This document shows positions 1 through 33,616 of a stretch of DNA of 33,616 nucleotides, one piece after another. The notes below the pieces were generated by a model. It ran no database searches. It saw only the letters and a list, made by a program, of their open reading frames with translations, and was not told the origin of the DNA. The position numbers and the translations under genes were made by a program. The stretch is from positions 1 to 33,616 of IMG/VR virus record IMGVR_UViG_2778261222_000001. One strand, given 5' to 3'. The stretch is from a virus (Duplodnaviria; Heunggongvirae; Uroviricota; Caudoviricetes). Each line of letters opens with the position of its first letter. Positions within the stretch are counted from its first letter, which is position 1.

Positions 1-726
1 TCACTTCGGGTATGGCTGAATCCTGAATAGCTTAGTGTTTAGTCGCTTTTTTGCGCGCTTATTCAGGAACCTGATGTAGCGATACTGATTAAATTTGTGC
101 GCCACAGCCCGCTCCTTATTAGCCCGCAAATACACGCCTCGTTGTCCTCCGCGTTTAATCGCGTTCATCGTTATCTCGTGATACCACTCGCCGTTCAGTT
201 CGTAGAACGTGCTTTCATGGCTGCCAATAAAATCAAAATTCGAAGCCTGATATACCACGCCAGCACGTCCGCAGCGTTCGTCTGCAAAGGACTGAACCCA
301 CTCCACTGACGGATACAGTAACCTGATGGTTTTCAGCGCGTAGCTGATGGCCCGTGATTCAGAGTTGCGGGGCATATCATCATGTAACCACATGCGGTTC
401 AGTTCCATATAGCCCCGGTTATCCGTTTCAAGCACGACCCGACGCCCTGAGTTGGGGTTAAGGGCATATCCCCACTGAAGAACGCCAACCAGATCACGTC
501 CGCTGAATACGCCCAGATGCAGGTAGGAGTTATTCACAAAACGGCGGGAATAGTGTTTTGTCTGAATGATTGTGCGGGCCAGCCAGCAGGATATGGTTTC
601 AACGCGCAGTTCCCTTGAACCATAGCCGACAATACGGCCTTCATACTCAATAACGCAGGGTTTTGTCAGAATGCGTGATTTCTTCTCTTTTCCCACAATA
701 CAGCTCCGTGGGATGCTCTTTGGCAT
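1..726 (-). CDS. mom: Mom-like DNA modification protein (adenine modification, anti-restriction)
   Basis: Terminal position after com as in Mu; ORF 1..738 opens with a TTG, first ATG at 724-726; stop codon is at window positions 1-3; 5' end overlaps the com 3' end as in Mu. Confidence 0.8.
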
Positions 727-832
727 TCGATATGACAATGTAACGTTTACAGCGAGGACATTTGATTTCTATATGCTTAAAGCCTCCTTTAAACAGTAAT
801 TTATTGCAGTTTTTACAGCGAACAGAGTCCAT
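647..832 (-). CDS. com: Com zinc-finger translational activator of mom
   Basis: Translation from the internal ATG at 830-832 gives [15 protein letters not shown]...CPRCKR..., which matches my recollection of Mu Com (Cys4 zinc finger, about 61 aa); AGGGGGAA Shine-Dalgarno 5 nt upstream; overlaps the mom start. Confidence 0.9.
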
Positions 833-859
833 GATTCCCCCTGTGTAAACCAGATACAA

Positions 860-954
860 TCGCCCAGAGGGCTGGGGGATATTTAATCATAATTGATGCA
901 AACAGACGATCGATATGATGATATCGATCGTCATAAACTATACAAAATGATTGT
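860..954 (-). promoter_or_regulatory. Putative com-mom promoter/operator region with a GATC-containing palindrome
   Basis: 95-bp intergenic region upstream of com; inverted repeat at 905-932 (gacgatcgata / tatcgatcgtc arms) carrying two GATC sites at 908-911 and 926-929. Confidence 0.4.
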
Positions 955-1521
955 TTAATCGCCTGATGTGAACGCTCTTACCTCGTCCAGGGTGGACAGC
1001 AGGGAAAGCTGCGCTTTCATCTCTCGCTGGCGCTGATAAATTTCATCATTGCGATCAACCTGCGCCTGAACCATTGCAGTAAGCAGCTCATCCAGTTGTT
1101 GCATTGACAACTTTACCTGCTGATTTTCCGCATCGCACCATACCATGGTTTTCCATGCCGTGACTGATTTTGCTGACATCACCACCGTGTAAAGACGGGC
1201 TATCGAATCCGGTCCCCCGTTCCAGCTATGACCGTTCCATTCAAAAATAAATGGCTGCGCCTCCTGCTCTGTACGCCATGCTTCAATTTCCCGGCGTTTG
1301 GCTGCTTTTGCTGCTTCCAGCATCTCTGACGTGACGGTGAACGGCGTTATTTCTCCCCATTTGCCGCTTTGCAGCTCCTGCCAGACTCGCTGCCCTGTCT
1401 CTGCTGTATCCGTGGCAGTTGCCGTATACGGAACCGGTTCATCCATGCCATCAAACAACACCCCACAGTCAATCGCGCCATTTTCAAGATAACGCGCATT
1501 TTCGATGCGTTTTATTTCCAT
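955..1521 (-). CDS. Tail fibre assembly chaperone (second cassette)
   Basis: ATG at 1519-1521 lies 7 nt downstream of the fibre stop (1529-1531); about 188 aa; position directly after a fibre gene. Confidence 0.65.
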   Translation of the reverse strand: MEIKRIENARYLENGAIDCGVLFDGMDEPVPYTATATDTAETGQRVWQELQSGKWGEITPFTVTSEMLEAAKAAKRREIEAWRTEQEAQPFIFEWNGHSWNGGPDSIARLYTVVMSAKSVTAWKTMVWCDAENQQVKLSMQQLDELLTAMVQAQVDRNDEIYQRQREMKAQLSLLSTLDEVRAFTSGD

Positions 1522-1528
1522 AAAACAC

Positions 1529-2887
1529 CTACGCAATACGTATGAACAAACCAATCATGACACTGGCTGACCCGGCAGACCCGAGTTCATCGCCTGACAG
1601 TGCACGATATGACCCCGGCATACCACCACCAGAACCCCGCACATATACGGAAACGCTGCCGTTATATCCAACCCTGCTACCGGTCGTGCCGTAGCACATA
1701 AATTCAACCGCACTCAGGCGTGACCCCGGATAACTGTAACCGCGTTTTATCCGGCGGTCGGTGTCTGCGTCTCCCTTACCGTTATAAGCCGCCAGTACAA
1801 GACTGCCTGCACCGTACCAGCCGTCCGTGGTACCGGGAGCAATACCGGACAGAAGAGAGATAATGTCCTGTGAGGTAATCTTCAGATTTTCCCAGCCAGT
1901 CAGATAACCATTACCTGTTGTCCAGTAGCGGTTGTAATAAATATCGCCATTAATACCGTAGAAAATAATGGCCTTTGCTGTATATCGCGGCTCCGGTGGA
2001 TTATTGCGTGCCTCAACCCACCGGATGCGGACCATCCCGTTAAACAACACACCTCCGGATATGATTTTACTGTCACCCTCAACAAAATATTCACCCGGCG
2101 TCGCATTCCTTACCCAGGACAGAAAATCATCCTCTGTGTTAAAACGGATACGCTCTGCGGGCAAAAAAATATGCCCAAAACCAAATGCGCCAGGTGTCGC
2201 CAGACGCCCTTCAGTCCGGTCACGAATGTCGCTCTGTGGCGTCATTGTGGCAGCGCTTTTCAGTCCAAGATTAGCACGGGATTCCTGCTGAGCCTCTTCA
2301 CCTTCATCAGCCAGCTCTGATAAACGATTCGCCGTTTTCAGTGTCGCAGATAACGCAGTATCAATATCTGCTCTGGCCTGCTCTGCACCGGATGCGGCCT
2401 TTTTCGCGGCGTCGGCGTTCTGCTGAACACCTTCCGCCAGTTTTTTTACCTCTTCTTTTGCACGGGCGGCAGCGTCTGCATGTTGCCCTGCCTGTCGTTC
2501 GCTTTCTGTTGCCGCTTCCGCGCTCTGCTGCGCCTGTTGCGCCAGTTCCCCGAATTTTTTCAGCGCTTCCGGGCGCAGGTCAATATCGGTTGCACCCAGA
2601 AAATCATTCAGCGAACCGTCCGTTGAATCTTCATAAACGCGAATGACGCCGATTTCTGAAAGGCGCTGTGCGCTCTGTGTCAGGCGAACACTGTATACAC
2701 CCGGCAGAACGGGGAAGTCATACTCCCCGCTCTGTGTGGTGACGTGGCTGAAAACGCCTTTCAGAATCCCTGCACGGTTGTGCAGGGAGGTCAGTGTAAT
2801 GGTTGCGCCGCCCAGCGGTTCTCCCGTGGGCGTTTTAATCACACCTTTAAGCTGCGGCATCGGGACGCTCCGGCCAGTTGATGGCAT
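1529..2887 (-). CDS. Side tail fibre protein, lambda Stf-like N-terminus
   Basis: N-terminal region ...GVIRVYEDSTDGSLNDFL matches my recollection of the lambda Stf / prophage tail-fibre N-terminal domain (...TITVYEDSQPGTLNDFL); followed by an Ala/Gln-rich coiled coil and a Gly/Tyr-rich distal domain. Start may be the internal ATG near 2860. Confidence 0.75.
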   Translation of the reverse strand: MPSTGRSVPMPQLKGVIKTPTGEPLGGATITLTSLHNRAGILKGVFSHVTTQSGEYDFPVLPGVYSVRLTQSAQRLSEIGVIRVYEDSTDGSLNDFLGATDIDLRPEALKKFGELAQQAQQSAEAATESERQAGQHADAAARAKEEVKKLAEGVQQNADAAKKAASGAEQARADIDTALSATLKTANRLSELADEGEEAQQESRANLGLKSAATMTPQSDIRDRTEGRLATPGAFGFGHIFLPAERIRFNTEDDFLSWVRNATPGEYFVEGDSKIISGGVLFNGMVRIRWVEARNNPPEPRYTAKAIIFYGINGDIYYNRYWTTGNGYLTGWENLKITSQDIISLLSGIAPGTTDGWYGAGSLVLAAYNGKGDADTDRRIKRGYSYPGSRLSAVEFMCYGTTGSRVGYNGSVSVYVRGSGGGMPGSYRALSGDELGSAGSASVMIGLFIRIA

Positions 2888-3377
2888 TAAAGGAGGCTTC
2901 GTCAGTAACGGTGCTTAAATCCAGCGCCTTTACCGCTTTGATATATGCCATCCACTGCGTAAGACGGACTTTGTCATCGTCGCTGATGGTGCCCAGCTCC
3001 AGCTCGGTTTTCCAGTCGGAGGTGATGTCCTTTGCTTCATTCAGCAGGCGCTGGCGTTGTTTTTCCGCCAGTTGCGAATAATCAACAGGAACAGGCAGCA
3101 CTTCGCCGTCCTGGTAATACCAGCAGGCTTCAATTCCAAAACCTTCCGGCAGCTCGTCCACTTCCACAATGGTGAAGCCAGCCGGATAAAGACGGGACAC
3201 GTCTTCCGCCATCGAATAAATCACGCCGGTTTCCGGGTGAATACACAATTTGTATTTCTTCGTGAATTTATCCAGTGATTCATAAAAATCCTGTCCGTCT
3301 TCACTGCGGAAATACTGAATATCCTTACCATAAGGCATATTTTCCGGGTAATAACGCGAAACGTTTCTTAGTTCCAT
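2847..3377 (-). CDS. Tail fibre assembly chaperone (Tfa-like)
   Basis: ATG at 3375-3377 preceded by AAGGAG 7 nt upstream; C-terminus ...NAINWPERP resembles the lambda Tfa C-terminus; follows the Mu-type fibre. Confidence 0.75.
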   Translation of the reverse strand: MELRNVSRYYPENMPYGKDIQYFRSEDGQDFYESLDKFTKKYKLCIHPETGVIYSMAEDVSRLYPAGFTIVEVDELPEGFGIEACWYYQDGEVLPVPVDYSQLAEKQRQRLLNEAKDITSDWKTELELGTISDDDKVRLTQWMAYIKAVKALDLSTVTDEASFNAINWPERPDAAA

Positions 3378-3391
3378 TGTTTTCTCCTTAA

Positions 3392-4387
3392 TTAACCTGA
3401 TACGGTGCGCCATGAACCATTGATATAAATCTGCGCGGATTTGTAATACACACCACCGATGTTATCCGCCGAACTTCTTCCCGTATCCTGGACATAAATT
3501 CCCGACAACTGACAGCCTGAAGGCGCGCGGAACGTCCAGGTGATTTCGTTACCACCCGGGTTGTAAAACACCTCATTGGTGTACTGAAAATTACGCACAG
3601 CGCCGGAATCGGTGGTGCTGATGGTGATATCGCTGGAGCCATCAAACGGTACATTGTTAATCCTGCGAGGGGTTTGTAGTTTTGTGGCAGTTGCTGCGTT
3701 GAAGCTGTCTTTTGATGTAAACACCTGCGCCCATTCAGACCAGGCTGCATCAGTGGTATCACGCCTTGAGCGAATATAAACCGGAGCATGCGCACCGCTC
3801 GTGCCACTCCAGCCAATCAGCAGTTCGCCTTCGCCAGATGCTGCCGCACCTTTCAGATGCAGAACATTGCCATAAGCAGTGGGATAGCCGTTGCTGTACG
3901 CTTCATACATCTGAAGTCCTGCATAGCCTTGTGCTGTACCGCTTAATGCTGTCACCGGCCCTTTTGATAAAAGGATGTCTGGTGACAGGCCGATTGCTTT
4001 AATAAATTCACTGGCGCTGTTTTTCCCGAGAATACTGCGCACAAAAGCACTGAGCGGCGTTAATGCCATTGTGTCTTCGCCGGTAAAATACGGGAACGTA
4101 TTATTCTGACCGGTTAATCCGGCAATAGCACCGGCTGAACCACTGTTCGTAATAAACAGTTTTTTCAGCGCTGTCATAATCTGGTTGGTGGTATTTTTAT
4201 CCGGTTTGATATTTGCCTGCCGGAGAATTTCCAGCAGTTCAGACTGAATAATATTAAACCAGTCCGGCCCCGGATAAGTGGGCGGAATACCGTTCCCGCC
4301 TTCGGTAAAATAAAGCGTTGTTTTGCTTAATTCAGCCGCGACAGGTGGCATCACCGGCACACCCGTCGGATTATCAACATGAAACAT
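3392..4387 (-). CDS. Tail fibre protein, Mu S-type N-terminal domain
   Basis: N-terminus MFHVDNPTGVPVMPPV... resembles the Mu/P2-type fibre baseplate-attachment domain as I recall it; GGAGAA Shine-Dalgarno upstream; 331 aa. Confidence 0.7.
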   Translation of the reverse strand: MFHVDNPTGVPVMPPVAAELSKTTLYFTEGGNGIPPTYPGPDWFNIIQSELLEILRQANIKPDKNTTNQIMTALKKLFITNSGSAGAIAGLTGQNNTFPYFTGEDTMALTPLSAFVRSILGKNSASEFIKAIGLSPDILLSKGPVTALSGTAQGYAGLQMYEAYSNGYPTAYGNVLHLKGAAASGEGELLIGWSGTSGAHAPVYIRSRRDTTDAAWSEWAQVFTSKDSFNAATATKLQTPRRINNVPFDGSSDITISTTDSGAVRNFQYTNEVFYNPGGNEITWTFRAPSGCQLSGIYVQDTGRSSADNIGGVYYKSAQIYINGSWRTVSG

Positions 4388-4390
4388 AAA

Positions 4391-4975
4391 TTATTCTCCG
4401 GTGTAATAATATTCATATTCCGTGCCCGCCAGCCGGTAATGCTTCAGCAGGCATTCCAGCTCTCGGGTCCGTTCGCTGATTAATGGCGTCATAACGTCAT
4501 CAATACAGGTAAACCGCCCGGCATCGTTGTCCGGGACTTCCACTTTCAGCAGCCAGCGATACCGTGCCGGATGCAGCGGGTACATGCAGTCACGCAGGCA
4601 GTGGTGCGGCAGAACGGCCGTCACCTTAATGGTGAAGCCCAGCGCCGCCGCTGCGGCTTCAATCTGCCAGGTTGCCAGCCCGCCTTTGCGGCGGTATTTC
4701 TCCACCACGGCCCGGCGGCGGGCTTCCGTTGTGGTGGCGGCAATTCCGCATTCCGGCAGCGCCAGATATTGCTCCCACTCCGGCAGCAGCTGGAGCGTGG
4801 TTTCCGGTCGCATCTCCACATGCAGACGCGAGGCGTCGTATTCAACGCGGGTTAAACGCTCTGCAAGCGCCCTTAAAAAACGGTTTAAATCCGTGTCGTT
4901 ATCACGCGGCCATGCCTTACCCCGTGGCATGACCTGTTGCAGTGCGGTCAGCCATTCCGTCACGCTGTGAGCCAT
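4391..4975 (-). CDS. Tail/baseplate protein (Mu gp48-like)
   Basis: 194 aa; sits between the J-like baseplate gene and the fibre, as in Mu; ATG at 4973-4975. Confidence 0.55.
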   Translation of the reverse strand: MAHSVTEWLTALQQVMPRGKAWPRDNDTDLNRFLRALAERLTRVEYDASRLHVEMRPETTLQLLPEWEQYLALPECGIAATTTEARRRAVVEKYRRKGGLATWQIEAAAAALGFTIKVTAVLPHHCLRDCMYPLHPARYRWLLKVEVPDNDAGRFTCIDDVMTPLISERTRELECLLKHYRLAGTEYEYYYTGE

Positions 4976-6036
4976 GTCACCTCCCCGATGGTGATAAGCT
5001 CATCCACATCACTGGTGGTGTCTTCCCCGATGTTCAGGAAGTAATCCGTGATACCGGACGTCATACCGATGGCCGTGCGCAGCGAGGACACCGGCAGCAG
5101 CTGACCGGGGGCCAGCGTTTTCTGTAATGCGGTCAGGTTTGCCCGGACGGCGTTCCTGTTCGCCTGGCTGTCCGGTGTCAGACGGATGGACAGGTCGAGC
5201 TTCTTCAGCCTGACCTGCACCGGCCAGACCTCGATGCCGCCCGGTTTACCTACCATCACGCCGGTGGCCGGGTGTTTGTGGCAGAACAGATACTGCTCCA
5301 TTGTCTTCAGGTCGTCCCGTGTGGGGATAATGTCTTCACGGTCATCATAAAGCCATGCCAGCCCGACCGTGCCGGGGCCGTGCCACGCATCCCACGCCCA
5401 CGCGCGGCTGACACCCGGCACTTCACGCGCCCAGATGACGTAATCATGCAGTGCACCGCCCACCGGGGGATTGCGGCGCACATACAGCAGACGGTCCAGC
5501 AGCTCTGCGATGGATTCGATGTCTGCGCCACCGGTGATGCCACTTTCAGTCACCGCGCCTGTGCTGCCCGTTCCGGGCAACGGGGACAGCAGGGTCAGCA
5601 CGGCACCGGCAGCAAGATTGCCCGCCACACCGGCTTCTTCAGCCTGCACGATGACGGTAACCTCGCCGTCCTGTACCTCGCCGGATGTGAGCACCTGATA
5701 CACCTGATTCGTGTCGGACTGCATCCGGGTTTCTGCCGGAAGGGGAGACCGGCTGGTGAAGGTCACCGGCCCGCTGGCAAAGGTGGCCTGCTTGCGGATA
5801 ACCCCTTCATACGTTGCTGTTTTGATAATGGTTTCATCATCAGATGTGGTGGACGGGATTATCTGGTCCTTAATCCAGCTCTGATGGTCGTATAAATCCC
5901 GGACCTGACTGCTGAATGACACGTTCAGCGCCTGCTCAACACTGACAGGCGGCAGCTTTTGCAGGCCGAGTTCATACGCAATATCTTTTTCGCCGTCGGC
6001 AATCAGTTTGCCCAGCGTGGGGATTTCATACGGCAT
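4960..6036 (-). CDS. Baseplate J-like protein (Mu gp47-like)
   Basis: 358 aa; size and position in the baseplate module; ATG at 6034-6036. Confidence 0.75.
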   Translation of the reverse strand: MPYEIPTLGKLIADGEKDIAYELGLQKLPPVSVEQALNVSFSSQVRDLYDHQSWIKDQIIPSTTSDDETIIKTATYEGVIRKQATFASGPVTFTSRSPLPAETRMQSDTNQVYQVLTSGEVQDGEVTVIVQAEEAGVAGNLAAGAVLTLLSPLPGTGSTGAVTESGITGGADIESIAELLDRLLYVRRNPPVGGALHDYVIWAREVPGVSRAWAWDAWHGPGTVGLAWLYDDREDIIPTRDDLKTMEQYLFCHKHPATGVMVGKPGGIEVWPVQVRLKKLDLSIRLTPDSQANRNAVRANLTALQKTLAPGQLLPVSSLRTAIGMTSGITDYFLNIGEDTTSDVDELITIGEVTWLTA

Positions 6037-6478
6037 TAATGGTGGCCTCCCATCGGCGGGTGATTTCGATTGTGAGCGTGGTTTTGTCCGGGCGGGTTAA
6101 CACCACCTGAAAGGCAATACAGTCAGGGATGATGATGCTGGCCGTGACGGTGGCGTTACGGGCGTAACCGGCCCGCAGCAGCGGTTGCATGGACAGCCGC
6201 GCGTAATCTTCCACACGCAGGCGGACATCTTCCGTCAGCTTTTCACGCTCAAGCAGCCACAGGCGGGAACCCCACGAAAAATCGCTGTACGTGTCGCCCG
6301 GCCAGCCGCGCGGGTCGCCGGAACCATCAGGGATGACATCATCGTCATCAGCACGGGCATCGGTGAAAAGGCAGATAAGAACCTGAGTGACCAGCCCCTC
6401 ATCCAGCGAGAGGCCGTTATGGGTGACGGTGATGTCACCCCGTGAGAGCATGTTATTCCAGTGGATTCCTGTCGTCAT
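6026..6478 (-). CDS. Baseplate protein (GPW/gp25-like)
   Basis: 150 aa; position between the spike and J-like genes. Confidence 0.55.
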   Translation of the reverse strand: MTTGIHWNNMLSRGDITVTHNGLSLDEGLVTQVLICLFTDARADDDDVIPDGSGDPRGWPGDTYSDFSWGSRLWLLEREKLTEDVRLRVEDYARLSMQPLLRAGYARNATVTASIIIPDCIAFQVVLTRPDKTTLTIEITRRWEATINAV

Positions 6479-7011
6479 ACGGGCGGTGATGTATTCTCAT
6501 TGTCGCCGTCCTTATGAATGTGTTCGATGAATGATTTACCGTTGATTCTGACATCTTCAGTAAATTCACAGGGACCGACGAATTTCATTTGTTTACCGAT
6601 AATATTCAGCAATTCGTCGGCGGTGAGATTTACCGTTTTCCCTGAAACGTTTAATTGTTCTCCTGTGATTTCAATGACGCCGTTTTCCTTCAGGGTGATG
6701 TGTGATTTGCCGTCCCGGTGATAAAGCCGGACATCGCCGGGGGACAGTCCTTTCGGGCGACATCGCTTGTCCTCCACCGCGATGGCAACCAGCCCGTCAC
6801 GCCGTCCGCCAACGGCCAGCACAATGGCTTCAGAACCTTCCGGCGGAACGGAAGTAAACCCGTAGTTCTGGAAGCGTTCCACGTCGTCGTCAGTGGCATC
6901 TGCCAGCGTCTGGATTTGCAGGTTCTGCCGCTCCAGACTGTCAGACACCATGCGGACAACGGCACGGTCAACCAGCAGCCGCAGACGGCGGGCAATGGCG
7001 TTTAATCCCAT
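6475..7011 (-). CDS. Baseplate assembly protein V / spike-like
   Basis: 178 aa; position after the hub gene; ATG at 7009-7011. Confidence 0.6.
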   Translation of the reverse strand: MGLNAIARRLRLLVDRAVVRMVSDSLERQNLQIQTLADATDDDVERFQNYGFTSVPPEGSEAIVLAVGGRRDGLVAIAVEDKRCRPKGLSPGDVRLYHRDGKSHITLKENGVIEITGEQLNVSGKTVNLTADELLNIIGKQMKFVGPCEFTEDVRINGKSFIEHIHKDGDNENTSPPV

Positions 7012-8072
7012 GTGGCCACCGCCTTTGTTTTCTTCGTCTTCGCTTTCATTTCCGGCATGTCCAGTGATTCAGGCGGAACCAGCGCCAGAACCGTCATCCG
7101 CCCCTGTGCGCCATCCGTCCAGGTCACCCCGGATATCAGCCAGGTGGTTTTCAGGTTCTGAATGCTGTCGTCGATATCGACAAGGCGGTTGGTCTGCCAC
7201 AGCGGGCCGCTGTCGCCCTGTTCGCGCCAGCCTGCCACCGTGATTTCCGTCGTGCGGGATTCCCCCAGCATCCGGGCTTTGTACCATTCCCCGCGAATGC
7301 TGGCCCCGCCCACGGTCAGGCTGTCTTCATTGACCAGAATGCGCGGGCGGTAACGGTTAATTTCCGGGTCTTCGGTGATGTACTGGCGACCACCCACCAT
7401 CGAGGCAGGCTGGCTGTCCCACAGTTTGCCACCGGCACTGGTGGTGCCTTTGATGATGTACTGGCTGTTACGCTCCCGCCAGCTGAAGCGCCCACGGGCT
7501 GCGAGGATATTTTTCCCCAGCACCAGTGACACACCCGCGCGAACGGAAGAGGCGCGGGTGATAATCAGGTTACCCGCCCCGTCAGACGTCAGCAGAACGC
7601 CGCGCTGTTTTGCCAGCCGGTCGAGCAGTTCAAAACCCGTTTCACCCTGTTCCAGAACGACGGACGCAAACGCCTCCCCGGTCGGGGTTTCCGTGATGAC
7701 GGTTATCCCGAACGGGCGGCAGACATCAGCCGCCACCTGTTCAAGCCGCACGCCTTTCCATTTCCCGGACGAATGCACCACAGAGCAGTCAACCAGGTCG
7801 CCGGTTTTGTCGCGCCCCATGACGCGAATCTCCACGTTATCTGCGTCATAGCTGGGGATAAAATCATCAATATACCCCGTCAGCACGGTATCCGCGCCCA
7901 GCCTGACCGTGCAGGGTTGCCCCTCACGAATTACGCGCGGTGCCGCTGCCGACCAGCGGGTTGTCACACTGAGATCAAACTCACCGGCAATCGCTTTCAG
8001 GGAACGGCTGACGGACATTTCCGTCCAGCCCTCCCACAGTTTGCCGTCAACGGTAAGAATCACGGATTCCAT
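7002..8072 (-). CDS. Baseplate hub / gpD-like tail protein
   Basis: 356 aa; follows the DNA circularization gene, as the Mu hub gene does. Confidence 0.65.
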   Translation of the reverse strand: MESVILTVDGKLWEGWTEMSVSRSLKAIAGEFDLSVTTRWSAAAPRVIREGQPCTVRLGADTVLTGYIDDFIPSYDADNVEIRVMGRDKTGDLVDCSVVHSSGKWKGVRLEQVAADVCRPFGITVITETPTGEAFASVVLEQGETGFELLDRLAKQRGVLLTSDGAGNLIITRASSVRAGVSLVLGKNILAARGRFSWRERNSQYIIKGTTSAGGKLWDSQPASMVGGRQYITEDPEINRYRPRILVNEDSLTVGGASIRGEWYKARMLGESRTTEITVAGWREQGDSGPLWQTNRLVDIDDSIQNLKTTWLISGVTWTDGAQGRMTVLALVPPESLDMPEMKAKTKKTKAVATWD

Positions 8073-9346
8073 CAGTCGGTAATCTCCACAGGTTGCGTCG
8101 GCAGAATGAATGACGGATGGCGCAGGCGGTTACGCTGCACGATTTCATCCCGTCGGCTGGTGTCACCATGCTCGCGCCATGCCAGCAATGCGGCAGATGT
8201 GGTTGTGGTCAGCGTCACCTGCCGGGTTTCCGGCAGACGGGCGGCACGCTCGCGGGCATCCGTAATCACGGCCTGCCGTAAATCGCGCAGCGTTCGCCAC
8301 AATGCCCGCTGGTTATTTTCCACCGCCGCCACCGCCTGCTCATGCAGTTCAGCCGCCAGCGTGTCACCGGCAGATAACGCCGCGTCACTGGTATCGAACG
8401 TCATCGAGGCCACGGCATTTGCCTGTCCCAGCAGGGTTTCCAGCACAACTACCTGGCGGAAGTCGTCAATGTTCTTCTGCAGGCTGTCAGACACCGGCTG
8501 ATAACCCGGTGACAGCCCAATAGCAAAGCCGATTTCACCGTCTGCCACGCTACCGGGCTTCACGGTGATATCTTCCGGCAGTGCGCCGGTGGCAACCTGT
8601 CGGGCACGTTCTCCGGCCCACTGGTTGCGTAATGTCGTGTAAACCGCCAGTGCTTCGGGTGGTTCCGTCACCAGATCAACCACGCCGTCGATGAACGAGG
8701 ACAACTCACTGACCAGACGTCCCGGCGTGGCAATAATGGTTCCGGCCATCTCCTTAAAATGGTTCAGCCTGTCCATCCACTGATTCAGTGCTGCCGGTAA
8801 CGTGGGTAGATTAGCTACAAGGTTTTCCATATCGGCCAGAAAGCTGTCGGCCATCTCACCCAGCCCGTCAAGTGCGCCGAACCAGTCGCCATCGTCGATG
8901 GCAGCTTTTACCGCATCAATGCCCGTCAGCACTTCCTGCTGCGTGTTATCCGCCGCAGACGGGAACAGGCGCTCGCCTGCCTCAAACACTTCAAAGGTGA
9001 CATACGCAATGCCATCTTCCTCCGTGCTGAGGCGATGGGTGACCTTGCCAACCTGTACGGTCTGTATCCCGAACCACGGGTGGATAAGCTCACCGGGGCC
9101 GGGAGTATTAAGCGCGTCTAAAAGGGCGTTTAAATCATCCCGGAAGTTTTTACCTGGCAGCTTTGCGTTAATCTGCTGTTGCCCCGGAACAGCCCCGTTA
9201 TCATCCGTCCAGGCGGTTTCGCGCCGGGGATACGCGCGGGGAATCGCTCTGCGGCCACCGGTGCCTTCCGTATCCACCAGAAAGAAGGGGACGCCGCGAA
9301 ACGAGGCGTCGCGCAGCCCGTCCCATTTGCCTTTGCCTGTTGTCAT
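8072..9346 (-). CDS. DNA circularization protein (Mu N-like)
   Basis: 424 aa; position directly after the tape measure gene; start overlaps the tape-measure stop (TAATG). Confidence 0.75.
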   Translation of the reverse strand: MTTGKGKWDGLRDASFRGVPFFLVDTEGTGGRRAIPRAYPRRETAWTDDNGAVPGQQQINAKLPGKNFRDDLNALLDALNTPGPGELIHPWFGIQTVQVGKVTHRLSTEEDGIAYVTFEVFEAGERLFPSAADNTQQEVLTGIDAVKAAIDDGDWFGALDGLGEMADSFLADMENLVANLPTLPAALNQWMDRLNHFKEMAGTIIATPGRLVSELSSFIDGVVDLVTEPPEALAVYTTLRNQWAGERARQVATGALPEDITVKPGSVADGEIGFAIGLSPGYQPVSDSLQKNIDDFRQVVVLETLLGQANAVASMTFDTSDAALSAGDTLAAELHEQAVAAVENNQRALWRTLRDLRQAVITDARERAARLPETRQVTLTTTTSAALLAWREHGDTSRRDEIVQRNRLRHPSFILPTQPVEITD

Positions 9347-11157
9347 TACCCTTGCTCCACGCTGGTGACGCCAGCCTGCGCACTGAGTCTGACGCCGGGT
9401 TGATCCACTCTGACGCTTTTCACGCGGGCGTCACCTTCCACCACCACACGGATTTCCCCCTGCAATTGCTGCGGAAGGAAAGGATAATTCTGTGTGGGTT
9501 GCATACCTGCCCACGGTCGCGGGTCGGCAATGTTCTTTTTCTCCAGAGAGTTAAACCAGTTCTTGATATCCGTCCATACCGTCGGGCGGTTGTTGTTTTC
9601 CTGAACCCGTGCGATTAACGCATCTGCTTCCTCTTTATTCTTTGGGAAAGCCGAGAGCACCATATCAAGGAGATTAAATCCTGATGCGGTTTGTGGTGTA
9701 ACCAGCGCTGGCGTCTTTGGTCCACGTGAGTTGCGGGATTTTCGGGGATTGCGCGATGAATCCGGTGCATCCGGCAGACCGCCGGTATTACCATTCATCC
9801 CGCCACTACCCATATTAACCACATAAACCGGCATCACACCGGAGCCGAAAACATCCGTGATGCCACCGGGTATCCCTTTGCCTTTCCCTTTGGGATTCAT
9901 TATGCCGTGGATGGTTTTACCGAACTGATACGTCTTTCTGATGGCGATAATGCCGCCCAGCGCAATCGCCATATATTTACCGACCTGCAACCAGTTCTGG
10001 ACAGTGTTCTGGTCCACGCTGTTAATGGCATCAGCCAGATCCTGAACGGGTTTTGCCAGCTGGTTGTGGGAGAATTTTTTCCAGCTGGTTTCCAGCGCCT
10101 GCATGGCCGACGTAAAATCCTGTGCAGCATACGCGGCATCTTTCATGATGCCTTTACCATCACCGACGACTTTCATATAACGTTGCAGGTTTTCTGCACC
10201 TTTGCCTGACGTTACGCTGCTTAAAAGCATGACTGAATCCTGGTTAAAACCGGCTTCAATCAGCCTTTTATTTTGTTCTTCTGCGCCCCGGTTCCCTGAT
10301 TTTCTGGCAATCTCCTGAAGCAATAGTGGAAGCGAGCGCATCCGGCCATCTTTCCCGTAAACATCAATGCCATTTGTCCGCAATGTTTTTACAACCTTAG
10401 GAAGCTGTAAATCACGGATCAGGTTTTCAACAGCGGTTGCGGCGGTATCACGGTTCCCTGTGGCATCAACGGCAGATTCAAGTGCAACCCCTACGTCCTT
10501 GACACCCTGCACACCACGTCCGCCCGCAGCGGAATACAGCGACATCGCACGGGTTGCTTTTTCTGCGATGTCTTTCAGTTCATAGGCACCTTCTTTTCCC
10601 AGCAGGTTCAGAGTATCCATTGCCTTTAAGGCTTCGTTTTCATCCTTGATGCCGAACTTCGTAAACTGAGAAAACAGCGAGCCGATGGATTCGCCTGAAC
10701 TTCCGGAAGCGGCGATAGATGCCGCCATCATTTCTTTGTTTTTAACACCAAAATCAATCTCACCCGTCACGGTGCCGACTTTTTCCACTGCGCTTATCAG
10801 TTCACTGTCATCAACCTTAAATTTGATGGCGGCGTCCTGAATACCATTCAGCATCTGTGCCATTTCGTCGCGCGTCTTTTCTGCGGCAATACCAATACGG
10901 GTCATCCGGCGATCCACCTGCGCAAACTCACGCATCATGGCGCTACCCGCAAAACCGGCAATCATCGCCGTGTAGCGGTTACCCAGCGTATCAAGGCCGC
11001 GTCCTGCGGCCTCCGTTGTGGCTTTGACAAGGCGCATGGCCTGCTGATGGTTCCGGGCGAACTGCGACATATTTGCGCCGTACTGCCGGGCTTTGGCGGT
11101 CAGGTTCCCGGCTAGGTTGATCATGATTTCCGTGCTGAGACGGTTACCTGTTGCCAT
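9346..11157 (-). CDS. Tail tape measure protein
   Basis: 603 aa, Ala/Gly-rich, with a hydrophobic segment and Gly-rich C-terminal region; follows the tail chaperone ORFs. Confidence 0.8.
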   Translation of the reverse strand: MATGNRLSTEIMINLAGNLTAKARQYGANMSQFARNHQQAMRLVKATTEAAGRGLDTLGNRYTAMIAGFAGSAMMREFAQVDRRMTRIGIAAEKTRDEMAQMLNGIQDAAIKFKVDDSELISAVEKVGTVTGEIDFGVKNKEMMAASIAASGSSGESIGSLFSQFTKFGIKDENEALKAMDTLNLLGKEGAYELKDIAEKATRAMSLYSAAGGRGVQGVKDVGVALESAVDATGNRDTAATAVENLIRDLQLPKVVKTLRTNGIDVYGKDGRMRSLPLLLQEIARKSGNRGAEEQNKRLIEAGFNQDSVMLLSSVTSGKGAENLQRYMKVVGDGKGIMKDAAYAAQDFTSAMQALETSWKKFSHNQLAKPVQDLADAINSVDQNTVQNWLQVGKYMAIALGGIIAIRKTYQFGKTIHGIMNPKGKGKGIPGGITDVFGSGVMPVYVVNMGSGGMNGNTGGLPDAPDSSRNPRKSRNSRGPKTPALVTPQTASGFNLLDMVLSAFPKNKEEADALIARVQENNNRPTVWTDIKNWFNSLEKKNIADPRPWAGMQPTQNYPFLPQQLQGEIRVVVEGDARVKSVRVDQPGVRLSAQAGVTSVEQG

Positions 11158-11353
11158 GCTGTTTCTCCAGTTGCTTTATCAGGCGGAACAGCTGCCTCAG
11201 GGGCAACTGTTCCAGGTACTGAATGCTGAATCGCTGAGACAGGTTAACCAGCAGGTTCATCAGTGCCGCCGCCAGCGGCATCAGTTCGCCCCCGCGTTGC
11301 CACCTCCTCAAGCATGTCATCCAGCGCAGCAGCTTTCGTGCTGATAAGCTCAA
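11144..11353 (-). CDS. Possible frameshift-extension ORF of the tail assembly chaperone (T-like)
   Basis: Open frame overlapping the 3' end of the chaperone gene in the +1 frame and ending 13 nt inside the tape-measure start; position equals the conserved G/GT frameshift location. Confidence 0.3.
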   Translation of the reverse strand: MSLSARKLLRWMTCLRRWQRGGELMPLAAALMNLLVNLSQRFSIQYLEQLPLRQLFRLIKQLEKQHGNR

Positions 11354-11639
11354 GGTCTGCCGGGTGGAGCATTCGCAGCTGTTTCATGTCCAGCGGGCCG
11401 GGAATGCTGCCGATGGCCGCAACCTGACGGCGCATCATCTCCAGCCCCATCAGCACTTCAGAGCAGTAGGCCACCGCCTTTCCGTTCTCGCCCAGTACCA
11501 CACGTTCTGCGGCCAGTTGTGCATCAATCACGTCGCTGGCGGTCAGCTCGCGCAGCTTCACGGTTTTATGCAGGGTTTCATCTGCCGTGCCTTTGCCGGT
11601 CAGAAGCCCGTGTTTCAGTTCAAATGTCATTTCAGCCAT
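11244..11639 (-). CDS. Tail assembly chaperone (G-like)
   Basis: 131 aa acidic protein between the tail tube and tape-measure genes; ATG at 11637-11639. Confidence 0.55.
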   Translation of the reverse strand: MAEMTFELKHGLLTGKGTADETLHKTVKLRELTASDVIDAQLAAERVVLGENGKAVAYCSEVLMGLEMMRRQVAAIGSIPGPLDMKQLRMLHPADLELISTKAAALDDMLEEVATRGRTDAAGGGTDEPAG

Positions 11640-11640
11640 G

Positions 11641-11997
11641 TCACACCTTCACGCATTTTTCACCGATAAAGTTCGCGCTGATGGTGCCTGAATCCTCGTC
11701 CAGCTCCGCCGGGTTATCCGTGGCGGAACCCGTCATCATGTAGTTCAGGCCGTTGTCGCCGTAGAACATCACCGTGACGTCTTCCCAGCTGCTGATTTCA
11801 ATCACGTCCATATCCGCTGCTGCCGCAATGGTCACTTTGATGGACGGCGAGGCCATCTTGCTGGAGATGCCCCAGACCTTGCCGCCGCCCATATGCTGGG
11901 TGCGGCTGAAGCCGCCCGGATTCAGTATGGATTTCCCCTCGGTTTTAATTTCGCGGCCATTCACGCGAATGGTCGCCATGCCAAGAATTTTTGCCAT
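11641..11997 (-). CDS. Tail tube protein
   Basis: 118 aa immediately after the sheath gene; conserved myovirus order. Confidence 0.75.
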   Translation of the reverse strand: MAKILGMATIRVNGREIKTEGKSILNPGGFSRTQHMGGGKVWGISSKMASPSIKVTIAAAADMDVIEISSWEDVTVMFYGDNGLNYMMTGSATDNPAELDEDSGTISANFIGEKCVKV

Positions 11998-12006
11998 GCG
12001 GCCCCC

Positions 12007-13482
12007 TTAAAGTTTGAACTGAATCAGACCTGCCAGCACACGCAGCTGGTTCACCAGATTCGGGTGGCAGATAAAGTTCAGGCGGTTTTTATCACTGCTG
12101 TCGCGTGTCACCTGAAGAGTGTCCTTGTAATCGCTGAAGTTCTCCACAAGGCCCGCAGGAATAAGTTCGGTCTGGCAGATATCCAGCAGCTCTGCGGTGC
12201 ACAACTTCGGCGTCATCACCGGCTGACCGGCATCCAGTGAGTCCAGCACGTCATCATCTGCCAGCTTGTGGCGCGGATAACGGTTCGTGAAACGGTTCTT
12301 GATGATGTAACGGATACGGCCCAGCGTGGCGGGTGACTGCACATCAAGGTACGACACATCCGCATCACCGTACTGATTAACCCGGTACATGGTGATTTCA
12401 CGCTCTATGCAGACGTTATCCCCGGCGTCCACCATGTGTGTGGCAATGCTGTCATGCAGCAGCAGGTTACGTTCCGGCATATCCCAGCGAACATTACGCG
12501 CAGGCGGCAGAATGCCGGTCAGAACCAGCGTCTGAAGCGGACGCGCCGGATCAATGGCGAGGTAATACGCTGCCGTTGCGCCGTATGACGCGGCCCACAT
12601 CCACGCTGGGTGCGGTGACAGGTTGGTGCCGATACAGCTAATCAGCCAGTCATTGCGGGTTTCACCAAACGTGCCTGTCTCGCCGTGCGTGCCACGAAAC
12701 GCCGTCCACAGCTGCGCCTCCATCATTTTGAGCGGCCCCCAGCGGTTCAGCAGTTCATCACGCAGGGTGTTCAGGCTTTGCGCGTCGGTGAACGGGGCGA
12801 TGATATCGGTAAACCACTCCGGGCCGATGGCCGCAACGGCGTCTGCCATTTCCGGTGTCCCGGTGCCGCCGGTAAACGCGCTGGCTGTCACCTTCACACC
12901 TGCCGGGAAGGCTTCACCGGTGTAGTAGTTCAGGCGAACGTCGGCACCGTTGCCGGTGACACCGTGCCAGTTCACGGTCAGCTCCACGGTATCCGTGGCA
13001 TCATCCTTCACCGCAGCGGCCACCTGTGTGGCAGGCTTTTTCGTCACCGCATCAGCAATGGCTTTTGCAATGTTTTCCTTCGTAGCCCCGGCGCTCACGC
13101 TCACCTGAACGGACACACCGTTAATCAGCAGTGCCACCGTTCCGGCCTCTGTTGCTGTCCCCAGCACGGTCAGCGTGGCTTTTGCAGCAGCGCCAACAGG
13201 TGCGGCAACCGGCATTGCCCAGGTTTCCGTGTACGTGTTGGCACGACGCAGCATTTTGAGCATTTCAGCCAGCATCGACCCTTTGCCATAAAGCTGGTCT
13301 GCCTGGCTGTCACTGGTGATGCGGGTCAGTGACAGGGCGTCTGCGCTGCCGGACGATACCGCATGGCCCATGACCAGAATTTTTCGGCTTTGCGCGGATG
13401 CACCATCCAGCGCCTGAGAATTGTCGATATCGATCCAGACAAGCGGGACGCGGATATCATCAGGAATTGAACCCAGCGACAT
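12007..13482 (-). CDS. Tail sheath protein (Mu L-like)
   Basis: 491 aa; size and position match the Mu sheath protein. Confidence 0.85.
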   Translation of the reverse strand: MSLGSIPDDIRVPLVWIDIDNSQALDGASAQSRKILVMGHAVSSGSADALSLTRITSDSQADQLYGKGSMLAEMLKMLRRANTYTETWAMPVAAPVGAAAKATLTVLGTATEAGTVALLINGVSVQVSVSAGATKENIAKAIADAVTKKPATQVAAAVKDDATDTVELTVNWHGVTGNGADVRLNYYTGEAFPAGVKVTASAFTGGTGTPEMADAVAAIGPEWFTDIIAPFTDAQSLNTLRDELLNRWGPLKMMEAQLWTAFRGTHGETGTFGETRNDWLISCIGTNLSPHPAWMWAASYGATAAYYLAIDPARPLQTLVLTGILPPARNVRWDMPERNLLLHDSIATHMVDAGDNVCIEREITMYRVNQYGDADVSYLDVQSPATLGRIRYIIKNRFTNRYPRHKLADDDVLDSLDAGQPVMTPKLCTAELLDICQTELIPAGLVENFSDYKDTLQVTRDSSDKNRLNFICHPNLVNQLRVLAGLIQFKL

Positions 13483-13682
13483 TATTTTTTCCCTCTGGTT
13501 TTGTTGCTATTTTTCGGAAGCGCGGTTATTTCCACATCTCCCTCGGCTTCACGGCGCAGCCAGTAAGCGCAGACGTCGAGACGTTCCCCGTCCGGGGATA
13601 AATGCGCGCCATCCGGTTTACGGACACGAACGCTTTCCCGCGCTGGCTTAATCAGTTTCTGTTCCATCGTCACCCCGTACAT
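13482..13682 (-). CDS. Small Mu-like head-tail region protein
   Basis: 66 aa ORF just upstream of the sheath gene; alternative ATG at 13665-13667. Confidence 0.4.
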   Translation of the reverse strand: MYGVTMEQKLIKPARESVRVRKPDGAHLSPDGERLDVCAYWLRREAEGDVEITALPKNSNKTRGKK

Positions 13683-14259
13683 GGATCACGTCGTTAATTT
13701 CAGTGTGTTCGCCGCAGCGCAGCGTTGCCCCGAGGCGCAGGAAGTCCGGGAGCGCGGCGAGATCAATCTCTTCATCCAGCCGGAATTCCTGCTCCCACGT
13801 CACCGCCCACATGGTGACACCCAGCCCGTCGAGGCTGACGGAGTAAATGTTGTCTGCCCGCACATCAGCAGCCATGCGTTCAGCCCCCATGCCCGCTGTG
13901 GCATCCGACGACAGCAGACGTTTGATCACCTTTCCGGCCAGCACTTCACAGCGCACGTCGCGGGAGTACCCCCACGAATCCGTCGCCATGATGTAAGCCA
14001 CCCAGGTAACCAGACCGGACAGCCCGCCGCGCGGGTTGATATCCCGGACACGCAGGGCCGCGACACGGATACAGCCAGTGCGACCGGACAGATAGCGCTT
14101 CACTTCTTCCGGGCTGTTGAACTGGCCGATGTGACGCTCCACCACGTCGGCCCGGTCAGGGGTTTTCCCCTGAAGTGCTGTTTTCAGCCAGGCCACAATG
14201 CGCTCTGCGGCCGCGACGGTGCTCCCCGGTGTGCGCAGTTCAGGGCGTTGTTCTGTCAT
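13648..14259 (-). CDS. Mu-like structural protein (gp37-like)
   Basis: 203 aa; position in the head-tail joining block. Confidence 0.45.
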   Translation of the reverse strand: MTEQRPELRTPGSTVAAAERIVAWLKTALQGKTPDRADVVERHIGQFNSPEEVKRYLSGRTGCIRVAALRVRDINPRGGLSGLVTWVAYIMATDSWGYSRDVRCEVLAGKVIKRLLSSDATAGMGAERMAADVRADNIYSVSLDGLGVTMWAVTWEQEFRLDEEIDLAALPDFLRLGATLRCGEHTEINDVIHVRGDDGTETD

Positions 14260-14801
14260 GGCAGAACCTCCTTCCAGAAATGACTGATAACCTGTTGCAG
14301 CTCCTGCTGATTGGCAGAAGACAGCCCCAGAAATTCACGTTGCGGAATGTTCATCATGCGGTTATGTGCGCCGACGGTCTGCCAGACCGGATATTTCAGC
14401 GCCCGCCCGAAACACTGCGAGATAAGCCGTTTGTGGGCGCTGACCGGCACACTGCCGGAAAAGCCGTCATTCATGATGCGGGCATAATCCAGCGGTGAAC
14501 CGATACGCACCACGCGGTTTTCCACGATGTACTGGATACTCTCCAGCAGATGGCCTTCACCGCGCAGCAGACTCTGGTTGCCGTGGCGGGTCTTTTTGTA
14601 CCCGTCAGACCAGTCCGGCCAGCGTTCGCCACCCGGACTGGTTTTCTCATCGATGATGCGGCGGCGGGTCTGTGATTCCACCACCGCACCGATGCTTTCC
14701 AGCAGCTCTGCCTGCAATGAACCATCTGCCAGTTTTTCAACGGCGCGGCGGATATCCTCCAGCCGCTGGTCACCGCTGACCTGTACAGAAATCCCCATCA
14801 C
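14256..14801 (-). CDS. Virion morphogenesis / tail completion-like protein
   Basis: 181 aa; position in the head-tail joining block. Confidence 0.45.
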   Translation of the reverse strand: MMGISVQVSGDQRLEDIRRAVEKLADGSLQAELLESIGAVVESQTRRRIIDEKTSPGGERWPDWSDGYKKTRHGNQSLLRGEGHLLESIQYIVENRVVRIGSPLDYARIMNDGFSGSVPVSAHKRLISQCFGRALKYPVWQTVGAHNRMMNIPQREFLGLSSANQQELQQVISHFWKEVLP

Positions 14802-15235
14802 AGCACCCCTTTCAGGTTGTTACGGGTGAACAGCCGGGCATTGGCACCCACCACAATGATTTTCCCGTGGTCGGTTTCTGCCGGGGTGGCATACGTCGGC
14901 AGGCCCAGGTCACGGGTGCCGTTCGCCATCTCACGCAGGGTTTTAATGGCGTCGTCGTAGCGTTTCTGGATCAGCTCCGTGATTTGATTGTCACGCTCTG
15001 ACAACCAGTAAAAAGCCAGCGATACCGCCACGCGTTGCAGCGGACGCGGGATTTCTGTCACCCCCAGCGGCAGCTGGTAGCGGCGGGACAGAAACGAATC
15101 AATTTCCGCTTCGGCATCACTGATGGCCTGACGGATTTTGTCTTCATCCAGTCCGTTGGTTTCCCGGTTAATCGCCATGTTCCAGACAAGATTGCTGTCC
15201 GCGCGTAACAGGTCTTCCTGCGTGATGTATCCCAT
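14798..15235 (-). CDS. Head-tail connector-like protein (Mu gp36-like)
   Basis: 145 aa; position after the capsid module. Confidence 0.45.
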   Translation of the reverse strand: MGYITQEDLLRADSNLVWNMAINRETNGLDEDKIRQAISDAEAEIDSFLSRRYQLPLGVTEIPRPLQRVAVSLAFYWLSERDNQITELIQKRYDDAIKTLREMANGTRDLGLPTYATPAETDHGKIIVVGANARLFTRNNLKGVL

Positions 15236-15546
15236 CAGCCTTTCTCCGCTTCCCGGACAATCAGATTCGGCTCTGCCATCAGGCGGGTGGCAACCGCAGC
15301 GGTCACCGCCACATCCTCACCGGCATGAGACCAGAAACGGCCACAGCGCCAGAACCCGTTTTCAGACACGGCCCGGACGTTCAGCCGGACAGGGGCGTCA
15401 CCCTGTACAGCAACCGGGTCTTCAGCCGGACGTGGTTCATTCGCCTGACCGTCAGCCACAATAGCGTCTGCCAGCGGTGCCGGGTTTTCCTGTGCTGCGC
15501 TGTTCTTTGTGTTTTTCGTGCTTTTGGTTCCTGCTTTTTCACTCAT
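15235..15546 (-). CDS. Hypothetical protein downstream of the major capsid gene
   Basis: 103 aa; ATG at 15544-15546; low-complexity N-terminus. Confidence 0.45.
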   Translation of the reverse strand: MSEKAGTKSTKNTKNSAAQENPAPLADAIVADGQANEPRPAEDPVAVQGDAPVRLNVRAVSENGFWRCGRFWSHAGEDVAVTAAVATRLMAEPNLIVREAEKG

Positions 15547-15550
15547 GGCT

Positions 15551-15600
15551 CTGCCTTTTAAAAGGCAGTTAAAAGGGCATTCACAGCACCTTTTAACTGC
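15551..15600 (-). terminator. Overlapping alternative hairpins between the capsid gene and the next gene
   Basis: Perfect palindrome ctgccttttaaaaggcag (15551-15568) and an 11-bp-stem hairpin gcagttaaaag...cttttaactgc (15565-15600) share the ctgc bases. Confidence 0.35.
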
Positions 15601-15617
15601 GGTTTACGGATGAAGGT

Positions 15618-16520
15618 TTATGCCGGGGTGGTGATGTACGGGCTGTCCACGATCTCCACATCCTTGTACCAGATGTTGGAATCGCCGCCGTTAACCAGCA
15701 TGGCGTCAATAATGAGCTTCGCGTCCGCACGGTTTTTCGGCCCCACCACAAGGGTGGTCGGGCGGATGCCCAGTGGTTCACCGTTGGTACCCTTCATGCC
15801 CCGCAGCAACTCATTGGCTTTTTTGTAGTTCTCCACCGTCAGTGCCGCACGGGAACCGACGGCGGTCTGCCAGAAGCCGAAGCCTGCATTACAGCGACCG
15901 TCCACCCCGTACAGGAATTCGTTATTCTTGAAGGTGTGCTCGCTGTTCAGATCGTCCAGGGCTTCAAACTTAAAGGCGCGTCGCGTCTGCCAGATAATGG
16001 GTTTCAGTACCTGCGACTCATCAATCAGGAACCACGGCTCACCCTTGTCTGATGCCGGGGTGCCGACAACGTTGCTGTACGTGCCGTCACCCAGCGGGTG
16101 GTCTTCATCAAAGAAGTTCTGGCCGTCAAAGCACAAAGTTTTGAATCCGGCACACAGCAGGGCGTAACACAGCTTGTCCGGGAACACGGCTGTCATACGT
16201 CCATAGCGTTCAGCAGTAATGCTGTACTGACCAATCTGGTCATCTTCAATGTGTTCGCGCTTAACGCGAATGGAACTTTCCCAGAGTTTGTTGGTGATGG
16301 TGTAACCATAACCGTCCAGCGTTGCCAGCTGACGCTCACCGACCCATTCTTTGATGTCCGGTAAATCTTTCATCCAGCCGTAGGTGTTGGAGGCTGACGA
16401 ACTCGGCACCTCAGAAGCAATGCGATTCCACTGCGGTTCGACACCACTCAGTCCACGGGTAAAGGCGGCGCTCAGGCAGGTGGTCAGTGCATGAAGGATT
16501 TCGGAATTGACTGCTCCCAT
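15618..16520 (-). CDS. Major capsid protein (Mu T-like)
   Basis: 300 aa; follows the protease/scaffold gene with a TGATG overlap. Confidence 0.8.
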   Translation of the reverse strand: MGAVNSEILHALTTCLSAAFTRGLSGVEPQWNRIASEVPSSSASNTYGWMKDLPDIKEWVGERQLATLDGYGYTITNKLWESSIRVKREHIEDDQIGQYSITAERYGRMTAVFPDKLCYALLCAGFKTLCFDGQNFFDEDHPLGDGTYSNVVGTPASDKGEPWFLIDESQVLKPIIWQTRRAFKFEALDDLNSEHTFKNNEFLYGVDGRCNAGFGFWQTAVGSRAALTVENYKKANELLRGMKGTNGEPLGIRPTTLVVGPKNRADAKLIIDAMLVNGGDSNIWYKDVEIVDSPYITTPA

Positions 16521-17482
16521 CAGTTATTCTCCTGTTTTGGTTTAGCGGCGAGGAACTCTTCCCCGGTAATACCCATGCTGCGACACATCGCCAGTTCGGC
16601 GTCGGTCAGTGTCTCCGCGGGTTTATCCTTGCCCTGGCTGGGCTTGTCGTTGTTCACCAGCGGCTGTGTGCCTTTGGTGTATTCCGCAAACTGTTTGCGG
16701 CCTTCTTCCGTGCGGCAGGTGGCAAGGAACATGTCACGGTTTGCCGGGGCCACTTTTCCGGCTTCGATGGCCGCATCCACAAGCGCCCCGGCTTCCTTCT
16801 CTTCCAGTTGCTGAAGGCGTTTTTCTGCGGTTTCGGCACGGTTCAGTGCCAGATTGTGGGTTTCCACCGGCACAAACTTCGTCAGATCAGGTGTCTGTGC
16901 GCGGTTCAGCGCCACCTGTTCGTTCTCCTGAAGTTGTTTAATGGCAGCCACGGTATCGTCCACCGTGGCGGATTCAGCCAGCCCAAGCAGGCCGGTGATT
17001 TGCACAGGTACTGTCATCGGGTTTTTCTCCGTATTCAGTGCAGGAAAATCCAGGTTAGGTTTGTTGGTCAGCCCGACGCTGGACAGGCGCGTCACCACAC
17101 CGTCTGCGTCAAAGAAAAACGCCGGGCTGTAATAGCGGTAGCGACGCTCACTCAGCATCCACCGGGCGTACTCGCTCCAGACAACACGGCCTTCAATGGT
17201 GCCGCCATCCGTCACCCGCAGTTCTTCCACCCAGCCATACGCCGGGGCTTCATCACCGCGTTGCCCTTTAATTTCGGTGGCATGTTCAATGTCCACCGGA
17301 ATTTTGATGTCGGACGAACGGGCGATCACCTCATGCGGATTGCGGTTAATCCACGTCCGTCCATCGCGCCCGGTAAACTCACCCGCAGGGACGAGCTCAA
17401 GCCATTCCGGCAGTTGAGCAGGTGTCAGCTCAGGGATGGGTTCTGGCAGGGAAAAACACAGCGCCAGCAGTTCCGGTTGCAT
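16520..17482 (-). CDS. Prohead protease / scaffold protein (Mu I-like)
   Basis: 320 aa with a coiled-coil C-terminal half; GGAG Shine-Dalgarno 7 nt upstream of the ATG at 17480-17482. Confidence 0.75.
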   Translation of the reverse strand: MQPELLALCFSLPEPIPELTPAQLPEWLELVPAGEFTGRDGRTWINRNPHEVIARSSDIKIPVDIEHATEIKGQRGDEAPAYGWVEELRVTDGGTIEGRVVWSEYARWMLSERRYRYYSPAFFFDADGVVTRLSSVGLTNKPNLDFPALNTEKNPMTVPVQITGLLGLAESATVDDTVAAIKQLQENEQVALNRAQTPDLTKFVPVETHNLALNRAETAEKRLQQLEEKEAGALVDAAIEAGKVAPANRDMFLATCRTEEGRKQFAEYTKGTQPLVNNDKPSQGKDKPAETLTDAELAMCRSMGITGEEFLAAKPKQENN

Positions 17483-17530
17483 GTCAGTCTCCGTCGTTTG
17501 GGGTTACCGACGGTCAGTATGCGGAAGGCA

Positions 17531-17556
17531 GAAAAAAAGCCGGATTTACCGGCTTC
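17531..17556 (-). terminator. Rho-independent terminator (minus strand), copy 1 of a repeated element
   Basis: On the minus strand: 7-bp stem aagccgg, loop taaat, stem ccggctt, followed by seven T; lies between the F-like gene and the protease gene. Confidence 0.6.
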
Positions 17557-17695
17557 ACTGAAAACAGGGAAATACCCCCTTCAAAACCACTTCAAAAACG
17601 CCACAGCACCTTCAAAAAAGTCAGAATGCACATTCACGCCATCAGAATAAAAAACGCGATTCTGGTGCGTTTCAGGGGGATTTACGGCGGGAGGG

Positions 17696-18460
17696 TTACT
17701 CACTGTCAAAACGGGCCTGTTTTGTCGCCAGCTGGCGCGCCAGCTCCTGCTCACGGTTTATGCCGGGATTGTAGTTCCAGCCCGGATCAATCCCTTCCGG
17801 CACATCTTCCTCTTCGCCCGTACGTTTGTTCACCCAGCGGACAGTTCTAATTTCCGGCGCTTCGGTGTGAATGGTGCCCTGTGCCGCCAGTTGTGCATAT
17901 TCACCACGGCTGACCTGACGGATGGTGCATTTGCAGCCCCAGCCGTTAGGGGCAAAATGCGTCTGCCAGAACGGATGATCTACCGGCAGACACAGACGCG
18001 CCCATTTCACATGCTCCGCCCGGTGCTCGCGGGATGGCCCCAGCTCATAAATCAGATACGGCATGGCCCGCTTTGTCCGCTGAATGCGTTCCCACTGGCC
18101 CGCCGCGCGGGCGGTGCGCATGTTGGTGTCAAAAATCGTGCGGAGGCGGCGGTCGCTGCCCAGCTGTACGGTGCGCCTTTCACCCGTCAGCGGATCATCC
18201 ATCTCCTGAACGCCCCACCATCCGCGTTTTATCAGCAGCGGTTGCAGCGCCTCCCGGAACTCGCTGAACGTCTGCCCGCTTTGCAGGGCGTCTTCCACAA
18301 GGGCTTTCACATCCGACAACAAATCCAGTTGCAGCATTTTTGCCACGGTGAAGCTGTTCCGGTGCTCTTCCCGCCACACATCCCGGTAATCAAAACCGGG
18401 GCGCAGCTTCTTCGCCTTCAGCCACGCCAGCGCCTCTTTCGGGATGAGAGTTTCACGCAT
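17696..18460 (-). CDS. Head morphogenesis protein (Mu F-like)
   Basis: Position after the portal gene; likely start is the ATG at 18458-18460 with GGGGGA Shine-Dalgarno (track ORF extends to 18517). Confidence 0.65.
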   Translation of the reverse strand: MRETLIPKEALAWLKAKKLRPGFDYRDVWREEHRNSFTVAKMLQLDLLSDVKALVEDALQSGQTFSEFREALQPLLIKRGWWGVQEMDDPLTGERRTVQLGSDRRLRTIFDTNMRTARAAGQWERIQRTKRAMPYLIYELGPSREHRAEHVKWARLCLPVDHPFWQTHFAPNGWGCKCTIRQVSRGEYAQLAAQGTIHTEAPEIRTVRWVNKRTGEEEDVPEGIDPGWNYNPGINREQELARQLATKQARFDSE

Positions 18461-20024
18461 GACCGGTGTCCCCCAGCGCACGCGCCTTAAAGCACACCTC
18501 CGCCAGTTGCAGGGCAAAGTCGTCCGCGTTCAGCGTTTCCTGAAGCTCAGGCAGGCGTTTCAGAAAGTCATCAAAACTGTCGCATTCCTGCGCCAGTGTC
18601 AGCACCGGGTTCGTGAACGCTTCGCCTGTTTTCTGCCAGTCACGCAGGGCATCATCCACCATCTGTGCCAGTTCGTCGGGGTGTTCCCGGTTCAGGGCGA
18701 CGCGCTCGCGGTTCATCGCCACATCACCTGACATTCCGGCAGAAACCGGATGCAGAACATCAGCCCCTTCGTCCGGTTCAGCAAGGCCGAACCGGTCCCG
18801 CAGCTCCGATTCCTGAACCCGCATCCCCCGGTCAATCAGCGGCACCAGAGCATCTGTCAGCGCCTTCAGATCTTCTGCTTCACTGATACGCAGAACAACA
18901 CGGGGGTAGTGCGCCTGTGGCCCGTAGTTGGCCTCGATATAGGGACGCACCAGATATTCATTCAGCGTGTTAGCCAGCTGTCGCGCGTCCCAGCGCACAA
19001 TGTCCATGCGCACCTGATTGTGCACGTCCGCCTGTGAACGCGAACTGCCGTTATCCGTGGTCATGGTCTGCCCCAGCACAGCCTTACTGATTTGTGCATC
19101 ACACCATTCCGCCATTTCACGGAACAGTGCGCCGCCGTTATTCCGGCTGGCGGTTTCCTTCATCTCCAGTTGCATGGACTGCGGAATGGCACACCCTGCA
19201 TCCGAGGCAATGGAGGCAATCGCATCAATCAGTACGCGGATTTGCTCCTCCGTGGCGTTGGGACCGTATTTCCCCACCGTCACCGGAATGCCGAATTTTT
19301 CCGCGAATGCCCACCAGTCACGCACGGTATAGGATTTCAGCATGTACATCACCGCCACCAGACGGGCCAGACCGTTACGCAGCGGCAGACCGGATTTCAG
19401 GCGCGGCTGGTGAACAATGAATTTTCCCGGTGTCAGCGGTACGCCATCCACCGGTTCGTCATCCGTCAGCAGGCGGAACTGGCGCAGCGTGGGTTTTTCG
19501 GCTTTCAGAAAACGGGGATCAACCCACTCATAATCACGGGGCACCCAGTGGTTATTGCGGGTGTTCCACAGAATTTCACAGACCGCCACGCCTTTCCCCA
19601 GCCCGTCAAGCAGATCAAACATCAGCTCGGGGATTTGCGGCGCGGCCATCAGCTCACGGATGGCATCCGCCAGCTGCACATCGGCATCGTCGTCACTGGC
19701 AGCCACCACCACCGGCTCGATACCCGCCACCGTCAGCTTGCGGGTGCGCAGTACCGAGGCGTAATGCAAATCGCGTTCTTCCATCTCTTCGGCAAGGATA
19801 AAAAAATCACGCGTGATGCCGTCGGCGGCATTGCGCAGAATGCCTGCCAGCCTGCCGGGATTCAGCCCGGAAGCAATGCTGATGCCCGGCGAGGCCGAGC
19901 GCACGCCAGCCTGACGCGGACGGGCCTGTATTTCATCGAGCGTCTCTTTTTTGAGCCTGTCTTCCTCACCGGTTGCCGGGTTCAGCAGACGGCGAACGGC
20001 CCCGGCCAGTTGTTTCAGGTTCAC
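18453..20024 (-). CDS. Portal protein (Mu H-like)
   Basis: 523 aa; GTG start overlapping the terminase stop (GTGA) with GAGGGAGG Shine-Dalgarno; position after the large terminase. Confidence 0.85.
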   Translation of the reverse strand: MNLKQLAGAVRRLLNPATGEEDRLKKETLDEIQARPRQAGVRSASPGISIASGLNPGRLAGILRNAADGITRDFFILAEEMEERDLHYASVLRTRKLTVAGIEPVVVAASDDDADVQLADAIRELMAAPQIPELMFDLLDGLGKGVAVCEILWNTRNNHWVPRDYEWVDPRFLKAEKPTLRQFRLLTDDEPVDGVPLTPGKFIVHQPRLKSGLPLRNGLARLVAVMYMLKSYTVRDWWAFAEKFGIPVTVGKYGPNATEEQIRVLIDAIASIASDAGCAIPQSMQLEMKETASRNNGGALFREMAEWCDAQISKAVLGQTMTTDNGSSRSQADVHNQVRMDIVRWDARQLANTLNEYLVRPYIEANYGPQAHYPRVVLRISEAEDLKALTDALVPLIDRGMRVQESELRDRFGLAEPDEGADVLHPVSAGMSGDVAMNRERVALNREHPDELAQMVDDALRDWQKTGEAFTNPVLTLAQECDSFDDFLKRLPELQETLNADDFALQLAEVCFKARALGDTGHA

Positions 20025-21556
20025 AGTAAGCCTCCCTCATTTTTCAGTCCGCGTGTCAGCTTCATCTGGCGGCGCACGTTGCGTTCTTCCGGTTTCGCCG
20101 GGCGGTTCAGGCGGTGCAGCTCGTAACGGTGGCAGTCATCCTTGCTGGCAAGGAAGCCCAGGAAAATGGCCACAGCGGCGTCGCCGTGACGTTTGTGACC
20201 GTCGCTGCCTTTGGTTCGTGAATCATCAATGCCGGGAACGCCACGCAGTAACTGAATGGCCCCGAGGTCATTGATCACGTCTTCATGCTTCGGAAGGATC
20301 AGCTCATCATCTTCAAACGCTGCACGGAACCGGGGCATGTTTTCGCGGTAGAACGCCACGGACAGCATCACCTGTTCCACTTCATCGCCGTACCGCTCCG
20401 CCGCCTGTTCTGCCAGATACTGACCGTTCCCCCGCGCATCCATTTTGATACCGTCACGACGGGGCAGACGATCGCAAAGCCAGAACAGCACCTGCTCCTG
20501 CTGTTTAAACGGCACATTGCCAAGCTCAACCAGGAACGGCACCTCGCGGGTGGTGTCATCGTTCACCGTCACCGGGGCCAGTACGGTCAGGTCACCCGAA
20601 CGCGCAAAGTCTTCCCCCAGACAGTGGCGCAGATTCTTCGGGAGTTTTTTCAGCTTGGGACGCACCACCGTTTCCAGCCATTCCCGGATATCTGCCCGGC
20701 GCTGGCTTTCCGTCAGTGCGTTAAATTCCGGTGTACCGGTAAAACGCAACACTTTTCCGGTTCCACGGGCCGCACGCTCACGCAGTGAGCGGGGGATATA
20801 CGTGCCGCCGCCGTTTTTCGGGACGCAGTAATACTCCTCCAGCGCATCTTCGCGGGTGGCGGTATTTCGCAGCAGGCCTTCTTTCCATTCCGCCTCGGCT
20901 TCCGGTGACCACACCATGCCGCGCACCTGACAGATACGCCGGTACAGCCCGTCATTGCAGGCGTCATCCAGCGTGATGGTGTGAATGCGGTAATCCCGTT
21001 TTCCTGCGCGGCTTTCCTGAATCAGCTGGTTAAACAGGTTGTCCACGCCGTCATGGGTGGAAATAAGGCGAATTTTGCCGCCCCATGTTTTCAGCGGCAG
21101 CACAGCCTTCAGCAGCTCGTCCAGTTTTTCATGGAACGCGGCCTCGTCGATGGTGACATTCCCCTGCATCCCGCGAATGTTGCTCGGGTTGCTGGACAGT
21201 GCCTTGACCTTAAAACCGCTGGCGAAGTACACGACGAACGTCAGAATGTCCTTGTCTTCGTCGGTGATCACTTCCTCGCAGATTTCTTCCGCTGCCGCAT
21301 TAAACGCTTTCGCCCACATCGCCACGGCGTCGATAAATTCGCGGGCCATCTCCTTATTCGAACCGATATAAAAGTGATCGCGCCCGCCGTCTTCCTTCTT
21401 CAGTGATGCCGTCAGTGCCGCATCCGCAGCTTCCGCCCAGGTTAAACCGGTACGGCGGGATTTCTCGGCGATTTTCAGGTCGGCATCATCCGCCACCCAG
21501 CGTTTCTGATACGGCAGCAGAACATCATATTCACTGAACGTGTCCATTTGTGTCAT
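20021..21556 (-). CDS. Terminase large subunit
   Basis: 511 aa; ATGA overlap with the upstream small-subunit-like gene. Confidence 0.85.
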   Translation of the reverse strand: MTQMDTFSEYDVLLPYQKRWVADDADLKIAEKSRRTGLTWAEAADAALTASLKKEDGGRDHFYIGSNKEMAREFIDAVAMWAKAFNAAAEEICEEVITDEDKDILTFVVYFASGFKVKALSSNPSNIRGMQGNVTIDEAAFHEKLDELLKAVLPLKTWGGKIRLISTHDGVDNLFNQLIQESRAGKRDYRIHTITLDDACNDGLYRRICQVRGMVWSPEAEAEWKEGLLRNTATREDALEEYYCVPKNGGGTYIPRSLRERAARGTGKVLRFTGTPEFNALTESQRRADIREWLETVVRPKLKKLPKNLRHCLGEDFARSGDLTVLAPVTVNDDTTREVPFLVELGNVPFKQQEQVLFWLCDRLPRRDGIKMDARGNGQYLAEQAAERYGDEVEQVMLSVAFYRENMPRFRAAFEDDELILPKHEDVINDLGAIQLLRGVPGIDDSRTKGSDGHKRHGDAAVAIFLGFLASKDDCHRYELHRLNRPAKPEERNVRRQMKLTRGLKNEGGLL

Positions 21557-22134
21557 GCGCTAATCCCCAGAATTTCACGTTTGATGGTGTCAGCCGCACC
21601 ACCTGACAGACCGCCCGTTCTGACCAGTTCTTCGGTTTTCTCTGCCATCTCCTGCGCAAACGCATCACGGATCGCTTTCTCGCGTTTATGGCTGGTCATG
21701 GCTGCCGCTTCCAGACGCTGGGCAACCAGCGCCAGTTGCCCCAGCGCCTTTGGTGCTACAGGTTTGTCGTCTTCTGCCATCGACATGGACGTTTCAAAGG
21801 CCAGCGTTTTTACAAACTCCATCAGCAGCTTGCCGACGTCTGACGTCGGCGCGGAACCCAGCTTTGCCGCCCAGACTTCGGCCATTTCGCGGGAGGCGCG
21901 GATTTTGGCCCCGACTTTTTCCATGCGGATGGCATAGCGGTTTAAGCCCGTCCGGCTTAACTGCATCTCTTCCGGCAGGTTGTGTTCGTCAATCAGGGCG
22001 TTGATGGCTTCGCGGATTTCTTCCTGCGTGTGCCGCTTTTCCCGCAGCATCTGATGCAACTGCTCCCGGATGCTGTCCGGGAGTAAATCCACTTTGGAAA
22101 GACGGCCACGGGTGGGGCGTTGTTCATTTTCCAT
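21553..22134 (-). CDS. Terminase small subunit-like protein (Mu gp27-like)
   Basis: Basic N-terminus; likely start is the ATG at 22132-22134 with AGGAGG 6 nt upstream; directly precedes the large terminase. Confidence 0.6.
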   Translation of the reverse strand: MENEQRPTRGRLSKVDLLPDSIREQLHQMLREKRHTQEEIREAINALIDEHNLPEEMQLSRTGLNRYAIRMEKVGAKIRASREMAEVWAAKLGSAPTSDVGKLLMEFVKTLAFETSMSMAEDDKPVAPKALGQLALVAQRLEAAAMTSHKREKAIRDAFAQEMAEKTEELVRTGGLSGGAADTIKREILGISA

Positions 22135-22271
22135 GTGTGCCCTCCTGTTGCTCACTACGCTGTAAACTTTCGTATGCAGATTTCAGCGCGCCACTCTGGA
22201 TTTCCCGCCATGTCAGGTTGTGCGCCAGACGGCGGAGTTCATCACGGGACGCTTTACTTATCGGATTCTTT

Positions 22272-22571
22272 TTACGGTTCACGACGGCCCCCGTCTTCAG
22301 TTCCCGGTGTTTTCAGACCGGCGTATATTTCTTCGCGAACGGACCGGATATCCTTACCCAGCAGTTTCCACAGCCGCGCACATGCCGGTGATGAGCGCAG
22401 GGCACATTTCATGGGGGTATCCGGTGCATCCGGGTTCCAGGGCTTTCCGGTCTGTTGTTCATATGCACGGGCGATGGCGTTTTTCTCAATATCCGCGAGC
22501 ACAAGACAGTACGCCAGCTGCCGCACGACGGCCCGTTCTCCGCGACTTAACGGCTTCAGTTTTCGGGCCAT
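22272..22571 (-). CDS. Hypothetical protein
   Basis: 99 aa; ATG at 22569-22571 with GAGGGA Shine-Dalgarno. Confidence 0.45.
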   Translation of the reverse strand: MARKLKPLSRGERAVVRQLAYCLVLADIEKNAIARAYEQQTGKPWNPDAPDTPMKCALRSSPACARLWKLLGKDIRSVREEIYAGLKTPGTEDGGRREP

Positions 22572-22573
22572 GC

Positions 22574-22867
22574 TCAGTCCCTCGCACGGGGTTTTTTAAC
22601 GCCCGGAACGCTGGACAGGCCGTTTGCCACATCCTCGCCGCTGCCGGTGATTTCAGCCACGTAACAGCCGCCCACATCAGACAGACGAACCAGCCCCTGC
22701 TCGCGCAACCATGCAAGCTGGGTGCGTACCACATCACGGGATACCTTATGACCGTAAGCCTGAAGGCAGGTCTGCAACACGGATTCATTCGCGCTGTCGC
22801 CACAGTCCAGCAGGGAACGCAGCAACACCAGACGACGGTCTTCAGTGAGGATCTCTTTCATCGCCAT
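22574..22867 (-). CDS. Hypothetical protein, possible winged-helix fold
   Basis: 97 aa; TAATG overlap with the upstream gene. Confidence 0.45.
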   Translation of the reverse strand: MAMKEILTEDRRLVLLRSLLDCGDSANESVLQTCLQAYGHKVSRDVVRTQLAWLREQGLVRLSDVGGCYVAEITGSGEDVANGLSSVPGVKKPRARD

Positions 22868-23172
22868 TAATTTTTTTCCTTTAACTCGTTCTCTAATAAC
22901 AAATCACTGATGCGGGATACCTGGCGGATGGATGGCCCCAGCTCTTTGATTTCTCCCCGCAGGTTGCTGATATCCAGTTGCAGGCGGTGGAACTCATCAC
23001 GGTCGGGTAAATGGTGTACCTGGCTTTCCATAACCGACACGCGGGAACGGAGTGAATCAAACTCTTCACGTTTGACGTAGGTTTTCGCCAGAATCAACTG
23101 AAGCAGGTTTATTCCTGTCATCAGCAATGCCCACAGAATGGGCCAGTTGGCCCGGATCATTTCCCAGGACAC
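22867..23172 (-). CDS. Membrane-anchored coiled-coil protein (possible lysis accessory/spanin-like)
   Basis: N-terminal hydrophobic helix WPILWALLMTGINLLQLIL followed by a coiled coil; 101 aa. Confidence 0.45.
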   Translation of the reverse strand: MSWEMIRANWPILWALLMTGINLLQLILAKTYVKREEFDSLRSRVSVMESQVHHLPDRDEFHRLQLDISNLRGEIKELGPSIRQVSRISDLLLENELKEKN

Positions 23173-23384
23173 GTTTTCCTCCTGCGTTCCCGCATCTGTT
23201 GACAGTCAATACAGGTCACCACATCCGGCAGCGCCGCAAGGCGCTGTACCGGAATAACGTTCCCGCAGTCATTGCAGAAGCCCCGGCTGTGGGACGCTTC
23301 TTTTGTCCGCGTCTGCCAGGCTTTAACGACGCTCTGACGCTCGTTCAGAACCACTTCACTGATGCGGTCGATTTCGTCGGTCAT
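23157..23384 (-). CDS. TraR/DksA-family C4 zinc-finger protein
   Basis: CNDC-x17-CIDC spacing (CxxC-x17-CxxC) near the C-terminus; 75 aa. Confidence 0.7.
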   Translation of the reverse strand: MTDEIDRISEVVLNERQSVVKAWQTRTKEASHSRGFCNDCGNVIPVQRLAALPDVVTCIDCQQMRERRRKTCPGK

Positions 23385-23989
23385 TTCGGCCCCGCAGATA
23401 TTTTGTGACGGCTTGATTTGCTGTAACGGGCAAAGCCGTCAAGGGTTCGCACGCCGAGATAGCCCAGCGCAGGGGTAAGCAACATCAGCGTGATATCCCA
23501 GTCCGGTGACGGCATATGCAGCGTGATACCTCTGGCACCGGCAATGGCTCCGGCAATCTGGCCGCAGGAAAGCAACAGCACATAGGCCAGACTGCTGTAA
23601 CAGGACAGGCGGGCCAGCAGCGGGCGCGTCTGGCGCACATAGCTGTCCGTGGCGTTGTCACCATTGCGGATGGTTTCCTGCTGTTCATGGTGTGTGGCCT
23701 GCTGGTCAGCCAGCACCAGCTTCTGCCGTTCCACCTCCAGCTGTTGCAGCTGAACTTTCAGGGTTTCCATCTGCATCAGTTGCTCCGGTGACAGCATCAC
23801 CAGCTTTTGTTCCAGAATGCGTTGCTGTTCAGCCACCGGCAGGCTTTCCCGGACGCTTTCCACCATACCGGCCACCGAGTCAGCGGCGGCAGATGTACTG
23901 CCACCAAACCAGCGCCCGACGGAACGAATCAGCCCCGGCCCGGCTTTCAGCAGAACAGAGGCGATGCCTGAAAGGGTTAACGGATCCAT
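23381..23989 (-). CDS. Putative holin-like membrane protein
   Basis: 202 aa; hydrophobic N-terminal segment, central coiled coil, C-terminal hydrophobic helices; located in the lysis block. Confidence 0.4.
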   Translation of the reverse strand: MDPLTLSGIASVLLKAGPGLIRSVGRWFGGSTSAAADSVAGMVESVRESLPVAEQQRILEQKLVMLSPEQLMQMETLKVQLQQLEVERQKLVLADQQATHHEQQETIRNGDNATDSYVRQTRPLLARLSCYSSLAYVLLLSCGQIAGAIAGARGITLHMPSPDWDITLMLLTPALGYLGVRTLDGFARYSKSSRHKISAGPK

Positions 23990-24387
23990 GAATCCCCCTT
24001 ATGAAAACGGCGCTGATGTTTATAAAGTGCCGCGCAAAAAATACCGCCCAGCCAGAACGCCAGCTGATAAGGCTCCTTCAGATAAAGAATGCCGAATGTC
24101 AGCATGAAAAAACCAACGGCCCAGACCACCCATGACCACACGACAATTCGAAGGGAAGCGGCCCGGAAACGCCTTTTGGGTTGCAGGCGATAAGGTACGT
24201 TGCCCAGCTGGAAACTGTGAATCAGACAGAGTGTCGCGCCGTATGCCAGCACCATGACCGCAAACGCCCGCCATCCGGCAAAACAGCTCGCCAGAAAAAG
24301 TACTGCCGACAGCCCCAGAAACGACCACTGGCACAACATAAAGCGGGAGTAAATAACGCGAACAAAAAGACTATTCATTCTGTGCAT
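23977..24387 (-). CDS. Integral membrane protein (about 4 TM helices)
   Basis: Start at ATG 24385-24387 with AAGGA Shine-Dalgarno; four hydrophobic segments (the track ORF extends upstream with no obvious start). Confidence 0.5.
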   Translation of the reverse strand: MHRMNSLFVRVIYSRFMLCQWSFLGLSAVLFLASCFAGWRAFAVMVLAYGATLCLIHSFQLGNVPYRLQPKRRFRAASLRIVVWSWVVWAVGFFMLTFGILYLKEPYQLAFWLGGIFCAALYKHQRRFHKGDSWIR

Positions 24388-24598
24388 TGAGTTTTTCCTT
24401 GTACTTCTGGCACTGCCAGAAAATGTCCCGTGTATCCACGGAGTTCCAGCCACGCATGTAATAGCTGGCGTGTGTGCCGTCATGGCCGGTGTAGTCCACC
24501 GGCTTCGGGGGCGGGCCTCCGGCCATGCGGTGCAAAATCTCCTGACGCAGGCGGTCACGCCGCCCGGCTTTCAGTGAGGCATCCCAGCCTTTACCCAT
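24371..24598 (-). CDS. Hypothetical small protein downstream of the endolysin
   Basis: 75 aa; starts immediately after the lys stop. Confidence 0.4.
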   Translation of the reverse strand: MGKGWDASLKAGRRDRLRQEILHRMAGGPPPKPVDYTGHDGTHASYYMRGWNSVDTRDIFWQCQKYKEKLNAQNE

Positions 24599-24599
24599 A

Positions 24600-25196
24600 T
24601 CACCCCCGCGTGGCGGACATGATGCCCTGGGGGGTATCGATGATTTCCAGACAGGCGTCGGTCAGTTTTTCCATGCGGTTAAACCAGCCGTTCAGGTATT
24701 TACCCTGGGCGGGTTTTGACTTGATGATGTCGGCATAAAAGCGGGAACGACGGACAATGCAACGGGCCAGCAACCAGTCCGGGGTGGACAGGCTCACGGC
24801 CTTACGGGTACGCGGACCGATGATGCCGTCAGCATCCACATCAGCGGCTTCCTGCAAAATCCTGATGGCTTTTTTAACGCCATGCTGAACCGCCGCATCG
24901 AACACAAACATCGCCACGCCATCAGGCCACTGGTCACATCCGGCAGGCAGCCAGTAATCGCGCCAGTAAATCTGCGCAACCTGTTCGCGGGTCAAATCCC
25001 TGATGCGGGTATCCGGTTTGCCGTCACCGTTGACATCGGTTTTGCCGTCAATCACACCGTCGCGGCGGTCAGAAATGCCGTATTTAGTTTCGCCGCCACG
25101 GTCTGTGGGGTCATTGACATAGCCGCCTTCGATATCAGGACGCAGGATAAAATTCAGCGCATGTTCAAAGGTCGGGGAGAATTTTTGATTTTCCAT
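24600..25196 (-). CDS. Endolysin, GH108-type N-acetylmuramidase with peptidoglycan-binding domain
   Basis: N-terminal motif EGGYVNDPTDRGGETKYGI typical of glycoside hydrolase family 108; AGGTG Shine-Dalgarno upstream. Confidence 0.8.
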   Translation of the reverse strand: MENQKFSPTFEHALNFILRPDIEGGYVNDPTDRGGETKYGISDRRDGVIDGKTDVNGDGKPDTRIRDLTREQVAQIYWRDYWLPAGCDQWPDGVAMFVFDAAVQHGVKKAIRILQEAADVDADGIIGPRTRKAVSLSTPDWLLARCIVRRSRFYADIIKSKPAQGKYLNGWFNRMEKLTDACLEIIDTPQGIMSATRG

Positions 25197-25250
25197 AAAA
25201 GCACCTGTGAAGCAGATTTAAACGTGGTCTGCTTCATGGTGCCGGAGGCA

Positions 25251-25276
25251 TAAAAAAAGCCGGATTTACCGGCTTC
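25251..25276 (-). terminator. Rho-independent terminator (minus strand), copy 2 of the repeated element
   Basis: Same aaaaaaagccggatttaccggcttca sequence as at 17531-17556; hairpin plus seven T on the minus strand, between the moron and lys. Confidence 0.6.
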
Positions 25277-25297
25277 ATTGAATATCAGGTTATTGGC

Positions 25298-25795
25298 TCA
25301 GTTAACTTTACGGGCAGAACATGTAGTCTTCATTACTGAACGTTCAATTTTTATCTTCCAGCCATTTACTGTTTTTTCGACAGGATCATCTTCAGCTTGC
25401 TTTAAATTTTCAACTTGCATGAAATTCAGTGGGGCTGGGGTATCATCGTCCCATGATGTCGGGCGAACATAATCAGGGACAACAAAAGGCTCAAAAACAG
25501 TTTCACATAAAGCAGACGTCATTTGAGCGAACTCGTCGCTATCGGGGCGAACCGGTCCTGTAACATACTGCATTTTTATGTTGATTTCGTTATCTCGCAC
25601 AGACGCCTTTAAATCCTGATATACACCTAAGTTAAATCCTTTAAACTCAGCAATGGCAGCGTCACCTTTACCATACCAGTCGGTATAGTCAACGGATGTT
25701 TTTTTCTGAAAAACATCTTTGACTTTTTGCTGGAATGTATCCTCCGCTTGTACAGTAGTAACAGTTAGTAAAAGAATAAGGGGAAGATATTTCAT
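25298..25795 (-). CDS. Secreted protein of unknown function (moron)
   Basis: N-terminal signal peptide MKYLPLILLLTVTTVQA followed by ED; visibly AT-rich codon usage compared with flanking genes; ATGA overlap with the mor stop. Confidence 0.6.
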   Translation of the reverse strand: MKYLPLILLLTVTTVQAEDTFQQKVKDVFQKKTSVDYTDWYGKGDAAIAEFKGFNLGVYQDLKASVRDNEINIKMQYVTGPVRPDSDEFAQMTSALCETVFEPFVVPDYVRPTSWDDDTPAPLNFMQVENLKQAEDDPVEKTVNGWKIKIERSVMKTTCSARKVN

Positions 25796-26193
25796 TGTTC
25801 GTCCTTAAATAGTTGCATTTGATATTTTCCACGCTCCAGTCGGCGCATTCTTTTGATGGCCTGATATACCGTTTTGTATGTCACTTTGTAACGCTGCACC
25901 AGCTCCGCTACGTTTTTCCCATCAAAATCACGCCAGATGCGCATGTCTCTGATAAGATTTTCCAGTATTTTCCCTTTCGGAACATATACCTGAATCCCAC
26001 CGATATGATTGCAAATCGCCACTACCAGCTCAAGGGAGTGGGCAGGGTTAACTCCAAGCCTTATCAGCTCCTGTCGCAACAGAGCATTCAGCTCAGCCAG
26101 TAAAGATGGAAATCCCGATTTTTCCTGAACATCATCAAAATATTCAAGGATACTGTCGTCCTGATAATCACCAAATAAATCCTGCTCTTTCAT
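25792..26193 (-). CDS. mor: Mor/C-family transcriptional activator (Mor by position)
   Basis: 133 aa; C-terminal region YKTVYQAIKRMRR fits the Mor/C helix-turn-helix as I recall it; follows gemA as mor does in Mu. Confidence 0.7.
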   Translation of the reverse strand: MKEQDLFGDYQDDSILEYFDDVQEKSGFPSLLAELNALLRQELIRLGVNPAHSLELVVAICNHIGGIQVYVPKGKILENLIRDMRIWRDFDGKNVAELVQRYKVTYKTVYQAIKRMRRLERGKYQMQLFKDEQ

Positions 26194-26741
26194 AGAACTA
26201 TTCTCCCGCTGTTTCTGGCGCGGGCATACGCACTGGTCAGTGCATCATATCCGCGCAGTTCCCGCCCGGTTTCGCTCACAGGTAAAGGCATGCCATGTCG
26301 GGCAAAGGCTTCCCGGATGCAGCGCATATGCCACTGTTTGAGCGTTTCGAGCACAACCTGCAACGATTCCCCATGACACCAGGCCAGCGTGGAAACACCC
26401 TGACCACCATTACGTCTGGCCGTCAGGCGTTCAACGTATTTGTCCAGCGCGGCGTCGCTGATATCGGATACGAAACCATCAAGAAACATCTGCTGCCAGA
26501 TTTTATAAATCTTCTCGCGCGGTGTGACATGCCCCTTAAAGCGACGGCGGGGATGTTTATTCTGCTTTTTAAAACCGCGCTCTTTCATGGCATCGAGCAC
26601 TTGTTCCAGTTGTGCAACGGACAGCTCGCGGCAACTGGTTTTGCCCGTGCACTGCACCAGAAAGGCGCGGTAAGTGTCATCGTCGAGGTGCAACTCCCGG
26701 CGGGCAACATGAATTAATTTAATCAGGGATGTGCGACTCAT
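26190..26741 (-). CDS. gemA: GemA-like regulatory protein
   Basis: Position immediately upstream of mor; ATG at 26739-26741 (track ORF begins at a GTG at 26786). Confidence 0.65.
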   Translation of the reverse strand: MSRTSLIKLIHVARRELHLDDDTYRAFLVQCTGKTSCRELSVAQLEQVLDAMKERGFKKQNKHPRRRFKGHVTPREKIYKIWQQMFLDGFVSDISDAALDKYVERLTARRNGGQGVSTLAWCHGESLQVVLETLKQWHMRCIREAFARHGMPLPVSETGRELRGYDALTSAYARARNSGRIVL

Positions 26742-27108
26742 TTTGCCCCATCTCCTTAATGCAGTGTTTTTCGACCCATGCCACACGAGCAGAATTCAGG
26801 TGGCATCTGTCATGTAGGCATTCATCATGGTAGTGCACGTTATCTACATTAAATGGCAGGGATTCATCCAGCCCACTCGCGACAAAATCCGCATGTAATT
26901 GTTCTAGCGCAGCCTCGCTGTCTGCTCCGATTGATTCAAAATAGTCATAAACATTGGCGCATAATCCGACTCCCCGAATAAACCCTTCCCCTTCCGTTTC
27001 TTGCGCTCCGTTTTTTAACCACTGGTTATAGGCGACATAAAAATCATAAAGATGTTTTCTGGTGCTGGCGGATGCGGATTTAATTTCATTTTTCTCTGCG
27101 TTATTCAT
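26719..27108 (-). CDS. Hypothetical early protein with His/Cys-rich motif
   Basis: 129 aa; HYHDECLHDRCH motif suggests metal binding. Confidence 0.45.
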   Translation of the reverse strand: MNNAEKNEIKSASASTRKHLYDFYVAYNQWLKNGAQETEGEGFIRGVGLCANVYDYFESIGADSEAALEQLHADFVASGLDESLPFNVDNVHYHDECLHDRCHLNSARVAWVEKHCIKEMGQNESHIPD

Positions 27109-27283
27109 TTCTTAATACCTCTTCGCAATAAAAGATTTCATTGGGATAATGTTTTTGTATGCGCTCCATCACCTGCATACATGCCTGCTCGGTGGGCCAG
27201 ATTTTTTCCGTTACAGGGATGGCATCACAGGCATCATTCCCGCAGGTGCCAACCAGCAGGACAAAGCCAATTGACTTAATCAT
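27101..27283 (-). CDS. Small Cys-rich protein with N-terminal hydrophobic signal-like segment
   Basis: ATG at 27281-27283 overlaps the upstream stop (ATGATTAA); MIKSIGFVLLVGTCGNDAC..., five Cys in about 60 aa. Confidence 0.4.
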   Translation of the reverse strand: MIKSIGFVLLVGTCGNDACDAIPVTEKIWPTEQACMQVMERIQKHYPNEIFYCEEVLRNE

Positions 27284-27818
27284 GTTCACTGACTTCCTGT
27301 GTTGCGGCCGGAGCTGGTGAATAATCAAGAATGAGATAGCGCATGACGTGGTCGGTGATATTCCAGCCACTGGAACCACAAATAAAGCGCCCCAGCCGGA
27401 TATCGATATACGCCATCACAAAACGGGGCATTCCCTGTTTGCACATCTCGTCATCCACTTCAGCAACGATGTAAACCGACTCGCAGGTCAGTACGCCTGT
27501 CGCAAATTCTTTTGCCAGTGCCGGAATGGCATTGCCTTCCAGCCAGGGCAAAGAGCGGCGGAACGCGCACCATTGAGCATCATCAACATCGGGGTGTTCC
27601 GTTGTTGCGTTTCGTCTTACAGGAGGCGTCGGACGAGGGCGCGGAACGTCATAAAAGCCATTACATTCAGTCAGCAATCCGGCATCAACCGCATCGCGCA
27701 GGAAATACACCATTGAGGAAGGTGGCATCTTCATTTTTTCAGCCAGAACGCCACAGGTCAGACGGCCGTAAGCGCGTAATAATGTACTGACACCGTTCAG
27801 AATTTTTGCATCAATCAC
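27276..27818 (-). CDS. Hypothetical early protein, possible N-terminal winged helix
   Basis: 180 aa. Confidence 0.45.
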   Translation of the reverse strand: MIDAKILNGVSTLLRAYGRLTCGVLAEKMKMPPSSMVYFLRDAVDAGLLTECNGFYDVPRPRPTPPVRRNATTEHPDVDDAQWCAFRRSLPWLEGNAIPALAKEFATGVLTCESVYIVAEVDDEMCKQGMPRFVMAYIDIRLGRFICGSSGWNITDHVMRYLILDYSPAPAATQEVSEHD

Positions 27819-27821
27819 CGG

Positions 27822-28427
27822 TTATTCCTCCGTCAGCGCCACAAATTCAGAATGTTTAATGCGCTGGCATTCGGCGGGAACCGGTCCCTTAACCTCACCG
27901 CCAAGAAGGCGTACTTTAAACAAAATGCCGAATCCATCACGGCCGTGGTGCATTTCCCACACTGATTTGATGTCAAACAGGTCAACTTCGGCATCTACAT
28001 TAAGTTCATTACACAGCCAGCCCGGAAAATCCGGGTGTTTTTTGAGCTGATTTTCACAGTCCCGGATGAGCTTCCCGTACTCACGGCCTGCCGGTATTGT
28101 CATATCCGGCATTGCGCCCCATAACTGAATATCACCAATGAAAAGTGTCTTTGATTTAGCCTCCCATCCTTCCGGTGGTAAACGGTTAAACCAGACACGC
28201 GTAACCCTCTCAGGCCCTTTGTCACCAGACAAAGACACAGCGGTTGCATTCACTGATTGCTGTAATAACGCAATAACCTCACCACGCTTAACAGAAACGT
28301 CTTTCAGCCAGCGAATCGTATAAGCGTTAGCGGCTGTGTCACTCAGTTTAAAATAAGCACATGCTGTCATTTTCATTCTCTCCGGTTCTGATTCAGGCGC
28401 GAGTAGTCCCCTGACGTATCGCGCCAT
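27822..28427 (-). CDS. Hypothetical early protein
   Basis: 201 aa; true start may be an internal Met. Confidence 0.45.
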   Translation of the reverse strand: MARYVRGLLAPESEPERMKMTACAYFKLSDTAANAYTIRWLKDVSVKRGEVIALLQQSVNATAVSLSGDKGPERVTRVWFNRLPPEGWEAKSKTLFIGDIQLWGAMPDMTIPAGREYGKLIRDCENQLKKHPDFPGWLCNELNVDAEVDLFDIKSVWEMHHGRDGFGILFKVRLLGGEVKGPVPAECQRIKHSEFVALTEE

Positions 28428-28467
28428 AATTAAACGAATGTGAATTAATTAAATATTCGTGGTGGTA

Positions 28468-28992
28468 TTAAATACCGGCTTCCTGTTCAAACGGAATAAT
28501 AGAAAAATCTTCAATGCCCGATTTAACTGTAATTCCGGCAACACCTGCGACCGCTTTCGGTTCCAGTAAAATCGCTTCCTTGTTGATTTCCTGTTTCGTG
28601 CGAATAAAGCGTTGCAGGCCAAGACGCTCCAGCGTTTCCATCACCGCATCCACACCGCGAATGCTTACCGATGGTGGGCGCAGACGCCATGACACATCGC
28701 CGGTTACCAGGTTTGCCGTCTTCACCTTGCCGCCGTTCGTCAGTTCGTCACGGTTCGCTTCACACCATCCCTGAACGCCTTTTGAAAGGGTTTCGATACT
28801 GGTTTTAAGCGGCGCAATCTGCGAGGCGTATTTCTCCGTAATCTCGGCGATAGCGTCATTCATTTCCGTTTCAAGTCGTGCCGCTTCGCGTTGCAGGTCA
28901 CCAATCCGGCGGATATCACATACCACGGCATCGCGGGATTGCGGAACATAAGCCGCTGCGGCACTCTTGATTCGTTTTGCTGGTTTAGCCAT
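28468..28992 (-). CDS. gam: Gam host-nuclease inhibitor (Ku-like DNA end-binding protein)
   Basis: 174 aa; MAKPAKRIKSAAAAYVPQ...IPFEQEAGI matches my recollection of Mu Gam over its full length; AGGAG Shine-Dalgarno upstream. Confidence 0.9.
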   Translation of the reverse strand: MAKPAKRIKSAAAAYVPQSRDAVVCDIRRIGDLQREAARLETEMNDAIAEITEKYASQIAPLKTSIETLSKGVQGWCEANRDELTNGGKVKTANLVTGDVSWRLRPPSVSIRGVDAVMETLERLGLQRFIRTKQEINKEAILLEPKAVAGVAGITVKSGIEDFSIIPFEQEAGI

Positions 28993-29012
28993 ATAAATAA
29001 AGCTCCTGTTAA

Positions 29013-29312
29013 TTAATATTCGCTGTATACAATGCTGGATACAGCACGATTGCTTAATTCCATCTTTTGGGCAATGGCATGAATAGCCAGCCCTTCTTTA
29101 TAAAGTTCACGACACAAATATTTGTCGTGCTCACTGATTCGATATGCACACAACGATATTCCGTGCCTTCTGGCATGTGCCTGTAGGGCGGCTGGGGCAA
29201 CGTTCAGTTTTTTCGCCATTTCCTCGACGGTCATTTTCCCGACACTGGCTTCGATAAATTCCCGGTCTTCGCGTGACCAGCGTTTACGCTTACACATCAT
29301 TCCGGTCACCAC
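29013..29312 (-). CDS. Small helix-turn-helix DNA-binding protein
   Basis: 99 aa with two HTH-like segments (MTVEEMAKKLNVAPAALQAH and GLAIHAIAQKMELSNRAV). Confidence 0.45.
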   Translation of the reverse strand: MVTGMMCKRKRWSREDREFIEASVGKMTVEEMAKKLNVAPAALQAHARRHGISLCAYRISEHDKYLCRELYKEGLAIHAIAQKMELSNRAVSSIVYSEY

Positions 29313-29732
29313 TCAGTACAACATGGGGTCACGCAGTGATGCCGGAATATGCCGCAGCGATAACTGAACCGCTTTCAGGGCAAGGGAAGAATACGTCCCC
29401 TGCGTCCAGCCTTTCGCCATTTGCCGGTAATCGCGCCAGATGTTCTGCCACTGCTCCCGTGCGTCCGGGTCTGATGCGCTGATGTATTCGCGGTCCATGA
29501 CGTATTCCCATAAATCCACATTGAAGGCATTGCCAAACGTAATGGCGCGGAATACCGCCTCCCCGCAATAACGCGCACAAATGCTGTAATGGTCGAATGC
29601 AATCAGGTAAGTCTTTTCGCCATATCCCTCAACTTCGCGCGCGCAAATAAACTCGCGTAAGTCTCCGCCATTGTTATTACGCATTTTGATTCGAATTAAT
29701 GCCTGGATTTCGTTTCTGATTTTGGCGTTCAT
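29313..29732 (-). CDS. Hypothetical early protein
   Basis: 139 aa. Confidence 0.45.
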   Translation of the reverse strand: MNAKIRNEIQALIRIKMRNNNGGDLREFICAREVEGYGEKTYLIAFDHYSICARYCGEAVFRAITFGNAFNVDLWEYVMDREYISASDPDAREQWQNIWRDYRQMAKGWTQGTYSSLALKAVQLSLRHIPASLRDPMLY

Positions 29733-29746
29733 TGTCAGCGTTCCTT

Positions 29747-30010
29747 TCAGTGACGTGTTCCTTCAACTGTCGTTTCTGTGACACTGCCACCCGAAATGAC
29801 GCCATCATTTTTCAGTATTTCAATGGCCTCATGGGCTGATTCGCGAACGATATCCCGGCTTTTTTCCAGAACCAGTAACGCTATCGCACCAGCAAGCGTG
29901 TACTCATCACCATCCAGTTCTGCGCTGTGGTCCACGTTAACATTGGTGCGTAAATGCTGCCCTTTAACTTCAGATGTCACATTTTTGATTTCGATAATGA
30001 CTTTTGCCAT
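29747..30010 (-). CDS. Hypothetical early protein
   Basis: ATG at 30008-30010 with GAGGA Shine-Dalgarno (track ORF extends to 30064). Confidence 0.45.
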   Translation of the reverse strand: MAKVIIEIKNVTSEVKGQHLRTNVNVDHSAELDGDEYTLAGAIALLVLEKSRDIVRESAHEAIEILKNDGVISGGSVTETTVEGTRH

Positions 30011-30042
30011 TTTGTTATTCCTCACAAATAAATAATTCGTTA

Positions 30043-30270
30043 TTAACGCCAGATAATCTGGCAACCATTAAGGCGGGCCGTCCATACGGAACGGGCAACC
30101 CCTGATTTATGCTCCATAATCCTGACAGCGTTTCTGACCAGCTCCGGTGGCGGGCAGGTAATTTCAAGCACCGGGCGGGCCACGCCCAGCCAGGATTCGT
30201 TGACGTGGCTGCCGCGCTCCTGTAACCAGCTCTTTACTTCCGTTGCCATTTTGATATTCCGTGACATCAT
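30043..30270 (-). CDS. Hypothetical small protein in the position of Mu kil
   Basis: 75 aa; begins 12 nt after the B stop. Confidence 0.4.
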
Positions 30271-30282
30271 GATTTATGCCCC

Positions 30283-31215
30283 TTACCACCAGTTCAGTAA
30301 CTTCGGGTTGCTGTAAACCTCTTTAAAAGCCGCTTTAATGTAGCCTTTGGATAACGGAACACCTTTCCCGCTGGCTGCCAGCCATGCCTGATTCAACGTA
30401 TGAGTTAATACACGTAATGCACCTGGTTTTTCCGCTATGCTCTGCATGAGTGATAATTCATCTTCACCCTCAATGCCCCAGGCTTTCGCAATTGCCACCA
30501 CATCAGCCTTTTTGGCTTTACGCAGTTGTTTTGTTCTGGCGAAACGGCTGAACAAACGCGCAAGGTCATCCGTTCCCCGATGTGTGGCTTTGGCTAATTG
30601 GCTTGGGTTACCAATCAATACCATCCCGACGCCTGTTGCATCCTGAATGGCGCGCAACTGCTCCAGCCCGTCCATGCTCAGGTGGTCAGCTTCATCCACA
30701 ATCACCAGACCGCGTGTGCCGTTCAGTTTTTTGCGAATGGCACGGGTCAGCGCGCCTTTACTCCTTTGCGGATTATCAATTCCCAGCGCGTCTGCCAGTT
30801 CCAGCAGGCACTCGGTCACTGTTGAGTGCGCAGGGGAAAGGGTCACCATCCAGGTATTAGATACACGGTTACTGTATTCACGGGCCGCAACGGTTTTACC
30901 AACACCCGGTACACCAACCAGAACGCTGATACAGCCCATAACACGCACGGTCTGAAACAGCTCGCGCAAATCACGGAGGGTTTGTGTTTCCACAAGTTGC
31001 GGTGCACCTGGTAATTCCTGGCTTTTCTGCCAGTCCTGATGCCACACCAGTAATTTGTCATGCATCCCTTCGGTATCGCCTTTGTAACGACCTTTGCGAA
31101 GTTCCGATAGCGTGGCCTCTGACACGCCCGCCTCTTTAGCAATAACACCCTGAGTTTTTACGCCGTCGGAAATCAGCGCATTAATCGTATTGAAAACATC
31201 ATTAATATCGGTCAT
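30283..31215 (-). CDS. B: Transposition protein B (AAA+ ATPase, target DNA activator)
   Basis: 310 aa; Walker A motif GVPGVGKT; N-terminal HTH; follows the transposase; GAGGAAG Shine-Dalgarno. Confidence 0.9.
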   Translation of the reverse strand: MTDINDVFNTINALISDGVKTQGVIAKEAGVSEATLSELRKGRYKGDTEGMHDKLLVWHQDWQKSQELPGAPQLVETQTLRDLRELFQTVRVMGCISVLVGVPGVGKTVAAREYSNRVSNTWMVTLSPAHSTVTECLLELADALGIDNPQRSKGALTRAIRKKLNGTRGLVIVDEADHLSMDGLEQLRAIQDATGVGMVLIGNPSQLAKATHRGTDDLARLFSRFARTKQLRKAKKADVVAIAKAWGIEGEDELSLMQSIAEKPGALRVLTHTLNQAWLAASGKGVPLSKGYIKAAFKEVYSNPKLLNWW

Positions 31216-31258
31216 ATTACTTCCTCGGTTATTTAAAATTAACTTTGCTTCCCTGTTT

Positions 31259-31287
31259 AACAGTCCGTTCCCGCGGACTGTTTTTTT
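31259..31287 (+). terminator. Stem-loop in the A-B intergenic region with a T-run on the plus strand
   Basis: aacagtccg / cggactgtt 9-bp stem with 6-nt loop, followed by tttttatt on the plus strand; lies 3 nt from the A stop codon. Confidence 0.3.
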
Positions 31288-31289
31288 AT

Positions 31290-33377
31290 TCAGGCCAGCG
31301 GATCATCCTGTTCCTGTATGGCTGCAAGTTTCTGCAAACCCAGCCTGAAATCGCGTTCATAATCTTCGTCGTAATCCTCCTCATAATCCTGTTGCTGGAT
31401 GGTTACCGTATTACCAACCGGGCGATAAACATTATCCAGCCAGGGTTCAGTCTGTTTGTGCTCCAGAATCTGAATGCCTTCATCCTCAGCATCACGAATT
31501 TTTTCCTCAGCGCGTTTGCGCATTCCTTTAATACGCTGCTGTTGTTTGTGATATTCAGCACTGACAGCAAAGGCTGCGCGTTTATTGCCGTTCCATATCG
31601 CCTCACAGATAAAGCTGCCGTCCTTGCGACGTACCGTAATTCGCTCGGCGTCATGAATGTCATAACTGATAAGCACTTTGCGACCGTGTTCGTCACGCAA
31701 CTCCGGCGCGTAGTAAATATTGTTCAGCCACTGAATTTCGCAGCGTCTTACCGGTCGTTCCACCATCGGGCGGAACATGTCGCGCAGCTCAAGATCACTC
31801 AGCCACTCAATTTCGGTGTCTTCTTCTGCTAGGCGTTTTTTTCTGAACTCTGCCGGGCTGTAATGCCGCCCGTTCGGTTTCATCGGCAGCTCAGAATGTG
31901 GGCGGTTGTTGTACCATTCCACGCCTTCACGAATAGCCTCAATAAGCTCCGCCCACGATGGTAGCTCGCGCATTGCAGCTTTCTGTCGGTCGTTCAGAGG
32001 CTTGTCCTGTTGCATGGCGTTAAACGCTGAACGCAGATCACGGTTAAGTACACGCAACGATTCCCGGTCAGCACCCTTGCCAAAATAGGTGCGATACCTC
32101 CTGGCTATACGCATTGGCAGCGTCCGGTTCAGGCGTTCAATAATGCCGCGCCCCTGTGGATTACCGGCAATACCTGTTGGGTGTTTAATCCCCAGGCGGG
32201 GCAGAATACCCACGACCTCTTTGTCCAGCATGTCAGCCGTTTCACCAGAACCGTTATCCGAGTAATACAGAAACGGTTTTCCGTGGTTGCGAATGCCGTG
32301 CTGTATCGCACCGGCAACGGCGAACACGTTCTCGGCAAGGTCAAGACTCCAGCCAACAACAAACCGGGTTCCACCGTCGATCACAAATGTGACTTCCGGT
32401 GAGAATGGACGCCCGTGGATCGGATGTGCACATTTCAGCTTCATACCGTGACCGTCACCAATCCAGACATAATTCACCGGCATAGCTGCCCAGTCGCGAC
32501 GGGTGAATCCTTCAAGCTGACGGTATTCACTGCCGGTAACACGGCCTTTTTGTTTCACCACTTCCGGCAATTTTTTCATGGCATAACGAACCACATCGTA
32601 AGAGGGCATCACCTCTATCATGTAGGGTTCGTCTGCATGGCGACGCTGCCATTCCGCGACAAAATCTTCGTAGGCTTCTGACATAGATCTGCCATTCGCC
32701 TGGCGATACTGCGCCAGAAATTCAGGCAGCCAGCTAATTTCTTCCGGTTTTATTTCGTCGCGTTTTCCCGGTGCCAGTAACAGCAGCCGTTCTGCGGCGT
32801 TCTGTGATTGGTTGTATTTCAGCACCCACTGATAAAGCGGGTCACGACTGATGGTGCGATTAGCTCCACGTTTTGCATTGGCGGTAGCTGTGGCCTGTTG
32901 CAGGCGTTCCGGTAGTTCACCTTTACGGGCTTTTTCGACAAGATAGTTAATGGCTTTCAGCCGCCCGAGATTACCGTCGCTTTCCAGCTTCAGTACTTCC
33001 ACCACCAGCGCAGCCCTTGCTTCAGATACCCGACGCTGATTTTCGGTCAGCGTATTCAGGCGTTCTTCCATCAGTTGTGGCGAACCGCGATATGCTTCGA
33101 TTGCCTGGACAGCATCAGGATTGCGTGTTTTTCTGACAACAGCTTTCACTTCAGAAACATCGTTCTCTTTAGCCACCAGTTGTTCCACATAGCGTTCACG
33201 CAGTGCCTTTTGTGTTATTTCCGGCAGACAATCAATGTGGTATTCAATGGCTTTTGTACCTGCGCGTTTACGTCGGAGATGTTCTGATGAAGCCAGTTTT
33301 TTTATGGCGTACCTCACACCCTGCGCGCTTCCCGGCATACCTGGTAGCCCTACGAGTTCGTTTACTGACACAAACAT
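31290..33377 (-). CDS. A: Mu-type DDE transposase A
   Basis: 695 aa; position after ner and before B; size comparable to MuA. Confidence 0.9.
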   Translation of the reverse strand: MFVSVNELVGLPGMPGSAQGVRYAIKKLASSEHLRRKRAGTKAIEYHIDCLPEITQKALRERYVEQLVAKENDVSEVKAVVRKTRNPDAVQAIEAYRGSPQLMEERLNTLTENQRRVSEARAALVVEVLKLESDGNLGRLKAINYLVEKARKGELPERLQQATATANAKRGANRTISRDPLYQWVLKYNQSQNAAERLLLLAPGKRDEIKPEEISWLPEFLAQYRQANGRSMSEAYEDFVAEWQRRHADEPYMIEVMPSYDVVRYAMKKLPEVVKQKGRVTGSEYRQLEGFTRRDWAAMPVNYVWIGDGHGMKLKCAHPIHGRPFSPEVTFVIDGGTRFVVGWSLDLAENVFAVAGAIQHGIRNHGKPFLYYSDNGSGETADMLDKEVVGILPRLGIKHPTGIAGNPQGRGIIERLNRTLPMRIARRYRTYFGKGADRESLRVLNRDLRSAFNAMQQDKPLNDRQKAAMRELPSWAELIEAIREGVEWYNNRPHSELPMKPNGRHYSPAEFRKKRLAEEDTEIEWLSDLELRDMFRPMVERPVRRCEIQWLNNIYYAPELRDEHGRKVLISYDIHDAERITVRRKDGSFICEAIWNGNKRAAFAVSAEYHKQQQRIKGMRKRAEEKIRDAEDEGIQILEHKQTEPWLDNVYRPVGNTVTIQQQDYEEDYDEDYERDFRLGLQKLAAIQEQDDPLA

Positions 33378-33379
33378 CT

Positions 33380-33616
33380 TTATGCTACCTTACGAACGTA
33401 TCGGCTGGGCCAGATCTCCTCCGGAGCCACACCAATAGCATCAGCAATGATGCGTTCATACTTAGGGCATTTACGATACAAGGCGTTCTTTAACGAATCC
33501 CTGTTTAAACCTGCTTCAACAGATAGAGAACGTAAAGTAAAGCCTTTCACATGTACCGCCGCGACAACATGCGCGGGATGCCAATCCTGTTTAACAACTT
33601 CATTTATAGACATCAT
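33380..33616 (-). CDS. ner: Ner-like DNA-binding early regulator
   Basis: 78 aa; ...WPSRY... C-terminal motif matches my recollection of Mu Ner; ATG at 33614-33616, the last bases of the window; directly upstream of A. Confidence 0.85.
   Translation of the reverse strand: MMSINEVVKQDWHPAHVVAAVHVKGFTLRSLSVEAGLNRDSLKNALYRKCPKYERIIADAIGVAPEEIWPSRYVRKVA

Follow-up and report, generated by a model that had tools for sequence, protein, structure and literature searches.

Bacteriophage Mu provides the textbook activator cascade of transposable phages, and promoter dissection has been confined to Mu's own promoters. In Mu the order of genes and promoters is mor, Pm, gp18, gp19, gp20, C, Plys and lys. 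Mor, encoded behind gemA in the last part of the early operon, acts at a single middle promoter, Pm, which drives the short middle operon gp18, gp19, gp20 and C, whereas the late system depends on C and serves operons for lysis/packaging, head, tail and com-mom. Recruitment of sigma-70 RNA polymerase by Mor at Pm has been shown experimentally. The Mu early transcript probably terminates at the hairpin overlapping Pm, which has a homologue in the phage described here. [quoted passage not shown] The dyad of Mu Pm occupies positions -51 to -36 and reads AGTAAAGCCGGTTAAT (PMC4390567 Table 3, PMC4287176 and the Pm cloning primer in PMC9239132); the numbering used below was reconstructed by combining these three sources. 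The C box is TTAT-N5-6-ATAA (PMC12867686), and the Mor and C proteins of Mu do not cross-activate each other's promoters (PMC4287176).

Other Mu-like phages have one Mor/C-family gene. In KS10, for example, the gene for the Mor homologue stands between a gp16-like gene and structural genes (PMC2628397). We found no discussion of single-activator Mu-like phages in the open literature, and no description of the late-promoter targets of single-Mor phages in the searchable literature. Here we analyse such a Mu-like prophage, a stretch of 33,616 nucleotides from a virus of the class Caudoviricetes (IMG/VR record IMGVR_UViG_2778261222_000001), which we refer to as the window in its entirety. From its sequence we propose that Mor alone probably activates the late operons directly, in a two-step cascade instead of the three steps of Mu.

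Results

A single gene of the Mor/C family

The genes at the end of the early operon are the following.

26190..26786, minus strand: gemA (gp16) homologue, PF06252 (GemA) at E 1.4e-32; precedes mor in the early operon
25792-26193, minus strand: mor, 133 aa, with a PF08765 match; the sole Mor/C-family gene in the window

The gemA homologue has approximately 80% nucleotide identity to the gemA genes of Mu and D108 and overlaps the start of mor. The mor product matches the Pfam Mor profile PF08765 with an E value of 6.6e-30 (103.7 bits, cut-off 24.9, profile positions 3-107 of 107) and phrog_532, 'late transcriptional activator', with 1.3e-40. It is 63% identical to Mu Mor and 32% identical to Mu C. 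Since it is closer to Mor than to C, and since its gene directly follows gemA at the end of the early operon, as in Mu, the protein is, on sequence and gene position, the orthologue of Mu Mor and not of C. The residues G65, G66, Q68, Y70, P72 and G74 (Mor numbering), which belong to the linker/beta-strand region and are invariant in the Mor/C family (PMC2582627), are also invariant in an alignment of 15 sequences, among them Mu Mor, Mu C and the window protein. Residues D and E are abundant in the N-terminal half (e.g. DYQDDSILEYFDDVQE), which also contains the DLF motif (cf. PMC2582627, PMC12867686). The C-terminal part carries KRMRRLERGK, residues 91-118 match HTH_28, and the alignment with Mor and C spans the whole protein.

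No second member of the family was found. When Mu Mor, Mu C and the window Mor were used as phmmer queries against all 645 six-frame stop-to-stop segments of at least 30 aa in the window, the known ORF was the sole match, the next best reaching E 0.41. A custom HMM built from 107 Mor/C sequences, Mu C among them, likewise gave one match in the window (both strands, at least 30 aa; E 5e-69; next E 1.6), and in a control it recovered both Mu Mor (1.4e-63) and Mu C (1.2e-43). Among all 133 minus-strand ORFs of at least 50 aa, Pfam-A identified one PF08765 member only. The first-pass annotation, which had recognised just one Mor/C-like gene in the window, is thus borne out by profile searches of every small six-frame ORF down to 30 aa. 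In each of two E. coli relatives a single protein is annotated as a member of the Mor family, and the HMM likewise finds no second. One of these two is a complete prophage, from the repressor gene through mom, so that the second Mor/C paralogue of a Mu-type three-step cascade is absent both from the window and from a complete relative.

The same layout occurs in 13 relatives, which represent ten Enterobacterales species, two E. coli prophages and Klebsiella phage Kp4866-3, and the lineage of the window is matched in 80 of 5426 complete E. coli genomes. A single Mor/C gene is nothing unusual: a tblastn search with Mor gave one match in every Mu-like phage record outside the Mu/D108/SfMu group (one per genome in BcepMu, KS10, phiE255, Vibrio martha 12B12 and Kp4866-3, as in the window), and among sequenced phages two Mor/C genes are found in the Mu/D108/SfMu group only.

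Homologues of Mu Pm precede lys and the head protease gene

Downstream of mor the window deviates from Mu, its order being mor, a cargo ORF, a Pm-like element, lys and a gp18 homologue. A second Pm-like element lies upstream of gene I.

25298..25795, minus strand: cargo ORF, 165 aa, signal-like N-terminus; 3' end of the early operon
25228..25285, minus strand: Pm-like promoter 1 upstream of lys, a gapless homologue of Mu Pm
25285-25280, minus strand: A/T-rich stretch of promoter 1
25279-25264, minus strand: Mor-type dyad of promoter 1, AATGA-AGCCGG-TAAAT
25276-25256, minus strand: hairpin of promoter 1, followed by a T-run
25258-25252, minus strand: T7 run of promoter 1
25241-25236, minus strand: -10 hexamer of promoter 1, CACCAT; predicted +1 near 25228
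24600..25196, minus strand: lys, GH108 endolysin (PF05838 6e-25; PF09374, PG_binding_3, 2.9e-17); first gene after promoter 1
17508..17565, minus strand: Pm-like promoter 2, upstream of gene I, whose ATG is at 17482
17559-17544, minus strand: dyad of promoter 2, AGTGA-AGCCGG-TAAAT
17556-17536, minus strand: hairpin of promoter 2
17521-17516, minus strand: -10 hexamer of promoter 2, CATACT; predicted +1 near 17508
16520..17482, minus strand: head protease/scaffold gene I, PF10123 (Mu-like_Pro) 5.6e-44; first gene after promoter 2

The start of the cargo ORF overlaps the stop codon of mor (ATGA), and no consensus promoter was found upstream of it. It has no Pfam or PHROG match, homologues were found in only 5 clusters, and an AF2 model of its product (mean pLDDT 84.5) retrieved nothing from the PDB at E <= 0.001 in Foldseek. 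Its GC content is approximately 0.43, compared with approximately 0.56 in the flanking late region, and in ten relatives the same slot is filled by unrelated low-GC ORFs (GC 0.35-0.40), different in each. In its foreign base composition and its variable presence among syntenic relatives the ORF resembles a moron. It does not occupy the place expected for C, as had been supposed, but a variable slot upstream of the Pm homologue; both gene order and the Mor/C searches confirm that C is missing from its Mu-like position. The downstream hairpin is not part of the moron, since Mu has the same hairpin without a cargo gene there.

The interval before lys had been described as containing only this secreted-protein gene and a terminator. 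The presumed terminator, however, overlaps the homologue of the dyad that has been mapped experimentally as the Mor-binding site in Mu. In a gapless alignment with Mu Pm, promoter 1 has 35 of 50 bases identical (-57 to -8) and 13 of 16 in the dyad, and its hairpin folds at -15.8 kcal/mol (z = -3.0). For promoter 2 the corresponding values are 37/50 and 14/16. The two elements agree with each other at 41 of 50 bases and form a 43-nt repeat of 91% identity, the top direct repeat of the window; the exact 15-mer GCCGGTAAATCCGGC is found at these two promoters only. Both elements share with Mu Pm a 16-bp imperfect dyad of 5-6-5 structure with the spacer AGCCGG, an overlapping hairpin, a T7 tract and an A/T-rich stretch that ends in C at -52 (PMC4390567, PMC4287176). 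As in Mu, a putative -10 hexamer stands 22 nt past the dyad, with no recognisable -35 element. The dyads thus match AGTAA-AGCCGG-TTAAT of Mu at an identical distance to the -10 region; the half-sites are AGTAA and TTAAT in Mu and A(A/G)TGA and TAAAT in the window. The hexamers agree with the -10 consensus at three (CACCAT) and four (CATACT) of six positions, and no consensus sigma-70 promoter (-35/-10) came to light when the minus strand in front of the late genes was scanned.

These features are conserved. A Pm-type site precedes lys in 13/13 relatives and gene I, annotated 'phage protease' in the relatives, in all 12 whose sequence reaches there. In the window and in the relatives the -10 hexamers, at a fixed 22-23 nt from the dyad, always have A as the second and T as the sixth base (in the relatives CAAAAT, CAATAT, CACTAT or TAAATT at the same position; upstream of lys, CAnnAT or TAAATT). 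At the I-sites of Klebsiella and Raoultella the 16-mer is retained although the right arm of the hairpin has decayed, which argues for a putative binding site rather than only a terminator. The flanks of promoter 2 are informative as well: the F-I intergenic region of the window aligns with the G-I region of Mu and with the core of the C-dependent Mu promoter PI (CCGCATACTGAC vs CCGCAAACTGAC). Compared with PI, position and flanks of the I promoter are homologous and the activator box alone differs, being of the Mor type here.

Further Mor-type sites and C boxes

A family-derived pattern, ADKGAARSCGGTWAAT, searched with at most one mismatch, has three matches in the window, all on the minus strand, where 0.04 would be expected by chance. 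Besides the dyads of promoters 1 and 2 it detects a candidate site within a baseplate gene.

6591..6643, minus strand: third Mor-type site (candidate), within gp45, a baseplate gene
6643-6628, minus strand: its dyad, AGGGA-AAACGG-TAAAT, followed after 23 nt by TATTAT at 6604-6599

The relatives L017, L002 and Kp4866-3 also have the gp45-internal site; the corresponding codons of Mu gp45 do not contain it. Because the site is part of a coding sequence, constraint on the protein may account for its conservation. A dyad-like sequence at 22560-22545 was dismissed as a chance occurrence; it has three mismatches, falls in the first codons of an ORF and lacks a -10 hexamer at the right distance. Whereas the Mu genome carries one Pm-type site only, the window has two or three such copies directly before late operons (lys, I and possibly baseplate). 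The late system of Mu has C and TTAT-N5-6-ATAA boxes; in the window there is no C gene, and no such box was found on the minus strand ahead of any late gene, lys and I included. The sole match in the window falls in the early region, at 30107 of the plus strand (0.36 expected by chance). The wiring thus differs from that of Mu, as suspected in the first reading, with no second Mor/C paralogue and with Mor-type sites before lys and the protease gene.

Genes of the lys operon and other candidate activators

All features recognised in the first-pass annotation (mor, the secreted-protein ORF, the terminator hairpin, lys, the zinc finger and the small ORFs) are present at their positions on the minus strand, and some of them had been suggested as substitutes for C.

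24371..24598, minus strand: gp18 (E18) homologue, 68% identical to Mu gp18 (E 4e-37)
23157..23384, minus strand: TraR/DksA-type zinc finger, 75 aa, PF01258 7.5e-11; phrog_54 'DksA-like zinc-finger protein'
22574-22867, minus strand: gp26 homologue, 61% identical
22272-22571, minus strand: small ORF of 99 aa
29013-29312: early helix-turn-helix ORF, HTH_Tnp_1 at E 1e-5

The gp18 gene, the first of the middle operon in Mu, is placed after lys in the window. A membrane ORF at 23977-24387 corresponds to gp19 in position only, as its sequence gives no support for homology. The TraR-like protein has a C4 zinc finger and an acidic N-terminus; its gene occurs in 13/13 relatives and is absent from Mu. 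Because Mu gp24, considered as a counterpart, shows no similarity to it, the gene is specific to the lineage of the window. Proteins of the TraR/DksA family bind RNA polymerase through its secondary channel and not specific DNA, and we know of no member that confers promoter specificity through DNA binding. The window member moreover lies inside the lys operon that we assign to promoter 1, and for this reason it would be at most a modulator of transcription and not the primary late switch. The 99-aa ORF is found in 12/13 relatives and is absent from Mu, and its homologues are all close. As a hidden activator it was rejected, since a profile-profile comparison with Mor/C gave a probability of 0.1%; its AF2 model (pLDDT 58) was too low for a fold search. 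The suggestion that a late activator is encoded among the TraR-like finger and the ORFs at 22272..22867 therefore loses ground, the candidates being a member of an RNA polymerase-binding family, an ORF unrelated to Mor/C and a homologue of gp26, which Mu possesses as well as C. Given the lineage-wide TraR-like gene and 99-aa ORF, an auxiliary factor may nevertheless act alongside Mor.

Discussion

The late targets of Mor can be named in the window because their homology to Mu Pm is recognisable. In the proposed switch, Mor would be an early-operon product, encoded right behind gemA, and would bind the 16-bp imperfect dyad A(A/G)TGA-AGCCGG-TAAAT, centred approximately 43.5 bp upstream of the start site. 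At these promoters, with a -10 hexamer and without a -35 element, it would recruit the host sigma-70 RNA polymerase, by analogy with Mu Mor at Pm. Transcription from promoter 1 would then cover the genes for lysis, terminase, portal and F together with the TraR-like gene and the homologues of gp25-27; promoter 2 would serve the head and probably also the tail genes, and a third promoter may reside within gp45. The hairpin and T-run that overlap elements 1 and 2 probably stop transcription arriving from upstream, which would make each late operon dependent on Mor. A C-type activator would be superfluous, and the window encodes none. Since Mor and C of Mu do not cross-activate, a phage with Mor only should need Mor-type boxes at its late promoters, and such boxes are seen here. 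Mor binding is predicted by homology, because the dyads differ from that of Mu at 2-3 of 16 positions and the recognition helix differs as well; together with activation at the elements, termination at the hairpins and the extents of the transcripts, we infer it from sequence. The first reading had posed an alternative between one Mor/C protein that drives all late promoters and an activator encoded elsewhere. The former fits the Pm homologues before lys and the protease gene.

Direct activation by Mor alone leaves at least one late-type promoter unexplained, that of the com-mom genes, whose products were identified by Pfam.

878..932, minus strand: com-mom promoter region, with a GATC-rich palindrome (~932-905) and a C-box-like ATTAT-GATTAA-ATATC (893-878)

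An alignment with Mu Pmom retains the GATC cluster and ATTATG...AATA(T/A)CC, and the C site of Mu, ATTAT-GCCCCA-ATAAC, aligns with the window box, which reads TTAT-N6-ATAT and is one mismatch from the C-box pattern. Among the late-type promoters of the window only this one keeps a C-box-like sequence as in Mu. A Mor site was sought here and rejected, as the right half-site TAAAT alone is present and there is no Mor-type dyad. Control may consequently be mixed, with Mor serving the lys and I operons and a further activator serving com-mom certainly and the tail genes possibly; candidates for this activator are a phage protein that has escaped recognition, a host factor and C from a co-resident Mu-type phage. 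The existence of a separate tail promoter, PP, in Mu and the lack of a hairpin-type element before the tail genes of the window point in the same direction. On the other hand, the half-sites of the com-mom box are not kept in the close relative STEC719 (TTGT and ATAC), and the minus strand of the window has no perfect C box. From I to the tail-fibre genes the spacing is tight and no strong minus-strand terminator intervenes, so that read-through from the I promoter could suffice for the tail genes, for which the gp45-internal site is a further candidate source of Mor-dependent transcription. We thus regard mixed control as possible, but on balance doubtful.

Another alternative holds that the repeated elements are intrinsic terminators or insulators only and that the late promoters lie elsewhere, under a factor outside the Mor/C family such as the TraR-like protein, the 99-aa protein or the product of the ORF at 29013-29312. 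Indeed, the two elements are the best-scoring minus-strand terminators in the window, and in two relatives compensatory changes preserve the hairpin (GGCGG/CCGCC and AACCGG/CCGGTT). However, the homology to Mu Pm exceeds the hairpin, extending up to approximately -57 and down to the -10 hexamer at its fixed distance, and some I-sites have kept the 16-mer after loss of the hairpin. The factors fare no better. The breadth of the TraR-like gene and the 99-aa ORF among the relatives and their absence from Mu would suit a lineage-specific activator, but both genes lie downstream of the first element and therefore cannot start late transcription; in addition, the TraR/DksA family is generally known to contact polymerase and not specific DNA, and the 99-aa protein is unrelated to Mor/C, its model being of low confidence. 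The ORF at 29013-29312, despite its HTH_Tnp_1 match, is missing from 5/13 relatives. Taken together, we hold this explanation to be quite improbable. That the window is a defective remnant, in which C was deleted upon insertion of the cargo gene, is scarcely credible: a foreign low-GC gene does sit near the place of C in Mu and C is lacking, but ten other species, two E. coli prophages and the deposited genome of Klebsiella phage Kp4866-3 show the same C-less arrangement with intact structural genes and differing cargo genes, and the late promoters bear Mor-type boxes rather than orphaned C boxes.

For direct late activation by Mor, the evolutionary polarity may be considered as well. A cassette of terminator and Mor box could be ancestral and portable in enterobacterial Mu-like phages, with the Mu cascade as the derived state, although we consider this broader scenario unlikely. 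If it were true, C would be a paralogue of mor that originated within the Mu/D108/SfMu lineage, and PI and the other late boxes would have changed from the Mor type to the C type with their flanks homologous throughout. The Mor-only lineage would use the conserved TraR-like polymerase-binding factor for the fine timing provided by C, and the C-like box at com-mom would represent a remnant of exchange with Mu-type phages or else the target of an unknown factor.

As one Mor/C gene is present in most Mu-like phages, the finding will not surprise specialists, and most relatives of Mu probably also run a simpler early-to-late switch. For annotation it follows that a hairpin after mor or after a cargo gene should not be labelled as a terminator only. 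The equivalent of PI would be a clear example of rewiring through exchange of an activator box in an otherwise homologous promoter. For a lineage that is common in E. coli and other Enterobacterales, our analysis predicts that Mor alone would turn on the lysis and head genes.

Layout of the prophage and its single Mor/C-family gene

A Mu-like transposable prophage makes up the window. Read along the minus strand, starting at the right end, its genes are in the order ner-like gene, A, B, gam, gemA, mor, a 165-aa ORF, lys, several small genes, terminase, portal, F, protease I, T, tail and baseplate genes, tail fibres, com and mom. DNA identity to Mu, D108 and SfMu (~80-89%) is restricted to gemA and the com-mom coding region; the remainder is of a different lineage. 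Matches to this lineage came from 80 of the 5426 complete genomes of E. coli, 38 of them with most of the query and with identity of up to 97%. All features listed in the first-pass annotation were recovered at their positions. The genes relevant here are:

31290-33377, minus strand: transposase A
30283-31215, minus strand: B
26190-26786, minus strand: gemA
25792-26193, minus strand: mor (133 aa, Pfam Mor)
25298-25795, minus strand: 165-aa cargo ORF
24600-25196, minus strand: lys
16520-17482, minus strand: protease I, followed by the major head protein gene T

The 133-aa protein matches Pfam Mor with an E value of 6.6e-30. [quoted passage not shown] Phmmer, queried with the window Mor as well as Mu Mor and Mu C, matched the known ORF alone, and no second member was found in these segments by an HMM of 107 family members including Mu C, which recovers both Mor and C in Mu as a positive control. 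Likewise, Pfam-A gave a single PF08765 match among all 133 minus-strand ORFs of at least 50 aa. Thus, the small ORFs of the window yielded no second Mor/C protein. The complete prophage of E. coli STEC719, which belongs to the same lineage and extends from the repressor gene to mom, also has one Mor-family gene according to both annotation and HMM.

Judged by its sequence and gene position, the 133-aa protein is a Mor orthologue. It shares 63% identity with Mu Mor and 32% with Mu C, and its gene lies directly 3' of gemA, the same placement as in Mu. The family-invariant linker residues G65, G66, Q68, Y70, P72 and G74, which have been implicated in DNA binding (PMC2582627), are retained, as is the N-terminal DLF that is required for activity of Mu Mor (PMC12867686). 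The C-terminus (25792-25810, minus strand) reads QMQLF, and most homologues likewise end in Q-x-x-L-F, resembling QPDLF, the reported C-terminal clamp-binding motif of Mu C; Mu Mor ends in QPSLL.

Predicted Mor-type promoter elements upstream of lys and I

To number the Mu sequence we anchored it on published Pm positions, i.e. GTAAAC at -57 to -52 of this Mor-dependent middle promoter (Ma and Howe, Table 3, PMC4390567) and the Mor dyad at -51 to -36 (Mo and Howe, PMC4287176). These anchors identify AGTAA-AGCCGG-TTAAT as the Mor site of Mu and TATCCT as the -10 hexamer; the primer "Mu Pm nt9163" begins at the same sequence (PMC9239132). The Mor element of Mu consists of two 5-bp inverted repeats that flank a G/C-rich hexamer, with its centre at -43.5. 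When the sequence 3' of the 165-aa ORF (GAAGCCGGTAAATCCGGCTTTTTTTATGCC) is compared with that immediately 3' of Mu mor (AAAGCCGGTTAATCCGGCTTTTTTTACGTC), a gapless alignment extends from about -57 to the -10 hexamer, with 35 of 50 bases shared. The dyad before lys, AATGA-AGCCGG-TAAAT, is identical to the Mu Mor site at 13 of 16 positions, and CACCAT occupies the position of TATCCT. The first-pass annotation had regarded this stretch as a terminator. The hairpin is real (-15.8 kcal/mol, z = -3.0), and it overlaps the right half of the dyad that corresponds to the experimentally mapped Mu Mor-binding site.

The window has two copies of the exact 15-mer GCCGGTAAATCCGGC, each on the minus strand, and the top direct repeat of the entire window is a 43-nt pair (25240-25282/17520-17562, 91% identity). 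The spacer that separates F from the protease gene I holds the second Pm-like element. Its dyad, AGTGA-AGCCGG-TAAAT, is identical to that of Mu at 14 of 16 positions, with CATACT at the -10 position. Mu has the C-dependent promoter PI at this place. The F-I spacer of the window aligns to the G-I spacer of Mu: the upstream DNA is homologous, including the stretch around the annotated Mu gyrase site, and so is the downstream core (CCGCATACTGAC in the window, CCGCAAACTGAC in Mu). The activator box inside the spacer, however, is of the Mor type in the window and of the C type in Mu, and the boxes are not homologous. In the 7.5-36.7 kb of the Mu genome scanned there is a single Pm-type site. The F-I spacer of the window (~17585-17660, minus strand) also has repeated TTTTTGAAG motifs (GGTGCTGTGGCGTTTTTGAAGTGGTTTTGAAGG) aligned with the region around the central gyrase cut site annotated in Mu, and the prophage may possess a strong gyrase site at this position.

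Scanning one genome per species gave ten usable related loci (Pluralibacter, Raoultella, Klebsiella, Kluyvera, Serratia, Brenneria). They share the order gemA, mor, short gap, GH108 lys, gp18 homologue, TraR, DUF2730, terminase, portal, F, I, T, and each has one Mor/C match when 10 kb on each side are searched. The deposited genome of Klebsiella phage Kp4866-3 shows this layout as well. A Pm-like element lies directly before lys in all ten loci and before I in nine, the sequence of the tenth (L013) stopping short of the I region. Dyad variation is limited to A(A/G/T)(T/G)GA-A(G/A)(C/G)CGG-T(A/T)AAT. The -10 hexamers (CAAAAT, CAATAT, CACAAT, CACTAT, TAAATT, CATACT, CACACT, GACACT) share an A as the second and a T as the sixth base and are 22-23 nt away from the dyad. 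Compensatory changes that keep the hairpin in two I-sites support a terminator role, while retention of the 16-mer in three I-sites whose hairpin lacks its right arm supports an independent role as binding site.

From 21 sites (the two of the window plus the lys and I sites of the ten loci) we built the pattern ADKGAARSCGGTWAAT. Allowing at most one mismatch, it matches the window at three places, always on the minus strand, versus 0.04 expected by chance. The additional match is:

6643-6628 (region 6591-6643), minus strand: candidate third Mor-type site AGGGAAAACGGTAAAT, inside the baseplate gene gp45, with TATTAT 23 nt later

Kp4866-3 and two of the E. coli relatives also have this site, whereas the corresponding codons of Mu gp45 lack it. 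The site may act as a promoter within the tail operon or reflect the protein sequence alone; since it lies in coding DNA, where protein constraint could explain the conservation, we regard it as a candidate only.

The interval between mor and lys

It had been proposed that a moron, the 165-aa ORF, takes the expected place of C. This does not hold, as the ORF lies upstream of the Pm-like element, while in Mu the genes that follow Pm are gp18, gp19, gp20, C and, immediately after C, lys. In the window, lys directly follows the Pm-like element, and a gp18 homologue (68% identical) comes next. We group the 165-aa ORF with the early operon because it overlaps the stop codon of mor and precedes the Pm-like element. 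In the ten loci the corresponding slot holds different ORFs with a GC content of 0.35-0.40, some encoding proteins of ~165-170 aa whose N-termini are signal-like, the others membrane proteins of ~103-111 aa; on this comparison, the mor-to-Pm interval is a variable cargo site. The 165-aa protein has five homologue clusters and a confident AF2 model (pLDDT 84.5), for which no PDB match at E <=0.001 was found.

Other candidates for a late activator

Some small genes downstream of lys had been named as candidates for the late activator, as an alternative to a single Mor/C protein. We evaluated them with 13 Mor-only relatives, i.e. the ten loci, two E. coli prophages and Kp4866-3. The TraR-like gene (23157-23384, minus strand) is present in all 13 and absent from Mu. 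Members of this family act at the secondary channel of RNA polymerase and are not known to bind DNA. As the gene is located downstream of the first Mor-type promoter, its product could have a modulating effect on late transcription but cannot be what initiates it. A neighbouring gene for a 202-aa membrane protein (23381-23989, minus strand) has the same distribution (13/13 relatives, not Mu). The ORF at 22272-22571 (minus strand, 99 aa, phrog_8988) occurs in 12 of the 13 relatives and not in Mu; no relation to Mor/C was found for its product, and the structure model is unreliable. A 52-aa ORF after it (22124-22282, minus strand) matches the N-terminal part of the phrog_8988 family, so that the pair resembles the outcome of a partial tandem duplication. 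The ORF at 22574-22867 encodes a gp26 homologue (61% identical), and is no substitute for C because Mu carries gp26 besides C. An early protein of 99 aa (29013-29312, minus strand) with two helix-turn-helix-like segments (HTH_Tnp_1, E 1e-5) is encoded in eight of the 13 relatives and missing from five.

A proposed Mor-driven late programme

A two-step cascade is the model with the best support. In this model, early transcription would yield Mor, which would bind the dyads centred at about -43.5 and recruit sigma-70 RNA polymerase to promoters lacking a -35 element, thereby switching on the lys and I operons directly. The overlapping hairpins would stop upstream transcription and so render each operon Mor-dependent. 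Recruitment of polymerase by Mor has been shown at Mu Pm; for the window we infer it, like Mor binding, activation, hairpin termination and the transcript extents, by homology. Mu Mor and C do not activate each other's promoters (PMC4287176). Therefore a Mor-only phage would need Mor-type late boxes, which fits the boxes observed.

The boxes before lys and I fit the proposal that one Mor/C protein serves the late promoters; at com-mom no Mor-type dyad was found. The com-mom promoter (878-932, minus strand) has a GATC-rich palindrome like the Dam/OxyR control region of Mu. Its box, ATTAT-GATTAA-ATATC, aligns with the Mu C site ATTAT-GCCCCA-ATAAC in a prophage without a C gene; a perfect TTAT-N5-6-ATAA box was not found on the minus strand of the window. 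In STEC719 the half-sites are TTGT and ATAC, and owing to this difference the box may not be under selection. Expression of mom may result from read-through of the tail operon, from Mor acting at a diverged site, or from another factor.

In the open literature to which we had limited access, we found no paper on these targets or on the box exchange for this lineage. The present analysis adds likely targets of Mor and shows that the PI-equivalent promoter has undergone a box exchange. When phage records were searched by tblastn with the window Mor, two matches (Mor and C) were obtained only for Mu, D108, SfMu, PhiR68_1 and the Yersinia vB_YpM phages. Every other Mu-like phage, including those of Vibrio, Burkholderia (BcepMu, phiE255), Pseudomonas, Shewanella, Pasteurella and Klebsiella, gave one match, and KS10 has a single Mor homologue immediately before its structural genes (PMC2628397). 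With one match in the other Mu-like phages, a single activator is the common state and Mu the exception.

Follow-up and report, generated by a model that had tools for sequence, protein, structure and literature searches.

A gene block between gam and gemA of a Mu-like prophage: the ortholog of Mu gp11 and three putative accessory cassettes

In Mu, a classic model phage, the semi-essential early region is among the few parts that still await an explanation, and the question raised by the present locus is what the four minus-strand genes that fill positions 26719-28427, between gam and gemA, contribute to a Mu-like prophage. The window (the whole stretch of 33,616 nucleotides that was analysed) encodes MuA, MuB, Gam, GemA and Mor, and its DNA identity to Mu, D108, SfMu and Tongde is 84-86%. 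A preliminary description had read the block as four uncharacterised genes with a possible anti-defence or host-takeover role; the four open reading frames are present where it placed them, and Pfam identifies both flanking genes. Its interpretation is supported in part, since the sequence comparisons indicate genuine early-operon genes of which three behave as exchangeable cassettes, and since neither housekeeping homologs nor pseudogenes were found: all four ORFs are intact with dN/dS below 1. The analysis separates a near-core gp11 from three swappable cassettes, and gives each gene a family and a distribution and two of them a fold model.

Gene order, packing and expression

The features of the locus are, in the order of transcription:

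28468-28992, minus strand: gam, host-nuclease inhibitor, upstream flank (Pfam Phage_Mu_Gam, 4e-43; 93% identity to Mu Gam)
28371-28467, minus strand: gam-p201 spacer, common to Mu; holds the ATG at 28427, which lacks a Shine-Dalgarno sequence, and a stem-loop
27822-28376 (longer ORF to 28427), minus strand: p201, accessory gene of the SfMu ORF11 type, presence/absence cassette
27276-27818, minus strand: p180, ortholog of Mu gp11, a near-core early gene; GTG start, C-terminal Gp11_C domain
27101-27283, minus strand: p60, with four cysteines that never vary and a brief hydrophobic stretch at the N-terminus; begins within the end of gp11
26719-27108, minus strand: p129, one copy of a phage domain with five helices in about 100 aa; begins within the end of p60 and runs into the gemA start
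26190-26741, minus strand: gemA, downstream flank (Pfam GemA, 1.4e-32); probable start at 26741, within the end of p129

The four genes are tightly packed, with a 2-nt gap or overlaps of 8-23 nt at their junctions. Two nucleotides separate the p201 stop from the GTG start of p180, whose ribosome-binding site GGAGGA lies inside the end of p201, while the p180 stop and the p60 start overlap in the sequence ATGATTAA, in agreement with the earlier proposal that these two genes are translationally coupled. The p60/p129 overlap reads ATGAATAA, and p129 shares 23 nt with the likely beginning of gemA (26741, ribosome-binding site AAGGAG); GemA has 81% identity to Mu GemA from ORF residue 16 and is called as 183 aa in public assemblies. 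The start/stop overlaps of the block are kept in relatives, and the exact four-gene arrangement was found again in 18 public contigs. All four genes are under purifying selection (dN/dS 0.11-0.53, all below 1; 0.02-0.14 for gam), which shows that the coding of the four ORFs is real and not due to chance.

The spacer downstream of gam is identical at 87 of 94 nt to the gam-Mu_11 spacer of Mu, where a 15-codon remnant ORF is retained, and the RNA fold of its stem-loop (GGCGCGA...TCGCGCC) is only modestly above that of shuffled sequences (z -1.7). Promoter- and terminator-like sites in 25700-29100 did not go beyond shuffle expectation, and no Rfam family matched in 24000-33616. By analogy with transcription in Mu, the early promoter would drive p201, p180, p60 and p129 together with gam and gemA in lytic growth, and the overlapping stop and start codons would couple translation across the block. 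Co-transcription and coupling of this kind would lead to four proteins that are made early in infection or induction and are absent in the lysogen.

Families and distribution of the four genes

None of the four proteins had been considered recognisable in the preliminary description, which does not hold for the 180-aa protein. This protein is orthologous to Mu gp11 (Mu_11 in AF083977; E10-E12 under the old names), with 87.6% identity over 177 aa, the same start position and the same operon. Residues 91-168 match the entire Pfam model PF25754, Gp11_C (positions 1-78 of 78), with a score of 132.4 bits, where the cut-off is 27, and an E of 7.7e-39, and the protein is assigned to phrog_1949, while a search against PDB sequences gave no match. 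The only trace of the winged helix that had been suggested is a sub-threshold match of residues 13-50 to HTH_20 (E 0.098, 13 bits, cut-off 27); because of this weak N-terminal signal, gp11 may be a DNA-binding early protein. Of 5426 complete E. coli genomes, 318 carry the gene; among phages it was found only in those of the Muvirus type (16 records), and its dN/dS is 0.11-0.21. Being near-core, gp11 could serve phage development instead of host interaction.

The 201-aa ORF at 27822-28427 exists as described earlier, and the length of its product is to be revised. No Shine-Dalgarno sequence stands before the ATG at 28427, whereas M18/M20 have GGAGAG ahead of them, and the annotated or called length of homologs is 182-184 aa, so the real product is probably 182-184 aa with a start 17-19 codons inside the ORF. 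The gene is a clean indel of about 565 bp, absent in Mu and present in SfMu as ORF11 (65.7% identity to SfMu gp11 over 201 aa by tblastn; both in phrog_2260). SfMu ORF11, named a DUF5420 family protein in RefSeq, and the homologs in the Yersinia phages Tongde, vB_YpM_3 and vB_YpM_23 have 66-86% full-length identity to p201 and likewise lie directly after gam; ORF11 was listed as absent in Mu and D108 in the SfMu paper (PMC4406740). Full-length p201 occurs in 6 genomes and is missing from most relatives, and the family is narrow, with 11 clusters that all come from enterobacterial Mu-like prophages. Pfam at E<=10 gave no match for p201 or for SfMu gp11 itself, the DUF5420 model being apparently missing from the Pfam copy used. 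The predicted fold is confident (pLDDT 89.5) and is shared by three other phage proteins at 16-18% identity. The dN/dS of 0.41-0.53 is the highest of the region; it could mean relaxed constraint and not an arms race.

The p60 protein of 60 aa is nested in a 92-aa ORF and assigned to phrog_16556. It is cysteine-rich as had been noted, C14, C19, C35 and C53 being invariant among homologs, and the signal-like segment described with it amounts to only 8-10 hydrophobic residues and lacks a basic n-region in most homologs. We judged this segment by manual rules for a signal peptide, i.e. a basic n-region, a hydrophobic core that is long enough, and either a signal-peptidase I site or the lipobox [LVI][ASTVI][GAS]C. 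Most homologs begin M(L)LIGFVLL.S.C, with no K/R, and in the window sequence MIKSIGFVLLVGTC the candidate lipobox VGTC has an ill-fitting T at -1 and G at -2; the reading of p60 as a secreted peptide or lipoprotein is not supported on these grounds. The identification with Mu_13 (E14) was also rejected, since p60 does not resemble the four-CxxC zinc ribbon of Mu_13 and tblastn gave no genuine match, and neither Pfam nor NCBIfam related p60 to Lar (PF14354/TIGR03655). Most likely, p60 is a four-cysteine mini-protein stabilised by metal or disulfide. Its homologs are found in at least 123 viral contigs from several genera, non-Mu temperate phages included, where they adjoin recT/erf, methylases and xis-int, some of them lying between recombination genes or methylases and xis-int; the dN/dS is 0.14-0.18.

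In p129, the HYHDECLHDRCH motif reported earlier is present at residues 92-103 and is not conserved in the family. Among 110 aligned members, the columns are conserved at 16% (H92), 12% (H94), 25% (C97), 10% (H99), 65% (C102) and 80% (H103, otherwise Y, W or F), and these statistics rule out a zinc-binding His/Cys family motif. The invariant residues of the family are instead C50, P85 and F86, with N105, R108 and W30 near-invariant and E96 and H103 mostly conserved; the dN/dS of p129 is 0.26. The domain has a confident predicted fold of five helices in about 100 aa, and it is without a solved relative and without a model in Pfam or NCBIfam. The family comprises at least 516 clusters at 50% identity, is phage-specific and widespread, and is common in public assemblies; it was seen by exhaustive search of representatives, word-indexed homolog searches having given few matches. 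The domain is multiplied in phAPEC8-type virulent phages, which carry 4-6 diverged paralogs each, five of them in phAPEC8 inside a 10-kb array of small unannotated genes, and it also occurs in lambdoid replication, nin and exo-xis neighbourhoods.

Fusion partners of the p129 domain include Lar, dATP/dGTP pyrophosphohydrolase, DUF551 and DUF7415. The homolog P0024 combines it with a C-terminal Lar domain (PF14354 1e-6; TIGR03655 1.5e-10), and a 231-aa protein of another Mu-like prophage with the four-CxxC zinc ribbon of Mu E14. The domain is found in 189 sequences, 43 of which have at least 50 residues outside it, and among these are one Lar fusion and two other zinc-ribbon fusions. The Lar models PF14354/TIGR03655 found no match in p129 itself. 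Identity with Mu E15 was rejected, as there was no genuine tblastn match and the p129 HMM found nothing in Mu. Membership of the multi-module homologs in the Ea22 family could not be confirmed, as Ead_Ea22 is seen only in adjoining genes; the C-terminal domain of lambda Ea22 is alpha/beta, unlike p129 (PMC10834534).

The distribution of these genes indicates that p201, p60 and p129 are independently exchangeable cassettes and that gp11 is near-core. The p60+p129 pair occurs in 10 genomes, and p60 is followed by a gene other than p129 at 21 of 24 Mu-like loci. The slot after gp11 may be occupied by Mu_12/13/14/54, by p60 with an Sf14-like gene, by p60 with a Mu14-like gene, or by a gene in which the p129 domain and the E14 zinc ribbon are fused. 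When p60 and p129 were compared by tblastn with the loci of Mu, SfMu and Tongde, no genuine match resulted.

The profile and structure searches proposed in the preliminary description matched no housekeeping, host-takeover, defence or anti-defence family. No PADLOC family was reached by any of the four proteins at E<=1, nor did Pfam, NCBIfam or PADLOC give anything for p201, p60 and p129 even at E<=10. PHROGs assigned the block proteins to ‘unknown function’ families only, PDB sequence and profile searches (p129, p201, p180 and family profiles) gave nothing below E of about 0.4, and p129 and p201 showed no sequence or fold similarity to solved anti-defence proteins (Ocr, ArdA, Acb, Tad, Gad, anti-CRISPRs and others). 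Nothing relevant was found in the literature on DUF5420, the PHROG ids, PF25754 or ‘Mu gp11’.

Host-directed cassettes, counter-defence or phage development

We consider it somewhat probable that the block is a plasticity zone of the Muvirus-type semi-essential early operon, in which gp11 is accompanied by three accessory cassettes for host-directed factors. The products of p201, p60 and p129 would then be small non-structural proteins that bind or modify host components, in host takeover or counter-defence, and would be dispensable in laboratory conditions, like the remaining Mu semi-essential region. In p129, the residues C50, P85-F86, N105, R108 and W30, together with E96 and H103, might form a binding or catalytic site on the compact five-helix domain. 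Exchangeable-cassette behaviour is typical of host-interaction or counter-defence genes, and gam encodes a RecBCD antagonist. Interactions of Gam and GemA with the Gabija system of defence have been described (PMC12407980). For the block genes, a role in anti-defence or host takeover is plausible in this setting, and the argument is one from context because PADLOC, PDB, Pfam and NCBIfam offered no link. It counts against such a role that the neighbouring genes are of the generic early kind that temperate phages carry.

A more specific proposal, and to our mind a doubtful one, is that at least one accessory gene, most likely p129, encodes a counter-defence protein that acts alone or with a zinc-ribbon or cysteine-rich partner like p60, for example as a restriction-alleviation or other immune-inhibitor module. 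The fusions of the p129 domain to Lar in P0024 and to the E14 zinc ribbon in another Mu-like prophage, the translational coupling of p129 to the cysteine-rich p60, the several paralogs in each phAPEC8-type phage, and the presence/absence pattern of genes that adjoin gam all point this way; however, the Lar fusion is a single case, zinc-ribbon fusions account for 3 of the 43 homologs with extensions, and p60 and p129 are not obligate partners, given the other genes that follow p60 at most loci. It also seems rather unlikely that the genes serve phage development, without targeting host immunity, be it transposition/replication (as in the old Mu phenotypes of the ‘arm’ type), DNA topology or expression with GemA/Mor, or the lysis-lysogeny decision. 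The near-core status of gp11 and its weak HTH signal would suit such a role, as would the position of the block between gam and the gemA-mor regulators with its overlap of the gemA start, and relatives of p60 and p129 in lambdoid exo-xis or nin-type regions, the exo-xis genes of lambda being reported to bias the developmental decision (PMC7093339, PMC10834534). Conservation is the rule for functions of this kind, but p201, p60 and p129 are missing from Mu, D108 and many relatives, all of which develop normally; homology to lambda Ea22, Ea8.5, Orf60a, Orf61 or Orf63 is lacking, and virulent phages, for which the choice of lysogeny does not arise, carry the p129 domain in several copies.

We regard it as very improbable that part of the block, p201 and p60 above all, consists of ORFs in decay or carried along with no selected function, an idea that could draw on the narrow family of p201, its absence from most relatives and its dN/dS at the top of the region. 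This is opposed by the intact reading frames and dN/dS below 1 of every gene, by the confident fold of p201 that recurs in distant phage proteins, by the four cysteines of p60 that are invariant across contigs of several genera, and by the start/stop overlaps that relatives have retained.

The p129 domain is the most useful lead, as it is common, multicopy in phAPEC8-type phages and without a model, and has clear invariant residues. It is tempting to speculate, tentatively, that this domain is a new class of counter-defence or host-takeover effector, that p201 and p60 are further inhibitors, and that the gam-gemA interval is an anti-defence island; the effector would possibly work with small partners of the cysteine-rich or zinc-ribbon kind, for instance Lar, Mu E14 or p60. 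Should any block protein inhibit a defence system, the gam-adjacent interval would become a predictable site of counter-defence in transposable phages, and with no such inhibition the block would be an ordinary mosaic accessory region of a transposable phage.

Comparison with Mu and other phages

The restriction-alleviation proteins Lar/Ral, too, are small accessory proteins that temperate phages make early; unlike Lar, p129 has neither a Lar domain nor a zinc ribbon, and p60 is not Lar-like. Only fused domains provide a tie. Genes of the p129 and p60 families are physically present in lambdoid or temperate early regions such as nin and exo-xis. Homology to the lambda exo-xis proteins was rejected, the p60, p129 and p201 profiles having given noise-level scores (<=1.6 bits, hmmsearch --max) against Ea22, Ea8.5, Orf60a, Orf61 and Orf63. 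The known plasticity region for anti-CRISPRs in the Pseudomonas phages lies among the head genes and not in the gam-gemA interval. In Pseudomonas Mu-like phages, accessory ORFs (‘morons’) in the left arm are a described phenomenon, and these are short, packed and dispensable early ORFs that vary between collinear phages, like the block (PMC4378225). The block genes probably have no sequence homology to them.

The closest comparison is with Mu. The window has the additional gene p201 between gam and gp11, and p60 and p129 stand for Mu_12, Mu_13, Mu_14 and Mu_54 together with the annotated semi-early promoter region; they are unrelated in sequence to the replaced genes (E13-E15) and run directly into gemA. 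Of the block, p180 is a Mu gene, and by tblastn the genes of the 60-aa and 129-aa proteins are not those that Mu has in these positions. The Mu early region from Mu_11 to Mu_14/Mu_54 (E10-E15) nevertheless has the same operon, the same position and the same tight packing as the block, and the semi-essential region of Mu has the same flanks, with gam upstream and gemA-mor downstream.

Organisation and coding status of the gam-gemA block

The window carries a nearly complete Mu-like prophage on the minus strand. DNA of the 3-kb region around the block is 84-86% identical to Mu, D108, SfMu and Yersinia phage Tongde, in matches spanning only 62-80% of that region. Exactly four minus-strand ORFs lie between gam and gemA, which confirms the positions in the preliminary description.

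Features of the prophage and of the block
31290-33377, minus strand, MuA transposase
30283-31215, minus strand, MuB
28468-28992, minus strand, Gam
27822-28427, minus strand, p201, 201-aa ORF
27276-27818, minus strand, p180, 180 aa, GTG start
27101-27283, minus strand, p60, 60 aa
26719-27108, minus strand, p129, 129 aa
Also carried, minus strand: GemA, Mor, GH108 endolysin and tail genes

The four genes show operon-like packing, and their translation is coupled within the early operon. Two nucleotides separate the p201 stop from the p180 GTG start, with a GGAGGA ribosome-binding site within the end of p201, and the stop of p180 overlaps the start of p60 (ATGATTAA) as the stop of p60 does that of p129 (ATGAATAA); p129 in turn overlaps the likely gemA start, at 26741 (RBS AAGGAG), by 23 nt. 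Across 25700-29100, promoter- and terminator-like sites stayed within shuffle expectation, which by analogy with Mu suggests that the block should be read from the early promoter in lytic growth. An Rfam search of 24000-33616 gave no match. The gam-p201 spacer contains a conserved inverted repeat at 28385-28435 (minus strand), GGCGCGA(16 nt)TCGCGCC, and is common to the Mu gam-Mu_11 interval (87/94 nt identical); as RNA the repeat only modestly beats shuffles (z -1.7). It might serve in RNA processing or stability, or mark no more than a recombination junction.

All four are real genes under purifying selection, and pseudogene status is unlikely. Against related prophages the Nei-Gojobori dN/dS is 0.11-0.21 for gp11 (p180), 0.14-0.18 for p60, 0.26 for p129 and 0.41-0.53 for p201, with gam at 0.02-0.14. 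The exact p129 protein is found in 395 blocks of public assemblies and the exact 184-aa p201 in 18 contigs, with the window's four-gene order in every contig long enough. The 201-aa ORF described earlier exists, but its true product is probably 182-184 aa: no Shine-Dalgarno sequence accompanies the ATG at 28427, a GGAGAG stands upstream of M18/M20, and every homolog has been annotated or called at that shorter length.

gp11 and the exchangeable cassettes

Order of genes between gam and gemA
Mu: Mu_11, Mu_12, Mu_13, Mu_14, Mu_54, semi-early promoter
STEC719 and E. coli RM11911: gp11, p60, p129
E. coli 06-00048: gp11, p60, E15-like gene
E. coli JCKP02: p201, gp11, (p129 domain + E14 fusion), 77-aa gene, E15-like gene
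Window: p201, gp11, p60, p129

In 24 Mu-like viral contigs bearing p60, the gene after it is p129 in 3, Sf14-like in 13 and Mu14-like in 6, and p201 is present in 4 of the 24. From these counts and the variation in gene order it follows that gp11 is near-core and that p201, p60 and p129 are independent exchangeable cassettes.

By its sequence p180 is the ortholog of Mu gp11 (87.6% identity to Mu_11 of AF083977, which merges the old E10-E12, over 177 aa and with the same start), and over its C-terminal half it scores 132 bits against Pfam PF25754 ('Phage Mu Gp11 C-terminal domain'). The earlier statement that none of the four is recognisable thus fails for p180. The signal for the possible winged helix at the p180 N-terminus is only a sub-threshold HTH_20 match (E 0.098). 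The gp11 gene occurs in 318 of 5426 complete E. coli genomes and, among sequenced phages, only in Muvirus-type genomes; a literature search for gp11 found no paper.

Compared with Mu and RM11911, p201 is a clean insertion of ~565 bp (about 28386 to 27822); it is missing from Mu, which still has the conserved spacer, a remnant ORF of 15 codons and GAGGAATAA directly before gp11. Identity is 86% with a Tongde protein and 66% with SfMu ORF11, for which the SfMu paper lists no homolog in Mu or D108 (PMC4406740). Some copies are labelled 'DUF5420 family protein' in RefSeq; a Pfam search gave no DUF5420 match for p201, nor even for the SfMu protein so labelled. Close clusters numbered only 11, every one of them from enterobacterial Mu-like prophages, and full-length p201 is in only 6 complete E. 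coli genomes. The AlphaFold2 model is a confident alpha/beta fold (pLDDT 89.5, pTM 0.78), shared with three unnamed BFVD phage proteins at 16-18% identity (TM 0.69-0.75).

The p60 protein belongs to phrog_16556 and occurs in at least 123 viral contigs. Apart from the 24 Mu-like ones these come from different temperate phages, of Yersinia, Hafnia and Aeromonas, in which the gene lies at the end of the early-left operon, near recT/erf, DNA methylases and xis-int. The family conserves C14, C19, C35 and C53, invariant in a 5-sequence alignment, and a CG.DACDA(L/I)PV stretch. A signal peptide, as the signal-like segment proposed earlier would suggest, is unsupported: the hydrophobic stretch at the N-terminus spans just 8-10 residues, most homologs have no basic n-region, and VGTC in the window misfits a lipobox. 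A four-cysteine metal site or disulfides would be the more likely reading. Identity with Mu E14 was rejected, Mu_13 being a four-CxxC zinc ribbon.

Outside the block, a 165-aa ORF (25298-25795, minus strand) separates mor, whose stop its start overlaps, from the GH108 endolysin gene; its N-terminus, MKYLPLILLLTVTTVQA, is of the classic signal-like type. The ORF has no Pfam match, is present in STEC719-type and window-type prophages and missing from RM11911-type ones, and looks like another indel cassette, its product possibly secreted or periplasmic. Downstream of gemA (24600-26193, minus strand) the window departs from Mu in lacking the E18-E20, C, gp22 arrangement; there is a single Mor-family gene and then, either immediately or with the 165-aa ORF in between, a GH108 + PG_binding_3 endolysin, and 24600-26193 showed no separate gene for the late activator C. 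Upstream of gam, 29013-29312 and 29313-30064 (minus strand) hold the other genes of the semi-essential region, also conserved hypotheticals: a 99-aa HTH protein (phrog_323 'D5-like regulator', HTH_Tnp_1 1e-5), a 139-aa protein (phrog_3690) and one of approximately 87-105 aa (phrog_10252).

The p129 domain family

Searching 1.84 billion representatives exhaustively with HMMER returned 516 p129 clusters at E<=1e-3. The unit is a domain of ~100 aa that can stand alone (100-115 aa), be repeated in tandem (2-3 copies) or form one module of longer mosaic prophage proteins. Pfam, NCBIfam and PADLOC searches gave no model for it, and its PHROGs (phrog_6418, phrog_2510, phrog_27059, phrog_2176) are all annotated as of unknown function. 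The consensus is FYxAYxxWLxxGA..F.R..GLCxNL...EM..QF..AGL...PFN....Y..E.....CHLN..R..WV, with C50, P85 and F86 invariant and W30, G48, L49, N105 and R108 ~99% conserved. The His/Cys motif reported earlier, HYHDECLHDRCH, is present in p129 but is not a family metal motif, because only Y93, E96, C102 (65%) and H103 (80%, otherwise aromatic) are conserved within it. The AlphaFold2 model, built from 110 sequences, has five helices (pLDDT 86.6, pTM 0.79). Both p201 and p129 have confident predicted folds with no solved homolog.

A tblastn search places the domain in 219 phage records. Virulent phages of the phAPEC8 type have 4-6 copies per genome; in phAPEC8 itself (NC_020079.1 9776-20081, locus L012) five diverged paralogs (gp233, gp222, gp219, gp214, gp211) sit within a 10-kb array of small unannotated or hypothetical genes. 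Neighbours in 30 viral contigs are lambdoid replication, nin and exo-xis genes, including P, NinB, RusA, Dam methylase, PAPS reductase, Ead_Ea22 and Hok. Fusion partners include dATP/dGTP pyrophosphohydrolase, DUF551, DUF7415 and a genuine Lar restriction-alleviation domain. In the JCKP02 prophage (locus L006:2792-3487, minus strand) a 231-aa protein has the p129 domain fused to an N-terminal extension and to the four-CxxC zinc ribbon of Mu E14 (Mu_13); this common cluster (P0155, 138 member sequences) joins two otherwise alternative cassettes. The C-terminus of another homolog (P0010), AHADVTNILIEELKEHQTA, is nearly identical to that of lambdap35 in the lambda exo-xis region (locus L124:319-486), which shows module shuffling between p129-type and exo-xis regions. 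In Escherichia phage Bas79 (PQ850629.1, locus L013:3393-3794, plus strand) a p129-family ORF (HMM E 6e-36) is unannotated, and the opposite-strand Bas79_0090 annotated there is probably a mis-call.

Possible roles and relation to known systems

The four genes would be expressed in lytic growth only, and their products may be small binding or modifying factors acting on host targets. It is tempting to speculate that at least one has a counter-defence role, as suggested in the preliminary description; this is plausible, if rather unlikely. Consistent with it are the accessory behaviour of the genes, the expansion of p129 paralogs in virulent phages, the Lar and zinc-ribbon fusions of the p129 domain, and the position of the block next to gam; in addition, an interaction with Gabija was recently demonstrated for both flanking families, Gam and GemA (PMC12407980). 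It is just as likely that the genes, gp11 above all, serve development of the phage itself. The finding would gain interest if p129 or another cassette were a new immune inhibitor.

PHROGs already lists all four families as hypothetical proteins, and Pfam has one of them. The new points are modest, namely the separation of a core gene from cassette genes in the gam-gemA block and the recognition of p129 as a large domain family with clear invariant residues; the first reading is also corrected on three points (p180 being gp11, the His/Cys motif not being conserved, and the signal peptide being weak). Rather than a new kind of element, the block is an accessory zone typical of a transposable phage. 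The p201, p60 and p129 families have no homology to lambda Ea22, Ea8.5, Orf60a, Orf61 or Orf63; in architecture the block resembles the lambdoid nin and exo-xis regions, and it is the same as the 'regions of genomic plasticity' described in Pseudomonas Mu-like phages (PMC4378225).

Follow-up and report, generated by a model that had tools for sequence, protein, structure and literature searches.

The four small genes that lie between the transposition ATPase gene B and gam in this prophage are, as judged by homology and synteny, its own copies of the Mu genes kil, E6, E7 and E8. They are real, ordinary and already known genes, and by analogy with Mu they appear to interfere with the host and to take no part in making the virus; nothing in the region would surprise a Mu specialist. 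The analysis was carried out on the window, that is, the whole stretch of 33,616 nt from IMG/VR record IMGVR_UViG_2778261222_000001, and the interval examined was 29013-30270. We consider it very likely that the prophage is transposable and Mu-like and that this interval is the promoter-proximal part of its "semi-essential early" (SE) region, in which kil and E8 form the backbone, E6 and E7 are cargo, and the genes have the functions proposed below. An earlier note made from the sequence alone had described four small ORFs of 75, 87, 139 and 99 aa between B and gam and had assigned them to the Mu kil region. All four are present with these sizes on the minus strand (Table 1), and synteny and homology agreed that the window is a Mu-like prophage and that the interval lies just right of B, at the start of the SE region.

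Table 1. Genes and spacer of the interval and its two boundaries, in window coordinates.
Feature	Coordinates	Strand	Size and remarks
Transposition ATPase B	30283..31215	minus	310 aa; upstream boundary of the interval
kil	30043..30270	minus	75 aa, ATG start; Mu Kil orthologue
kil-E6 spacer	30011..30042	minus	32 nt; contains the ribosome-binding site of E6
E6/Mup07 (gnarl2) orthologue	29747..30010	minus	87 aa from ATG
E7 (gp8) orthologue	29313..29732	minus	139 aa, ATG start
E8 (gp9) orthologue	29013..29312	minus	99 aa (GTG) or 95 aa (ATG at 29300)
gam, host-nuclease inhibitor	28468..28992	minus	174 aa; downstream boundary of the interval

The genes are closely packed. The start codon of kil falls 12 nt past the B stop on the same strand, and the spacers from B to gam measure, in order, 12, 32, 14, 0 (or 12) and 20 nt. 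In the mechanical ORF list, the 87-aa ORF appeared as 105 aa from an upstream TTG. Shine-Dalgarno-like sequences were observed ahead of kil (AAGGGG, 9 nt upstream), the 87-aa ORF (GAGGAA), the 139-aa ORF (AAGGAA) and gam (AGGAG); the signal was clear for three of the four ORFs and only weak for the fourth, E8. Two starts can be read for E8: a GTG abutting the TGA of E7 (TGAGTG), which would imply translational coupling, and an ATG 12 nt further downstream, behind GGTGA. Since both positions are usually start codons across the relatives, the start of E8 is ambiguous. No terminator-like sites were found in 28300-30500, and promoter-like sites in the same stretch occurred at the chance level (3 found versus 2.8 expected). 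No internal promoter, terminator or RNA element was above chance, and no Rfam family was detected anywhere in the window. The four small genes would have neither promoter nor terminator to themselves and would be read on the minus strand within the long early operon that runs ner-A-B-... In Mu lysogens, low-level early transcription from Pe and Pe* has been reported (PMC3820752).

Each ORF matched a separate PHROG family, with E values between 7e-28 and 1.6e-87 and full-length matches for three of the four, and all four are syntenic with genes of Mu, SfMu and D108. We calculated dN/dS by the Nei-Gojobori method on 47 sequences: 44 IMG/VR loci together with the window, Mu and SfMu. The values were 0.09 for kil, 0.23 for the 87-aa ORF, 0.17 for the 139-aa ORF and 0.22-0.28 for the 99-aa ORF, with 0.09 for gam for comparison, and full-length conservation without gaps was observed over 15-31 distinct alleles at dS of 0.25-0.74. 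These ratios (0.09-0.28) indicated that all four ORFs are under purifying selection. The idea that some or all of them are open frames that arose by chance, or pseudogenes decaying in a defective prophage, could appeal to their shortness, to the confinement of E7 relatives to Mu-like prophages of enterobacteria and to a frameshift of the E6-slot gene in STEC346, the closest E. coli genome, but the conservation and selection results leave it effectively refuted and scarcely credible, and the Shine-Dalgarno sequences, the operon packing, the PHROG matches (that of E8 covering part of a longer profile) and the biological activity of the expressed Mu E6 protein (PMC12373910) also speak against it. 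The earlier note had named a lack of ribosome-binding sites and of conservation in related prophages as what would refute its reading; here, sequences resembling ribosome-binding sites and conservation are both present.

The comparison with Mu revealed close agreement within the interval. By megablast, the stretch from gam to E6 showed 85-89% identity to Mu and SfMu and corresponded to the annotated Mu genes Mu_5 to Mu_10. In Mu (AF083977 / NC_000929, 4315-5781), the counterparts are kil (gp5), E6/Mup07 (gp7), E7/Mup08 (gp8) and E8/Mup09 (gp9). They too lie between B and gam and agree with the window genes in order, strand and place in the operon, and the Mu protein lengths (74/75, 87, 139 and 95/99 aa) match those of the window, with about 85% DNA identity over gam..E6. 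A homology search against the Mu early-region proteins, which had been proposed in the earlier note, yielded identities of 84% for Kil, 71% for E6, 83% for E7 and 86% for E8. The two prophages differ at the kil-E6 junction: DNA alignment of the junctions showed that Mu and SfMu have E5 (76 aa, CxxC-rich) between kil and E6, whereas the window has only the short spacer. By tblastn, E5 was present in Mu, SfMu and many IMG/VR loci and was not found in the window. The initial matching of the interval to Mu thus stands for the four genes found here and needs amending for E5, the fifth gene that Mu has and this prophage does not. The boundary genes were recognized as B (Pfam Phage-MuB_C, E = 5e-24; AAA_22, E = 3e-20) and gam (Pfam Phage_Mu_Gam, E = 4e-43). 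The window Gam is 93% identical to Mu Gam, and the window B shares only 44% identity with Mu B and 99% with its counterpart in E. coli STEC346. Because the flanking B and A are far more diverged from Mu than the genes from kil to gam, the sequence comparison identifies the prophage as a mosaic relative of Mu, not Mu itself.

The 75-aa ORF was assigned as Kil on the basis of its sequence. It matched phrog_2743 over its whole length (E = 1.8e-39, residues 1-75 of 75), and Pfam PF26843 (Kil_protein) was available as a precomputed annotation on the exact sequence, which was also found in 1256 blocks of the assembly collection. The full-length family match and the position directly after B in the early operon place it in the Mu Kil family; this position is common to Mu, SfMu and D108 and to prophages of Klebsiella, Kluyvera and Aeromonas. 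The earlier note was therefore right about an ORF directly after B, and its description of that ORF as unknown gives way to Kil. Relatives were detected upstream of gam in Kluyvera and Aeromonas and, more weakly, in other Proteobacteria. The protein is basic (pI 10.3) and predicted to be soluble, and neither Kil nor E6 gave a significant match to solved structures.

Expression of Mu kil produces spherical cells (Waggoner 1989, as cited in PMC3961180), and deletion of the SE region restores viability following MuBam infection (PMC3325207). By analogy with Mu Kil, the window protein would kill the host and round E. coli cells, which would imply a hit on cell shape or envelope growth rather than on FtsZ. 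The Kil proteins of lambda and Rac, which are FtsZ inhibitors, are likewise small, prophage-encoded, toxic to the host and active on morphogenesis. However, they share no sequence similarity with Mu Kil, and they cause filaments where Mu Kil causes spherical cells (PMC3961180). In PHROG, the Mu Kil family carries "septation inhibition" as a borrowed description, and since Mu Kil differs from lambda and Rac Kil in both sequence and phenotype, this label was probably mis-transferred.

The 87-aa ORF, which had also been listed as unknown, is by sequence an orthologue of Mu E6/Mup07, a protein with a published phenotype under the name gnarl2 (PMC12373910). It aligned to Mu E6 (NP_050611.1) over 87/87 residues with no gaps and matched phrog_10252 over its full length (E = 3.5e-39). 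The protein is acidic (pI 5.1), predicted to be soluble and without an enzyme domain. Mu E6 was named "gnarl2/orf63" by Silas and co-workers (Nat Commun 2025, PMC12373910), and we confirmed in the supplement of that paper and in the Mu annotation that gnarl2 is NC_000929 4784..5047, i.e., E6/Mup07. The Mu allele of Gnarl2 downshifts O-antigen bands in ECOR1 and ECOR22 (PMC12373910; bioRxiv 10.1101/2023.04.06.535777) and sensitizes wild O-antigen E. coli to T5, raising infection 10^5-10^6-fold; the phenotype is specific to the host strain, and AP-MS on Gnarl2 returned no clear target (PMC12373910). The three proteins Gnarl1-3 are small phage accessory proteins that alter the O-antigen, and among them Gnarl3 alone has an identified target, GalU (PMC12373910). 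As an orthologue, the 87-aa ORF matches gnarl2 over the full length, but it is a distinct allele, 29% diverged from the assayed Mu protein. Like its Mu counterpart, it may act as a small non-enzymatic effector that perturbs O-antigen or LPS synthesis, and it would probably mask receptors against superinfection or re-adsorption of progeny. We infer the functions of both Kil and Gnarl2 from the Mu proteins, to which the window proteins are 84% and 71% identical. In relatives, the E6 slot is filled either by E6 or by an 89-aa protein (phrog_2230) that looks unrelated and has only a MAKVI N-terminus in common with E6; BLASTP gave no alignment between the two, and E6 matched phrog_2230 at E = 3e-4 only.

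The 139-aa protein E7 is predicted to be soluble and matched phrog_3690 over residues 1-139 of 139 (E = 1.6e-87). An exhaustive HMMER search of 1.84 billion representative proteins recovered only its own family and fragments, and a word-index search recovered only close relatives. The single "distant" match, P0053, looks like a frameshift chimera of E7 and was set aside. No matches to E7 were found in PDB, Pfam, NCBIfam or PADLOC, whose defence-system models gave no meaningful match. AlphaFold2, run on a 14-sequence alignment, produced a model with a pLDDT of 44.9, which was not usable and showed no confident fold. A literature search on the function of Mu E7 (Mup08) found nothing relevant. 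These sequence searches identify E7 as a lineage-restricted orphan. Some E. coli prophages of otherwise similar make-up lack E7, and because the gene behaves as swappable cargo, it may represent another dispensable, host-directed accessory effector.

The layout of the region was compared across about 125 related prophage loci, in panels gathered with E7, E8 or Gam as bait, so that any statement that a gene is always present is conditional on this ascertainment. Among the 44 IMG/VR loci, kil is followed by E5, a 70-aa alternative or nothing, and then by E6 or the 89-aa alternative. Three E. coli loci (L179-L181) carry kil, the alternative E6, E8 and gam, without E7. In 31 IMG/VR loci (L148-L178) and in L096-L099 (Klebsiella, Pluralibacter and one unassigned sequencing-run contig), E8 stands between kil and either DUF3164 or gam, in most cases as the next gene after kil. 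Profile searches of gam loci in 47 other species detected kil and did not detect E7 or E8. E8 is kept in two enterobacterial lineages. The enterobacterial Mu-like layout can be described as B, kil, zero to three cargo genes, E8, and then gam or DUF3164. Based on this layout, we regard kil and E8 as the backbone and E5, E6 and E7 as exchangeable cargo, the window carrying the version kil-E6-E7-E8 without E5.

E8, the other backbone gene, encodes a basic protein (pI 9.3) of about 11 kDa. It matched phrog_323 (E = 7e-28) at profile positions 142-244 of 319 only, and the name of this family, "transcriptional regulator", is an annotation label rather than an experimental result. The AlphaFold2 model had a mean pLDDT of 77.8 and contained three-helix bundles at residues 14-49 and 61-97, joined by a linker of about 10 residues. 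E8 is thus confidently predicted to consist of two tandem three-helix HTH bundles, and many HTH Pfam families matched either half, which bore out the earlier reading of a dual-HTH protein. The sequence match together with the two-HTH architecture assigns it to the Mu E8/gp9 family. By Foldseek, the best full-length match was the bipartite domain of Tc3 (1u78, E = 0.039), followed by Cbp2 (2lvs) and AraC-type domains. Like the Tc3 transposase N-terminus, Cbp2/Cbp1 and AraC-type domains, E8 is a basic tandem HTH protein; unlike them, it is a free-standing 11-kDa protein without a catalytic or ligand domain, and its scores fall far below the family thresholds. Weak sequence echoes of Cbp2/Cbp1, including an ELYKEG-type motif, were observed (PDB phmmer E = 0.08, profile E = 0.03), and NCBIfam HTH_Cbp1 (NF040595) matched at E = 2e-4 with 21 bits versus a cutoff of 140. 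Membership in the Cbp1/Cbp2 family was rejected because the scores were far below threshold, and the resemblance was kept as an architectural analogy only.

A literature search on the function of E8 (Mup09, Mu gp9) found no paper. By analogy with Tc3 or Cbp2, the modelled protein may bind DNA in a bipartite manner, with one HTH per major groove. It could be an accessory factor that binds specific DNA sequences in the early phase and regulates transcription or modulates transposition, and the predicted fold, basic pI and conservation are compatible with an additional early regulator. We put forward, tentatively, the possibility that E8 acts early as a DNA-binding regulator which enterobacterial Mu-like phages conserve and which has so far escaped recognition. 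It would be kept together with kil, with turnover of the genes in between, and would control either the timing or level of early host-directed expression or the efficiency of replicative transposition (possibly as "arm", a function of the SE region known from genetics), and the gap between kil and E8 would be a dedicated slot for the exchange of host-manipulating or anti-defence effectors such as gnarl2 and E7. If this were true, E7 would become a candidate for a counter-defence mechanism.

A role in transposition itself, in which E8 would bind the Mu ends, the enhancer or target DNA, tune replicative transposition and perhaps correspond to "arm", is unlikely on the present evidence. Such a factor would be comparable to an IS3 OrfA or to the DNA-binding domain of a transposase. 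The match to Pfam HTH_Tnp_1, the N-terminus of IS3-type transposases, exceeded the gathering score (26.1 versus 24.1 bits, E = 1e-5, residues 6-44), and the gene shares an operon with A and B, which it follows closely. In addition, Mu replication is stimulated by early functions that are not essential (Goosen et al. 1982, as listed in the references of PMC10052514), and the SEE region has been said to contain arm (PMC4553209). However, the HTH_Tnp_1 alignment spans model positions 1-41 of 75, the HTH part only, and sigma region 4, GerE, MarR and other HTH families matched E8 almost equally well. Furthermore, hhalign detected no similarity between E8 and this prophage's own transposase (probability 0.1%), a result that also dismissed a duplicated MuA end-binding domain. 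Assignment of E8 as an IS3 OrfA was rejected as well: the domain is partial, with the coiled-coil part after the HTH outside the alignment, the next gene is gam and not a transposase ORF, and E8 is not similar to the prophage's own MuA, the HTH type being all that is shared.

The distribution of conserved residues brings in a different reading, that the second domain of E8 contacts a host protein such as RNA polymerase or sigma-70, which would make E8 a host-takeover factor rather than a reader of DNA sequence. The alignment contained 22 invariant columns, of which 17 lie in domain 2 and one (S53) in the linker, and lineages differ in the putative recognition helix of domain 1. A conserved DNA site would fit the same pattern, though, E8 is basic, and similarity to sigma region 4 is generic to three-helix HTH domains; we therefore judge this reading improbable.

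The adjacency of kil and E8 might instead point to a toxin-antitoxin-like pair, in which the HTH protein acts as antidote or autoregulator by neutralizing or repressing Kil. E8 starts 2 nt past the kil stop in Klebsiella, Pluralibacter and many IMG/VR prophages, the two are the retained genes of the interval, antitoxins are typically small HTH proteins, and a NCBIfam HigA-antidote model matched weakly (E = 0.0025, far below its cutoff). Yet phages that carry the whole SE region, E8 included, still kill: viability after MuBam/MuAam infection was about 20% and was relieved only by deletion of the SE region (PMC3325207). Moreover, one to three genes stand between kil and E8 in the Mu lineage, Kluyvera and Aeromonas prophages have kil without any E8, and no promoter above chance precedes kil. 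The obligate adjacency or co-occurrence and the own autoregulated promoter of type II toxin-antitoxin systems were accordingly not found for kil-E8. Given this distribution and the published killing data, we rejected E8 as a Kil antitoxin, a role that appears decidedly improbable.

Returning to E8 as a possible early DNA-binding regulator, we regard it as a conserved member of the region that is worth a DNA-binding study. The comparison suggests where to look: kil and E8, as the backbone, frame a slot of exchangeable cargo, and either gam or DUF3164 takes the next position. The slot, which holds E5, E6 or the 89-aa protein in its place, and E7, is an obvious place to search for small proteins that manipulate the host in the manner of Gnarl2. 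For annotation, the names kil, E6/gnarl2-like, E7-like and E8-like would serve for the ORFs, and the prophage can be entered as a mosaic relative of Mu without E5. Past gam, an extra 201-aa gene is present in both the window and SfMu and is absent from Mu.

An almost complete Mu-like transposable prophage fills the window, with its coding on the minus strand. The four ORFs that the earlier note had listed between B and gam were all present exactly as described, and the spacers from B to gam measured 12, 32, 14, 0 (or 12) and 20 nt. Clear Shine-Dalgarno sequences were located ahead of the kil, E6 and E7 ORFs and gam. The start of E8 was ambiguous: in most relatives an ATG or GTG abuts the preceding TGA, with another ATG four codons further on, and a few relatives keep just one of the two candidates. 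No terminator-like sites were found in 28300-30500, and promoter-like sites in that interval were at chance level (3 found vs 2.8 expected), which fits a shared transcript of A, B and the four ORFs that starts at the early promoter. No Rfam family matched anywhere in the window.

Early-region features of the window and their PHROG matches
Feature	Position	Strand	PHROG match
Ner-like HTH gene	33380-33616	-	
Transposase A	31290-33377	-	
ATPase B	30283-31215	-	
75-aa ORF (kil)	30043-30270	-	E = 1.8e-39, full length
87-aa ORF (E6), counted from ATG	29747-30010	-	E = 3.5e-39, full length
139-aa ORF (E7)	29313-29732	-	E = 1.6e-87, full length
99-aa ORF (E8) from GTG, or 95 aa from ATG at 29300	29013-29312	-	E = 7e-28
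gam	28468-28992	-	
201-aa gene (no Pfam)	27822-28427	-	phrog_2260
Homologue of the Mu gp11 gene	27276-27818		

In a megablast comparison, positions 28400-30022 were 85-89% identical to Mu, SfMu and Yersinia Mu-like phages. The annotated Mu records give the order B, kil (Mu_5), E5 (Mu_6), E6 (Mu_7), E7 (Mu_8), E8 (Mu_9) and gam (Mu_10). The identity of the window proteins to those of Mu was 84% for Kil, 71% for E6, 83% for E7 and 86% for E8. These results bore out the earlier assignment of the interval to the Mu kil region and identified the four ORFs as Mu early genes that were already known, carried here by a common variant of E. coli prophage. Judged by its sequence, the 75-aa ORF is Kil itself; its place right after B was given correctly, whereas its description as unknown did not hold. 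Pfam family PF26843 (Kil_protein), a recent one, was assigned to the exact Kil sequence, which was present in 1256 assembly-collection blocks; the ORF had come up empty in the Pfam search because the Pfam copy used did not contain this model. The 87-aa ORF had also been called unknown, but it is the orthologue of Mu E6 (gnarl2), the function of which was published in 2025. The earlier observation was thus confirmed and its interpretation partly supported.

Each of the four ORFs matched its own PHROG family, with the E8 match limited to positions 142-244 of the 319-position profile. Conservation was gap-free across a panel of 47 sequences (the window, Mu, SfMu and 44 IMG/VR loci). Pairwise Nei-Gojobori dN/dS, a simple method applied to non-independent pairs, was 0.09 for kil, 0.23 for E6, 0.17 for E7 and 0.22-0.28 for E8, with gam (0.09) as the benchmark; despite these caveats, purifying selection on the four ORFs was unambiguous. 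Ribosome-binding sites, conservation and purifying selection together indicated real genes, contrary to the possibility that the ORFs lack both ribosome-binding sites and conservation.

Window B was only 44% identical to Mu B, and the best E. coli genome match, STEC346, reached 95.8% identity; the element is therefore a mosaic relative of Mu. The fifth Mu gene, the CxxC-rich E5 (76 aa, several CxxC pairs, zinc-ribbon-like, phrog_3786; 3122-3352 in the Mu locus L001), was missing from the window, and a 32-nt spacer with the E6 ribosome-binding site was found instead (30011-30042). The identical spacer occurred in other E. coli prophages, in which the E5 slot was either empty or filled by a 70-aa gene unrelated to E5 (phrog_3375). 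A and B (30283-33377) were strongly diverged from Mu, whereas kil to gam was 71-93% identical, with a recombination boundary at or near the B/kil junction. The IMG/VR loci had B genes of at least three types (~44%, 70% and 97-99% identical to window B), in free combination with kil alleles. The 201-aa gene directly downstream of gam had a 66%-identical counterpart in SfMu and none in Mu; there the gp11 (Gp11_C) gene comes after gam.

In Mu, the stretch between B and C is termed the 'semi-essential early' region, and its deletion restores viability after infection by replication-defective Mu (PMC3325207). Published reports describe Mu Kil as toxic and as rounding cells (PMC3325207, PMC3961180), with kil expression yielding spherical E. 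coli (PMC3961180). The Kil proteins of lambda and Rac have no sequence kinship to Mu Kil and, in contrast to it, block FtsZ and produce filaments (PMC3961180). PHROG 2743, 6381 and 2679 describe the Mu Kil family as 'Kil protein for bacterial septation inhibition'; since both sequence and phenotype differ, this description was probably carried over from lambda/Rac Kil. Mu E6/Mup07 (NP_050611.1, NC_000929 4784..5047) was found to be gnarl2 via the Mu locus tags. In wild E. coli ECOR1 and ECOR22, gnarl2 alone shifts the O-antigen bands downward and raises T5 infection 10^5-10^6-fold, and no clear target emerged from affinity-purification mass spectrometry (PMC12373910; also covered in the preprint bioRxiv 10.1101/2023.04.06.535777). 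Its authors proposed superinfection exclusion or receptor masking (PMC12373910), a role that is plausible for a prophage given that Mu lysogens transcribe the early operon at a low level from Pe and an internal promoter, Pe* (PMC3820752). By analogy with the Mu orthologues, one ORF would carry the classical kil function and one the recently published function, and the window alleles would keep the Kil and Gnarl2 activities and the expression in lysogens.

The E6 slot was variable. In several comparison loci it held an 89-aa protein (phrog_2230, E = 1.4e-25; L055 ~3210-3480, L059 3211-3480, L179-L182 4261-4530), which begins with the same five residues as E6 (MAKVI) and has the same upstream spacer; BLASTP found no similarity between the two proteins. 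Either extreme divergence or replacement via recombination at the gene start would account for this relation. If the 89-aa protein also acts on LPS, the E6 slot may track the host O-antigen type. In STEC346, the closest genome match, the E6-slot gene (L004 4359-4629) was annotated as frameshifted and had no detectable similarity to window E6; E6-slot cargo decays or is replaced even between ~96%-identical prophages.

Two homology searches for E7, one an exhaustive HMMER search over 1.84 billion representatives, recovered the E7 family alone, and the sole 'distant' match looked like a frameshifted E7. The structure model was unusable (pLDDT 44.9), and a literature search on E7 function found no paper. 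That E7 is a true orphan is a mildly new point. One Klebsiella-type prophage had a 111-aa relative (32% identity over ~100 residues) in the gap from B to kil (L161 2446-2781), a slot different from that in Mu, which suggests that the family moves as a cassette. Kil was identical in some E. coli prophages that lacked E7 and had the order kil, 89-aa gene, E8, gam. Together, these arrangements suggested that E7 behaves as dispensable, mobile cargo, and we infer that it may act as a host-directed accessory effector.

The AlphaFold2 model of E8 (14-sequence alignment, mean pLDDT 77.8) contained two three-helix bundles (helices 14-23/29-36/40-49 and 61-72/77-83/88-97), in agreement with the two HTH-like segments reported for the 99-aa protein. 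The linker was of low confidence and pTM was 0.44, leaving the relative orientation of the domains undefined. E8 was basic (pI 9.3) and had no membrane segment. Pfam HTH_Tnp_1 scored above gathering on domain 1, and ~20 further HTH families matched one half or the other. The best full-length Foldseek matches were the Tc3 bipartite DNA-binding domain, Cbp2 and AraC-type domains, all weak (E >= 0.04), and the nearest viral structures were many uncharacterised phage proteins of ~100-200 aa. E8 is a free-standing tandem-HTH protein; most likely its DNA binding is bipartite, and it would regulate transcription or transposition. A 153-aa homologue in Pluralibacter gergoviae (P0023; L098 5001-5462) had three HTH units, the first being duplicated, which adds weight to regarding E8 as a modular array of tandem HTH units, as in Cbp1. 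Rival readings are a transposition cofactor with an 'arm' function and a host-protein binder. Two observations speak against a third, a Kil antidote: killing takes place in the presence of E8, and other genera have kil but no E8. IS3 OrfA was rejected, as the HTH_Tnp_1 match covered only the HTH portion of that model, as were Cbp1/2 family membership (21 bits vs a cutoff of 140) and kinship to the prophage's own transposase (no relation). A literature search on E8 function found no paper.

The comparison panels were baited with E7, E8 or Gam, and retention frequencies are biased accordingly. In the E7-baited IMG/VR loci (n = 44), the stretch from kil to E7 held E5, the 70-aa gene or nothing, followed by E6 or the 89-aa gene; the window arrangement, kil-E6-E7-E8 without E5, recurred in at least 8. 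The E8-baited second lineage (31 IMG/VR loci, Klebsiella and Pluralibacter genomes and one unassigned sequencing-run contig) had the order B-kil-E8, with E8 usually starting 2-5 nt past kil and followed by DUF3164 or, less often, gam. Profile searches of 47 Gam-anchored loci of other species detected kil in Kluyvera and Aeromonas, with weak matches in some Beta- and Gammaproteobacteria as well, and did not find E7 or E8. From these bait-selected panels, the layout is B and kil, followed by 0-3 cargo genes, E8 and finally gam or DUF3164. Two mildly new comparative points are that E8 is a conserved partner of kil, the pair flanking a cargo slot, and that gam alternates with DUF3164. In Klebsiella- and Pluralibacter-type prophages, a 205-aa DUF3164 protein (Pfam E = 9.5e-88) occupied the gam position (L096 5303-5920, L098 5478-6095, L099 3418-4035, and most of L148-L178), and a few members of this lineage carried gam there instead. 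By position, the two genes look like alternatives to each other, a hint that DUF3164 may be functionally analogous to Gam in DNA-end protection or anti-RecBCD activity.
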